Origin: Leucoraja ocellata
Taxonomy: Eukaryota
Assembly (NCBI GenBank): GCA_036785375.1
Contig: JAWMAR010003005.1
Span: 1-64,000 of the forward strand
DNA: 64,000 nucleotides
Direction: 5' to 3'
The first letter of the stretch is position 1. Each line of letters starts with the position of its first letter. Below the pieces are notes generated by a model. That model saw nothing but the letters and a program-made list of their open reading frames with translations. It made no database searches and was not told where the DNA came from. Below are positions 1 to 64,000 of the stretch, piece by piece. The translations under genes and the position numbers were made by a program.

Positions 1-680
1 ACTCTCTAATGGACCAATTTTATCCCTCGTTATCCTTTTGCCATTAATATAGCGGTAGAAACCCTTCGGATTTACTTTTACCTTACTTGCCAAAGCAACC
101 TCATATCTTCTTTTAGCTTTTCTAATTTCTTTCTTAAGATTCTTTTTACATTCTTTATACTCCTCCAGCACCTCATTTACTCCATGCTGAATATAATTAT
201 TGTAGATCTCCCTCTTTTTCTGAACCAAGTGTCCAATTTCCCTTGAAAACCATGGCTCTTTACAATTTTTACGATTTCCTTTCAACCGAACAGGGACATA
301 AAGATTCTGTACTCTTAAAATTTCACCTTTAAATGTACTCCATTTCTCTTCCACATCTTTCCCATAAAACAAACTGTCCCAATTTACTCCTTTTAAATCC
401 TTTCGCATCTCCTCAAAGTTAGCCTTTCTCCAATCAAAAATCTCAACCCTAGGTCCAGTTTTGTCCCTCTCCATAATTATATTGAAACTAATGGTATTGT
501 GATCACTGGACCCGAACTGTTCCCCAACGCATACCTCTGCCACCTGAGCCATCTCATTTCCTAACAGGAGGTCCAGTACCGCCTTTCTCTAATAGGTACT
601 TCTATGTATTGTTGCAAAAAACTATCCTGCACACATTTTACAAACTCCAACCCATCCAGCCCATTTACAAAATGTGTTTC
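1..680 (-). mobile_element. CR1-like LINE, ORF2 endonuclease region (left part of an element split by a nested insertion; runs off the window)
   Basis: Minus frame reads ETHFVNGLDGLEFVKCVQDSFLQQY..., directly continuing GDFNFPHIDWET of ORF 3697-4287. Confidence 0.85.
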
Positions 681-3600
681 TACATATACAAATATAGAGG
701 GGTACTCGACAATTAGGAAAGATAGACAGGAAAGAAAGGGAGGAGGGGTGGCCCTTTTAATAAGGGAGGGAATAACGGCAATAGAGAGGAAAGATATTGC
801 GTTGAAGGATCAGGATAGTGAAACAGCTTGGGTACAGATAGAGAATAATAAGGGGAAAAAAACACTAGTGGGTGTAATTTATAGACCTCCAAATAGCTGT
901 GACGCTGTTAGTCAGAACATAAATCTGCAAATAGTTGACGCATGTAAAAAGGGAACTGCTGTAATCATGGGGGACTTAAATTTTCATATTAATTGGGCAA
1001 ACCAAACTGGGCAGGGTAGACTAGAGGAAGAGTTTATAGAATGTATTAGAGACGGGTTCCTAGAACAGTATGTCACAGAACCGACAAGGAGGGAGGCAAT
1101 CTTGGATCTGGTCCTGTGTAATGAAGCAGGATTAATTAAAAATGTCATAGTTAGGGACTCGTTGGGAACAAGTGACCACAATATGGTCGAATTCCATATT
1201 CAAATAGAAGGGGAGCAGGTTGAAACTCAGGCTAGGGTGCTTAGTCTAAATAAGGGGGATTATGAAGGTATGAGGACTGAGCTGATCAAAGTTGACTGGG
1301 ATAGCAGACTCAAGAATAAGACGGTACATGAGCAGTGGTGTACGTTTAAGGGTATACTGTATAACCTTCAAGAAAAATTTATTCCTATGAAGAAAAAAAG
1401 GGGTAAGGGTAAGAACAGTCAGCCATGGCTCAGTAAAACTATAAAGGATAGTATTCGGCTGAAGGCAAGGGCATATAAGGTAGCCAGAGATAGTGGGAGG
1501 GTAGAGGATTGAGAAGCATTTAAAGGTCAGCAAAAAATAACTAAGAGATTAATTAAGACGGGGAAAATAGACTATGAAAGGAATTTAGCGAACAACATAA
1601 AAACTAATAGTAAGAGTTTTTATAGCTATATAAAAAGAAAAAGGGTGGCTAAGGTGAACGTTGGTCCATTGGAGGGTGAGACTGGAGAGTTGTTGGTGAG
1701 GAACATGGAAATGGCAAAGGCATTAAACGAGTATTTTGTATCAGTCTTCACCATAGAAGACACAAAATATATTCCAACGCTGGATAAACAGGGGGCGGTA
1801 GGAATGGAGGAGCTAAATACTATTAAGATCACCAAGGAGGTGGTATTAGGGAAATTAATGAGACTGAAGGAGGATAAATCCCCTGGGCCTGATGGATTAC
1901 ATCCAAGGGTCTTGAGGGAGATAGCGGTGGGGATTGTGGATGCATTGGTGATAATTTTCCAAAACTCCCTGGAGGCAGGAACGGTCCCAGTGGATTGGAA
2001 AATGGCCAATGTAACACCTATATTTAAAAAAGGAAGTAAACAGAAGGCGGGTAACTATAGACCGGTTAGTCTAACATCGGTGGTGGGTAAAATGTTAGAG
2101 ACAATTATTAAAGAAACACTAACGGGGCACTTGGATAAACATGACTTCATCGGCCAGAACCAGCATGGTTTTGTGAAGGGGAAGTCCTGTTTAACGAATC
2201 TGCTCGAATTCTTTGAGGAAGTAACAACCCGGGTGGATAAAGGGGAACCGGTGGATGTGGTATACTTGGACTTCCAAAAGGCTTTTGACAAGGTGCCACA
2301 TAAGAGACTATTGCTAAAAATAAAAAATTATGGGATTGGGGGTAATATATTAGCATGGGTAGAGGATTGGCTAACAAATAGGAAGCAGAGAGTGGGGATA
2401 AATGGTTCATACTCGGGATGGCAACCGGTAACTAGCGGGGTTCCGCAAGGGTCGGTGCTGGGACCCCAGTTGTTCACAATTTATATAAATGATTTGGAGG
2501 AGGGAACCAAGTGTAATATATCAAAATTTGCGGACGATACAAAAATGGGAGGAAAAGTAGGGGATGAGGAGGATAGGAAGAGTCTGCAAAAGGATATAGA
2601 TAAGCTAGGTGAGTGGGCAACAACTTGGCAGATGAAATTTAATACTAATAAATGTGAAGTCATTCACTTTGGGAAAAAAAAATGATAGGGCAAGTTATTT
2701 TCTAAATGAGGAGGAGCTGCGTTGTAATGCAACGCAAAGGGATCTAGGGGTATTAGTACATGAATCACTGAAAGTTAGTATGCAGGTGCAGCAAGCAATC
2801 AGGAAGGCCAATGGAGTTTTGGCCTTTATTGCTAGGGGGATTGAGTATAAAAACACGGAGGTCTTGCTGCAGCTGTACACAGTATTAGTGAGACCACATT
2901 TGGAATACTGTGTACAGTTCTGGGGTCCATACTTAAGAAAGGATGTACTAGCCCTGGAGGCAGTATAGCGAAGGTTTACAAGATTAATTCCTGCAATGAG
3001 GGGATTGACATATGAGGAAAGGTTAAGTAGGCTGGAACTCTACTCTTTGGAGTTTAGAAGAATGAGAGGCGATCTCATTGAAACATATAAGATCGTGAGG
3101 GGCCTTGATCGGGTGGATGCACCGAGGATGTTCCCAATGATCGGGGAAACTAGAACTAGGGGACATAGTTGCAGAATAAGGGGGGCTCTTTTAAAACTGA
3201 GATGAGGAAGAACTTCTTCACCCAGAGGGTGGTTAATTTATGGAATTCACTGCCCCAGGGAGCAGTGGAAGCAGAAACTTTAAATATATTTAAGACTAAA
3301 ATAGATGGTTTTTTAGCTGCCAAGGGGATAAGGGGCTACGGGGAGAGGGCAGGGATATGGACCTAGGTATGGTTAGTATAGTAAGACCTGAGTGATCTCC
3401 TGGACAAGTGTCGATCGCCTAGATTGGGGTCGGAGAGGAATTTCCCGGATTTTTTTCCCGAATTGGACCTGGGTTTTTATCCGTTTTTTTGCCTCCCCCA
3501 GGAGATCACGAGGTTCTTGGGGTGGAGAGGGGTGATAGCGGTATAAAGGGGAGGGTAGTATCTTGTGTTCTGTGTCTTGTGTCTACTGTTTGTGGGTAAG

Positions 3601-3705
3601 TGTGTCTGTTTAGTGTTCAGCCATGAGCGAATGGCGGTGCGGGCTCGATGGACCTGGTGGTCTGCTCTCGCACCTACTTTCTATGTTTCTATGTTTCTAT
3701 GTTTC
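681..3705 (+). mobile_element. CR1-like LINE, 5'-truncated ORF2 (APE endonuclease + RT) with (TTCTATGT)n tail; disabled by stops and frameshifts
   Basis: ORFs with YRPP, SDH, GVPQGSVLGP, FADD, RPHLEYC motifs; in-frame stops at ~1510 and ~2966, frameshift in A-run ~2680; octamer tail 3678-3705. Confidence 0.92.
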
Positions 3706-5330
3706 CCAGTCTATGTGTGGAAAATTGAAATCTCCCACAATCACTGCCTTGTGCTTACTACTAATATCTGCAATCTCCTTACATATTTGCTCTTCCAATT
3801 CTCGCTCCCCATTTGGCGGTCTATAATACTCCCCTATAAGTGTTGCTACCCCTTTCCCATTTCTCAGTTCCACCCAAATAGCCTCCCTAGACGAGCCCTC
3901 TAATCTATCCTGCCAAAGCACTGCTGTAATATCTTCCCTGATAAGCAATGCAACACCTCCACCTCTTGCCCCTCCAATTCTATCACACCTGAAGCAACGA
4001 AATCCTGGAATATTTAGTTTCCAATCACAGCCCTCCTGCAACCATGTTTCACTGATCGCCACAACATCATACTTCCAGGTGTCAATCCAGGCTCTAAGTT
4101 CATCCACTTTTCTTACAATGCTCCTAGCATTAAAATATACACATTTAAGAAACCCACCCTCTCTTATTCTCTGATTATTTTCTTTTTCTTCTCTCTCCCC
4201 TACATTTTGGGTCAGAGTGCTACCATTCTCTGCCCCCTGCTTCTCACACTGACTGCTAGCTTTCCCAATTTGAGTCCCTCCCCCCAACCATACTAGTTTA
4301 AAGTCTCCCCAGTAGCCTTTGCAAATCTCCCCGCCAGGATATTGGTCCCCCTTGAGTTCAAGTGCAACCCGTCCTTTCTGTACAGGTCACACCTTCCCCT
4401 AAAGAGGTCCCAATGATCCAGAAACTCGAATCCATACCCACTGCACCAGTCCCTCATCCACGCATTTATCCTCCACCTCGCTCCATTCCTACTCTCACTG
4501 TCGCATGGCACAGGCAGTAATCCTGAGATTGTTACCTTTCTAGTCCTTCTCCTTAACTCTCTACCTAACTCCCTAAATTCTTCTTTCAGGACCTCTTCTC
4601 TTTTTTTCCCTATGTCGTTGGTACCTATATGCACCCCAACTCAGGCTCCTCTCCCTCCCATTTCAGGATTTCTTGGACACGTTCAGACACATCCCTGACC
4701 CTGGCACCAGGGAGGCAAACTACCATCCGGGACTCCTGTCTGCATCCACAGAATCGCCTATGCGACCCCCTGACTATAGAGTCCCCTATTACAATTGCCC
4801 TCCCCTTCTTTTCCTTACCCTTCTGAGCAACAGGACCGGTCTTTGTGCCAGAGGCCCGGCCGCTGTTGCTGCCCCCAGGTAGGCTGTCTCCCCCACCCTT
4901 ACTCAAGCATGAGTACTTATTTTCAAGGTGTACAGCCACCGGGGTACTCACCAGTCCCTGCCTCTGCCCGTTGCCCTTCCTAACTGAGACCCAGTTTTCT
5001 GTGTCCCGTGGTCTTGGAGTGACCACCTCCCTGTAACTCCTTTCTATGACCTCCTCGCTCTCCCTGAGCAGACAGAGGTCATCGAGTTGCTGTTCCAGGT
5101 TCCTGACACGGTCCCTTAGGAGCCCCATCTCGTCGCACCTTGCGCAGATGTGGAAGTCTGGAGGGCACTCCGACTACATGACCTCCCACATCTGACATCC
5201 AGAACAGTAAACTATCCTGGCCTTCATTCTCCCCCTTATCCAAATACAATAAAGCCATACCGGGATACAAGCCAATCAGCTGCTTCCTCTGGTCCTCTTC
5301 CACCAATCAGAGACTTCCACCAGAATCAGA
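3700..5330 (-). mobile_element. CR1-like LINE 5' part: ORF1 (SGNH esterase-like) and start of ORF2
   Basis: VIGDSIVR, CLPGARV, HIGTND, DGLHLN motifs (4293-5128); FNARSI, ISETW, GGGVAL, GDFN in 3697-4287. Confidence 0.88.
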
Positions 5331-5495
5331 ATCCTTCTCTGGAAGTGAGATGGAACGTTGCAGATTTGGGTAACTCACAGCTCCAGGTAAGTCCTCCTCT
5401 CGCCAACGGCTCCCCGGGCCTCTGTAGAAGCAAACCCCGCGCTGTTTTTATACTCACAGCTCCAGGTAACTCCTCCTCTCACCAACGGCTCCCCG

Positions 5496-6908
5496 GAATT
5501 TGAATAACAAAAATTATAATAAAAATCCAATGATACATAGTACAATTAGAACTTGGAAACAAATAAAACAGAACTTAAAATTAAGAAATCTATCACTGCT
5601 AATGCCAATAGCCAATAACCCTTCGTTTAAACCCTCAATTATAGATAAATCATTTACCCAATGGGAAAGAACGGGAATCAAAACGCTCGGAGACGTATGA
5701 ATTAGGGAAATTATTACCATTTCAACAATTACAACTGAAATATAACTTGAAAAATAATCAATATTTTAAATATCTTCAAATCCGTGATTATCTGAAAATA
5801 TATACAAAAGACTATTATAATATGCCCCCAGACTTATTAGATGAAGCCATGAAGATAAAGGCTGAATCAGCAAATCTAATATCGTACTTATATAATATTA
5901 TATTGAATATAGAAATACCTACAACAGATAATATTAGAAGAGACTGGGAACAAGAACTAGCTATAAAAATTTCAAAAGAGAGCTGGGATAAACACTTATT
6001 ATATGTGCATAAATGCTCGATCAACGTACGACATACTCTAATCCAATATAAAACATTACATAGACTATATTATTCAAAAACTAAAATAAATAAACTTTTC
6101 CCCAATGTCTCACCCATTTGTGATAAATGTCAGTTACAAGAAGCTAACATAGCGCACTCTTTTGTTTTATGTATAAAAATTCTTGAACAAAATATTTGAA
6201 ATCTTTACAAAATTATTTAAAACAAAACTACTACCCAAAGTAGAATGGATCATTTTTGGAATATCGGAAGGTAACCCAGAATTAAATATGTTTCAAAAGA
6301 ACTTACTTAATTATGGGCTAACAATGGGAAAAAAGCTTATACTAAAATTTTGGAAAAATGCTCCAATACCAACAACAAAAATGTGGATTTCAAACATGTT
6401 CGAAACACTACACTTGGAAGAGATGAGACTCCTCCTAGCAGGCAAAGCAGATCACTTCCAAAAGACGTGTTCTGCATTTATGGAACTATTACAAGCATAA
6501 GCTGCAATAATAAGTTAAAACATAAAGGCTACCAGGACCTGGTAACGGGGGGGTATAAAATAATTTTTTAATAAAAACACGGTTGGTATATCCTTTTTTG
6601 CGGAGTTTTTTGTTACAATAGAGCGATTGATTTTCCTTTCTTCTTTTTTTTCTTTTCTTTCTAGGGTCTTATTTATTTTCTTTACTTCCTTCTCTAATTC
6701 CTTACCTAATGGGTTCCTTTCTCCCAACACTTTCCTGCACCTTCACGATTCTTGCTTACTTTCCTTACTTCTTTTGTTTCTATCTTTTTTAAAACTCAAA
6801 AAATGAAGTGGTACAACATAATGTAATAAGATATATCTGATGTGTATTATTGTAATTTACTGTACTGCTAATAAAAATAAAATAAAAATAAATAAATAAA
6901 TAAATAAA
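5496..6908 (+). mobile_element. L1-clade LINE 3' fragment with A-rich/(AAAT)n tail
   Basis: ORFs 5500-6500 nearly match the C-terminus of the L1 ORF2 at 34312-36100 (CDKC...H knuckle); A-rich tail ~6869-6908. Confidence 0.88.
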
Positions 6909-9765
6909 CTTTATTCGACACAGTCATCACAGGCATATGATACAACAGATCAAAACATAATCAGAAATTACACTATATCAAATAATCATTATAGTACAAA
7001 TGTGCATTCATTGTTTACAATACTCTCAACCCCACGCGGTGACCAGCGCCCACGGAATACCTCCAGAGTACCCGTGGACACCGCGTGTTCCCTCTCCAGG
7101 GACACACGTGCACGGACATAAGCCCAAAAGAGGGGCAGGCATCCGACTCTAGCCTGACCCTCGACCGCCCGCTGCCAATGGCCATCTTGGCCAGGCCCAG
7201 GAACAAACCGACAGGGAAGTCCCACCCCCCCCACTTGGCTCTCCCCACACCCTGCCTTGTGTCCAAACACAAGAATCGTAGGACTAAAATGTAACCAGTG
7301 CTTGAGGAACAACCCTTTCATATATATAATAATAGGAACAAACTCTCTTCCTGGCTGCAGAAAATACAGGTGGTAGACGAGCCCATGAACCGACTCTAAA
7401 GTTTATTACACGCCACCGCTCTATGCAGCACTCTCCACCCCAGGTCCCCAATGTAAAGGGGGACAACTCCCTTATAGATGGACCCCCACTGGGGACCTTT
7501 CCCACCTTTGGGTGGGAACACAGACTGCCATGGTGTGTCAGGGCGGGAGATGAAGGCAAGGAGGTGCAGAAAGTACAGGAACATTCTGTACAGTGAGCGT
7601 CTCTTCGCATCATGAAACGGCATGCTGGTCATCTCAGAGAGGCGGCTCAGGTTGTGTGGAGCCGGTTCCCGAGAAATATCCCAGAGTCGAGGCCCGATGA
7701 GCAGATCTGATGATGCGGGTGAAAGCTCATTCAGAACCACTCTAGGCACGCGCCTCTCCTCAACACTCGCCATGACAGAGTGAGGACCGGCCACTCCCGC
7801 AGCCGCAACATCCCCTTCCCCTCGTGGAGTGACACGCTGGCTGAAAACAGCCAAATTCCTCACTCTTAGCACATCCCAGTAGAAAACAGGCAAGCCCCTT
7901 AGGGCGGGTCGACTGATGCCCGCCACCGGGAGCCGTGAGACCCCCTTAGGCAACGACCCCGACGGAAACAATACGTGGCCAAAGCGTGCCATCTGGGGGG
8001 GTTCTCTACATACATATACCTCCGCAGAGTCCTGAGATGGAGAGCCGCCACCTGGGTACGCACGCACACCAAAGACTGGCCGCCCTCATCTAACGGGAGA
8101 CTCAGAACCGCTGCGGAAACCCAGTGCTTCCTATTTCGCCAAAATAAATCCACCAGTTTCTTCTGTAAAGTAGTTACAAATATGGAAGGCGGGACAAGAG
8201 TAGCCAGCCGGTACCATAACATGGAGGCCACCAGCTGGTTTATGACCAACACCCTCCCCTGAAAGAATAGAACTCCAAGCAGGCCTGACCAGCGCCCCAG
8301 CCTGGCAACCACTTTCGTCTCCAACTCCTGCCAATTTGCCGGACAAGCATCCTCAGTGGGACTCAGGTACACTCCCAGATAGAGGAGGTGCGTGGTGCTC
8401 CACGCAAACATTGCCATCTCCTCTGGCAGGGAGTCCACCTGCCACTGACCCACTAAAAGTCCAGAGCACTTGCTCCAATTAATCCTGGCAGAAATGCAGC
8501 CGAGAAAATCTTCTGGCAATCACGCATCCTCCGCAGGTCACCAGGATCGGTGAACATAAGGAGTACATCATCGGCATACGCCGAAAGAACCACCTCCACC
8601 CCCGGGCCCGGTAGGGCCAGACCTGTCAACCTCCTCCGAAGAAGACACAGGAATGGCTCCACACAGACCGATTACAACTGACCCAACATGGGGCACCCCT
8701 GACGGACCCCCCTCCCAAAATGAAAGGGAGCCAACAACACACCATTCACCTTCACAAGGCACTCCACTGCAGCATACAAAAGCCAGACCCCGGGCCACAA
8801 AATGCGGTCCAAATGCAAACGCTTGCAACGTCCCGAAGATGTATTCATGCTCTACCATATCAAAAGCCTTCTCCTGATCAAGAGACAGAAAAGCAGCTGA
8901 CTGACCAGTACCCTGGGCTAGATGAATCAGGTCCCTAACCAGGTGGATGTTATCCTGAATGGACTGACCTGGGACTGTGTAGGACTGGTCAGGGTGAATC
9001 AGTTGAGACAGCACGGAGCCCATGCAATTCGCCATCGCCCGTGCAAAAACTTTGTACTCTGTACATAGGAGGGAGACCGGGCACCAGTACTTCACCAAGC
9101 GGAGTTCCCCCTTCTTGGGCAGCAGGACAACAACTGCTCTACGCCACGAGAGGGGCATCTCCCCGGTCACCAGGCTCTCCCCCAGAACCAACATGTAGTC
9201 ACCCGCATGATATCCCAGAAAGTTATAACATACTTTACCGTCAACCCATCCAGCCCGGGGGACTTACCCCTCCTGAGCTGATGCAATGCACGAGTCAACT
9301 CCTCCAAAGATAAGGAGCCATCAAGAAGATCGGCCACCTCCCTTTCTACAGTTGGTAGACCCTCCCACAGGTCCTGCTGAGCCTCCCCGCTGAATCCACC
9401 TGCGGAGAACAGGGACCCGTAAAAGGACCTGACCAGGGCACTAATCCTCTCCGGATCAGTGACAGAGGAGCCATCGTCTGCGAGAATCTCTACGACCTGT
9501 TTGCGGGCTCCCCGCCCTTTCTCCAGAGAGAAAAAGAAAGGTGAAGCTCAGTTCAGATCGTGCAGCATCTGGACCCGCAACCTCACGTAAACGCCTCAGG
9601 ACCGCTCAAGTTGCAGGTTCCTCAAGGCTTCCTTCTTCTCCTGAATTCCGCATTCACAGGAGTCATCACTAAACCGACCCAGGCGAGACTCTGCGTCCAG
9701 TAGCTCCCTCTCAAGCCTCTCGACCGCAGAGTCCTGCCGTCCGGTCGACCCCCACGTGTATTCCT
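6909..9765 (-). mobile_element. Tx1-like (L1 clade) LINE fragment, degenerate RT
   Basis: LLPKKG, IHPDQ, LDQEKAFD, AYADD, YLGV motifs across frameshifted ORFs 7396-9194. Confidence 0.8.
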
Positions 9766-9825
9766 TATGTGTATTCCTTACCTGAAATTGGAGAGTTCAA
9801 TGTTCATACCGCTATTTCAGGTAGT

Positions 9826-10500
9826 CCTTGCTTTCTCACTCTTTCCCCTCCCCTTCCCAGCTCTCCCACAGCCCACAACCCACTGTCCCCGTCTCTTCCT
9901 TTCTTCTCCCCCCCCCCCCACACTTCAGTCTGAGGAAGGGTCTCGACCTGAAACATCACCTATTCCTTCGCTCCGTAGATGCTGCCTCACCCACTGAGTT
10001 TCTCCAGCATTTTGTCTACCATTCGTGTCTAAACCCATGACTATAAGCTTCAGGGAAGAGCATCTGCTGACTTTACCTGGTCTTGTTATGTGACTCCAGG
10101 CCCCCAGTTATGTAGCCGACCCGTATCAGCTCTGAAATGGCCCTGGGAAACATCCAGTTCAAAGGCGGTTGTGGACGGGAAATAAATGTTAGTTCACTTC
10201 ACTTGCACCTCCTCCAACCTCATCTACTGTATCCACTGTTCAAGATGTGGACTCTTACACATCTGCGAGACCAAACGTAGACTGGGCGATCGTTTCGCTG
10301 AACACCTTCGCTCAGTCCCCCTGGACCAACCTGATCTCCCGGTTGCCAAACACTTTAATTCCCCATCCCATTCCCACACTGACCTGTCTGTCCTGGACCT
10401 CCTCCACTGTCAGAGTGAGATGAAACACAAATTGGAGGAACAGCATCTCATATTTCACTTGGACAGCTTACAACCCAGCACAAGGAATATTGATTTCATG
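9826..10500 (+). mobile_element. Penelope-like element fragments: terminal-repeat piece with hammerhead-like motif, and GIY-YIG endonuclease fragment
   Basis: CTGAGGA-stem-GAAAC at 9930-9954; FTCTSSNLIYCIHCSRC...ETKRRLGDRFAEH...VAKHFN at 10190-10500. Confidence 0.8.
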
Positions 10501-10504
10501 AATT

Positions 10505-12080
10505 GTTTCCATGTCCCAGCTACACTAGTCCCACCTGCCTGTGTTTGGCCCACATCCTTCCAACCCTGTCCTATCCATGTACCTGTCCAACTGTTTCTTA
10601 AATATTCAGATAGTCCCAGCCTCAACTACCTCCTCCGGCAGTTCATTCCATACACCCACCACCCTGTTTGGAAAAGTTTACCTCTCAGATTCCTATTCAA
10701 TCTTTTCCCCTACACCTTGAACCTATGTCTTCTGGTCCTCGATTCCCTTACTCTGGGCAAAAGACTCTATGCATCTACCCAATCTATTCCTCTCATGATT
10801 TTGTACACCTCTATAAGGTCACCATTCAACCTCCTGCGCTCCAAGGATTAGAGTCCCAGCCTACGTAACCTCTCCCTATAGCCGACCCTGATATCTTGGC
10901 AACATCCTCATAAATCTTCTCTGTACCCTTTCCAGCTTGTTGACATCTTCCCAATAACATTGTGCCCAGAACTGAACACAATACTCTAAATGTGGTCCCA
11001 TCAATGACATATAATAGACAATAAACAATAGGTGTAGGAATAGGCCATTCGGCCCTTCGAGCCAGCACCGCCATTCAATGCGATCATGGCTGATCATCCA
11101 CAATCAGTAGCCCGTTCCTGCCTCCTCCCCATATCCCCTGACTCCGCCATCTTTAAGAGCTCTCTCTTAAAAATATCTAGAGAACCTGCCTCCACCCCCC
11201 TCTGAGGCAGAGAATTCGAACATGACCTCTCAACTTCTATACTCAATACACTGACTGATGAATCCAATGTGTCAAAAGTATTTTTGACCACCCGAACTAT
11301 CTGCGACTACACCTTCAAGGAACCATGCACCTGTAATCCTAGATCCCTCTGCTCTACAACACTCCCCGGAGGCCTACCATTGTCTGGTCATGCCCCAATG
11401 TCTTTTCCCCGAGGTGTGTTCCTCCAATACCCGGCCCCATGGGCTTTCCTGCAATGTTTGGCCCTCTGACCTATGCCATTTGGATCAGGTGCTGGAGTTG
11501 ACTCTTCAGTATCAGTTGTATTCTTTTCGGAACCTGTTCATGTACTCCTCTCCTGATGCGTTTTAGCCCAGTATCTGGTGTATTTGGTGCACTCATAGAG
11601 TCATAGATTAATATAGTGCGGAAACAGGCCCTTCGGCCCAACATGCCCACACCGGCCAACAATGTCCCAACTACCCTAGTTCCACTTGCCTGCACTTGGT
11701 CCATATCCCTCCAAACCTGCCCTACCCATGTACCTGTCCAACTGTTTCTTAAACCATGGACTACCTCCTCTAGCAGTTTGTTCCATACACCCACCAACCT
11801 CTGTGTGAAAATGTTACCCCTTGATTCCTTTTAAATCTTTTCCCCTTCACCTTGAACCCATGTCCACTGGTCCTCGATTCCCCTACTCTGGGTAAAAGAC
11901 TCTGTACACCCACCCGATCTATTCCTCTTATGATTTTGTACATCTCTATAAGATCACCCCTCATCCTTGTACGCTCCATAGAATAAAGACCCACCCTGCT
12001 CAACCTCTTCCTGTAGCTCACACCCTCAAGTCCTGGCAACATCCTGGCAACATCCTCGTAAAAGTCCTGGCAACATCCTC
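10505..12080 (-). mobile_element. Cluster of short CR1-like 3' fragments
   Basis: [31 protein letters not shown] motifs in minus ORFs 10876-12042. Confidence 0.75.
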
Positions 12081-12145
12081 AGCTGAAGTCCCTAAAGTGA
12101 TGAGTAAAATGATGATCAACTCCAAACATTTCATGTTTTTGTTAT

Positions 12146-12156
12146 TTTATTTTATT
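12146..12156 (-). terminator. Candidate poly(A) signals (AATAAA) for the IgW membrane transcript
   Basis: Overlapping TTTATT on + at 12146-12151 and 12151-12156, ~650 nt past the TM2 stop. Confidence 0.45.
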
Positions 12157-12539
12157 TATGCATCTAATTTCAAATGAAAACATACAGTTCAGCAGAAAAA
12201 TTAAAAAATAAGCTGCAGTCAATGAGTTAAACAACATCTACTTTACAAAACCTGATTGAGCAAGTCCCCAAGCATTGCCCCCCCCCCCCTCCCCTCCACC
12301 ACATTGCTTCCTGTTCCTTCTCCCCTCCCCATGCCCCCTTCTTGCACCTAGGGCATCAGCGCATCCCTCCCCCTCCCACACTCCCCTCTTCTCCTTCACT
12401 CATCACATTCCCATCTGCTCCCCTTTCCCAAACATTAATCCTGCCTTCCTCTCCCACTCCTGAATGCCATCCACTCCATGTGTCTTATACCCTGACATTT
12501 CCTCAGTGTCATGTCCTATCCTGTCCTTCCCACAACACC

Positions 12540-12632
12540 CCCCCACCCCCCGCCCACTCGCCCCACCCCCCGCCCACTCGCCCCACCCCCCGCCCACTCG
12601 CCCTACCCCCCGCCCACTAGCCCCACCCCCCC
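12540..12632. repeat. 20-bp tandem repeat (CCCCACCCCCCGCCCACTCG) x ~4.5
   Basis: Directly visible. Confidence 0.9.
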
Positions 12633-12807
12633 TGTTTCTTCCCCAGCATCCCCAGTGCATTTCCAAGTTTATCTCCTGTAATGAGCGTTTGCAGAGCAGT
12701 AGCCTCGGATTGCCGAGTGAGTGAGTGAAAGACAGGGAGACTCCATTTGTCAACGTCAACAGCTGCATGGCGATCTCTTGAGTGAAGGTGGCGTGTGTGT
12801 CGGCTGG

Positions 12808-12819
12808 TCATTGTTGCAC
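12808..12819 (-). CDS. IgW: Candidate IgW TM2 exon (VQQ*)
   Basis: CTAAC branch point, then TTTCCTGTGTATATTACAG|GTG CAA CAA TGA; phase 0 matches the TM1 donor; lies in a non-TE island downstream of TM1. Confidence 0.65.
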   Translation of the reverse strand: MQQ

Positions 12820-13139
12820 CTGTAATATACACAGGAAAGTTAGATATTGTGTGTGACAAGGTGCAGCACAGATGGTGACCTGCAGGGACAGGCAAACTAA
12901 ATAACAGACAGTCTGTCCTTAACCTCAGAGATGGACCCTCATGGACAGGGGGTCTGCAACATTTCTAGGACCCTCGAGGATTGGTGGTCTGTGCATGTGT
13001 GTAGGAGATGGACCCTCATGGACAGGTGGTCTTTCATTAGTGGCCCAGGTCAACTCTAAGGGATACACAGTCTGAATACCAGTTGTGGGCTGAAGAGAGG
13101 TCCCGTACTTGGGCTCAGTTTCCAGATACGGAGTACCCT

Positions 13140-13452
13140 GTTAGTTGTAGTTCAGTGATACAGCATCAAACAAGCCCTTCAGCCCAGGGAGACTGCGCCG
13201 ACCTGCGATCCCTGCACATTAACACTACCCTACACACACTAGGGACAATATTTTTACATTTACATCAAGCCAATTAACCTACAAACCTGTACATCTTTGG
13301 AGTTTGGGAGGAAACCGAAGATGTTGGAGAAAACATACGCATGTCACGGGGAGAACGTACAAACTCCGTACAGACTGCACCCGTAGTCAGGATGGAACCC
13401 AGATCTCTGGCACTGTAAGGCAGCAGCTCTATCGCTGTGCCACCGTGATGCC
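13140..13452 (-). mobile_element. tRNA-derived SINE (V-SINE/HE1-like)
   Basis: Minus strand begins GGGCATCACGGTGGCACAGCG (A-box-like), then GGTTCCATCC (B-box-like) and GGTTTCCTCCCA core; related copy at 42370. Confidence 0.7.
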
Positions 13453-15667
13453 CAACATTTGATATGAATACAACGTTTGTTTGATTTCCTTGTTTGAGCC
13501 CAGGGTCATTGCCCCAAATACCTAACGTTCTATGAATGTTTGCTGTTTCAAGGCCCAGAGGACAGGAGTAAAGTGGAAAGGTTCAAAGACCAGGGGGATG
13601 TGAAGGGTCCCATAGAAACATAGAAAATAGGTGCAGGAGGAGGCGATTCGGCCCTTCGAGCCAGCACCTCCATTCATTGTGATCATGGTTGATCACCCCC
13701 GATTAATAACCCGTGCCTGCCTTCCCCCCATATCCCTTGATTCCACCAGCCCCTAGAGCCCTATCTAACTCTCTCTTAAATCCATCCAGTAATTTGGCCT
13801 CCTCTATGGTAGGGACTTGCACAAATTCACAACTCACTGGGTGAAAGAGTTTATTCTCACCTCAGTTATGGCCTCCCCATTATGGTCTCCCCATTATTCT
13901 CAGACTGAGGCCCTTGGGTCTGGACTCGCCCAACATTGGGAACATTTTTGCCTGCATCTAGCTTGTCCAGTCCTTTTATAATTTTATATGTTTCTATAAG
14001 ATCTCCCCCTCATCCTTCTAAACACCAGCGTCCTTCCTCAAATTAGGAGACCAAAGCAGTATACAATACTCCAGATGTGGTCTCACCAGAGCCCTATACA
14101 ACTGCAGAAGAGCCTCTCTACTCCTATACTGAAATCCTATTGTTATGAAGGCCAACATTCCATTAGCATTCTTCACGGCCTGCTGTACCTGCCCGCCAAT
14201 TTTCAGTGACTGGTGTACAAGGACACCCAGGTCTCGCTGTACCTCCCCCTTGCCTAACCTAACCCCATTGAGATAATAATCTGCCCCCTTGTTTTTGCCG
14301 CCAAAGTGGATAACCTCACATTTATCTATATTATACTGCATCTGCCACGCATCTGCCCACTCACTCAACCTGTCCAGGTTACCCTGCAACCTCCTAACAT
14401 CCTCTTCACAGTTCACACTGCCACCCAGCTTTGTGTCATCCGCAAACTTGCTAGTGTTGCTCCTAATTCCCTCTTGCAAATCATTAATATATATGGTAAA
14501 CAGTTGCGGCCCCAACACCGAGCCTTGCGGCACTCCACTCGCCACTGACTGCCATTCTGAAAAGGACCCGTTCTTTCCTACTCTTTGCTTCCGGTCTGCC
14601 AACCAATTTTCTATTCATGTCAACACCCTACCCCCCAATACCATGTGCTCTAATTTTAGTCACCAGTCTCCCGTGCGGGACCTTATCAAAGGCTTTCTGA
14701 AAGTATAGGTACACTACCTCCACTGGGACCCCTTCATCCATTTTACTTGTCACATCCTCAAAAAATTCCAGAAGATTAGTCAAACATGATTTTCCTTTCA
14801 TAAATCCATGCTGACTTGGACTAATCCTTTTACTGCTATCTAAATGCCCCATTATTTACTCTTTAATAATAGACTCCAGCATCTTTCCCATCACCGAAGT
14901 CAGGCTAACTGGTCTGTAATTCCCCGTTTTCTCTCTCGCTCCTTTCTTGAAAAGTGGGATAACATTAGCTATCCTCCAATCCACAGGAACTGATCCTGAA
15001 TCTATTGAACATTGGAAAATGATCACCAATGCATCCACTATTTCTAGAACCACCTCCCTGGGATGCAGACCATCAGGCCCAGGGGATTTATCATCCTTTA
15101 GTCCCATTAGCCTACCCAATACTATTTCTCACCTAATGAAAATGTCTTTCATTTCCTCTGCCCCGTTAGATCCTCTGTCTTCCATTACTTCTGGGAGATT
15201 GTATGTGTCTTCCTTAGTGAAGACAGATCCGAAGTACTTGTTCAACTCTTCTGCCATTTCCTTGTTTCCCATAATAATTTCACCCATGTCTGCCTTCAAG
15301 GGACCCACATTTGTCTTTGCTACTCTTTTTCCCTTAACATATCAAATAAGCTTTTACTGTCCTTCTTTATATTCCTGGCCAGCTTCCCCTCGTACTTCAT
15401 CTTTTCAGCATGTATTGTCCGTTTTGTTTCTTTCTGTTGTCCTATGAAAGTTTCCCAATCCTCTAGCTTCTGGCTACTCTTTGCTGTGTTATACATATTT
15501 TATTTTAGTTTTATTCTATCCCTAACTTCTCTTGTCAGCCACGGTTGCCTCCTACTCCCCTTAGAATCTTTCTTCCTTTTTGGAATGAAATGATCCTGCA
15601 TCTTCCGGATTATGCCCAGAAATTCCTGCCATTGCTGTTCCACCGTCATTCCTGCTAGGATCCCTAT

Positions 15668-15800
15668 CCAGTCTGAAGAAGGGTTTCCACCCGAAACGTC
15701 GCCTATTTCCTTCGCTCCATAGATGCTGCTGCACCCGCTGAGTTTCTCCAGCATTTTTGTGTACCTTCGGTCTTCCAGCATCTGCAGTTCCTTCTTGAAC
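15668..15800 (+). mobile_element. Penelope-like terminal-repeat fragment with intact minimal hammerhead motif
   Basis: CTGAAGA A GGGT-TTCC-ACCC GAAACGTC at 15673-15700; flanked by duplicated CCCT(A/T)TCCAGTCT. Confidence 0.75.
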
Positions 15801-15815
15801 CCTTTCCAGTCTACC

Positions 15816-16721
15816 TAATTCAATAATTAAGTTTGCTGATGACACTGTGGTGGTGGGCCTGATCTCAGACAACGATGAGAAGGCCTACCGGGAGGAGGTG
15901 GCTGATCTAGCACTCTGGTGCCAGGATAACAGCCTCCTCTTGAACATCAAAAAAACAAAGGAGCTGATCATGGACTTTAGGAGGGCACATCATCCGAGGA
16001 CGTACACTCCATTGAGGATAAATGGGGATCCTGTGGATAGGGTGAACTGTTTTAAGTATCTGGGAGTCCACATCACTGAGGATATGACATGGGCATCACA
16101 CGCCTCAGCACTCGTGAGTAAGGCAAGGCAGCGCCTTTACCACCTCAGGCAATTGAGGAAATTCAGAGTGTCTCCGAGGATCCTCCAGTGCTTCTACGCA
16201 GCGGCGGTGGAAAGCATCTTGTCCGGGAACATTACCATCTGGTTTGGGAATTGCTCTGCCAAGGACAAGAAGGCTCTGCAGAGAGTAGTGCGTTCGGCCG
16301 AACGCACTATGGGAACTTCACTCACCCCCCTGCAGGAACTATACAACAGGAGGTGCAACTCCAGAGCAAATAAAATCATGGGAGACCCCTTCCACCCCTG
16401 CAACGGACTGTTCCAGCTGCTACGGTCAGGCAAACGCCTCCGTTGCCATGCGGTGAGAACGGAGAGGTTGAGAAGGAGTTTCTTCCCAGAGGCAATTCGG
16501 ACTGTAAATGCCTATCTCACCAGGGACTAACTCTACTAAACGTTTTTCCTTCCATTATTTATAATGTAAAAGAATATGTGTGTTATGATTGTGTTTATAA
16601 TTTGTTTGGTTGTTTTGTTGTTTGTCTTTTGCACAAAAGTCCGCGAGCATTGCCACTTTCATTTCACTGCACATCTCGTATGTGTATGTGACAAATAAAC
16701 TTGACTTGACTTGACTTGACT
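15816..16721 (+). mobile_element. Rex1/Babar-like LINE 3' fragment with (ACTTG)n tail
   Basis: KFADDT, KTKELIMDFRR, KYLGVHI, KARQRLY, SFFPEAIR in an open 227-aa frame; pentamer tail ~16699-16721. Confidence 0.8.
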
Positions 16722-17740
16722 TGGCCAGCTCCTCTCTGATGCCTTCATAGTCCCCTTTGTTCAACTACATCACTGACACTTCCGATTTAACCTTCACCTT
16801 CTCAAATTGCAGATTAAAACGAATCATATTATGATCACTACCTCCAAGCGGTTCCTTTACCTCTCGTTCTCTTATCAAATCTGGTTCATTAGACAACACT
16901 AAATCCAGAATTGCCTTTTCTCTGGTCGGCTTGATTAGAAGCTGCTCTAAGAATACAGTCGGAGGCATTCTACAAACTCTCTTTCTTGGGGTCCTGAACC
17001 AAGCTGATTTTCCCAGTCCACCTGCATATTGAAATCCCCCATCACCACAGTGGCATTACCTTTGTTACATGCCAGTTTTAACTCCTGCTGCAACTTACAC
17101 CCTACATCCGGGCCACTATTTGGGGGTCTGTAGATAACACCAATTAGGGTCTTCTTGCCTTTGTAATTCCTCAACTCAATCCACAGTGACTCTACCTCTT
17201 CAGTCCCTATGTCTTCCCTCACAAGGGACTGAATTCCCTCCCTCACCAGCAGAGCTACCCCCCCCCTCCTCTGCCCACCTGCCTGACCTTTCTATAGGCT
17301 GTATAACCCTGAATATTAAGTTCCCAGGCCTGATCCTCCTGCAGCCACGTCTCAGTAATCCCCACCATGTCATATCTACCAACCTCTAACTGAGCTTCAA
17401 GCTCATCTACTTTACTTCTTGTACTTCGCACATTCATGTACAATACTTTTAATTCCTTACACATCTCACCTTTCACATCGATCCCTATTACTCTCCTATC
17501 CCTTTGTGAGCTTTCTTTCCCTTTAATTCTGGGGTCATTAACTATCCCTTTACTCCCTTTCCCTTTAACTCTGGCCCTGACTATCCCATTTGACACCCCC
17601 GCCCCTTATTGTCCCAGACTGCATCATCTGTTGGCCGTGGTGTGGTGAGGATTGAAGAGTCAGAGAACACAGTGTAGTGAGGAATGGACGGTCACAGTGT
17701 GGGGGGGTCACAAAGTATCTTTGTCGTTGGTCATCGTTAC

Positions 17741-17880
17741 CTTGACAACAGTGACGAAGGTACTGTAGAGGAAACTGATAACGAACAAGATGGCGAAGGC
17801 AGCAACTGTGAGCATATTGTCATCTCCATCCAAGTCCCCTGGCTCCACCTTCCCTTCCTCACCTGTCAATTCTGTGCCGG
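17741..17880 (-). CDS. IgW: IgW transmembrane exon TM1 (acidic spacer + TM helix)
   Basis: TTCTCATTTGTCCTGAAG acceptor (phase 1); (A)GTELTGEEGKVEPGDLDGDDNMLTVAAFAILFVISFLYSTFVTVVK with the antigen-receptor F..LF..S..YST.VT motif; AAG|GTAACG donor. Confidence 0.93.
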
Positions 17881-18900
17881 CTTCAGGACAAATGAGAAGG
17901 TGAGACAGTTAGTTTGACGCTGATGTTTTGTGAAGATCAACAACGTGTGAATAAAATGAAGACAACAGGAGGACAGGAAGACAGGAGGCTTGGGTTAGTT
18001 CCACCGTTCAATGATATGTGGAGATCTATCACCAGCTCCACTGAGCTGACTTTCCCCCACATCCATTATCATCTCGTATAGTCAAACTCTGCAATCTCAG
18101 ATATAAAATCACCTTCACACCTGGAACCAAATGCTAACTGTGGAAGGCAATTCCAAACTTCCATGAACCTCTGATAGACACAAAAAGCTGGGGTAACTCA
18201 GTTGCACAGGCAGTATCTCTGGAGAGAAGGAATGGGTGAGGTTTCACGTCGAGACCCTTCTTCAGACATCATGACCCACTTCATGTAGCATGGCTACCTC
18301 TAACTTTTAGACCCTGTACTTTGTATAAAGTTGGATTTCCATAAATCAGGGAGATCATTTGTAACCCAGGGAGCACTGTATACAACTAAAAAATAATTCC
18401 TCCTCATCTAGTTAGTTTAGTTTATTGTCACGTGTACCAAGGTACAGTGAAATGCTTTTGTTGCATGCTAACCAGTCAGCGGAAAGGCAAAACATGATTA
18501 CAAATGAGTCATTCACAGTGTATACATACATGATAAGGAATTAATGTTTAGTGCAAGGTAAAACCAGTAAAGTCCAATCAAAGATAGTCCGAGGGTCTCC
18601 AGTGAGGGAGATAATAGTTCAGGACCACTCTCTGGATGTGGTGGGATGATTCAGTTGCCTGATAACAGCAGGGAAGAAACTGTCCCTGAATGTGGAGGTG
18701 TGTAAATAGATCTTCACAGGATAATCTATTCTGTTAGCTCCCATTAACTTTGTGAAAACATCAAACAAAACTTCCTTTAGCCTTCTAAATGACAACTTGT
18801 TCAGCATCATGAAAGTAAGCATGCAGGTAGGTACAGCAGGCAGTTAAGAAAGTGAATGGCATGTTGGCATTCATAACAAGAGGAGTTGAGTATAGGAGCA

Positions 18901-19370
18901 AACATCCAGAAACAAAAAATACTACAAAAAGTTGTGACCATTGCCCAGTTCATCGCTGGCTTTGACCTCCCCACCGTCGAAGAGATCTATCATAGTCACT
19001 GCCTCAAAAAGGCAGCCAGAATCATCAAGGACCCACACCATCCTGGCCACACACTCATCTCACCATTGCCATCAGGAAGAAGTTACAGGAGCCTGAAAAC
19101 TGTAACGTCCAGGTACTGGAACAGCTTCTTCCCTACAGCCATCAAGCTATTAAACACAATGAATAAGCTCTGAGCTCCGAACTGCAAAAGACTATATTAT
19201 TGTTTGTTATTTGCACTATTTGTTATTTATTAAACTTTTTCTTTTTTTCTCGTTCCCCGTTATGCACTATGTTTATATATTCACATATTCTGTTGTGCTG
19301 CAGCAAGTAAGAATTTCCTTGTCCCGTCTGGGACATATGACAATAAAACACTCTTGACTCTTCTTGACTC
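18901..19370 (+). mobile_element. Rex1/Babar-like LINE 3' fragment flanking the CH repeat array
   Basis: IIKDPHHPGH...LPSGR...SFFPTAIK; 3' tail shared with the LINE pieces between CH repeat units. Confidence 0.75.
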
Positions 19371-19472
19371 ACTTACACACTGCAACACTTGTCCTTCAGT
19401 GCTAAACTTGCCTGGTCCTATTTTGTGACGGGGTAAAAGATGTGATGATTAGAGTGAATCCCAGCACCGTAC

Positions 19473-19790
19473 CTTGAAAGCTTTTCACTTCCCGGCTGAT
19501 ACTGGTGTTCGAGGGGGGATGAGACACTGTGCAGCCGAAGACTGAGCCTTTCTTCCAATCCTCTGAACTCACAGTCAGGAAGTGGCTGGCACTGAAAGTC
19601 CCCCCTTGCTCCAGAGCAGTCGGTGTAGCGCTGGTAGTGGAGGAGACTGGGGCTCCGTCTTTCTCCCAAGTGACGTTTATGAGGTCCGGGTAGAAACCAG
19701 AAAGCACAAACTCGAGGATGGCTGTGTGGCTTCGCTTGGTCTCTTGGTGAGCTGGAGGCAGCAGTCTGACCTTGGGTCTTTTTGTTTCAA
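19473..19790 (-). CDS. IgW: IgW duplicated CH4-like exon, copy C (12th C exon); B-strand Cys replaced by Phe
   Basis: 318 nt, CTGTTCCAG acceptor, CAAG|GTACGG donor, open frame VETKRPKV...ILEFVLSGFYP...VTW...W...FGCTVSH. Confidence 0.88.
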
Positions 19791-19832
19791 CTGGAACAGA
19801 GGAGCAAAGTAGATGTGAGACCCTCTTCCTCA

Positions 19833-20160
19833 AGGGCCTGTCCCACTTACGTGACTTTTTCAGTGACTGCTGGCACCCGTCACAGGTCGCCGATGTTGAA
19901 AATGTTGAAAATCCAGCAACCACCAGAACAAGGTACGACTCTTTGGGCAACTACTCATGACCATACAGGTTTCATCCCGCGACATATCGCCAGGGTGTCA
20001 CTTGTATGGTCGTGAGTAGTCTGTTCAGTCACCAAAAGAGTCGTAGCATCTTTCTGGTCACCACTGAATTTTCAACATGTTGAAACTTTTTGGCGACCTA
20101 CAATCACCTACGACTGGTGCCGGCCGTCACCGAAAAAGTTGCGTAAGTGGGAAAGGCCCT
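19833..20160. mobile_element. PIF/Harbinger-like MITE in the CH3'-CH4' intron (also 27054-27398 and 29115-29463)
   Basis: TIR AGGGCCTGTCCCACTTACG / CGTAAGTGGGAAAGGCCCT and 3-bp TSD TCA. Confidence 0.75.
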
Positions 20161-20206
20161 TCATGGTAACTAATGTTGGCCGTATCATTGCCGATCTCTC
20201 GCCCAC

Positions 20207-20509
20207 CTTTGGCACTTTCTGTCCGTGCTGACACTGGTGAGGATGATGGAGATCGTTGGGCAGAGCACACAACCTCCACCCCGCTGGTCCACTCCTCCAC
20301 ATTGCTCCGGAGTTTACTGCTCACTCTGTCTTGTGTACTTTCCCCTCTCGGTTGGCGGGTCACAGCCCCTGTAGTTCTCTCCCTTCCGCTCACTTGCCAG
20401 TAGACTTGGACCTGGCTCAGATCAGCGCCCATTACCACGCACACCACAGTAGCGGTCTTGTTGATCCAAATCTCTTCAGTAGAGGGGTTTTGGATAAAGA
20501 CAGACAATT
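20207..20509 (-). CDS. IgW: IgW duplicated CH3-like exon, copy C (11th C exon)
   Basis: 303 nt, CATCTGCAG acceptor, AAAG|GTGGGC donor; ELSVFIQNP...EIWINKTATVVC...YW...EEWTSGVEVVC. Confidence 0.92.
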
Positions 20510-20631
20510 CTGCAGATGAGAAATAGGAAGCTTACAAACCGGACAAGGTCTGGTGTTGTCGTCACCGATCAACTGGACTCTGACAACTTGCATTCATTTT
20601 CCAGACTCACTTTATTTACGTGTGCATAAGG

Positions 20632-21211
20632 AACAACCTCTCTCTCAATGTCTGCTAAACTAAAGAGCTGATCATGGACTACAGGAGACAGCAGGGGAGT
20701 GGACACCTCCCCATCCATATCGGTGATGTTGACATTGAAAGGGTCAGCAGCTTCAAGTTCCTCAGTGTGTACATCAGTGAGGACCTCTCCTGGACACTGC
20801 ACACGGACACAATAACTAAGAAAGCCCGCCAGCGGCTCTTTCTCCTGAGAATACTGAGGTAGTTTGGCATGAACGCCAGCATCCTCACAAACGTCTACAG
20901 ATGCACCATCGAGAGCCTGCTGACGGGTTGCATCACAGTCTGGTACGGGAACTGTTCTGCCCACAGCCGCAAATCACTACAGAGAGTGGAGAAGGCGGCA
21001 GAGCACATCACTGGCAACTGTCTCCTGGCCATTCAGGACATTTTCCACTGTCGGTGCCTGTGGAAGGCACACACCATCATCAAGGACCACGGCCACCCAG
21101 CACACAGACTGTTCTCCTTGTTACCGTCAGGCAGACGATACAGGGGCATGGCTGCAAGTACCACCAGACTTAAGAACTATTTTGACCATCAGGCTATCAG
21201 GCTAAATACTA
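20632..21211 (+). mobile_element. Rex1/Babar-like LINE fragment in the B-C spacer (tail resumes 26423-26590 after the DIRS insert)
   Basis: KELIMDYRR, KARQRLF, YRCTIESLL motifs; near-identical to 27870-28625. Confidence 0.8.
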
Positions 21212-24200
21212 TATTTTACTTCGGAGTCAAGTGCGTGACTACGTGAGGAACCCGCTCAGCACGCATGCGCGGCATTACGTTCACGCAGGCAACAGCGGCA
21301 AGCGGGAGTCAGGCGCTCCCGCTACAAGCCTGAAGGAAGGAACCGTTAGGTAAGTACTTACCTTCAGTTTTAACTAGCGACTCGCGTCTGTTTGTTGCTC
21401 CAGGTGGAGCAAAGCAGCAGATGCAAGCGGCCCCCGTTGGACTCTGGGGAAGGAGCGTTCCGTTCGCGGAGGGGGGAGAGACGGCACCAGGACCACACAC
21501 GCTGCGGTCCACAGATAGGGAGCTGCGTCGGTGCCAGTCCAGACGTAAGCCCCCCCCCCCCACCCCCCCGTGGCCTCTGGGGAAGGAGCATTCCGTTCGC
21601 GGAGGGGGGAGAGACGGCACCAGGACCACACACGCTGCGGTCCACAGACAGAGCTGCGCTGGTTTCCAGTCCAGAGGCACAGCGGGAGTCAGGCGCCCCC
21701 GCTACAGTTAAAAAACGGACCATCAGGTAAGTCTACTCTGAGGTCGGTTTTCCTGGCATGGAGCGGCTCATGGAGCGTAAGCTCCAGCGAGACGTGCTTC
21801 GTGAGGAGCAGTTTCGCAGAGGGAATTCAGGCACTCCCTCCACACTGGCCATTGCTTCCTCCTCATCCGAGGACAGCTTTGGCGACCAGAGCTGGGCTGG
21901 TCAAGAAGATGGGCACTGGCTGAACAATATCGGGAGTATGCTTGGGGTACAGGATCAGGAAGAGCTGCTGGGTGTGGCCGCTACGTGGTTTCACCACGAG
22001 CAAGGTGGCCTTTCAGTCTTAACTGATGGCCAGCCTACTACCTGTTTTTTCCAAAAAACCTCTCCAAGACTGGTAGCCATGAGGCATTGGTTTCATCACG
22101 CCTCCCCTAAATTGCATTTACTCGAAGTGCCCGCCATTATTGGGGGATACATTGAGCAGCGCATTTTAACCCAAATATCTTAAAATTGCATTTGATACCC
22201 TGACGTCGGCTATCATGTCCACCTGCTCATTCCAGAAGGGCAGGGTAGTATGGCAAAACACCTGACCCTACTGTTCAACAGTATACCCCGTAACTTCTCA
22301 AGGGAAGTCACAAACCTGCCCTCAATGTATGAAATTCACAGGACTGTGAGAACGCCGACCTCACAACCACAGATCCTGCTACCTGGCACTTACCAAACCA
22401 GTCCTAAAAACTGGACAAAGTGTTCAAACTATTCGGCACAAGAGGGCAGAGTCTGGAATGAGCACCACACTAAACCAGACAGCAGTACCTCTACGCGTCC
22501 ACCAGGGGCGTCTACCTCATGGTACTGGTGAAAGCTCGGGGCCTGCATGCCAATCCCGTAAGCCTTTTAGGCCAGGGCCCACAGCAGGCCCCATGGAAAA
22601 TGCTCCACCCCCCAACAAACATCGTCCCTACAAGAACAAGGAACCAGAAACTGAAGAAAACAACAATGAAGGCAGATAGGTTTGGTTCCTACTATGACAT
22701 AAAGGTGAAGGGTTTGTACTAACAAGGGGTGGGTGAATCACGCCTGGTTAGGAAGCTATCACTCTTGGTAGTTATATACCAAAATATATATTCAAGGGGA
22801 ATAGAATTAATATCTTGCCACCAAATCAGCAAGCACCCCAAGGAGTCTACCCTCCCACGATGGTGAATGTCGCACCATCATTGATTAACCACTTGAGTTA
22901 GGTATGTTACAAAACCTACCTGAATCGTCATTGGGAATCTGCCCACAGCCAGGTCCGCGATTTTGGCGCTGTTTGGAGGGGGCGGGTTTAAAACGCGATT
23001 TTTACTAGGCTGTACTAATCGCAGATGTTCAGCCTAGTAAATCATTAACCAAAAATCGCTGCAAGACCCGGTCGCAAAAGGTATTATTAGTTTTATAGGC
23101 CTCGATAATATAGTTCTAATAGTTTTTAAATTACTCTCTGATTCCGCAACCTCTCGCAGCCCCAGGGTTTTATAAAGCAAACAATTAAAGGTATGTACCT
23201 TATTTTTACATTAAATGGGGCATATATATAACCCTGTATATCAAGTTATCTATAGCGAGTAGTTCATTTTGGGCTTTTTATATCCCGCAGTATTTTTCTC
23301 GGCATTTGAGGGCACTAATCCAGCGCGATGTCAACATTCTAAACCAGTGCGTTCACAGAAACCCACTAGAAAGCCGATTTAAATGGGCATTTATTTACAG
23401 CAATTGAACACTAAATTCCTTCCATTTGGCCTATAAATTAATGTAAAAGATATAAAAATCATGTTATATTGTGAATTATTTGTGAATAATCTTTGGACAC
23501 TTAGGCTATTTAAAAATGTTAATCTTTCCTTAAGAAATGGGCTTTTGACAATCCAAGATCACAGCTTTTTTGTAATGTCCATTGAAAATCAATAGGGAAC
23601 AAGATGCTAATTTCCGAGTATGAAAATGGCCATAACTTTTTTAATACTTGAGATATGAAAGTGAATTTGGTGTCAAATTAAACTTATTGTTATGCTTTAT
23701 CTGATGGGATAAATTGCAGACTTGATTTTTAAAATCTCAAAATTTTGTAACATTGCTACTTCAGTATTTCACCAGGTATACCCACATGGGATTTGTAACT
23801 CCTACCATGGATCCAAGGACACTTTATGGTAGACATCGACTTTGAAGATGCATACTATTCAGTACCTTTTCATATAAGTTTTTTGGATATACCACAATTA
23901 CCTGGATGGGGTAACCATGCGAGCATTGCCATTTTCATTCGCTGCACATCTCGCGTGTGTATGTGACAAATAAACTTGATTTGAGTATTGAATTGGCATA
24001 TAAGCCGAAGCTATTCCAGAATCAACCAGCCCTGACACTTAAGGAACATTCCGTCATGGCATGTCTATATATTAATGACAGACTATCCTTGGATAAAGCT
24101 TTATTAGCTGCATTAGCTACTAACTTATTTAGCTGGCTCTGTCATATATCCAGATATTACGTTGACCATCCACAACATTGTCTATCTGGTATTCATTAAT

Positions 24201-26425
24201 GCTATCAGTTATGGTAACATTTAACCACCATTCAACTACGTGGCAAAGTAATTGGGATAGTAGCAGCATTACCAGCTACTGAACATTGTCCCTTTCCTAT
24301 GAGCTGAGATACTTGTGTTCAAACTATATTCCATACCTATAATATGGTGGCAAATGGACTAATCTGGAGTGTCATCATGGAATTCATCTGCATAGGAAGG
24401 ATTATGGTTGTACACTTCCACCTGGTTTCAGTAACATCTTATGTGTTCTGATGTGTTACTGAGCTTGTAATACTTAGTGCCAATACGAGTTGACTTAAAC
24501 GTGTTATATATCAAATTTTACTTACTTCTAGTGAAACATTGCTCAGTAATGCACCATTCTGCATGTTCGTTTATAAATTAACAAGTGGTGGCATATACCA
24601 AACCACTTGGGCGGAGAACATCGATATTAGGTGACAATTTATTAACAATTGGTAACGGTATGTCGTCAAACATGTTTGACCATCAGTAACTTACCTATTC
24701 AGGTGAGCTAAATACTGTAAACAAACATTTAAACCAAAAATATTTGCTGAAAGTAATAAGCAATATGGACACCAGATATCGATTTCCTTATATTCAATTA
24801 AATCGCCACGTACTAACGTACGTCGCATGAAACCAATCTCAAGCCAGCGGCGATGGATTCATCCCCGCGTATTGGGGGGGAATCTAATCTCTATGTTCTC
24901 CCTTCCTTCTACCTCTTCAATAGGTACTACGGCTTCATCAGTCGGGTACTACGCAAATTACAGTGGACTAAGTCCACAGGCATGGTTCCCAGCGATCCTC
25001 GACATGGTCATTAAAAGAATTGCAGAATTGGGAAGACCACTGCTTTGTTTGGATCAGACAGCACTATCAACATGATGACAGCACTCCGTCGCATATCCAC
25101 TAGGGAACATACCTGACGAACATCAAGAAATGGGAAACTGTTCAAAAACAGAAACTACACATTCAACTACAACAAAAACCTGTACTGGAGTTCCTGGCAG
25201 GTCTCCACCACAATGAAGGAAATGTTCTGTCAGCCTGCTCAAGTTGGGCACCACGACAACAGGGCAAAGGGTACCGCTCACTGGTGATCAGATACAGGAG
25301 AGGTATATACATACATTCCCCTGAAATAGGTACACCCAAATTGGGATGTCAGTGAAGTCCTGACATACCTTAGGGGATGATCACCAGCCAGGTCCCTCAC
25401 CCTGGAACAGCCTACCCTGAAGATGGACATGCTGGAGGCCTTACATCAACACAAAGAGCCAGTTCTTCCATCTACTGCGATTGGACAACATGGTTATAAC
25501 ACCAGATAGTGTTACGTTTCCCATTCAAGGGCTGGCCAAACAGAACAGACTAGGAACATCAGGTCCAGACATGGAATTCCGGGCATACCCACCTGAACCA
25601 CGTTTTATGTGTCATGACCCACTTAGAGATCTACATCGACACAATAAGCAATACCGAGGGAGAGGAAAAAGCCTTATGGGTCAGCCACAATAAACCTCAT
25701 GGTCAGGTGATGAGCTAAACTATCTCTAGTGGCTCAAGCAGGTACTGGGAGTTGCTGGAGTAAATACTAACGTGTATAAATCTTATTCTACCAGGACAGC
25801 TTCCACGTCAGTGACTAAGAGGATGGACGAGCCTATGGACCACATCCTGGCTACAGCGGGGTGGTCTAGGGAGTATACGTTCCAAACTTTTAATACAAAC
25901 CACTGACAGAACCTGTGTCGGTTGCAGAAAAGAATCTGCAAAACATATGTAATTTAAGCCAGGGGAGCATTTGGTCTTGTTATTGTTAATAACACCATTA
26001 TTATTTTTACAAACAGATTCATCATTGATTACGATAACATACTTCCTCCCTCGAATGACTTCGGCAGCGAGTGAAGTATGAAATGTTACATGGTTTGATA
26101 TCACAGAGCTTTAAAATCTTCACGCAGTCACTCACGTGACTCCGAAGTAAAATAGTAAGATTAAACGAGAACTTACGATGAGTTACGATGAGGGATTACG
26201 TGCCCTCCGCTCTCACCCTCAAATAATATGGGTCAAACTGATAACTGAGGTCTTTTCTTTACTATGTTCATTTCTATAACTGGGTCTTTCTGTGATTCCA
26301 CACCGCTGCTTTGAAGTATGCCGCGCATGCGTGCTGAGCGGGTTCTTCACGTAATCCCTCATCGTAACTCCTCATAAAATACAGATCAAACTTCAAACTG
26401 GTAAGTTCTCGTTTAATCTTACTAT
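21212..26425 (+). mobile_element. DIRS1-like tyrosine-recombinase retrotransposon, both termini present, coding regions degenerate
   Basis: Inverted terminal repeats (21240-21275 vs 26318-26353); internal complementary region ~26119-26202 matching both ends; RT remnant DIDFEDAYYSVP (~23830); YR remnants SYSTRTAST and ILATAGWS (~25780-25870). Confidence 0.88.
22899..23758. mobile_element. Non-autonomous DNA transposon (hAT-like) nested in DIRS
   Basis: TIR TAGGTATGTTACAAAA / TTTTGTAACATTGCTA; imperfect 8-bp TSD ACTTGAGT / ACTTCAGT. Confidence 0.65.
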
Positions 26426-26693
26426 TATTTGTTATTTGCACGATTTGTTATTTATTGAAGTGTTTTTTCACTTCCCCCGTTATGCACTATGTTTACATAT
26501 TCACATATTCTGTTGTGCTGCAGCAAGTGAGAATTTCCTTGTCCCGTGTGGTACATATGACAATAAAACACTCTTGACTCTTCTTGACTCACTCACACAC
26601 TGCAACACTTGTCCTTCAGTGCTAAACTTGCCTGGTCCTTATTTTGTGATGGGGTAAAAGATGTGATGATTAGAGTGAATCCCAGCACCGTAC

Positions 26694-27011
26694 CTTGAAA
26701 GCTTTTCACTTCCCGGCTGATACTGGTGTTCGAGGGGGGATGAGACACTGTACAGCCGAAGACTGAGCCTTTCTTCCAATCCTCTGAACTCACATTCAGG
26801 AAGTGGCTGGCACTGAAAGTCCCCCCCTGCTCCAGAGCAGTCGGTGTAGCGCTGGTAGTGGAGGAGATTGGGGCTCCGTCTTTCTCCCAAGTGACGTTAA
26901 TGAGGTCCGGGTAGAAACCAGAGAGCACACACTCGAGGATGGCTGTGTGGCTGCGCTTGGTCTCTTGGTGAGCTGGAGGCAGCAGTCTGACCTTGGGTCT
27001 TTTTGTTTCAA
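26694..27011 (-). CDS. IgW: IgW duplicated CH4-like exon, copy B (10th C exon)
   Basis: 318 nt, AG/GT intact, phase 1-1; both Cys and Trp present (ILECVLSGFYP...VTW...FGCTVSH). Confidence 0.92.
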
Positions 27012-27444
27012 CTGGAACAGAGGAGCAAAGTAGATGTGAGTCCCTCTTCCTCAAGGGCCTGCCCACTTACACAACTTTTTTGGCGACTGCCGGCACCCGT
27101 CATAGGTCGTTACAGGTCGCCGAAAATTTGAAACAGGTCATGTTGAAAATCCAGCGGTGACCAGCACAAGGTACGACTCTTTGGGCGACTACACACGACG
27201 ATGCAGGCTTCACACCACGACATATCGCCAGGGTGTCACTTGTATGGTCGTGAGTAGTCTCCTCAGTCGCCCAAAGAGTCGTAGCATCTTTCTGGTCACC
27301 ACTGGATTTTCAACATGTTGAAACTTTTTGGCGACCTACAACGACCTACGACGGGTGTCGGCCGTCACCGAAAAAGTTGCGTAAGTGGGAAAGGCCCTTC
27401 ATGGTAACTAATGTTGGCCGTATCATTGTCGATCTCTCGCCCAC

Positions 27445-27747
27445 CTTTGGCACTTTCTGTCCGTGCTGACACTGGTGAGGATGATGGAGATCGTTGGGCA
27501 GAGCACACAACCTCCACCCCGCTGGTCCACTCCTCCACACTGCTCCGGAGTTTACTGCTCACTCTGTCTTGGGTACTTTCCCCTCTCGGTTGGTGGGTCA
27601 CAGCCCCTGTAGTTCTCTCCCTTCCGCTCACTTGCCAGTAGACTTGGACCTGGCTCAGATCAGCGCCCATTACCACGCACACCACAGTAGCGGTCTTGTT
27701 GATCCAAATCTCTTCAGTAGAGGGGTTTTGGATAAAGACAGACAATT
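27445..27747 (-). CDS. IgW: IgW duplicated CH3-like exon, copy B (9th C exon)
   Basis: 303 nt, AG/GT intact, open C1-set frame. Confidence 0.92.
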
Positions 27748-27869
27748 CTGCAGATGAGAAATAGGAAGCTTACAAACCGGACAAGGTCTGGTGTTGTCGT
27801 CACCGATCAACTGGACTCTGACAACTTGCATTCATTTTCCAGACTCACTTTATTGACGTGTGCATAAGG

Positions 27870-28625
27870 AACAACCTCTCTCTCAATGTCTGCTAAACTA
27901 AAGAGCTGATCATGGACTACAGGAGACAGCAGGGGAGTGGACACCTCCCCATCCATATCGGTGATGTTGACATTGAAAGGGTCAGCAGTTTCAAGTTCCT
28001 CAGTGTGTACATCAGTGAGGACCTCTCCTGGACACTGCACACGGACACAATAACTAAGAAAGCCCGCCAGCGGCTCTTTCTCCTGAGAATACTGAGGTAG
28101 TTTGGCATGAATGCCAGCATCCTCACAAACTTCCACAGATGCACCATCGAGAGCCTGCTGACGGGTTGCATCACAGTCTGGTACGGGAACTGTTCTGCCC
28201 ACAGCCGCAAATCACTACAGAGAGTGGAGAAGGCGGCACAGTACATCACTGGCAACTGTCTCCTGGCCATTCAGGACATTTTCCACTGGAGAGTGGTGCC
28301 TGCTGCACAGCATCGTCAAGGACCACAGCCACCCAGCACACAGACTGTTCTCCTTGTTACCGTCAGGCAGATGATACAGGGGCATGGCTGCAAGTACCAC
28401 CTGACTTAAGAGCAGATTTTACAAACAGGCCATCAGGCTAAATACTATATTATTATTTGGTATTTACACTATGTTTGTTATTTATTGAAATGTTTCTTTT
28501 TTTCCCTTCCCCCGTTATGCACTATGTTTATATATTCACATATTCTGTTGTGCTGCAGCAAGTAAGAATTTTATTGTCCCGTCCGGGATATATGACAATA
28601 AAACACTTTTGATTCTTCTTGACCC
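27870..28625 (+). mobile_element. Rex1/Babar-like LINE fragment in the A-B spacer (carries the empty DIRS target site)
   Basis: Near-identical to 20632-21211 + 26423-26590 without the insert. Confidence 0.8.
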
Positions 28626-28754
28626 TAGTCTAGGCTTTGTGGTCATCCCTCACTCACACACTGCAACACTTGTCCTTCAGTGCTAAACTTGTCTGGACCC
28701 TATTTTGTGACGGGGTAAAAGATGTGATGATTAGAGTGAATCCCAGCACCGTAC

Positions 28755-29072
28755 CTTGAAAGCTTTTCACTTCCCGGCTGATACTGGTGTTCGAGGGGGG
28801 ATGAGACACTATACAGCCGAAGACTGAGCCTTTCTTCCAATCCTCTGAACTCACATTCAGGAAGTGGCTGGCACTGAAAGTCCCCCCCTGCTCCAGAGCA
28901 GTCGGTGTAGCACTGGTGGTGGAGGAGACTGGGGCTCCGTCTTTCTCCCAAGTGACGTTTATGAGGTCCGGGTAGAAACCAGAGAGCACACACTCGAGGA
29001 TGGCTGTGTGGCTGCGCTTGGTCTCTTGGTGAGCTGGAGGCAGCAGTCTGACCTTGGGTCTTTTTGTTTCAA
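28755..29072 (-). CDS. IgW: IgW duplicated CH4-like exon, copy A (8th C exon)
   Basis: 318 nt, AG/GT intact, both Cys present (ILEC...FGCIVSH). Confidence 0.92.
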
Positions 29073-29509
29073 CTGGAACAGAGGAGCAAAGTAGATGTGA
29101 AACCCTCTTCCTCAAGGGCCTGTCCCACTTACACAACTTTTTTGGCGACTGCCGGCACCCGTCATAGCTCGTTACAGGTCGCCGAAAAATGTAAACATGT
29201 TGAAAATCCAGCGGTGACCAGCACAAGGTATGACTATTTGACTCAAGGTATGACTACTCACGACCATACTGGCTTCACCCCGCGACATGTCACCAGGTTG
29301 TCGCCTGCATGGGCGTGAGTAGCCTCCTCAGTCGCCCAAAGAGTCGTAAAGTCTTTCAGGTTGCCACTGAATTTTCAAAATGTTGAAACTTTTTGGCGAC
29401 CTACAATGACCTATGACGGGTGCCGGCCGTCACCGAAAAAGTTGCGTAAGTGGGAAAGGCCCTTCATGGTAACTAATGTTGGCCGTATCATTGCCGATCT
29501 CTCGCCCAC

Positions 29510-29812
29510 CTTTGGCACTTTCTGTCCGTGCTGACACTGGTGAGGATGATGGAGATCGTTGGGCAGAGCACACAACCTCCACCCCGCTGGTCCACTCCTC
29601 CACACTGCTCCGGAGTTTACTGCTCACTCTGTCTTGGGTCCTTTCCTCTCTCGGTTGGTGGGTCACAGCCCCTGTAGTTCTCTCCCTTCCGCTCACTTGC
29701 CAGTAGACTTGGACCTGGCTCAGATCAGCGCCCATTACCACGCACACCACAGTAGCGGTCTTGTTGATCCAAATCTCTTCAGTGGAGGGGTTTTGGATAA
29801 AGACAGACAATT
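29510..29812 (-). CDS. IgW: IgW duplicated CH3-like exon, copy A (7th C exon)
   Basis: 303 nt, AG/GT intact, open C1-set frame. Confidence 0.92.
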
Positions 29813-30084
29813 CTGCAGATGAGAAATAGGAAGCTTACAAACCGGACAAGGTCTGGTGTTGTCGTCACCGATCAACTGGACTCTGACGACTTGCATTCAT
29901 TTTCCAGACTCACTTTATTGACGTGTGCATAAGGAGAGCAGCACAGTCCCACTTACCTGCTGCTCTGAAATTCCATTCAGCATTTATACATAGTTTGACC
30001 CTTGAAATTATGCGCACACTCTAATTTCTTATAATTGAACACAATACATTTTCCACAACACTTATACAAATACATTAACACTAA

Positions 30085-32837
30085 TGGCCCTGTCTCACGG
30101 TGTGAGTCCACCTACGAGTGATCCCGAGTGAAAGAAAAAATCAAACTCGTGGTTGTCTACGAGATTCCAAGTTTATTTTCACGAGTTTAAACGCGTTCCC
30201 ACGTGTATGTCTAAGTTTGCCATTTACTTCTCATTTCTGCGATGTACCAAGTTACTTTCCCGAGTTACCAAGCTCCTCTCCAGAGTTACTCTTGAGCCAA
30301 CAACGACTACCGACATGTGGAAAAATCATCACATGGTAAAAATGATGTCATGCAGTTTTTTTTCACTATAAAAAGACCCAGCCTGAAGAACGATCTCGAC
30401 CCGAAACATCACCTATTTCTTTTCTCCACAGATGCTGCCTGACCAGTTGAGTTAGTCCATCATTTTGTGTCTATCTTTGGTTTAAACTGGTATCTGCAAT
30501 TCCTTCCTTCAAACTTTTAGAGCAGTTTGTTTCAAGAAACAATCCTTCCAAAATTGCTTTCAAAAGTCCACTTGAACAGCATTTGTCATTGAAAGGCAGA
30601 GGCTGTTTTGTGTCGGGAGGAACTGCAGATGCTGGTTTACACCGAAGATAGATACAAAAAGCTGGAGTAACTCAGCAGGACATGCAGCATTTCTGGAGAG
30701 AAGGAATGGGTGACGTTTCTGGTCGAGTCCCTTCTTCAGACTGAAAAAACCTTTCGATCCTTCTCTCCACAGATGCTGCCGGCTTGGCTGAGTTACTGCA
30801 GATTTTTGTGTCTAGTAAGATTATTTTATTCCCTTAATTTATCTCTCATCAAAACGTTGGTAAACTTCTAACAAAAAGAGTAGGTAAATTGAACTTTAAC
30901 GTTATTTTTTCTCCCAACAGCAAGGTCCGTAGACCAGACGGATAGCAGTGTGTGTCTCTCTACTCACCCAGTATGTCCGTCAGAACAGGGATCCCACCAT
31001 TGTGACTTAAACTGTATAAAAAGCAGCGGCTCACAACATTGCTGATTGGGCAGATCTGCTCAGAAACCACCCCTTTCACACTCACCCCAGCCCTGGGAAG
31101 TAACATTTTCAGAGCTCTACAGTCACCCAAGCCCGCCAGCGAACCGCTGAATGAAACACAAATCTCAGATGTGCTCTTCAGCAGTGGCATCCCAGAGTTT
31201 CCCAGCGCCTGGCCCAAGTTGCAATTTACACTCAGGTAAACTGATATTTTATTTAAAACCCAAATACAATTGGACCTTAATTGTAAATATGAGAATGTTT
31301 TCCTATATTGTACGGTAGACTATCATCCAGTGTAGACACCATCATTTATTGGAAAAATATGAATATACAAAAACAGGGGTTAGTTAAAAATTGGAGTCAT
31401 ATCCCATCTACAGCTCACGTTCTCTTGCTGTGTTTCTAAGAAAGGTCATTAAGGACTTATGTTATGTGTTTTTGTTGGACTGAAACCACCCCATTTACAA
31501 CATAAAGCTGTGGGTAACTTTTTAGTAGAATACTTGTGATGTAAAGAACCAGAAATTAATTTATTTTACATAACACACAAAAATAACTCTGGTCTTAATT
31601 ACCAATGCAGCTTGTGAACTTATTTGCGGGTGCGGCAGCATCTATGGAGCGAAGGAAATAGGCAACGTTTCAGGCCAAATCCCTTTTTCAGACTGAAGAA
31701 GTGTTTCAGCCCGAAACGTTGCCTATTTCCTTCACTCCATAGATGCTGCTGCACCCACTGAGTTTCTCCAGCGCTTTTGTCTACCTTTGATTTTCCATCA
31801 TCTGCAGTTCCTACTTGAACTTATTTTGTGAACTTCCCCACTGAATGCTTCCTATCTTTTGCAAGCATATTGCACGGGTTAGTACAAATACAGTTAAAAC
31901 TCTGAATAACAACATGCCATGAAGGAGCTTCCAAAGATTCATTTATCAAGAAGCTAGAGTAACTAAGCACGACAGACGGCATCTCTGGAGAGAAGGAATA
32001 GGTGATGTTTCGGGTCGAGACCCTTCTTCGATTTTAAACCTGCATCTGCAGTTCCTCCCCATTTATAATTTTGACATTTATAAAATTCCCATTTATAAAA
32101 TTATAAAATAAAATACCATTTACAACATTGTTTTGAGCAATTGTTCCCTAACGTGGACAGACTGGGTGGAAAGTGATGCCTGACAAAAATCCCCTGTATA
32201 ACGCATCAGTCTTCAATAACTGATGTTAAAGTGTCGGATATAAATCCTGAGATCGGACACCTGTCCCATATATCTGCTTCTCCATAAAAAGTGCATTAAC
32301 CCAACAGGGATTCATGGCACCGTTTCAATGTGAAAAGGTAAAGTTCTGAAGGGAACTAATTCACTCTCACAATGCAGCTTTCCCAACACTGTGTGGTTCA
32401 TTCTTTTTACCACTGTTTCTCAGATCACCGGTGAGTGCTTTTTGCTCCTTAACAGTGAATTATTAGATCACTGTAAAATGTTCCATTAAGATCTGACTAA
32501 TCTTCAACATTTCACTTTTGGCACTCAGGCCAAACCCACGAGTTACTCACGAGTCACTACAGTAAACTCACGGGCTACTACGGTATTACAAGGAGTTTAA
32601 AAGTTTCACATTTTTCCTTCAAGAGTAAATTTGACTCATGGAAATCTTTCAAAATGTTGAACATTTTTCACGAGTTAACAAGTTTCCCGAGTACCTGCCG
32701 TTAGCGTTACGAGTCGCTAAGTTACGTCCACGAGTTCCCACGTTCCCGCTACATTAATTCTACGTGATTACCACGAGTTTGATTTGTTTTTAACTCGGGA
32801 TCACTCGTGGGTGGACTCGCACCATGGGACAGGCGTT
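30085..32837. mobile_element. Non-autonomous DNA transposon with long imperfect TIRs (Harbinger-like termini), containing Penelope-like fragments
   Basis: Left GGCCCTGTCTCACGGTGTGAGTCCACCTACGAGTGATCCCGAGT... is the near reverse complement of right ...ACTCGGGATCACTCGTGGGTGGACTCGCACCATGGGACAGGC. Confidence 0.65.
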
Positions 32838-34311
32838 TAACACAAATAAAAATACATGCTGTTCAATTCTTTATTGGTATTTAATTTTAGTGCACCATAG
32901 AAAGCATTTTATCAGGATGCATCACAGCATGGTTTGGAAACAGCTCCATCCATGAAATGGCAGCGAATTGTGGTTGCAGCCCAGATCATCACACAAACCA
33001 ACCTCCCTTCCACTGACTCCATTTACATCTCATGCTGCCTCGGCAAGGCCAGCAGCATAATCAAGGACCTGTTGCACCCTGGCCACTCTCTCTTCTCCCC
33101 TCTCCCATCAGGAAAATAGGTATTGAAGTGTGAAAACACACACCTCCAGATTCAGGGACAGTTTCTTCCCAGCTGCTATCAAACAACTGAACCATCCCCT
33201 CACCAACTAGATCGCAATCCTGAGATATCATCTACCGCACTGGAGACCCTCGCACTATGTTTAATCGGACATTACCTTGCACAAAACATTCTTCCATTTA
33301 TCATGTATCTGTAGACTGTGGATGGCTTGATTGTAATTATATAGTCTTTCTGTGACTGGTTAGCACGCAACAAAAAGCATTTTCACTGTACCTCAGTCTA
33401 CGTGACAATAAACTAAACCAAACCAAACATCCCTCAGCCCACACATTAGGCATTGCATCCCCCACCATAGACCTTCCACCATCGACACTTCACGCTGCCT
33501 CAGGAAAGCAGCCAACATCATCAAGGAACCTTCACATCCCAGTCATTGTCTCTACTCCCCTCTCCAGAAGATACAAGAAGCTTGAAAGCACATAGCAGCA
33601 AATTCAAGGACAGATTTACTTTAAGCACCGACAGGCAGATGCTTAATTGTAACATTGGAATAGAAGAGTTACCAATGATGAGTTGTCTCTTTTATTCAAC
33701 ATCATCCGTGCACACCCACTGAGGACAGAGACTCCTCAAACAACCATCCCCCTTGTTGGACACAGATGTCATGTGTGGCTCAGTGGTGAGCAATGTCACC
33801 TCATGAAAGCTGCTGTCTTTGGGATGAGGCTTTAAGGAGGTGCTTCTCAGGTATATGTCAGCAATGCCACAACATGACCACAAGAGTTCTGCTCAGAGTC
33901 CTTTTATTTTTATTTTTTTTATTTATTTTTTTTTTATTAGAAGTACGGTAAATTACAATCCTACACAACACATATATCTTAATACATTTTTTGTACCGCT
34001 TCATTTTTTTTTTGAGCTTTAAGAAAAAGGTAGAAGTAAGGAAAGTAAAGAAAGTGCAAGAGATTCGTGAAGTGCAAGAGTGTTGGGAAAAGAAAGCTCC
34101 TTAGGAAAGAAGTTAGAGAAGGAAGTAAATTGAGAAAATAGACCCTAGAAAAGAAAGAAAGAGTAAATAGAAACAATCGCTCTATTATAACATTAAACTC
34201 CGCAGAAAGGGGACTACCAACCAAGTCTGTTTTTGTTGTTTTACCTCCCGTTACCAGGTCCTGATACCACTTATTTATATATTTGTTTTTTTTTTAAATT
34301 ACTATTGCACC

Positions 34312-37300
34312 TCATACTTGTAATAGGTCCAGAAACATAGACCACGTCTTTTGGAATTGGTCTGCTTTACCTGCTAGGAGGAATCTCATCTCTTCCAGAT
34401 GTAATGTTTCAAACATATTTGATATCCACATTTTTATTGTTGGTGTCGACGCATTTTTCCAGAATTTAAGTATAAGCTTTTTTCCCATTATTAGCCCGTA
34501 ATTAAATAAATTCTTCTGAAACACGTTTAATTCAGGGTTACCTTCCGATATTCCGAAGATAATCCATTCTGGTTTTGGTACCAGTTTTATTTTGATCAAT
34601 TTTGAAAAAATATCAAATATTTCATACCAGAATTTTTGGATTTTTGTACAAAAAACAAAAGAGTGCGCTATGGTAGCTTCTTGACACAGGCATTTATCAC
34701 AGATTGGTGAAACATTAGGGAAGATTTTATTTAATTTAGTTTTTGAATAATATAATCTATGTAATGTTTTAAATTGGATGAGCGTATGTCGTACGTTGAT
34801 CGAACATTTATGCACCTATATAACCATATAACCATATAACAATTACAGCACGGAAACAGGCCATCTCGGCCCTACAAGTCCATGCCGAACAAATTTTTTT
34901 CCCCTTAGTCCCACCTGCCTGCACTCGTACCATAACCCTCCATTCCCTTCTCATCCATATGCCTATCCAATTTATTTTTAAATGATACCAATGAACCTGC
35001 CTCCACCACTTCCACTGGGAGCTCATTCCACACCGCCACCACTCTCTGCGTAAAGAAGTTCCCCCTCATATTACCCCTAAACCTCTGTCCCTTAATTCTG
35101 AAGTCATGTCCTCTTGTTTGAATCTTCCCTATTCTCAAAGGGAAAAGCTTGTCCACATCAACTCTGTCTATCCCTCTCATCATTTTAAAGACCTCTATCA
35201 GGTCCCCCCTTAACCTTCTGCGCTCCAGAGAATAAAGACCTAACTTATTCAACCTATCTCTGTAACTTAGTTGTTGAAACCCAGGCAATATTCTAGTAAA
35301 TCTCCTCTGTACTCTCTCTATTTTGTTGACATCCTTCCTATAATTTGGCGACCAAAATTGTACCCCATACTCCAGATTTGGTCTCACCAATGCCTTGTAC
35401 AATTTTAACATTACATCCCAGCTTCTATACTCAATGCTCTGATTTATAAAGGCTAGCATACCAAAAGCTTTCTTTACCACCCTATCTATATGAGATTCCA
35501 CCTTCAAGGAACTATGCACGGTTATACCCAGATCCCTCTGTTCAACTGTATTCTTCAATTCCCTACCATTTACCATGTACCTGTAGTAAATGATTATCCC
35601 AGGTCTCTTTTGAGATTTTTATAGCTAATTCTTGTTCCCAATCTTTTCTAATTCCATCTGTTGTGGGTATTTCTATGTTTAAAATGATATTATATAGGTA
35701 CGATATTAAATTAGCTGATTCCGCCTTGGTCTTCATTGCTTCATCCAATAAGTCGGAAGGCATATTATGATAGTCTTTTGTGTGTTTTTTCAGATAATCA
35801 CAAATTTGAAGATATTTAAAATATTGGTTATTTTTCAAATTATATTTCAGTTGTAGTTGTTGAAATGATAGTAAATTCCCCAATTCATACAGATCTTCGA
35901 GCGTTTTGATTCCCATTCTTTCCCATTGTATAAATGATTTGTCTATGATTGATGGTTTAAACAATGGATTATTGACTATTGGTATTAAAAGAGATAGGTT
36001 TCTTAATTTTAAATTCTGTTTTATTTGTTTCCATGTTCTTATTGTGTTATGTATAATTGGATTTTTATTATAATTTTTATTATTCAAATTTATTGGTGAG
36101 AGGATGGTCGCTCCTATATTACTCGGGGAGCAGTCCCCTTTTTCCATTACCATCCAGTCCGCCTGCTGTGCAGAATTGTCCAGCAGGTGAATCATATTTT
36201 TAATATTTACTGCCCAATTATAATACATAAAATTAGGGAGCGCTAGACCCCCCAGCTCTTTTCGTTTATTAAGGTGTGCTATTTGTATTCTATGGGATTT
36301 ATAATCCCATATAAAATTTGTAATGTCTGAGTCCAATTTTTTGAAAAACTTTTTTGGGAGATATATAGGTATTGATTGAAATAGGTATAGAATTTGTGGT
36401 AAGAAAATCATTTTAATAGCATTTATTCTGCCTATTAAGGACATCGGAAGTGTTTTCCAGAATTTAATCAGATTATTCAATTTCTTGAGTAAGGGATTAT
36501 AATTGGCTTTAAACATATCCTGGTAATTTCTAATAATTTCAATTCCCAAATATTTGAATTTTTCTGTAGCTATTTTAAAGGGAAATTTCCGAAGATGTGT
36601 TGAGTCTTTTGGTTTTATCGACATAATTTCACTTTTGTTCCAATTTATTCTATATCCCGAAAAGGATCCAAAGTCTTCAATTAAATTTAATATGTTTGGT
36701 ATACTAATTTGTGGTTTTGTGATGTACAGTAGTACATCATCGGCATATAGGGATATTTTATTCTTTGAGTATTTTGTATTATAACCATAAATATCCGGAT
36801 GTGTTCTTATTTTTTCAGCAAGGGGTTCAATTACCAAAGCAAATAACAGCGGTGATAATGAGCATCCTTGTCTATTGCCCCTTGATAGTTCAAATTTCGA
36901 GGATAAAATATTATTAGTTAATATTCTAGCCGTAGGTTTGTTATATAATAGTTTTATCCATGCGATAAAGTTTTCTCCCAATTGGAATTTTTGCAATACT
37001 TTAATCATATAATCCCATTCTACTTGATCAAACGCTTTTTCTGCGTCCAGTGAGATAATAGATGACTCTTGGTCATGAGATTTTTGTGAGTGCATTATGT
37101 TAAGCAAACGTCTCAAATTATTGAATGAGTGTCTCTTAGGTATAAATCCTGTTTGATCTCCATTTATTAATCTACTAACGTACCTGCTTAGTCTACTGGC
37201 TAGTGTTTTCGCTATTATTTTTTGATCCGTATTTAACAAAGCAATAGCTCTATATGAGCCTGGTTCTTCTATGTTTTTATCTTTTTTAAGTATTAATGTG

Positions 37301-38876
37301 ATCGTTGATTCTGCTAAAGTTTCGGGTAAGCTTTGCTCTTTAAAAGCGTATGTATACATTTTCTGTAATCGTGGGTAACTATATCGTAAAAGGCTTTATA
37401 GAATTCACTACTGAATCCGTCTGGTCCTGGTGTTTTGCCGTTCTTTAGTGTTTTTATTGTGTCTTCTATCTCCTTAGAAGTAATTGTTGCTCCCAGTTCC
37501 TCTTGTTCCCTCAATTCTAATTTTGGGAGGTTACAATTTTCCAGAAATTCTGAAACTTTATTATTATCTATTGACGTTTTAGATGTATATAGATTTTCGT
37601 AAAATTGAGCAAATCTTTTATTGATATCCTTGGGTAATGTTAATAATTCCCCACTATCTGATTTAATCTTTAGTATTGCATTCTCTTTTTCCCGTTTTTT
37701 CAATTGGCGTGCTAAAAGTTTGTGTGGTTTGTCCCCGAATTCAAAGTGTTCTTGTTTTGTAACTTGGAATAATGTTATAACTTTCTCTGACAATAATTTA
37801 TTCAGCTTGAATTTCAATAATAGGATTTTATTATGTTTATCCATAGTTGGATCTTTAGCATTATCTGTATCTAATTGTTTTATTTGTTCTTCTAAATGTC
37901 TTTGTTCTTTCTTATTCTTTTTATTTTGATAAGCTTGAAATGAAATAATGACTCCTCTAATAAATGCTTTAAAGGATTCCCATAATAGCGTGGGGGATAT
38001 ATCTGGTGTATCATTTATCTCAAAGAATAAGTCCATCTGTTTTTTTAGATATATACTCCCTTGTGGGTCTTTTAAAAGTTGCGAATTAAACCTCCAGAAC
38101 GATTTATTCATAGACATTCCTTCTAATTTTAAAACAAAGGTTAAAGGAGAGTGATCTGAAATCGCATTAATGTGGTATTTAGGATTCATAGTGTGTGTAA
38201 TTAATTTTGTATCCACAAGAAAATAGTCTATCCGTGAATATGTTTTATGCACCGTTGAATAGAACGAGTAGTCCCTTCCCGTCGGATTTGCAATCCTCCA
38301 TACATCTGCTATATTTGTGTTTTCCATATATGTATGTAAGAGTTCACTGGTTTTAGATTTCATATTACCTTTTTGTTTTTGCATCGATTTATCTAAATAA
38401 GGGTCTAAAACACAGTTGAAGTCTCCTCCAATTATAACATTTTGATAATTAAATTCTGCAATTATATTCAGAATTTTATTAAAAAATTGAGGGTTATCAA
38501 AGTTGGGCGCATATATATTTACCAGCGTAATTGGCGTATTATTGATCTCTCCTGCTACTATAAGATATCTCCCTTCCTTATCTGAAATAGTATTCTTTGA
38601 TTTAAATGGAATTCCTTTACGAATAATAATTGCAGTACCTCTGGATTTAGAAGTGAATGAAGAGTGAAATGTTTGGCCTATCCAGTTAGCCCTCAGTCTC
38701 GTCTGATCTTGATGTTTAAGATGCGTTTCCTGTAGGAACGAAATGTCCGTGTTGTATGCTTTCAACTGAGCTAGTATCTTGCCCCTTTTAATAGGTTCAT
38801 TAATACCCCTTATATTCCAACTACATAGTGTGACTCCTCCCATTTTCCTTTGATTGTCGTCATACATTTTTACCAA
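34312..38876 (-). pseudogene. L1 ORF2 (APE + RT + Cys knuckle), broken by a 1-nt frameshift (~37372) and a CR1 insert
   Basis: SWNIRG, LQETH, IYAPN, GGDFN, SDH; LDAEKAFD, QGCSLSP, YADD; CDKC...H. Confidence 0.9.
34821..35575 (-). mobile_element. CR1-like 3' fragment inserted in L1 ORF2
   Basis: RDLG, RPNLEY, RGDLIE motifs; (TATATGGT)n tail; imperfect TSD ATG(C/T)ACCT(A/G)TA. Confidence 0.88.
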
Positions 38877-39803
38877 TTTTAATGACCTTACTTACTATGG
38901 TGCATCCATACCTCAGGACTCTGGTTATTTTGGGAGCATTTATATTATAGACTTTCTTGGTAGTTCCCGCGATTGTCCTTGAAAAAAAAACACATAAATG
39001 TGACATATTGTGATTAAAACAAAAAGTATATAGAATAAATGTACGGTGTCTGGGTTTCCGACACCGTAGTGAGTGGCCCACTCGTCTGTGGGATACGACA
39101 TCAATATTGCTTCCGGCGTAGCTGTTATGAGGTTAGCCCCACTGACTTTATTACTCATAACCTAGGGGGTAGGTACCGTTTCCAAATCAGTTCTATTTCA
39201 CCCCATTGCAGTATATATATATATATATATATGTTTCATTCCGACTCATCAAATCTAATCAAGTATTCAGTTACATATATTCCTCTCTCTTTATCTCTTA
39301 ACTATTTGTAATTGGTTTTAGTATTGTTAAAAGTGAGCTGTTCGTTGAAAGGGTTAAACAGAGTCAGGCTCCTGGAATTAAGCCAGGTGCCTGAGTCTCT
39401 TCCCCTCCCCACTCGAGCTGCGGAACCTGTGAGATTACCATGTTGTCTGCGTTATAACACATTTTTATCAATATCAGTTTATGTATTAGTATTGTTAGTT
39501 ATTAATTACTAATAATTCTCTATACTTTGTAAGAGTCTGTAAGAGTATGTAAGCCATGTGATGTTTTTCAGTCTCTCTCAGCTTCAGCAGAACTGCATTC
39601 TTCTGTTATCAATGTTTCCTGGTTTGAGCATCGCATGTCCTTGAATTAAATTCGAGAGAAGATTATAATGTCTAGACATGTCTCGTGGAAAATCTGTTGC
39701 GAATAATCATTTTTAAAGCTTGGTGTTATTCACTTTTTTCAATTTTCTACTAATATTCTTGTTGGGGGAATAAGCACATTAATTAGTTCATGACGTCTGG
39801 TGA

Positions 39804-40835
39804 TCAATCTTCTTTTGTTGCTGCCTTAGCCACGATTTCTTGAGCGTATTTAAGGGATTCTACCGGGTTAGTGAATGTTTTTGAGATTCCCTTGAAAGTG
39901 ATACGCATCCTAGCCGGATAAAACACTCCACATATGACGCCCTTGACACCGTAGAGAGCTTCTCTGGTCTGTGAGAACTTTCTTCTCTTTTGCACAATCT
40001 CATAAGGGTAGTCCCGTAGAAGTTTAATAGAATCATTTCCATACATCATCTTCTCTCCGTGTTTAATTTTTTTCATCAGCGCTTCCACTGTTGGGATATC
40101 CCGAAGTTTGACTATGATCTGTCGTGGGTAGGCTTGTTCTCCTTGAAATCTTGGTTTAAATCTAGGTAGTCGATGTGCTTCTTCAATTACTGGTGCCTCA
40201 GGTAAATTGAGTACATGTTTGATTAAATTGGCAGTGAACTCACGAGCGTTTTCCCCCTCAGCTCCCTCTTTCACTCCACGTATTCGTATATTTTGACGTC
40301 TTGAGCGAGCTTCTAGTTCAACACATTTATCAGATACTTTTGTAAATTGGCTCTTGAGGCTGTCTAATTCTAACTTCATTGCCTCCATTTCTCCAGCCAT
40401 CTCTTCCACAACAGCTTCCAAATCTTTCACTGCAATTGCATTTGCGGAAATAGTTTCATGCACAGCCTCAAACATCTTTGTGGACTCTTCTGCCACCTTA
40501 GTAATTTTCCCCGTTAGCTCTTCTTGCACATCATCAACTCTTTTTTGCAGAGCACCAATGCCAGCGAGTATTTTTTCATTACCAGCATTAATGGATTGTA
40601 TGTTTTCCATCAAGTTTAAATTTCCAGCTTTCACATCATTTTTCAAATCTCTTACCGAGTTCTTTAATTCCTCCATTTCAGTTTTCTCTTTTGTGATCAA
40701 CTCAGTCTTAGATCGTGTAGCCATTCCAGAATCCACTCCAGAGGTTAGTTTTGCAGTTTCTTTATGTTCCTGAGTCTTCAGCAGGTGTTTTGTCACTTTC
40801 CTCTGTGGGCTCTGACCTGGAGATGTATTTTTCAT
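39804..40835 (-). CDS. L1 ORF1 protein (coiled coil + RRM-like), intact 343 aa
   Basis: LEARSRRQNIRIRGVKE, EEAHR, PRQIIVK, YPARMRI motifs. Confidence 0.9.
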   Translation of the reverse strand: MKNTSPGQSPQRKVTKHLLKTQEHKETAKLTSGVDSGMATRSKTELITKEKTEMEELKNSVRDLKNDVKAGNLNLMENIQSINAGNEKILAGIGALQKRVDDVQEELTGKITKVAEESTKMFEAVHETISANAIAVKDLEAVVEEMAGEMEAMKLELDSLKSQFTKVSDKCVELEARSRRQNIRIRGVKEGAEGENAREFTANLIKHVLNLPEAPVIEEAHRLPRFKPRFQGEQAYPRQIIVKLRDIPTVEALMKKIKHGEKMMYGNDSIKLLRDYPYEIVQKRRKFSQTREALYGVKGVICGVFYPARMRITFKGISKTFTNPVESLKYAQEIVAKAATKED

Positions 40836-41490
40836 TTAAAATGCCTTTCCCTCCGTTAAATCCACGGCGCTTACTGATGACGTCATCAGCACCGCGACAT
40901 GAAATTCCGGTAAGTCTTTAAAATCGGTCCCGACCTCCAGACCCGATTTTAACGCGAAAAATCGCGATTTATTTCAGCGGAGCTAAAAGATTTGCGACTG
41001 CTAGCAAAGCATGCCGCCACCGGAAGCCCTGCTCAGAGTCCTGAGCTAATATTTATCCTGAAACCAAACAGCTAAACACAGGTGGGCTGTGGGAGAGCTG
41101 GGAAGGGGAGGGGAAAGAGGGAGAAAGCAAGCACTACCCGACGCAGGAGATCTGCCCAGATTTGGTTTGCCGTGTGTGAGCTGGCATCAGGTACATTGTC
41201 ACAGCTGGGCAAGGAAAGACCACGGACCAATCAGTTCACCTTGTGTCACCCTGACGGTCACACGGCACAGTGATAATGGAGTTAACGACCACAATCAATC
41301 TCTGTCTTCAACTGGTCCAGGCGTGGGTGTGAGAACACCCAATGGTGGAAGGTTTTGGACACATTGATCCAACAACAACTATTTCTCCCAGAATGTGCTT
41401 CTCCTAGAATGTGCACACATCACATCCCAAGCTACCCATGTACTGCCACCCAAAACACAGACACGCACACAAAACCTTTTTCACATCACA

Positions 41491-41496
41491 TTTATT
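41491..41496 (-). terminator. Poly(A) signal for the long secreted IgW
   Basis: AATAAA on minus, ~295 nt after the CH6 stop. Confidence 0.65.
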
Positions 41497-41788
41497 GATC
41501 TTGTATTGATACATTGACACATACATAGATTTAATACCTCGTGTGATCCCATACAGGGTTAAAATCTGTTCAAGCACGGCAGAAATAGTTCTGTAAATGT
41601 ATCCAGAAGCTCAGACATTTGTGGTGAATCATGGCTGTGGCTTCATTTATATCTCGTGTGGCATTATGTTTTTAATGATTTACAAAGGTTCACATTTTGA
41701 TGATGTATTAGGGAACTAACCCATCATCCTCTGGGTCAGTTAATACATCCAGAAATGAACAAAACAAGTGTTTGAGGAATGAATCATG

Positions 41789-42174
41789 TTACACACAAGA
41801 TTTAAAGCTGTCAGTCAGAACAAGTGAGACATTGACCAGGGTGGGTTTGCTGTGAGATTTATTGATGCTTCTGAATAGACTGGTTGTGATGGATCCATGT
41901 CCCACAACACAGGAGAAGGTGGTGCCACTGTTCCAGTCCTCTGGAGAAACCTTCAACTGACTGGTCATGGTGTTCCACCCATTCCTGGTGTCCTTGGTCA
42001 CGGGCTGGTTCACGATCCCTGTCTTCAGAAGGGTGTCGTTGGCCATCCAGGCCACATAGATGTCTGCAGGAGAGAATTTGGTGACCAGGCACGTCAAGGT
42101 GGCCGTCTTATCCGTCTCCACCTCATCCAATGAAGGGGGGAGGAGGTAGACTTGAGGACGTATCTCAACTCCAT
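41789..42174 (-). CDS. IgW: IgW CH6 exon with contiguous secretory tailpiece
   Basis: CTGTTCCCAG acceptor; DGVEIRPQVYLLPPS...TLTCLV...VAW...W.SG..FSCVVGH...KSHSKPTLVNVSLVLTDSFKSCV* (NVS sequon, penultimate Cys). Confidence 0.95.
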
Positions 42175-42369
42175 CTGGGAACAGAGAGAACCTGAGTTAG
42201 ACTGAATCTGTCGATAATTCTGTACTTACACAATACATTCCAATCTTATACTGACATGGACCCCGTTTACATCCTGAGGGACCTCAGTTCACCTGGAACT
42301 AAAGGCTTTTCCTTTCTGTTCATTGTAGGGATGTATGGAATAGAAATCATGCCTCTGGTGCATTTTACA

Positions 42370-43110
42370 GGGCAGCATGGTGGCGCAGCGGTAGAATTGC
42401 TGCCTACAATGCAAGAGACATGGGGTTTGATCCCAACTATGGCTGGTGCCTGCATGGAGTTTGTACGTGACCATGTGGGTTTTCTCCGGGTGCTCAGGTT
42501 TCCTCCCACACTACAAAAATGTACATGTTCTCTGTATGGCGGGACTGTCATATGCTGAGAAAATGGAGTGGCTGGGCTTGTATACTCTGGAATTTAGATG
42601 GATGAGAGGGAATCTGATCGAAACATAAGATTATTAAGGGTGTGGACACGTTAGAGGCAGGAAACATGTTCCCGACATTCAGGTAGTCCAGAACCAGGGG
42701 CCACAGTTTAAGAATAAGGGTTAAACCATTTTGAACAGAGATGAGGAAACACTTTTTCACACAGAGAGTTGTGAATCTGTGGAATTCTCTGCCTCAGAGG
42801 GCGGCGGAGGCTGATTTTCTGGATACTTTCAAGAGAGAGCTAGATAGGGCTCTTAAAGTTAGTGGAGTCAGGGGATATGGGGAGAAGGCGGGACCGGGGT
42901 ACTGATTGGGGATGATCAGCCACGATCACATTGAATGGAGGTGCTGGCTCGAAGGGCCAAATGGCCTACTCCTGCACCTATTGTCTATTGTCTATTGTTT
43001 GTAGGCTAATTGACTTGGTTTAATTGTAAATTGTCCTTGGTATGTGCTGGGTAATGTTAGTGTGCGAGGATCGCTGGTTGGCGTGGACTTGATGGGCCGA
43101 AGGGCGCTGT
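42370..43110 (+). mobile_element. tRNA-derived SINE split by a CR1 3' fragment (~42531-42998)
   Basis: GGGCAGCATGGTGGCGCAGCGGTAG head and GGTTTCCTCCCAC core; CR1 piece ends in (CTATTGT)n; SINE resumes TTGTAGGCTAATTG. Confidence 0.7.
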
Positions 43111-43544
43111 ATCTCTAAACTAAACTGAACTATAGCTTCCAGTGAGTTTAAATTGGTTAGTTAATCAACAGGAACCACTGAATGCTGAGACTCTACAGAA
43201 AATGGAACTCAGTCCTTGGACCAGCCTGTTTCTGCGCTGTCTGTTCCATCTCCCCTTCTGCTTAAATGATTGGCTGGTGTTTGCCTCAAGCTCCCTGCCC
43301 TTCCAGTCCTGACTCAGTCTGTATCTCGGCTTGTGAAAGTTGCAATTCCCTCTCCCTCGATTCTATCTAAGCAACTCACGCTGAGGGAATAAGTGTGGTA
43401 ATGGGCGAGGCTGTCGTGGTGACTTGGGACATTAATGATGTGGTTATTCAGCTGAGTTTAATCTTATTTTAACACTCTCTGACCATCTGTAAGTCCACCC
43501 AATATCCATTAGATATCCACTGGAGATCAGAAAAATCCAAAAGA

Positions 43545-45125
43545 ATCTGAGAAAAACTATGAAATTCTTAATCGGATTGATGAAGGGGAGCCAGTATATG
43601 TATTGTATCTAGACTTTCAGAAAGCCTTTGATAAGGTCCCGCACGGGAGACTGGTGACTAAAATTAGAGCACATGGTATTGGGTAGGGTGTTGCCATAGA
43701 TAGAAAATTGGTTGGCAGGCAGGAAGCAAAGAGTAGGAGTGAACAGGTCCTTTTCAGAATAGCAGGCAGTGGCGAGTGGAGTGCCGCAAGACTCGTTGCT
43801 GGGGCCGCAACTGTTTACCATATATATTAATGATTTGGAAGAGGGAATTAGGAGTAACACTAGCAAGTTTGCGGATGACACAAAGCTGGGTGGCAGTGTG
43901 AACTGTGAAGAGGATGTTAGGAGGTTGCAGGGTGACCTGGACAGGTTGAGTGAGTGGGCAGATGCGTGGCAGATGCAGTATAATATAGATAAATGTGAGG
44001 TTATCCACTTTGGTGGCAAAAACAAGGGGACAGATTATTATCTCAATGGGGTTAGGTAAGGGGGATGTACAACGAGACCTGGGTGTCCTTGTACAATGGT
44101 CACTGAAAGTTAGCGTGCAGATACAGCAGGCAGTGAAGAAAGCTAATGGAATGTTGGCCTTCATAACAAGAGGGTTTCAGTATAGGAGTAGAGAAGTTCT
44201 TCTGCAGTTGTATAGGGCTCTTGTACGACCACATCTAGAGTATTGAGTACAGTTTTGTCTCCTAATTTGTGGAAGGACATCCTTGCGATTGAGGCATGTG
44301 AAGTGTTGGTTCACGAGATTGATCCCTGGGATGGCGGGACTGTCATATGAGGAAAGATTGAAAAGACTAGGCTTGTATTCACTGGAGTTTAGAAGAATGA
44401 GGTGGGATCTTATAGAAACATATAAAATTATAAAAGGACTGGACAAGCTAGAAGCAGGATAAATGTTCCCAATGTTGGGCGAGTCCAGAACTAGGGCTCA
44501 GTCTTAGAATCAAGGGGAGGCCATTTAAGACTGAGGTGAGAAAAAACTTTTTCATCCAGAGAGTTGTGAACTTGTGGAATTCCCTGCCACAGAGGGCAGT
44601 GGAGGCCAAATCACTGGATGGATTTAAGATGCAGTTAGATGGAGCTCTAGGGGCTAGTGGAATCAAGGGATATTGGGATAAGGCAGGCATGGGTTATTGA
44701 TTGGGGACGATCAGCCATGATCACAATGAATGGTGGTGCTGGGTCGTAGGGCCGAATGGCCTCCTCCTGCACCTATTTTCTATGTTTCTATGAACAGGTG
44801 AGGCAGAGGAAGAATGTTTCAGATATTGGTGAATCCAGGCCAGGAGATGACAGTCTGAGGTGAAGGTGTGTAGGTGTGAGAGGGGGAGAAATGTCTTCAC
44901 ACAGACAATGGTGAACCTGGACATTCTCTGCCACAGACAGCACTGAAGCCCAATTATTAGATATATGCAAGAATGAGTTGGATCCAGTTCTTAGGGTAAA
45001 GGGATCAAGGGATATGGAGAGAATGCAGGAAGAGAGTACTGAATATGGATGATCAGCCGTGCTCATATTGAATGTCTGTGCAGGATTGAAGGGCTGAATG
45101 GCCTGCTCCTGCAATTATTTTCTAT
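43545..45125 (+). mobile_element. CR1-like RT fragments in the CH5-CH6 intron
   Basis: LDFQKAFD, GVPQ, FADD, RPHLEY motifs; same subfamily as 13611-17600. Confidence 0.85.
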
Positions 45126-45190
45126 GCTGGATGTGATAAGTGTGTCCATTTGCTCAGATCAGACTTGCACCAACCTCTGTCAACACGTAC

Positions 45191-45511
45191 CTGTCAGCTT
45201 CTGCAAAGATCTGCTCTCCGGTGTTGGCAAACTCTTGTCCTCCACAACACAGGTGTACAGAGCCCCACTCTCCCACTCTGCAGCGGGGACCGTCAGTCCG
45301 CTGGTGATGGTGTCTGTACCTCCGATCCTCTCTACACCACGAGTTGTCACCCCGTCTTCTCTCTTCATTTCATTCACTTGCCAGGTGACCCTGAATCCCT
45401 CTAAATCACCGTGAACCACCTTACACAGAATGGTGGCTGTCTTGTTGATCCAGATCTCTTCGAAGGAAGGTTTGCTTAAAGTGACCGAGGGGCGGGTATC
45501 TGAACATTCAT
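45191..45511 (-). CDS. IgW: IgW CH5 exon
   Basis: 321 nt, TTTCTCCCAG acceptor, ACAG|GTACGT donor; DECSDTRPSV...EEIWINKTATILCKV...VTW...W.SG..YTCVV. Confidence 0.95.
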
Positions 45512-45947
45512 CTGGGAGAAATCACATTTATTATGTCATCGTTCCCTGATGGAGCAGCTTGCCACTGAAGTATTTTGTGCACATCTCCACTGAATGATAT
45601 GCTGGTCCCATCAACATCAGGGAGATTTATCTACATTGATGTAGGAATGAAGCTTCCTATTGATCCCACAAGGAAACCGTGCTAAACAATGTGAATTAAC
45701 AAGTTGACATTTACATTACTTGACAGTTTTGTGATCACTGAACCTGCTACCATCTATTTACTGAATCAAATGTATAAAATTCCCTCTGAGGAGAGGCAAA
45801 TCGAGCTAATGTTTGAGGTCAAAATGTTCAGTTCAGTTTAGTTTATTGTCACGTGTACCGAGGTACAGTGAAAAGCTTTTGTTGCGTGCTAACCAGTCAG
45901 CAGAAAGTTCTTCACTTTATATTATAAAATAGAAGCAGAGGCATTAT

Positions 45948-45953
45948 TTTATT
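45948..45953 (-). terminator. Candidate poly(A) signal for the CH4-linked secretory exon
   Basis: AATAAA on minus, ~185 nt after the stop at 46139. Confidence 0.5.
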
Positions 45954-46138
45954 TAGTCGCGAGTGGTCCGGAGTAGGATGAAGAAAGGTCTCGACTCAAA
46001 GCCTCACCTCCCCATGTCCTCCAGGGATGCTGCCTGACCTGCTGAGTTACTCCAGCATATTGTGTCCTTTCATTTAGTCACAACTGTTTAAATGCATTTT
46101 GTATCCAAGAGGTGTAACTAAACTCTCCTGCTGCTTTG

Positions 46139-46263
46139 TCAGAATGTAGTGTGTTGCAGCCGGCCTGTTCCAGAGGCTGCTACACATTGCCCAGACTGAC
46201 TGTAGCCACTGGGGCAGGGAGAGAGCTGCTCTGCTGGACACCCTGTCACAGCTGAGGCACCCA
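46139..46263 (-). CDS. IgW: Candidate second secretory exon after CH4 (41 aa, 3 Cys)
   Basis: CTTTCCCTCTGCCTTTGTACTTAATGCCAG acceptor, phase 1; VGASAVTGCPAEQLSPCPSGYSQSGQCVAASGTGRLQHTTF*; downstream AATAAA. Confidence 0.6.
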
Positions 46264-46507
46264 CTGGCATTAAGTACAAAGGCAGAGGGAAAGACCGTTT
46301 TGAAGAAGAGTAATGTGGATCTCCACCGTGTCTGGCCTGTCGACTGGCTTGGATTGCCCTCAAGTTACTAAAGCAATGTCAAAGATACAATTATTTCTGT
46401 GGCAAGATTCACTTACAAGCCCACAACAGGACTGCACCATGTTACAATGCTGCCCATGTGTGGCACAGTTTACAATGTGGAGAATGGAGTGAATCCCAGG
46501 AGCCTAC

Positions 46508-46825
46508 CTTGGATGTTCTTCACATCCTTCGTGATGATGGTGTTGGAGGCGCGATGATACACTGTACAATTGAAACGTGAGCCTGACTTCCAATCCTCTG
46601 TACTCATGGTCAGGAAGTGGCTGGCACTGAAAGTGCCCGCCTGCTCCAGAGCAGTTGGTGCAGCGCTGGTGTTGTTGGAGATCAGGGCACCGTCTTTACT
46701 CCAAGTGACGTTGATGAGGTCTGGGTAGAATCCAGAGACCACACACTCGAGGGTGACCTTGTGGCTATGCTTGGTCTCTTCGTGTGTTTGAAGCAGCAGT
46801 CTGACTTCAGGTTTATTTGGCTCAA
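46508..46825 (-). CDS. IgW: IgW CH4 exon
   Basis: 318 nt, CTGTTCCAG acceptor, CAAG|GTAGGC donor; VEPNKPEV...VTLECVVSGFYP...VTW...W.SG..FNCTVYH. Confidence 0.95.
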
Positions 46826-46859
46826 CTGGAACAGAGCAAAATAAATGTTAAACTCTCTC

Positions 46860-47325
46860 ATAGAGACATAGAGTGATACAGTGTGGAAACAGGCCCTTCA
46901 GCCCAACTTGCCCACCCCGGCCAACATGTCCCAGCTACATTAGTCTCTCCCGCCGTGTTTGGTACATGTCCCTCAAAACCTGTCCCTGTCTGTTTTTTTA
47001 ATGTTAGGTTAGTCCCTGCCTCAACTACCTCCTCTGGCAGCTTGTTTCATACATCCACAACCCTTTGCGTGAAGAAGTTACCCCTCAGATTCCTATTAAA
47101 TCTTTCCCCCTTCACCTTAAACCTATGTCCTCTGGTACTCAATTCACCTACTCTGGGCAAGAGACTCTGTGCATCTATCCAATCTATTTCTCTCATGATT
47201 TTATACACCTCAATAAGATATTCCCTCATCCTCCGACACTCCAAGGAATAGAGTCCCAGCCCACTCAACCTCTCCCTATAGCTCTCTAGCCCTGGCAACA
47301 TCCTTGTAAATCCTCTCTGTACCCT
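46860..47325 (-). mobile_element. CR1-like 3' fragment in the CH3-CH4 intron
   Basis: YRERL..LGLYSLE...TRGH...NFFTQRVV. Confidence 0.8.
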
Positions 47326-47373
47326 CTCTCTCTCTCTCAGTCACACCCATTTAATCACTGATCTGTTGCCCAC

Positions 47374-47676
47374 CTTTGTTATGGTTGGTCCGCGCTGACA
47401 CTGGTGAGGATGATGAAGATTGTTGGGCGAAGCACACAAACTCCACTCCGCTGGTCCACTCCTCGACGCTGGTCCGGAGTTCACTGGTCACAGGGTTTTG
47501 GGTGCCTTCATGGCTCGGTGTACGGGTCATAACTCCTTCACTTCTCTCCTTTCCTCCCACCTTCCAGGTGAGATGGACCTGGCTCGGATCACTACAGATT
47601 ACTGAACACACCAGCGTAGCGGTCTTGTTGATCCAAATCTCTTTCATGCCAGGATTTTGAATGAAGACGGCCAATG
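47374..47676 (-). CDS. IgW: IgW CH3 exon
   Basis: 303 nt, CCACAG acceptor, AAAG|GTGGGC donor; ALAVFIQNP...EIWINKTATLVCSVIC...LTW...EEWTSGVEFVC. Confidence 0.95.
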
Positions 47677-47732
47677 CTGTGGATCAGAAATGGAAAAGTT
47701 CAGAATTTTAGTTGAGACTCATCTGTTACTAA

Positions 47733-48069
47733 AGGGCCTGTCCTGTCCCACTTACGCAACTTTTTCAGTGACTGCCGGCACCCGTCATAGGTCGTTGCAG
47801 GTCGCCCAAAATTTTCAACATGTTGAAAATCCAGCGGCGACCAGAACAAGGTACGAACCATTGGGCGACTACTCATGACCATACAGGCTTCACCTATGTC
47901 GGCAGGGTGTCACCTGTATGGTCGTGAGTATTCTCCTCAGTTCCCCAAAGAGCCATAGCGCCGGTCTGGTCGTAGCTGAATTTTCAACGTTAACATTTTT
48001 CAGTGACCTGCTGCGACTATGACAGGTGCTGGCAATCGCAGAATAAATTGCGTAAGTGGCTCAGGCTCT
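47733..48069. mobile_element. PIF/Harbinger-like MITE
   Basis: Same family as 19833-20160; flanked by TAA / TTA. Confidence 0.7.
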
Positions 48070-49712
48070 TTATGGAAAGGCAGGGCAGAAATCCAAACAG
48101 GTGTCTCATAAAAGAACTTTAAGATGTTTATGACATCACATATAAGACTGATCAATGGCTGATCAAACTATACACTGGCTAGATTTATTGCAAACAGAAT
48201 AGTAGAAAAACGTGTTAAATAGCAGGTTGAGTGTTTTGACTGAAAAAAAACAGAACAAAGGATCCGTCAACTGGGATTTGACTCTCTTTCCCATCACCAT
48301 GATCAGCTGGTACATTACAGGGGCACAATTTAATATGTGCTTTGCTTGGAACCCCTGCTGCATCGATTAGTAATACTGAGCAACATGAATGAGAAAAGCA
48401 ACTTTTTTCCCTGGCTGCCAAGCCTGGGATTCCCTCAGTTTAAGAATGTCACATGCTGATATCACAGCCTTACTCTGACCATGTGTCTCACCATCTCTGA
48501 AACCTTCACCACAACACAACCTTCAGTAAAGGTGTCATTCTTCCAGCTCAGGGCACTCGTAAGCCTGCACTCCTTTCACCTTTGTACCACTTGCTGTGCC
48601 ATGTTGCAGTGTTGCCCACAAACACCAAAACTCACTCAGCCACAGACTAGTGTCAGTTTAGTGTGACTGTGCTCCAGTGAAGACTTTGAGGCGTTTCAGT
48701 AATTGATAGAAGTGATCAGAAATAAATTAGTGGCTGACTCTCCAGTGACAGCAGAGCAAATCATAAATGGTTAGAAGTATCAAGGTCCCTCTGCTGCTGC
48801 AGATTGGGATGAAATTCTGCATTAGATGTATTTTCCCATTTCACATCAGAATCATTGGGCGAGGAAGAGAATGATTTATTCATTCATTGCCCCTGACTGG
48901 CCTGCACTGCCACTTGTCTTCTGAAGCAGCATCATGAGTCTAGTTGCACTCAGCTCACTCTTGTGTGTGCACTGTTTACACACTTAGTCACTTGGACCAC
49001 ATGAGCTGATTTTGCTCTCAAACACTTATTGTGGAGTGTGATTAGGTTTGTCAGAATTGAAACTTTCAGTGAGCCTGGAGATCAAAGCCTTCAGCTGCGT
49101 AGAAAGCAGAGTCTGTCTGACAGGAGACATAACATTTGTCAATGTAAGATGTTGTCTATTTCACAACCCCTCCTTCTTTAAGCAAAATGGTGAGCAAATT
49201 CCTTTCAAAAATAGTTATGTGCATGGTATTAGTGTGGATGACAGTGGTTGCAGTGTCATCAGAAATTTATAAGCCTAGTTTAACAGTGTGCAATGTTTTT
49301 GCTTTGTGAATCTTGTTTTAATCAGCAATGTGATATTGTTAAACATGTGTGTTTGCAAGATGCTCAATCCCGTCCCTTATCAGTGACAGTCGTGTAGTTC
49401 CAGCATCGTGGTGTCGGGGGGAAACCGCCTCCTATGAAACCTGGCAGAGTATGGATACTCTCCATCCTGTCAAATACTGGTATCTTCCACAAGAGACATT
49501 TTGTCTTGCTCATCCTTAGATGATTATAACCAAACACGTCCATTCCTTGCAACATTCCTTGCATTCCCTGAGTTTCTCCTTTGGACTGAGGTCTGTGTCC
49601 GGGAGGTGGGTTAATAAATCTGTGGCAATTTGTGCTAACTACAGTTTTCACCCAAAGCCAGTATAGGACAGGAGACCGGTTAGAGCCCTGGATCTTGCCT
49701 CACCAGTTTGCA

Positions 49713-49718
49713 TTTATT
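49713..49718 (-). terminator. Candidate poly(A) signal for the short secreted IgW
   Basis: AATAAA on minus, ~325 nt after the stop at 50041. Confidence 0.55.
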
Positions 49719-50040
49719 ATAGGGTCACCCTATTTTTTACTGAGCCACTTTGACATTTCACACCGTTTACCTTAAACATCTCCTGCCTTTCGATCTCTGG
49801 GTGGTCCTTGCTGACTAGAGTCTGAGCATGAATAAATCTGGCCAGTGGCACTGGGATGTGAAGCAACAATGTCTGCAAATGAATGAACACACAGGCAACT
49901 AGTGGAAGGGAGAGGGAGACAGCTTGAATTGGGTATTTCCCACACTCTGGTACACTTTGATCCCAGTAGATACCAGGGGTTGGATTTGAATCTTATAAAT
50001 GGGTAGTAATAATAGAATGACAAATTCCATACGCAGCCAA

Positions 50041-50168
50041 CTACTTTATTTCACACTTTCCTGCCCAACAATGATACTGCTGGGTAGAACCATCTGAGAA
50101 TAACACATTGAGATTGCTCTGGTAGATGAACTTCGGCAGACACTTCGAACAGCCGGGACATTTTCCAC
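50041..50168 (-). CDS. IgW: IgW short-form (IgX) Cys-rich secretory exon
   Basis: TTCCATTTCCAG acceptor, phase 1; GGKCPGCSKCLPKFIYQSNLNVLFSDGSTQQYHCWAGKCEIK* (5 Cys). Absent from the ORF track. Confidence 0.92.
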
Positions 50169-50404
50169 CTGGAAATGGAAGATTAATTGATTTAAATGTT
50201 AAGAGATTTTTACCTCCTGTGTTGAGGAAAGAGGAGATTCACATATTCCCAGTCTGTGTCCTCAGTATTTATCAGCATAAGATTATGCCGACCACGATAA
50301 ACTGCTTCACTTTGTCCAGGATCAGACAATACTTTAAAGAGTGTGGAGATGAGTTCAAAAATAATCCAGGCACTGACATTTCAATGAAAGGGAAAGGGCA
50401 ATCT

Positions 50405-51245
50405 ACAGGTGAGTTGGACAGTTTGGGTGAGTGGGCAGATGCATGGCAGATACAGTTTAATGTGGATAAATGTGAGGTAGCAAAAATAGGAAGGCAGATT
50501 ACTATCTTAATTGGGTCAAATTGGGAAATGGGGACATACAATGGGATCTCGGGGTCCTTGTTCATCAGTCAATGAAAATAAGAATGCAGGTACTGCAGGG
50601 AGTGAAGAAAGCGAATGGCATGTTGGCCTTTATAACAAGAGGAGTTGAGTATAGGAGCAAAGAAGTCCTTCTGCAGTTGTACAGGGCCCTAGTAGAGACC
50701 ACACCTGGAGTATTGTGTGCAGTTTTGGTCCCCTAATGCGTGGAAGGACATTCTTGCTATTGAGGGAGTGCAGCGTAGGTTCATCAGGTTAATTCCCTGA
50801 TTGGCGGGACTGTCATGTGCTGAGAGAATGGAGCGGCTGGGCTTGTATACCCTGGAGTTTAGAAGGATGAGAGGATATCTTATTGAAACATATAAGATTA
50901 TTAAGGGTTTGGACACGCTAGAGGCAAGAAACATGTTCCTGATGTTGTTGGAGTCCAGAACCAGGGGCCACCGTTTAAGAATAAGGGGTAAGCCATTTAG
51001 AACGGAGACGAGGAAATACTTTTTTCTCACAGAGAGTTGTGAGTCTGTGGAATTCTCTGCCTCAGAGGGCTGTGGAGGCCAGTTCTCTGGATACTTTCAA
51101 GAGAGAGCTAGATAGGGCTCTTAAAGATAGTGGAGCCAGGGGATATGGGGAGAAGGCAAGAACGGGGTACTGATTGGGGATGATCAGCCATGATCATATT
51201 GAATGGCAGTGCTGGCTTGAAGGCCTACACCTGCACCTATTGTCC
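50405..51245 (+). mobile_element. CR1-like 3' fragment
   Basis: WADAWQIQFNVDKC, KKANGML, TRGH motifs. Confidence 0.8.
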
Positions 51246-51606
51246 ATACAGAACACTCAAGAAACAAGATGGATTTGGAGAAACTAACACAAAGAAGACA
51301 GTGAGAAGGGAAGAAAGATCTTCTCCAGATATCGAATGGGACCTGTGGTTTAATCACTGTCCATTTTTCTTACCACTGCACACAAAGGCAACTAGAGGAG
51401 TGAGAGTAAACACACTGGTGAGCTTCCTCTCTACATGTCCTGTAGAATGAGTTAGAATTACAGATGGAAAGCATTGGCTTAAATTGCAAAAAGCCAAATG
51501 TGAACATAATACATCGCTCAACAGGACTGATCACAGCAACAGGAATTTGGTGGAAATGTCAGTAAGATTGTTTAATGCTGTAAGTAAATTAATAGACGCC
51601 ACTCAC

Positions 51607-51906
51607 CCTCTTGATATCTCATGTTGATCTTGTCGCTGAAGCCGGAAGGTGCGTGGGTCACTTCACAAGTATATTCCTGTTTGTTGGTCCATTCCTCCAC
51701 ATTCAACGGCAGGTAAGCAACTGTTTCAAATCCACCGTTAGTTCTCGGAGTGGATGGGAGAACGACGCCCGCTTGATTAAGTCCAGCTTTTTTCCAGGAA
51801 ACTTTAATATTGTCAGGAGAGAATCCAGATATCATGCAGCCCAGGACAGCAGTTGTTTGATTGTGGAGAACCTCCGGAGATGGAACAAGGGGGATGAGCT
51901 GTGGGG
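51607..51906 (-). CDS. IgW: IgW CH2 exon
   Basis: 300 nt, GTTACAG acceptor, GAGG|GTGAGT donor; APQLIPLVPS...VLGCMISGFSP...VSW...EEW...YTCEVTH. Confidence 0.96.
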
Positions 51907-53092
51907 CTGTAACATATTTAATATCTGTTATTACTTGATTCCTTCAGCCACATTGCAGGATTCCACTCTCCCAGCATCTGGGACAAGTGCCCCAGTACCA
52001 GCCCTCCCCACAATGCTGGTGACATGCCGGTGATGTGTTGATACGGTGGGTCCCACGGACAGATGCTGGTCAGTGCTGTGATTGGGAGGCTGGGTTAGAA
52101 CACAGGCCTCCCCAGCAGTGTGGGCCACTCTGCAGTGGTAAGGGTGGAGGTGGGTAAGTGGCGTACAGACCATCCGTGATCTCAGTGTGTGCTGGAGCAG
52201 ACACAGGAACAGATGAGACAACTGTTTCTACTGGCAGGAGGTTTGGGAATCACAACTTTAAGTTGGCTTCACCTCTTCTTTGTCTGTAACTCATTCTCAC
52301 CTAGCCCACAGCTAACAATGGCCTGTTTCCTTTATCGGCATTACTGTTTTGCATATCTTCGTTTATTAGTTCTATAACTCTCTACATCACTGTCGATATC
52401 TCTTTTCCCTTTCCCAACTCTCAGTCTGAGGAAGGGTCTCATCCCAAAACGTCACCAGAGATGCTGTCTGACCCGCTGAGTTACTCCAGCTGCCTATCTT
52501 CGCTTTAAACCAACATCTGCAGTTCCTTCTGACACCACTTTAAGTTTAATGGGATTGGAGGTCAGATGGACGAGAAACTTATTTTGTTATGACTTGATTT
52601 GCAATGATTTGATCAGAACAGGAAGGCAGTGGTTAAAAGTGAGAGTGGAAGCAGATTCATGTCATTTCCACAAGGAGACTGGATTTCACTTGGTGAGGGG
52701 TCGGCTGCAGGGTTGAGGGGGAAGTGCAGGAAGAGTGACGAAGGTTTAAATCTCCACGCTGTGCATGGGCATAATAGGTGTGGCTCTGTACACAGCAGTT
52801 GATCTGGAGGGAGGTGTTTGGGGGAGTAGAGAGCTGCAGGAATTTGACGAAGCAGTGGATAGAATGGAGGCAGATCAAGACGAGATGCTTCCTCTGTGAA
52901 ACCCCCCCCCTCACCATTATCTCCTTCCACATAAATTCCCAGTGTATTTTTCCTTGTGCAGCAGCACTCTGGCTGATAGGATGAGAATGAATGAGCAAAA
53001 TAAGTCATTCGCTTCCTCCTACATTGTTCGACAAAGGCTTCCACTTTAGTTCTATCATCAGCTTTAAATGGACAACAAAATCTCACACTAAC

Positions 53093-53401
53093 CTTGAGGC
53101 TTCTGGATCTCCGTTTTCACCATGTTGTCCGGCTTGTATCCTGACATGCAGTAGTAGACGGTTTTCCTGTTCCAATCTGCTACAGAGACTCGCAGCAAGC
53201 TGCTCATTGTGTACTTCTTGTTTTGTCCCAACACTGGTGGGTACTTTGTTATTCCATTGTTGATGACCCCACTGCTGGTGGACCATGTCTGACTGATGAC
53301 CTCAGGCAGGTAGTCCTTGACCAGACAGAGGATGCTGATCTCTTGTCCAGATTCCGTGTTGCAGGAAGAGGTGATGTGGACTGAAGGCAAAACCACATCC
53401 T
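53093..53401 (-). CDS. IgW: IgW CH1 exon
   Basis: 309 nt, TTCCATTTCAG acceptor, CAAG|GTTAGT donor; EDVVLPSVHITSSC...ILCLVKDYLP...TW...W...YYC; the early Cys is the likely light-chain link. Confidence 0.96.
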
Positions 53402-54419
53402 CTGAAATGGAAATAAATTAACAGTTGGTTCTGTAGTAAATGGATTATTACCAGCGCGTGCAACAGGTTCATGCTGATTGCTGAGTGAATGCAGGTGATT
53501 CAGGCTGAGAGAAGGCCAGGCAGAGCAGACAAATAGTTCCTTTCCCAATCCCTTTCACACCGTGCATGACCAAGCAGTGAAATGCTGATCTCACACTGGC
53601 GAAGCAACATCTGCCAACCAGAGGGACAAACCGGCCTGTGCTCTGGGTGATGTGTCCCAGGTCAGGAACCACATGGTATGGTGCCAGATGGACCATATCT
53701 ACAACCACCGGGCCAAATGGTGCTGGATCTGGCCTGTTGTGGAACTCCTTCAATGCTGGGCCTCGGGGAGTGTTGTACAACTAAGGGATCTTGGAGAACA
53801 GCTACACAGATCCCAGGAAGTGTTGTCACAGGTAAATAGGTTGGTAAACAAAGCTATTCATGAATCAGGGAATTGATATACAGTAACCCCTCGTTTTAAC
53901 GGACCACTTTATAACAGATTTTGGATGTAGCGGACGGACCTGCCGACACCACCCTTGCACGCATGGTCCTTGGATTCACCAACATACTGCACCTTGGAAG
54001 CAGCAGCTGGTGGGAGGAGAGGGTGCCCCATGGTGAGCATGCACCCTGTCAGTGGCCTGAAGAAAGCACTGCCAGTCAGAAGCTACATTGTGAGCCACAA
54101 CCACAGCCGTGTCACCGGACCGTGCGGTGGATGAAGAAGGACTCGCTGGTGCAGAGCAGAGACAATGGCGCCTGGTTTTAAGTTGAAATAACACAAAGTG
54201 CTTGAGTAACCCAGCAGACTGAATCAGTCTGAAGAAGATTCCCCACCTCACCTATTGATGTTCTCCAGAGATGCTCCCTGACCAGTTGAATTACTCCAGC
54301 ACTTTGTGTCTTTTTGTGTATTAACCAGTATCTGCATTCTTTGTTTCAACTACATACACGGGTAATACCTTTCTTGTTTAAAGCTACATTCGGCAATAAT
54401 GAATACTATCCCCCCCACA

Positions 54420-55030
54420 CCATGGTCCGTTATAATGGGGGTTTACTGTTCAGAAGTTGGATGTTATACTAGAATGTTACAAGAAATCGATGAGGCTGAA
54501 TTTGGAATACAATGTTGAGTTTTCATCAAGCTACTCTCGGAAAGATATCATTAGGCTAGAAGAGTGCTGAGAAGATTCACAAGTATGTTGCCAGGACTCA
54601 AGGGCCTGAGCTGGAGGGAAAAGTAGGGCAGGCTCGGACTTTACTCCTTTATACCTCTAGAAGGCAGAAGAGTGATCCTATAAAGGTGTATAAAATCATG
54701 AAGGGAATAGATAGGGTGAATGCACAGTCTATTACACAGGATAGGGGAATCAAGATATAGGTGTAAGATGTGAGGAACAAGATTTAATGGGAATGTGTGG
54801 GGAACTTTCTCATACACAGGGTGGTGGATATATGGAACAGGCTGCCAGAGGAAACAGTTGAGGCAGGTACGATAACAGCATTTAAAAGACACTTGGACAG
54901 ATACATGGATAGGAAAGAATTAGAGGACATGAGGTAAACATGGGCAAGTGGGACTAGCATACATGGAACATCAGGCTGCCTTGCACAAGCTGAGCTGAAG
55001 GGCCTGTTTCCATGCTGTATAACTCTATGT
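54420..55030 (+). mobile_element. Degenerate CR1-like 3' fragment
   Basis: Nucleotide similarity to other CR1 3' ends in the window. Confidence 0.65.
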
Positions 55031-55386
55031 CTCTTAGTTATTCATGGGCTGGGAAATGCTTTGAGATGTCCTGGGGTTGTGGAAACCTTCAACAAAATAA
55101 AAAAACATCAAATAAAAGTGGAAATAGTGGTTGTCAGAAACTGTACTGAAAGAGTTTGATGATAGAGCACTGAAGTGAAAGGGTGATTCTGCTTCTCTCC
55201 CCACAGATGCTGCCTGAGCTGTCGAGTGTTTCGTGCAGGAGGCTCAATGATGTCAGGCGGCGAGACTTGTAGCTCACAGTGTTTTCCATCCCGGGATCAG
55301 CAGGTGGTGAGTGCAGTTTAATTTGGATCAATGTTCCTAATGTGGTCAGGAGGTGGGTCAGAGACAGGAAAACACATCATACTAGC

Positions 55387-55720
55387 AGCTGGGGGGAGGA
55401 GCTGGGTGCTGGGGTGAGGAGCTGGGTGCTGGGGGGAGGAGCTGGGTGCTGGGGGGAGGAGCTGGGTGCTGGGGGGAGGAGCTGGGTGCTGGGGGGAGGA
55501 GCTGGGTGCTGGGGGGAGGAGCTGGGTGCTGGGGGGAGGAGCTGGGTGCTGGGGGGAGGAGCTGGGTGCTGGGGGGAGGAGCTGGGTGCTGGGGGGAGGA
55601 GCTGGGTGCTGGGGGGAGGAGCTGGGTGCTGGGGGGAGGAGCTGGGTGCTGGGGGGAGGAGCTGGGTGCTGGGGGGAGGAGCTGGGTGCTGGGGGGAGGA
55701 GCTGGGTGCTGGGGTGAGAA
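55387..55720. repeat. 20-bp tandem array (GCTGGGTGCTGGGGGGAGGA) x16 plus a partial unit, in the JH-CH1 intron
   Basis: Units start every 20 nt from 55401 to 55701; nearly perfect. Confidence 0.98.
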
Positions 55721-57029
55721 GGGGCAATAAACTGCCCGTCTGGGTTGCCATCCTGGGGGCATTTAGTGCCAATTGCGTTGCTGGGTCAGGGGTCAGAAAT
55801 AGGCTCGACTGGGTAAGGACAATAGATCTCCTCCTCTGAGGGACAACAGGGAAACTGAGAGGTCATCATTACTGTGGATTTGTGCACAAAATCCAGGTTA
55901 CTAACAAAAGAAAATCTGACACTGGTCCAATCTGTCCCAGATTATGAACAAAGTTTAAATTCCACAGTTGTTGCGGAATTAAACTGGGGTCTGATTGTAG
56001 CCTGATGCCCGTCCATTGGATCACTGTAACTGTGGTGTTTCGGACAACATTTTCCCCTCACCAGCGGTATGCCGATTCTGCTGTGTGCAGAGTGGATCCA
56101 TAGTCCCTCCTTTACAACACGGCTCTATTGTGAACATGCTTCACTGCCTGTAAAGCGCTCGGGAACACCAGGAAAGGTGCTCTGTCAATCACTGAGATTC
56201 ACTGAGACACCAGCAGCCCTGGTTAATGGAACGAAGCACGTGTTGGACAAACCCAGTCTGTCGGCTGGCGGAGGAGGGCAGCAAATTAGAGCCGTGCCTC
56301 CATCTGTGAACTGGGAAAAAGCAGTTCTTTTGTGCAGCAAAACCCACGTCAAAAACACCAAGCAACTTGACTCAGAATCTAAACTATGCGCATCAGTGAA
56401 TTCACAATGAAGAATAAAAGGTATTGACTTACTAAGGATCTCTAAATGTTGAAATTCAATACAAGACGCAACGAAAACCAGGTGTACTAAACCCTACATC
56501 TACAGTAGAACCATGTACAACATTCTCTCATTACTTTCAAATCATTCATTATTGTGAACCTTTGTTTTTGAACCAGCATCAATGTGTTTTACAATCTAGA
56601 GAATGTTCTGTGTTCTGAAGCATTTACACAAGGAGTGTTTGACAGAGCAATGTAGAGGGAGCTTGACTCTGTGTCAAACACACTGTCCCTGCACTGGGAG
56701 AGAGTGTAGAGGGAACTTCACTCAGTGACTAACCCGTACCCTGGGTGTGTGTGGAGACAGGTTGGATGGAGCCTCACTCCTTGTCTAACCTGTGCTGTCC
56801 CTTCCCTGGGAGTGTTGGGACAGGAAGATGGAACTTTGTATCTAATCTGTAACTGACAGCACAGTGACATGGGGAGATTTATTCTGCATTTGACTCATGC
56901 TCTGTCTGACCTGGATGTGTTTGATGGGATCGCTTTGCGGGAGCAGGTACTGGAGTCATAGCGTCATAGATTAATAGTGTGGAAACAGGCAGATTAATCT
57001 CCAAAAGACTGGAGGGTGGCTGATACTGA

Positions 57030-58270
57030 CGCGTAATTGAAGAAGGACATTAGGGCCAAGCCAGGAATCTACACCAGTGAGCCTGACGTCATTGGTGGGA
57101 ATGTCCTTAGGGATAGGAACTATCCATATTTGGATAGACACGGACTGATTAGGGATAGTCCTAAATGTACAAGATCTAGATCATTTGGGAGGGTGGGCCA
57201 AGGATTAGGGACAGCATGGCTTGTGTTGGGGGAAATTGTGCCTCATGGACCTGATAAGGTTCAATAAGGTCTGGCATGGTGGGCTGGCGTGGAAGGTTAG
57301 ATCTCATGAAACCCAACATGTACTAAATTAGCTTGGAGGAAGTGGACTACTGCAGGGGTCAGTGCAGAGACCACTGGTGTTGGTTATCTACATTAACAGT
57401 TTGCCATACAATATAGTGGACATTGATAGTAAGTTTGCAGATGACACCAAAATCAGAGCATGAGTGGACAGTGAGAGGGATAAGTTTACAATAAGATCAA
57501 GATCAGTTGGGAAAGGGAGCCAAGGAATGCCAAATGGAATTTAACTCTGACAAGTGAGGGAGTGTTGAACTGTGGTAGATCAAACCAGGGCTGGACTTAC
57601 ACAGTAAATGGTAGCGCCTGAAGAGTGTTGTAGAACAGACAGATGTGGAAATACAGAGGCATGGTTCGCTGAGAGTGGCGAGTTAGGTGGACAGGGAGCT
57701 GAGGTGGCTTTTGTCAGACTGCCTTCGATGGGAAGGGTACTGCGTATAAAAGTTGGGACGTGATGATGCAGCTGTATAAGTCATTGGTGAGACCACGCTT
57801 GGAGTAAGTACTGTGTGTAGTTCTGGTCACACAGCTACAGGATGTCATTATATTGGAGACTTGGAAAAGATTCACCAAGATATTGTCTGGACATGTGAGG
57901 TTCTGTTTTAGGGAGAGGGAGGATAAGGTGCTTTTTTCCCCTTTGAGGCAAAGGACACTGCGCAGTAACCTTATTGAGGTGAACAAGATCATGAGGGGCA
58001 TGGATAAGGTGCACGCTCACAGGCTTTGTCCCAGGATAGAGGTTTCTAAAACAAGAGGGCACAGGCGTAAGGTGAGTGGGGAGAGATTAAAAAGGGGACT
58101 TCAGGGGCATTTTTATTCACATTGGGTAGGCAGTATCTGGAATGAGTTGCCAGAGAAAACTATAAAAGCAGATAGAATTACGAAAAATCCGGTATATGGA
58201 TGAGAAGGGTATGTGGCCAATGGGCCGAGCCCAGAAAGCCAGCTTGGTCGGCATGCACAAGATGGACTGA
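57030..58270 (+). mobile_element. Old CR1-like RT fragment
   Basis: KFADDTK, LVRP.LE, TRGH remnants with many disruptions. Confidence 0.7.
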
Positions 58271-58493
58271 AGGCAGATGATGGCGAGACTCAGGGAAAGA
58301 ACAGCCTGTGGGGCAGTTCAACGTGGTGGGGAATGTACTGTTGCTGGGTAGATTCCAACTCTGGAGAAACCCGCCTGTGTCCGGGAAATCCGTTCCAAAT
58401 ATCACACCGAGTTCAGGTCAATTACAGAATTGGCAAAGACCATACATTAATAAAACACAACTGGGTAAAATGGAATTGAGGAATTGGTCTTAC

Positions 58494-58541
58494 CTGAAGT
58501 CACTGTCAGCGAGGTTCCTGCACCCCAGTAGTCAAGATAGT
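58494..58541 (-). CDS. IgW: IgW JH segment
   Basis: YLDYWGAGTSLTVTS (WGxG) with TCAG|GTAAGA donor. Confidence 0.97.
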
Positions 58542-58580
58542 CACACTGATTCATTTTCCCACTCAGTCAGTACAATAACT
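58542..58580 (+). other. JH recombination signal sequence, 23-bp spacer
   Basis: CACACTG (58542-58548) + 23 nt + ACAATAACT (58572-58580). Confidence 0.92.
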
Positions 58581-58906
58581 CCACTCGCCCTCCACATCCA
58601 ATAATCCCAGCAAAGTGTCAACGTGAACTCTGCCCGGACCAGGAGCAGCCGCTTCCTGCATTTCCATCCCAATCTCCGTCCTTGTTCAACCTCTGGTGTG
58701 AATAATAGAGGCATTTTTGCCGTCTGCTGCCAACGGCTCTGGCCGTCCCTCACAAACACAATCGCCTCCTTTCGGGCTTTTAACCGGCCAGAAATGGACA
58801 TTTCTTCCCTGCAGTGCGAGCCAGGCTTCAGGGATTGGACTTTGGCAAGCAGCAATGTTCAATGGATGGAGACAGACTGCGCTGCGGACGCTCATTTGTC
58901 GGGGGC

Positions 58907-58972
58907 AGTTTTTGTTCAGCTCTCCACCGCCGTGGGCCAGTATACACGGTGATTCACCGCCGCTCACAAACT
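58907..58972 (-). other. IgW: DH segment (TATACTGGCC, 58935-58944) flanked by two 12-spacer RSSs (D2 type)
   Basis: + strand: AGTTTTTGT-12-CGCCGTG-GGCCAGTATA-CACGGTG-12-TCACAAACT. Confidence 0.88.
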
Positions 58973-59299
58973 GCGCTACCACATCCAGCCCGAAATCCAA
59001 CACTGGCCAGAGTGGGCAACGGTTTAATTAAAGCCCCGTCCATGTGTGTCCATGTGTCCCACACAGCAGTGTCCAGTCTCGGCAATTGCAGCCCTGTAGT
59101 GGACAGGAGATAACCCACCGCGACTGTCACCGTGCCTCGACCCACAGCGGCTCCTCGCTGTTTGTGTTCCCACATCTCCAGTGGAACTTGTTCCCTGTGC
59201 CAGATGATGCACTCTGGATCTGGTTTATATCCACGGGTCCCGAGGAAAGGCGGCGGCGGCAGCGCCCAGAGACGTGATTTAAAGCGTTTGGCTGCGGCA

Positions 59300-59337
59300 G
59301 GTTTTTGTATTGAGGAAGTCCCATCTCTCACACTGTG
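59300..59337 (-). other. RSS 3' of the V(D) exon, 22-bp spacer
   Basis: Perfect CACAGTG (59331-59337) + 22 nt + perfect ACAAAAACC (59300-59308). Confidence 0.95.
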
Positions 59338-59645
59338 CCACCCGTATTGTCTCGCACAGTAATAGGTGGCCGTGTCGGCCAGACTCAGGTTGGTCATTTG
59401 GAGATAGACATTGCTGCTGTCCTTGGAAACCTCGAATCGGCCGCTGAAGGCAGGCGCGTATAGTTTGTCGCCACCACCCCATATCACCGCCACCCACTCC
59501 AGCCCTTTCCCGGGGACTTGTTTCACCCAATGCACGGCGTAGTCGCTGAGGCTGAACCCGCTGGTTACACAGGTCAGTTTGAGGGACTCTCCGGGCTTTG
59601 CCACCTCGGTCGGTTTCTGATTCAGCACGACCGCGGATCGAACGC
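59338..59645 (-). CDS. IgW: IgW VH exon with 12 extra nt after YYCAR (probable germline-joined V-D1)
   Basis: TTTATTTGCAG acceptor; GVRSAVVLNQKP...LTCVTSGFSL...WVKQ.PGKGLEW...DTATYYCAR-QYGW, then the heptamer. Confidence 0.96.
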
Positions 59646-59777
59646 CTGCAAATAAAAGAGAAACAAAGTTGAATAAACAATTGGAGGCAGAGGGTCAAAG
59701 AGTGTCCGAGAAGCAGCCCGGCCCCGAGTGGGGGTGACGCCCGCCCGCCCGCCCGCCCGCCGCGGGGGGACACCCAC

Positions 59778-59823
59778 CTGGCAGACAGGACAGAAGGAGA
59801 CAGAGATAAGCAGCGACCCCCAT
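59778..59823 (-). CDS. IgW: IgW leader exon
   Basis: 46 nt; MGVAAYLCLLLSCLP(G); CCAG|GTGGGT donor; phase 1 matches the V exon. Confidence 0.93.
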
Positions 59824-59912
59824 CACTCTGAGCACTGACACACACTTGGACACTCCACGAATGGGCGGCTTCAGCTCAAGGCCGGCTTTGTCGGGAGCAG
59901 CAGTCAGCGCTG

Positions 59913-59920
59913 TTTAAATA
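59913..59920 (-). promoter_or_regulatory. TATA-like box of the VH promoter
   Basis: TATTTAAA ~90 nt upstream of the leader ATG. Confidence 0.55.
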
Positions 59921-60184
59921 GGAAAGTGAGCTGTGAGTGAGAGACATAGAGAGAGGTAGCCGCGGTTTCCCCACCCACTGAAACCAGAGGCGCGGCTTCC
60001 TGTCCCTGCCCCCAGCACCCAGTTCAATTCCCCAAAAGGTGTTTGTCTCCACAACAGGTGGAGGGGCAATGATGAGATCCGGATTAAAGATTGATCCCAC
60101 TCTGCTCCATCCACTCATTACAATGATGAACACTTTGTGGAGCAAGAGGTCACTCAGATCCCCAGTGAGGGGCTGAGTTAAAAG

Positions 60185-60552
60185 TCGGTGTACAGATATC
60201 CCCCTGAGAGAGAGGGACATCTGTCAATGTAGATATCCCCTGCCTTGGGAGAGAGGGGCTAAATTTCACCGGTCAGTGTACAGATATCCCCCTGAGCGAG
60301 TGGGACTGAGAGACCGGTCAGTGTACAGATATCGTGGTGAGAGAGAGGGACTGAGAGAGACCGGTCAGTGTACAGATATCGTGGTGAGAGAGAGGGACTG
60401 AGAGAGACCGGTCAGTGAACAGATATCGTGGTGAGAGAGAGGACTGAGAGACCGGTCAGTGTACAGATATCGTGGTGAGAGAGAGGGACTGAGAGAGACC
60501 AGTTAGTGCAGATATCCACATCAATGAGAGGGACTGAGAGACACCAGTCAGT
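60185..60552. repeat. ~39-41-bp minisatellite (GAGAGACCGGTCAGTGTACAGATATCGTGGTGAGAGAGAGGGACT-like); related units at 62030-62690
   Basis: Directly visible. Confidence 0.85.
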
Positions 60553-60849
60553 TTGAGTTGAGTTTATTGTCACATGTACCGAGGTACAGTGAAAAGCTTT
60601 AGTTGCATGTTAACCAGACAACAGACGGACAATACATGATTACAATTGAGCACAGTGAGCAAAAACATGATGAAGGGAATAACATGAATAAAGTTCAGTG
60701 CAAGATAAAACCAGTAAATTCTGATCAAAGATAGTGCGAGGATCTCCAATGAGGTAGATAGAGCACAGAAGTCAAGCTACAACAGCCAGTCGTGATGCTA
60801 TGAATGAAGTCCATCTACGCCTATATCGGTGACAATCTACAACAATGTA

Positions 60850-61072
60850 TGACCATACCGGTGACATGCTACGACCATACCAGCGACATGCTACGACCAT
60901 ACCAGCGACATGCTACGACCATACCAGCGACATGCTACGACCATACCAGCAACATGCTATGACCATACCAACGACATGCTATGACCATACCGGCAACATG
61001 CTATGACCATACCAACAACATGCTATGACCATACCAGCGACATGCTATGACCATACCAGCGACATGCTACGA
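60850..61072. repeat. 22-bp tandem repeat (GACATGCTACGACCATACCAGC) x ~10, inside a Harbinger-like element ending ~61803
   Basis: Directly visible; TIR-like TAAGTGGGACATGCCCT followed by TAA at ~61787-61806. Confidence 0.8.
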
Positions 61073-62196
61073 CAGCTGGCGACCATCGGCAACAGTTGAC
61101 GTGACTAGCTACACCAGGCTACAACAGTGGCTCCTCCATGAGTCCCCTTTTTCTCCAGGAGACGGCCCACCCAGTGTCTTCGGCTCCTGAAACAGCTCAG
61201 GGGGAAGCCTAGTGAAGTTTCTGAAGGCAGCCTCATCTTCTTGCTGGAGCTCAGTCATCAGGTTGTCATATTGGCCCAACCTGGGTCTCTACAGGGACAA
61301 GGGCATCAACCACACACACACCTCTTCTTGGACTTCCTCTTACCCATTCTTCTTGTCCTTCTGTCTTGCTGATCTTTAAGCATGAGGGCTGCTGCAAGCA
61401 GCAGGGCTTCTTCATGTGAGAGCAATGTCCTCAGATGTTGGAAACAATACATCCCCTCTTATAAATCCATTGTTTTGGAGGCCAAAATGACATGAATTGT
61501 CTTCAGTTGTCTCCGACAGTCGTAACTTGTCGTGGCTTGTTGCGGGTGGATGCAAGTTGACCGGTTGTCGCCTGTGTGGTCGTAGATTGTCGCCTGTGTG
61601 GTCGTAGGTTGTCGTAGGTGGACGTCCCGTCACGACGATTGGGTCGCCGGTTGTCGGTAGCTTGCGTTAGCTTGACTTCGACTCGGTGGTATGTTGTTGG
61701 AGTTTGTCGTAGACATTGTTGTGGGGGGGTCAAGTCGCCGGTTTTTCGGCTGCATTCTACGACTATGACAGTTGCAGGCAGTCGCCTAAGTGGGACATGC
61801 CCTTAAATGGCTTAATTGTAATCATGCATTGTCCTTCTGCTGACAGATTAACACACAACAAAAGCTTTTCACAATGCCTCTGTGCACATGAGAATAAACT
61901 AAACTGAACTGAACTGAAGTCAATGATGCAGTTGCAGAGGTGAGTACTGACTCCAAGTCCCTCGAGTTTGGTGATGAGCTTGGCTGGTATAATGGTCTTA
62001 AATGAGCTTGGCTGGTATAATGGTATCAGACTGTAGATATCCCATGTATGAGTGTACAAATATACCCCTGACAGTGGGACAATGTCCCAAGAGAGAGGTA
62101 ATGAGGGAGACCGATCCGTTTACAGAAGGTAGAGGGAGCGAGGGAGAGAGGGGGAGAGGGTGAGAGAGGGGGGTGAGGTGGAGAGGGTGAGAGAGC

Positions 62197-62227
<31 letters not shown>

Positions 62228-62653
62228 CGAGAGAGAGAGAAACGAAGGGGGAGAGGGAGAGAGAGAGAGAGCGCTAGCTGTCAGTGTACAAACATGCCAA
62301 GAGAGAGGCATTGAGAGACACTGGTCAGCGTACAGATATCCCCATGAGAGAGAGGGATTGGGAGACACCAGTCAATGCAGAACAGAAACATAGATAAATA
62401 GGTGCAGGAGTAGGCCATTTGACCCTTCTGATCATGGCTGATCATCTAAAATCAGTACCACGTTCCTGCTTTTTCCCCATATTCCTTGATTCATTTAGCA
62501 CTAAGAGCTAAATCTCTCTCATGAAAACATCCAGTGAATTGGCCTCCACTGTTGTCTGTAGCAGAGAATTCCACAGATTCACAACTCAGTGTACAGATAT
62601 CAAGCTGAAAGAGAGGAAGTAAGGTTCACCGGTCAGTATACAGATAACCCTCT

Positions 62654-62698
<45 letters not shown>

Positions 62699-63539
62699 AA
62701 GCTGCAGAGAAACTGTAAGCAGTGTAAAGTTAGCCCCCTGAGAGAGATTGACAGGGAGAACCCATGCAGTGAGAGAAAGGGACTGAATTGATAAAACTTA
62801 TTTGCACAATCTTCTGCCTCCACTAACCTTGGAAGAATCAATGTGAACCAGAATATCTTGGGTGGAAGGAGGATTATATATTGGTGAGGAATTTTCTCTC
62901 CCAGAGATTAAAACTGAGTTTCACTCCTGGACAGGTGTCCCCTCACTGCTGTTAGAAAACCCTTTGATCTGTGTCAGCTATGGGTCTTTTGATCCATGTT
63001 TTCAAGAACAGGAAGTGCAACACTAAGAGAAGCAGTCGCACTGAGAAACAGGAGGCTGCCCAGTCAAGGGAGCAGCCAAGTGCTCAATGGCAGGAAATCC
63101 CAGGGAGAGACGTTCTGTGGAGCATCTGTTCCTACTTCAGAATGGTCTCACAACAGTTCTAAATCATGCAGCTCCAACAGACATAGAGCAACAAAAACAG
63201 CTCAATCCAACTCCCATGGCATCTAAACAGATGTCCTGTTACCCTTTCAACCTCACTTTTACCATTGCCATTTGTCCTTTTACAGGAACTTGGGACAGTT
63301 AATGGAGATGTCTTGAGGACAGTGCATATTATGGACATGGAGGTGGTCGATGTCCTCAGGTGTATGACAGTAGATATGAAGATTGTACAAAACATTGATG
63401 TTTGGAATGCATTACCAGGGGACGTTGTGGGAGCAGATACGACAGCAATGATTAAAAGGCATTTAGAGATAGATTAGACATTCAGTATTTTTTTTCTCTC
63501 GGGGTATGAATGTTTTGGTTCCACTTGTATTCCAAAGTA

Positions 63540-64000
63540 TGTTTTGCCTCACATCAGTGGTAGGAATGTAATTGGAGAGGGTTCTTTGGGATAGGATTTA
63601 CTACCATTTGGAAGCCAATGGGCTAGTTAGGGACCAACAGCATGGCTTTGTACGCCACAGATCATGTCTTACTAACTTGAATGATTTTGTTGAGGAGGTG
63701 ACAAAAGTGATCGATGAAGGTAGGGCAGTGGATGTTGTCCATATGGACCATAGTAAGGCATTTGAGAAAGTTCTCCATGGTTGGTTGTCCAAGAAGGTCA
63801 AAATGCACGGCCTTCAGAGTGATTTTGTCGTCTGGGTCAATACCTGTTTACTGATAGAAGACAGAGGCTTGTGGTGAAGGGCATTATTCAGAGTGGAAGT
63901 CTGTGACCAGCTGAACTCTGCAGGGATCTGCGGACAGTGAGCAAGGATGTTAAAGTATAGATCTGCGAGGAGGATGCTATGAGGCTGCACGGTGACTTGG
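63540..64000 (+). mobile_element. Old CR1-like RT fragment
   Basis: QHGF...SCLTNL...DEG.AVDVV...KAF motifs. Confidence 0.75.

Follow-up and report, generated by a model that had tools for sequence, protein, structure and literature searches.

The gene described here, on the minus strand of the 64,000-nt stretch of DNA that was analysed (the window), very probably carries a real join between the V and D1 segments of an intact skate IgW heavy-chain cluster, a join most likely present in the germline. It is a gene of a known type. Partial germline joins have been published and are frequent in this genome, so a single further gene is a modest addition. It adds an IgW example whose unjoined parents are close enough for the joint to be read at the level of single bases. 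The greater value lies in the family as a series: five of its ten IgW clusters are joined, one pair has an added second join, and samples may differ. If the reading is true, it offers a direct test of whether RAG remains active in the germ cells of cartilaginous fish, a view current but unproven, and also a way to ask whether partly joined heavy-chain genes are used.

Layout and isotype of the cluster

Read along the minus strand, the cluster begins with a leader exon (MGVAAYLCLLLSCLP; 59778-59823) that has a GT donor and an open VH exon (59350-59645) that has lost its own recombination signal sequence with a 23-nt spacer (23-RSS). V ends in TGT GCG AGA (Cys-Ala-Arg; 59358-59350) and is followed at once by 12 nt, CAATACGGGTGG (59349-59338), a remnant of D1 that reads QYGW and whose last 10 nt match the D1 core of the paralogues. 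Then comes the 3' signal of D1 (59300-59337), in which a 22-nt spacer separates the heptamer CACAGTG (59337-59331) from the nonamer ACAAAAACC (59308-59300), both of them perfect. An exact heptamer and nonamer spaced by 22 or 23 nt is found just once in the window, where the chance expectation is 0.01 and at least one match turned up in 1 of 100 shuffles.

The single free D, D2, is the 10-nt TATACTGGCC (58944-58935), with a 12-nt spacer on each side. Its 3' RSS lies at 58907-58934; its 5' RSS (58945-58972, plus strand) has a degenerate nonamer, TCACAAACT, with 3 mismatches, which is identical in all nine IgW clusters that retain that nonamer. JH (YLDYWGAGTSLTVTS; 58494-58541) has a GT donor and a signal sequence with a 23-nt spacer (58580-58542, plus strand). 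The distances between signal sequences, counted by hand, are 327 and 326 nt, and the layout is VD1-D2-J. An earlier note on this DNA had described the 12 nt, the 22-nt spacer, the one free D between 12-nt spacers and gaps of about 330 nt, all of which are confirmed. The 12-nt spacers 5' of D1 in the unjoined paralogues and 5' of D2 in the window (58972-58952) differ at a single base (11 of 12 agree), which would fit an origin of the two D segments by duplication or conversion.

Downstream, still on the minus strand, lie CH1 (53093-53401), CH2 (51607-51906), the Cys-rich secretory tail of short IgW (approximately 50044-50169), CH3 to CH6 with the long-form secretory tail, all open (ORF spans within 41792-47683), and a transmembrane exon (approximately 17730-17885) with a spacer like that of the transmembrane form of Squalus IgW, P0013. 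There are six C exons, every exon from leader to transmembrane is open, and the cluster is apparently intact. Three additional pairs of CH3/CH4-like exons (29830-26660 and 20525-19440, minus strand) sit between the long secretory tail and the transmembrane exon; in the last CH4-like exon Phe replaces the first Cys.

The gene is a skate IgW (IgX) heavy-chain cluster, from a skate near Leucoraja erinacea, an assignment made because its CH1 is 96% identical to the little-skate Ig heavy-chain cDNA protein P0007 and 56% identical to Squalus IgW P0013. The source name of P0007 reads "Ig heavy chain" only; I take it to be IgX, and its Cys-rich tail is consistent with this. The gene resembles P0007 and P0012, of Raja eglanteria, in CH2, in the Cys-rich short tail and in the six-domain long form as well as in CH1, while ARQY does not open the CDR3 of either cDNA protein (AAAMGGSIYWLEY; ARSPYMGGDELDY). 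The features by which section 3.2 of PMC5192425 describes IgW are the number of C exons, the long tail, the Cys-rich short tail and the transmembrane exon, and the window cluster has at least six C exons with a long secretory tail, a Cys-rich short tail after CH2 and a transmembrane exon. The CH1 identities and this exon set bear out the IgW isotype that had been claimed. A search of PDB with CH6 returned mainly IgM and IgA chains and left the isotype undecided.

The joint and its unjoined relatives

The V-J region, the flank of the D1 nonamer and CH1, each searched against the animal's own genome, all led to one and the same family. CH1 has ten matches, and the D1 3' flank accompanies nine. 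Five of the ten IgW clusters are unjoined, V(23)-(12)D1(22)-(12)D2(12)-(23)J: three close ones (two on C1015, one on C1442) and a diverged pair on C128, which serves as the outgroup. Joins are present in the other five, as VD1-D2-J in the window, C481:1456k and C1442:194k, as VD1-D2J in C2945, and as V-D1J in C481:1218k.

In unjoined clusters V ends TGTGCGAGAGA directly before its own heptamer and 23-RSS, and D1 in the close ones is ACTATATGGGTGG or ACTATACGGGGGG. Compared with C1015, 278 nt between V and D1 are missing from the window, both inner signal sequences among them, and the fusion of V to D1 that the earlier note proposed is thereby borne out. The stretch that runs from the D1 heptamer as far as J, 808 nt, aligns without gaps to the three close unjoined clusters, with 799, 795 and 796 matches (98-99%), and it is because of this identity that a heavy-chain joint can here be read base by base; PMC2193156 describes those of the horn shark as hard to read. 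The note had named its own refuter, that V segments normally end this way in a cluster type with a single D. There is practically no chance of that. The 12 nt, the spacer and the 3' flank align with D1 and its flank in the unjoined paralogues, whose V ends differently and keeps its 23-RSS, and nothing was found in its favour.

Both break ends lie 0-3 nt from the two heptamers, on the coding side. V is short by 2-3 nt, and the joint holds 0-2 untemplated bases. Either the ends met on a one-base overlap, A, and a T in D1 subsequently became A, or two bases (CA) were added once D1 had lost 3 nt to trimming; the data fit either route. C1442:194k and C2945 share a second type of junction, longer by 2 nt, whose ends overlap by one base and which has no base added. 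Break ends at heptamers are the expected result of RAG cleavage, an established mechanism, and germline joints have been reported with little activity of TdT, according to passages of PMC2193156; the 0-2 untemplated bases of the window joint agree with the latter report. An ordinary deletion, made without RAG, could in principle have taken out the spacer between V and D1, and the family has undergone others, for example a 2.1-kb loss of CH2 with a 3-nt overlap and the shortening of the V end in C481:1218k. It is a very improbable source of this joint, given how close both ends are to heptamers on the coding side, a precision repeated in the second IgW junction, in the D2-J join of C2945 and in four joins of another VH family.

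I propose that an ancestral V-D1-D2-J cluster was cut by RAG in a germ cell, presumably at the 23-RSS of V and the 12-RSS of D1, and that the V-D1 join was then likely inherited. RAG action in germ cells is the likely maker of the joint, as judged by the breaks at heptamer ends and by the account in PMC2193156. In a B cell, the fused gene would be complete after two joins, where an unjoined one takes three. Its remaining 22/12 and 12/23 pairs are predicted still to recombine, giving a CDR3 that starts CARQY(G) and is variable in the remainder; the Trp codon, as the coding end of D1, would often be trimmed on rearrangement. The earlier note also held that V and D1 had been joined in frame. That carries no information, because D1 is free of stops in all three frames (TIRV, LYGW, YTG) and it is the two later joints alone that decide the frame of J. 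For the same reason of three open frames, I rejected the frame as a mark of selection.

Inherited or somatic origin

The junction of the window recurs in C481:1456k. Over the 808 nt the two copies match at 803 positions; outside that stretch they differ at 5 positions in leader and V and at 14 of the 520 nt upstream. Their identity is about 97% upstream and 98.8% across V-J. The contig that holds the window is short (96.6 kb), and its copy and that on C481 may be two haplotypes of one locus.

Sequencing reads bear on the same question. Run X1, a DNA-like run, covers promoter and intersegment DNA and has no spliced J-CH1 end among its listed contigs; it may come from the assembly's own sample. 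One of its contigs, 62 nt long, spans 59318-59379 with zero differences at a depth of 7; a contig of unjoined D1 in the same run has a depth of 6 and one of the second junction type a depth of 3, depth being no measure of copy number. A single clone of B cells would hardly reach the depth of the X1 junction.

Could the assembly have captured a somatic intermediate from a lymphocyte? Such VD-D-J intermediates exist in nurse-shark thymocytes, as PMC2435157 describes, and have the same configuration of segments, yet they are specific to a cell, whereas the window junction is found in two assembled copies and at an ordinary short-read depth. Two other DNA-like runs speak for capture. X3, another sample under the same species label, and X4, under a different one, have no bridging contig listed, so that one of the three DNA-like runs checked at the junction, X1, contains one; among the matches listed, every X3 and X4 contig over 59348 has the unjoined letter, so that inheritance across individuals can only be presumed. 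X3 does have contigs identical to the V end of the window, at a depth of about 40. Against capture stand the identical junction in two contigs with differing flanks, its depth in a short-read run, similar to that of unjoined copies, and the scarcity of N bases in the window joint, unlike the somatic joints observed. A somatic origin is unlikely because the C481 copy has other flanks and a DNA-like run holds the exact junction, and I regard capture as quite improbable. The germline origin claimed in the earlier note is thus the most likely one, by virtue of the second copy and run X1; where it finds no support is in X3 and X4, with their unjoined letter only.

The somatic joints come from X5 and X15, which are RNA-like runs with spliced J-CH1 ends. 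In the two complete V-to-J joints of these runs, V is separated from J by 22 and 39 letters, which by my reading are largely untemplated. No CARQYG joint is found among the contigs listed for X5 and X15, where the V joints are of other kinds and rich in N; this says nothing about silence of the gene, because contigs drop rare forms. X24, a run of raw RNA with another species label of which about 5% was read, gave a single read on the junction stretch, with the unjoined letter.

X1 also has a V-to-J joint (58533 to 59350, with 3 letters between) in one contig of depth 3.7 whose short side has 26 letters. No match to it was found in the assembly. It would place a stop codon after Arg. Together with the X3 and X4 contigs, this joint hints, if weakly, at differences in joins between animals.

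History of the joins and related systems

CH2 bears on how often V and D1 were joined in this family. It is found in four of the ten clusters: the window, C481:1456k and both on C128. The six others (two each on C1015 and C1442, C2945, C481:1218k) lack it through one common deletion, equivalent to 53042-50916 in the window, so that within the close family only the two pre-joined clusters, the window and C481:1456k, retain it. Two separate V-D1 joins are favoured, unless recombination shuffled parts, because this deletion groups the second joined pair, C1442:194k and C2945, with three unjoined clusters, and I consider two joins probable. A single join ancestral to all four V-D1-joined clusters, after which the window lost 2 nt and changed one base, has a lesser but appreciable chance. 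The two junctions differ by no more than that, an AU test does not reject a single clade of the four (p = 0.42), and the clusters look mosaic: window positions 31700-44000 are 99.2-99.6% identical to C481:1218k and C1015, more than they are to the window's 5' twin on C481, which suggests that clusters have undergone recombination or conversion with one another. A single ancestral join has to contend with the breakpoint that the second pair has in common with unjoined clusters, with the CH2 that the first pair retains as does the C128 outgroup, and with counts of differences. In leader and V the pairs differ from each other by 28-31 nt, as much as they do from the unjoined clusters (22-28), and just 3 sites unite all four, whereas 14 unite the window pair and 9 the second pair. 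Trees from four flanking blocks and their concatenation (from which C481:1218k was excluded because it is without the D1-D2 block) resolve the pairs and are star-like beyond.

Two clusters went further. C2945 (L009, G000:C2945, about 51.6-52.0 kb) is VD1-D2J, with a stop codon in CH1, and has the same V-D1 junction as C1442:194k, from which its V differs at 7 positions; its D2-J would most simply be a second join made after duplication, in a stepwise manner. C481:1218k (L013, G000:C481, about 1218.3 kb) is V-D1J: at most one base of D2 is left, and the end of V is shortened too. A direct join of D1 to J there would be a pairing of signals with 22- and 23-nt spacers.

That germ-cell RAG activity is recent, and the IgW joins still segregate between animals, is a tentative idea and on the doubtful side. 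It draws on the contrast between X3 and X1: the CARQYG join is in the assembly and X1, unlisted in X3, and the V-to-J join of X1 is absent from the assembly. If joins do segregate, IgW is a stepwise series (unjoined, VD1-D2-J twice, VD1-D2J, V-D1J) in which germline V(D)J recombination could be measured.

The first report of partially germline-joined heavy-chain clusters in elasmobranchs is said to be that of Kokubu in 1988, and VD-J and VD-DJ genes were reportedly obtained from little-skate DNA in 1990. In the available parts of PMC5192425 and PMC4279169, elasmobranch Ig clusters are described as joined in the germline partly (VD-J, VD-DJ) or fully, and, with PMC2193156, partial heavy-chain forms also include VD and VDD. 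The window gene resembles these in that coding ends are joined at signal sequences, inner signal sequences are gone, unjoined relatives exist and RAG is held responsible; unlike them it is IgW, the published partial joins being given, in those parts, for IgM or for Ig clusters generally, with no IgW named. No description of a germline-joined IgW cluster was found in the literature listings and passages covered, and I claim no first report; the available part of PMC12227049 has nothing on germline joins. In being N-poor, recent, repeated and set among close split genes, the joins are also like those of the nurse-shark NS4 (kappa) light chain as passages of PMC2193156 present them. The NS4 joins are complete VJ, recur unchanged in other sharks and are expressed by pups, whereas the window join is a partial heavy-chain one, seen in this assembly and in run X1.

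A second VH family of this genome, which I take to be IgM-like, has V and D1 joined in 4 of the 16 loci with the given D1 3' signal, the junctions all different, and a set of 13 loci that overlaps these includes two VD1-D2-J and two VD1D2-J. The V-D1 and V-D1-D2 joins of that family are at L060, L061, L066, L072, L024 and L028, each with its own junction. In Rhinoraja longicauda, the gene model P0005 reads YYCATDYVGGTV, like a V fused to D1, through the heptamer, and so suggests a V-D1 join in another skate.
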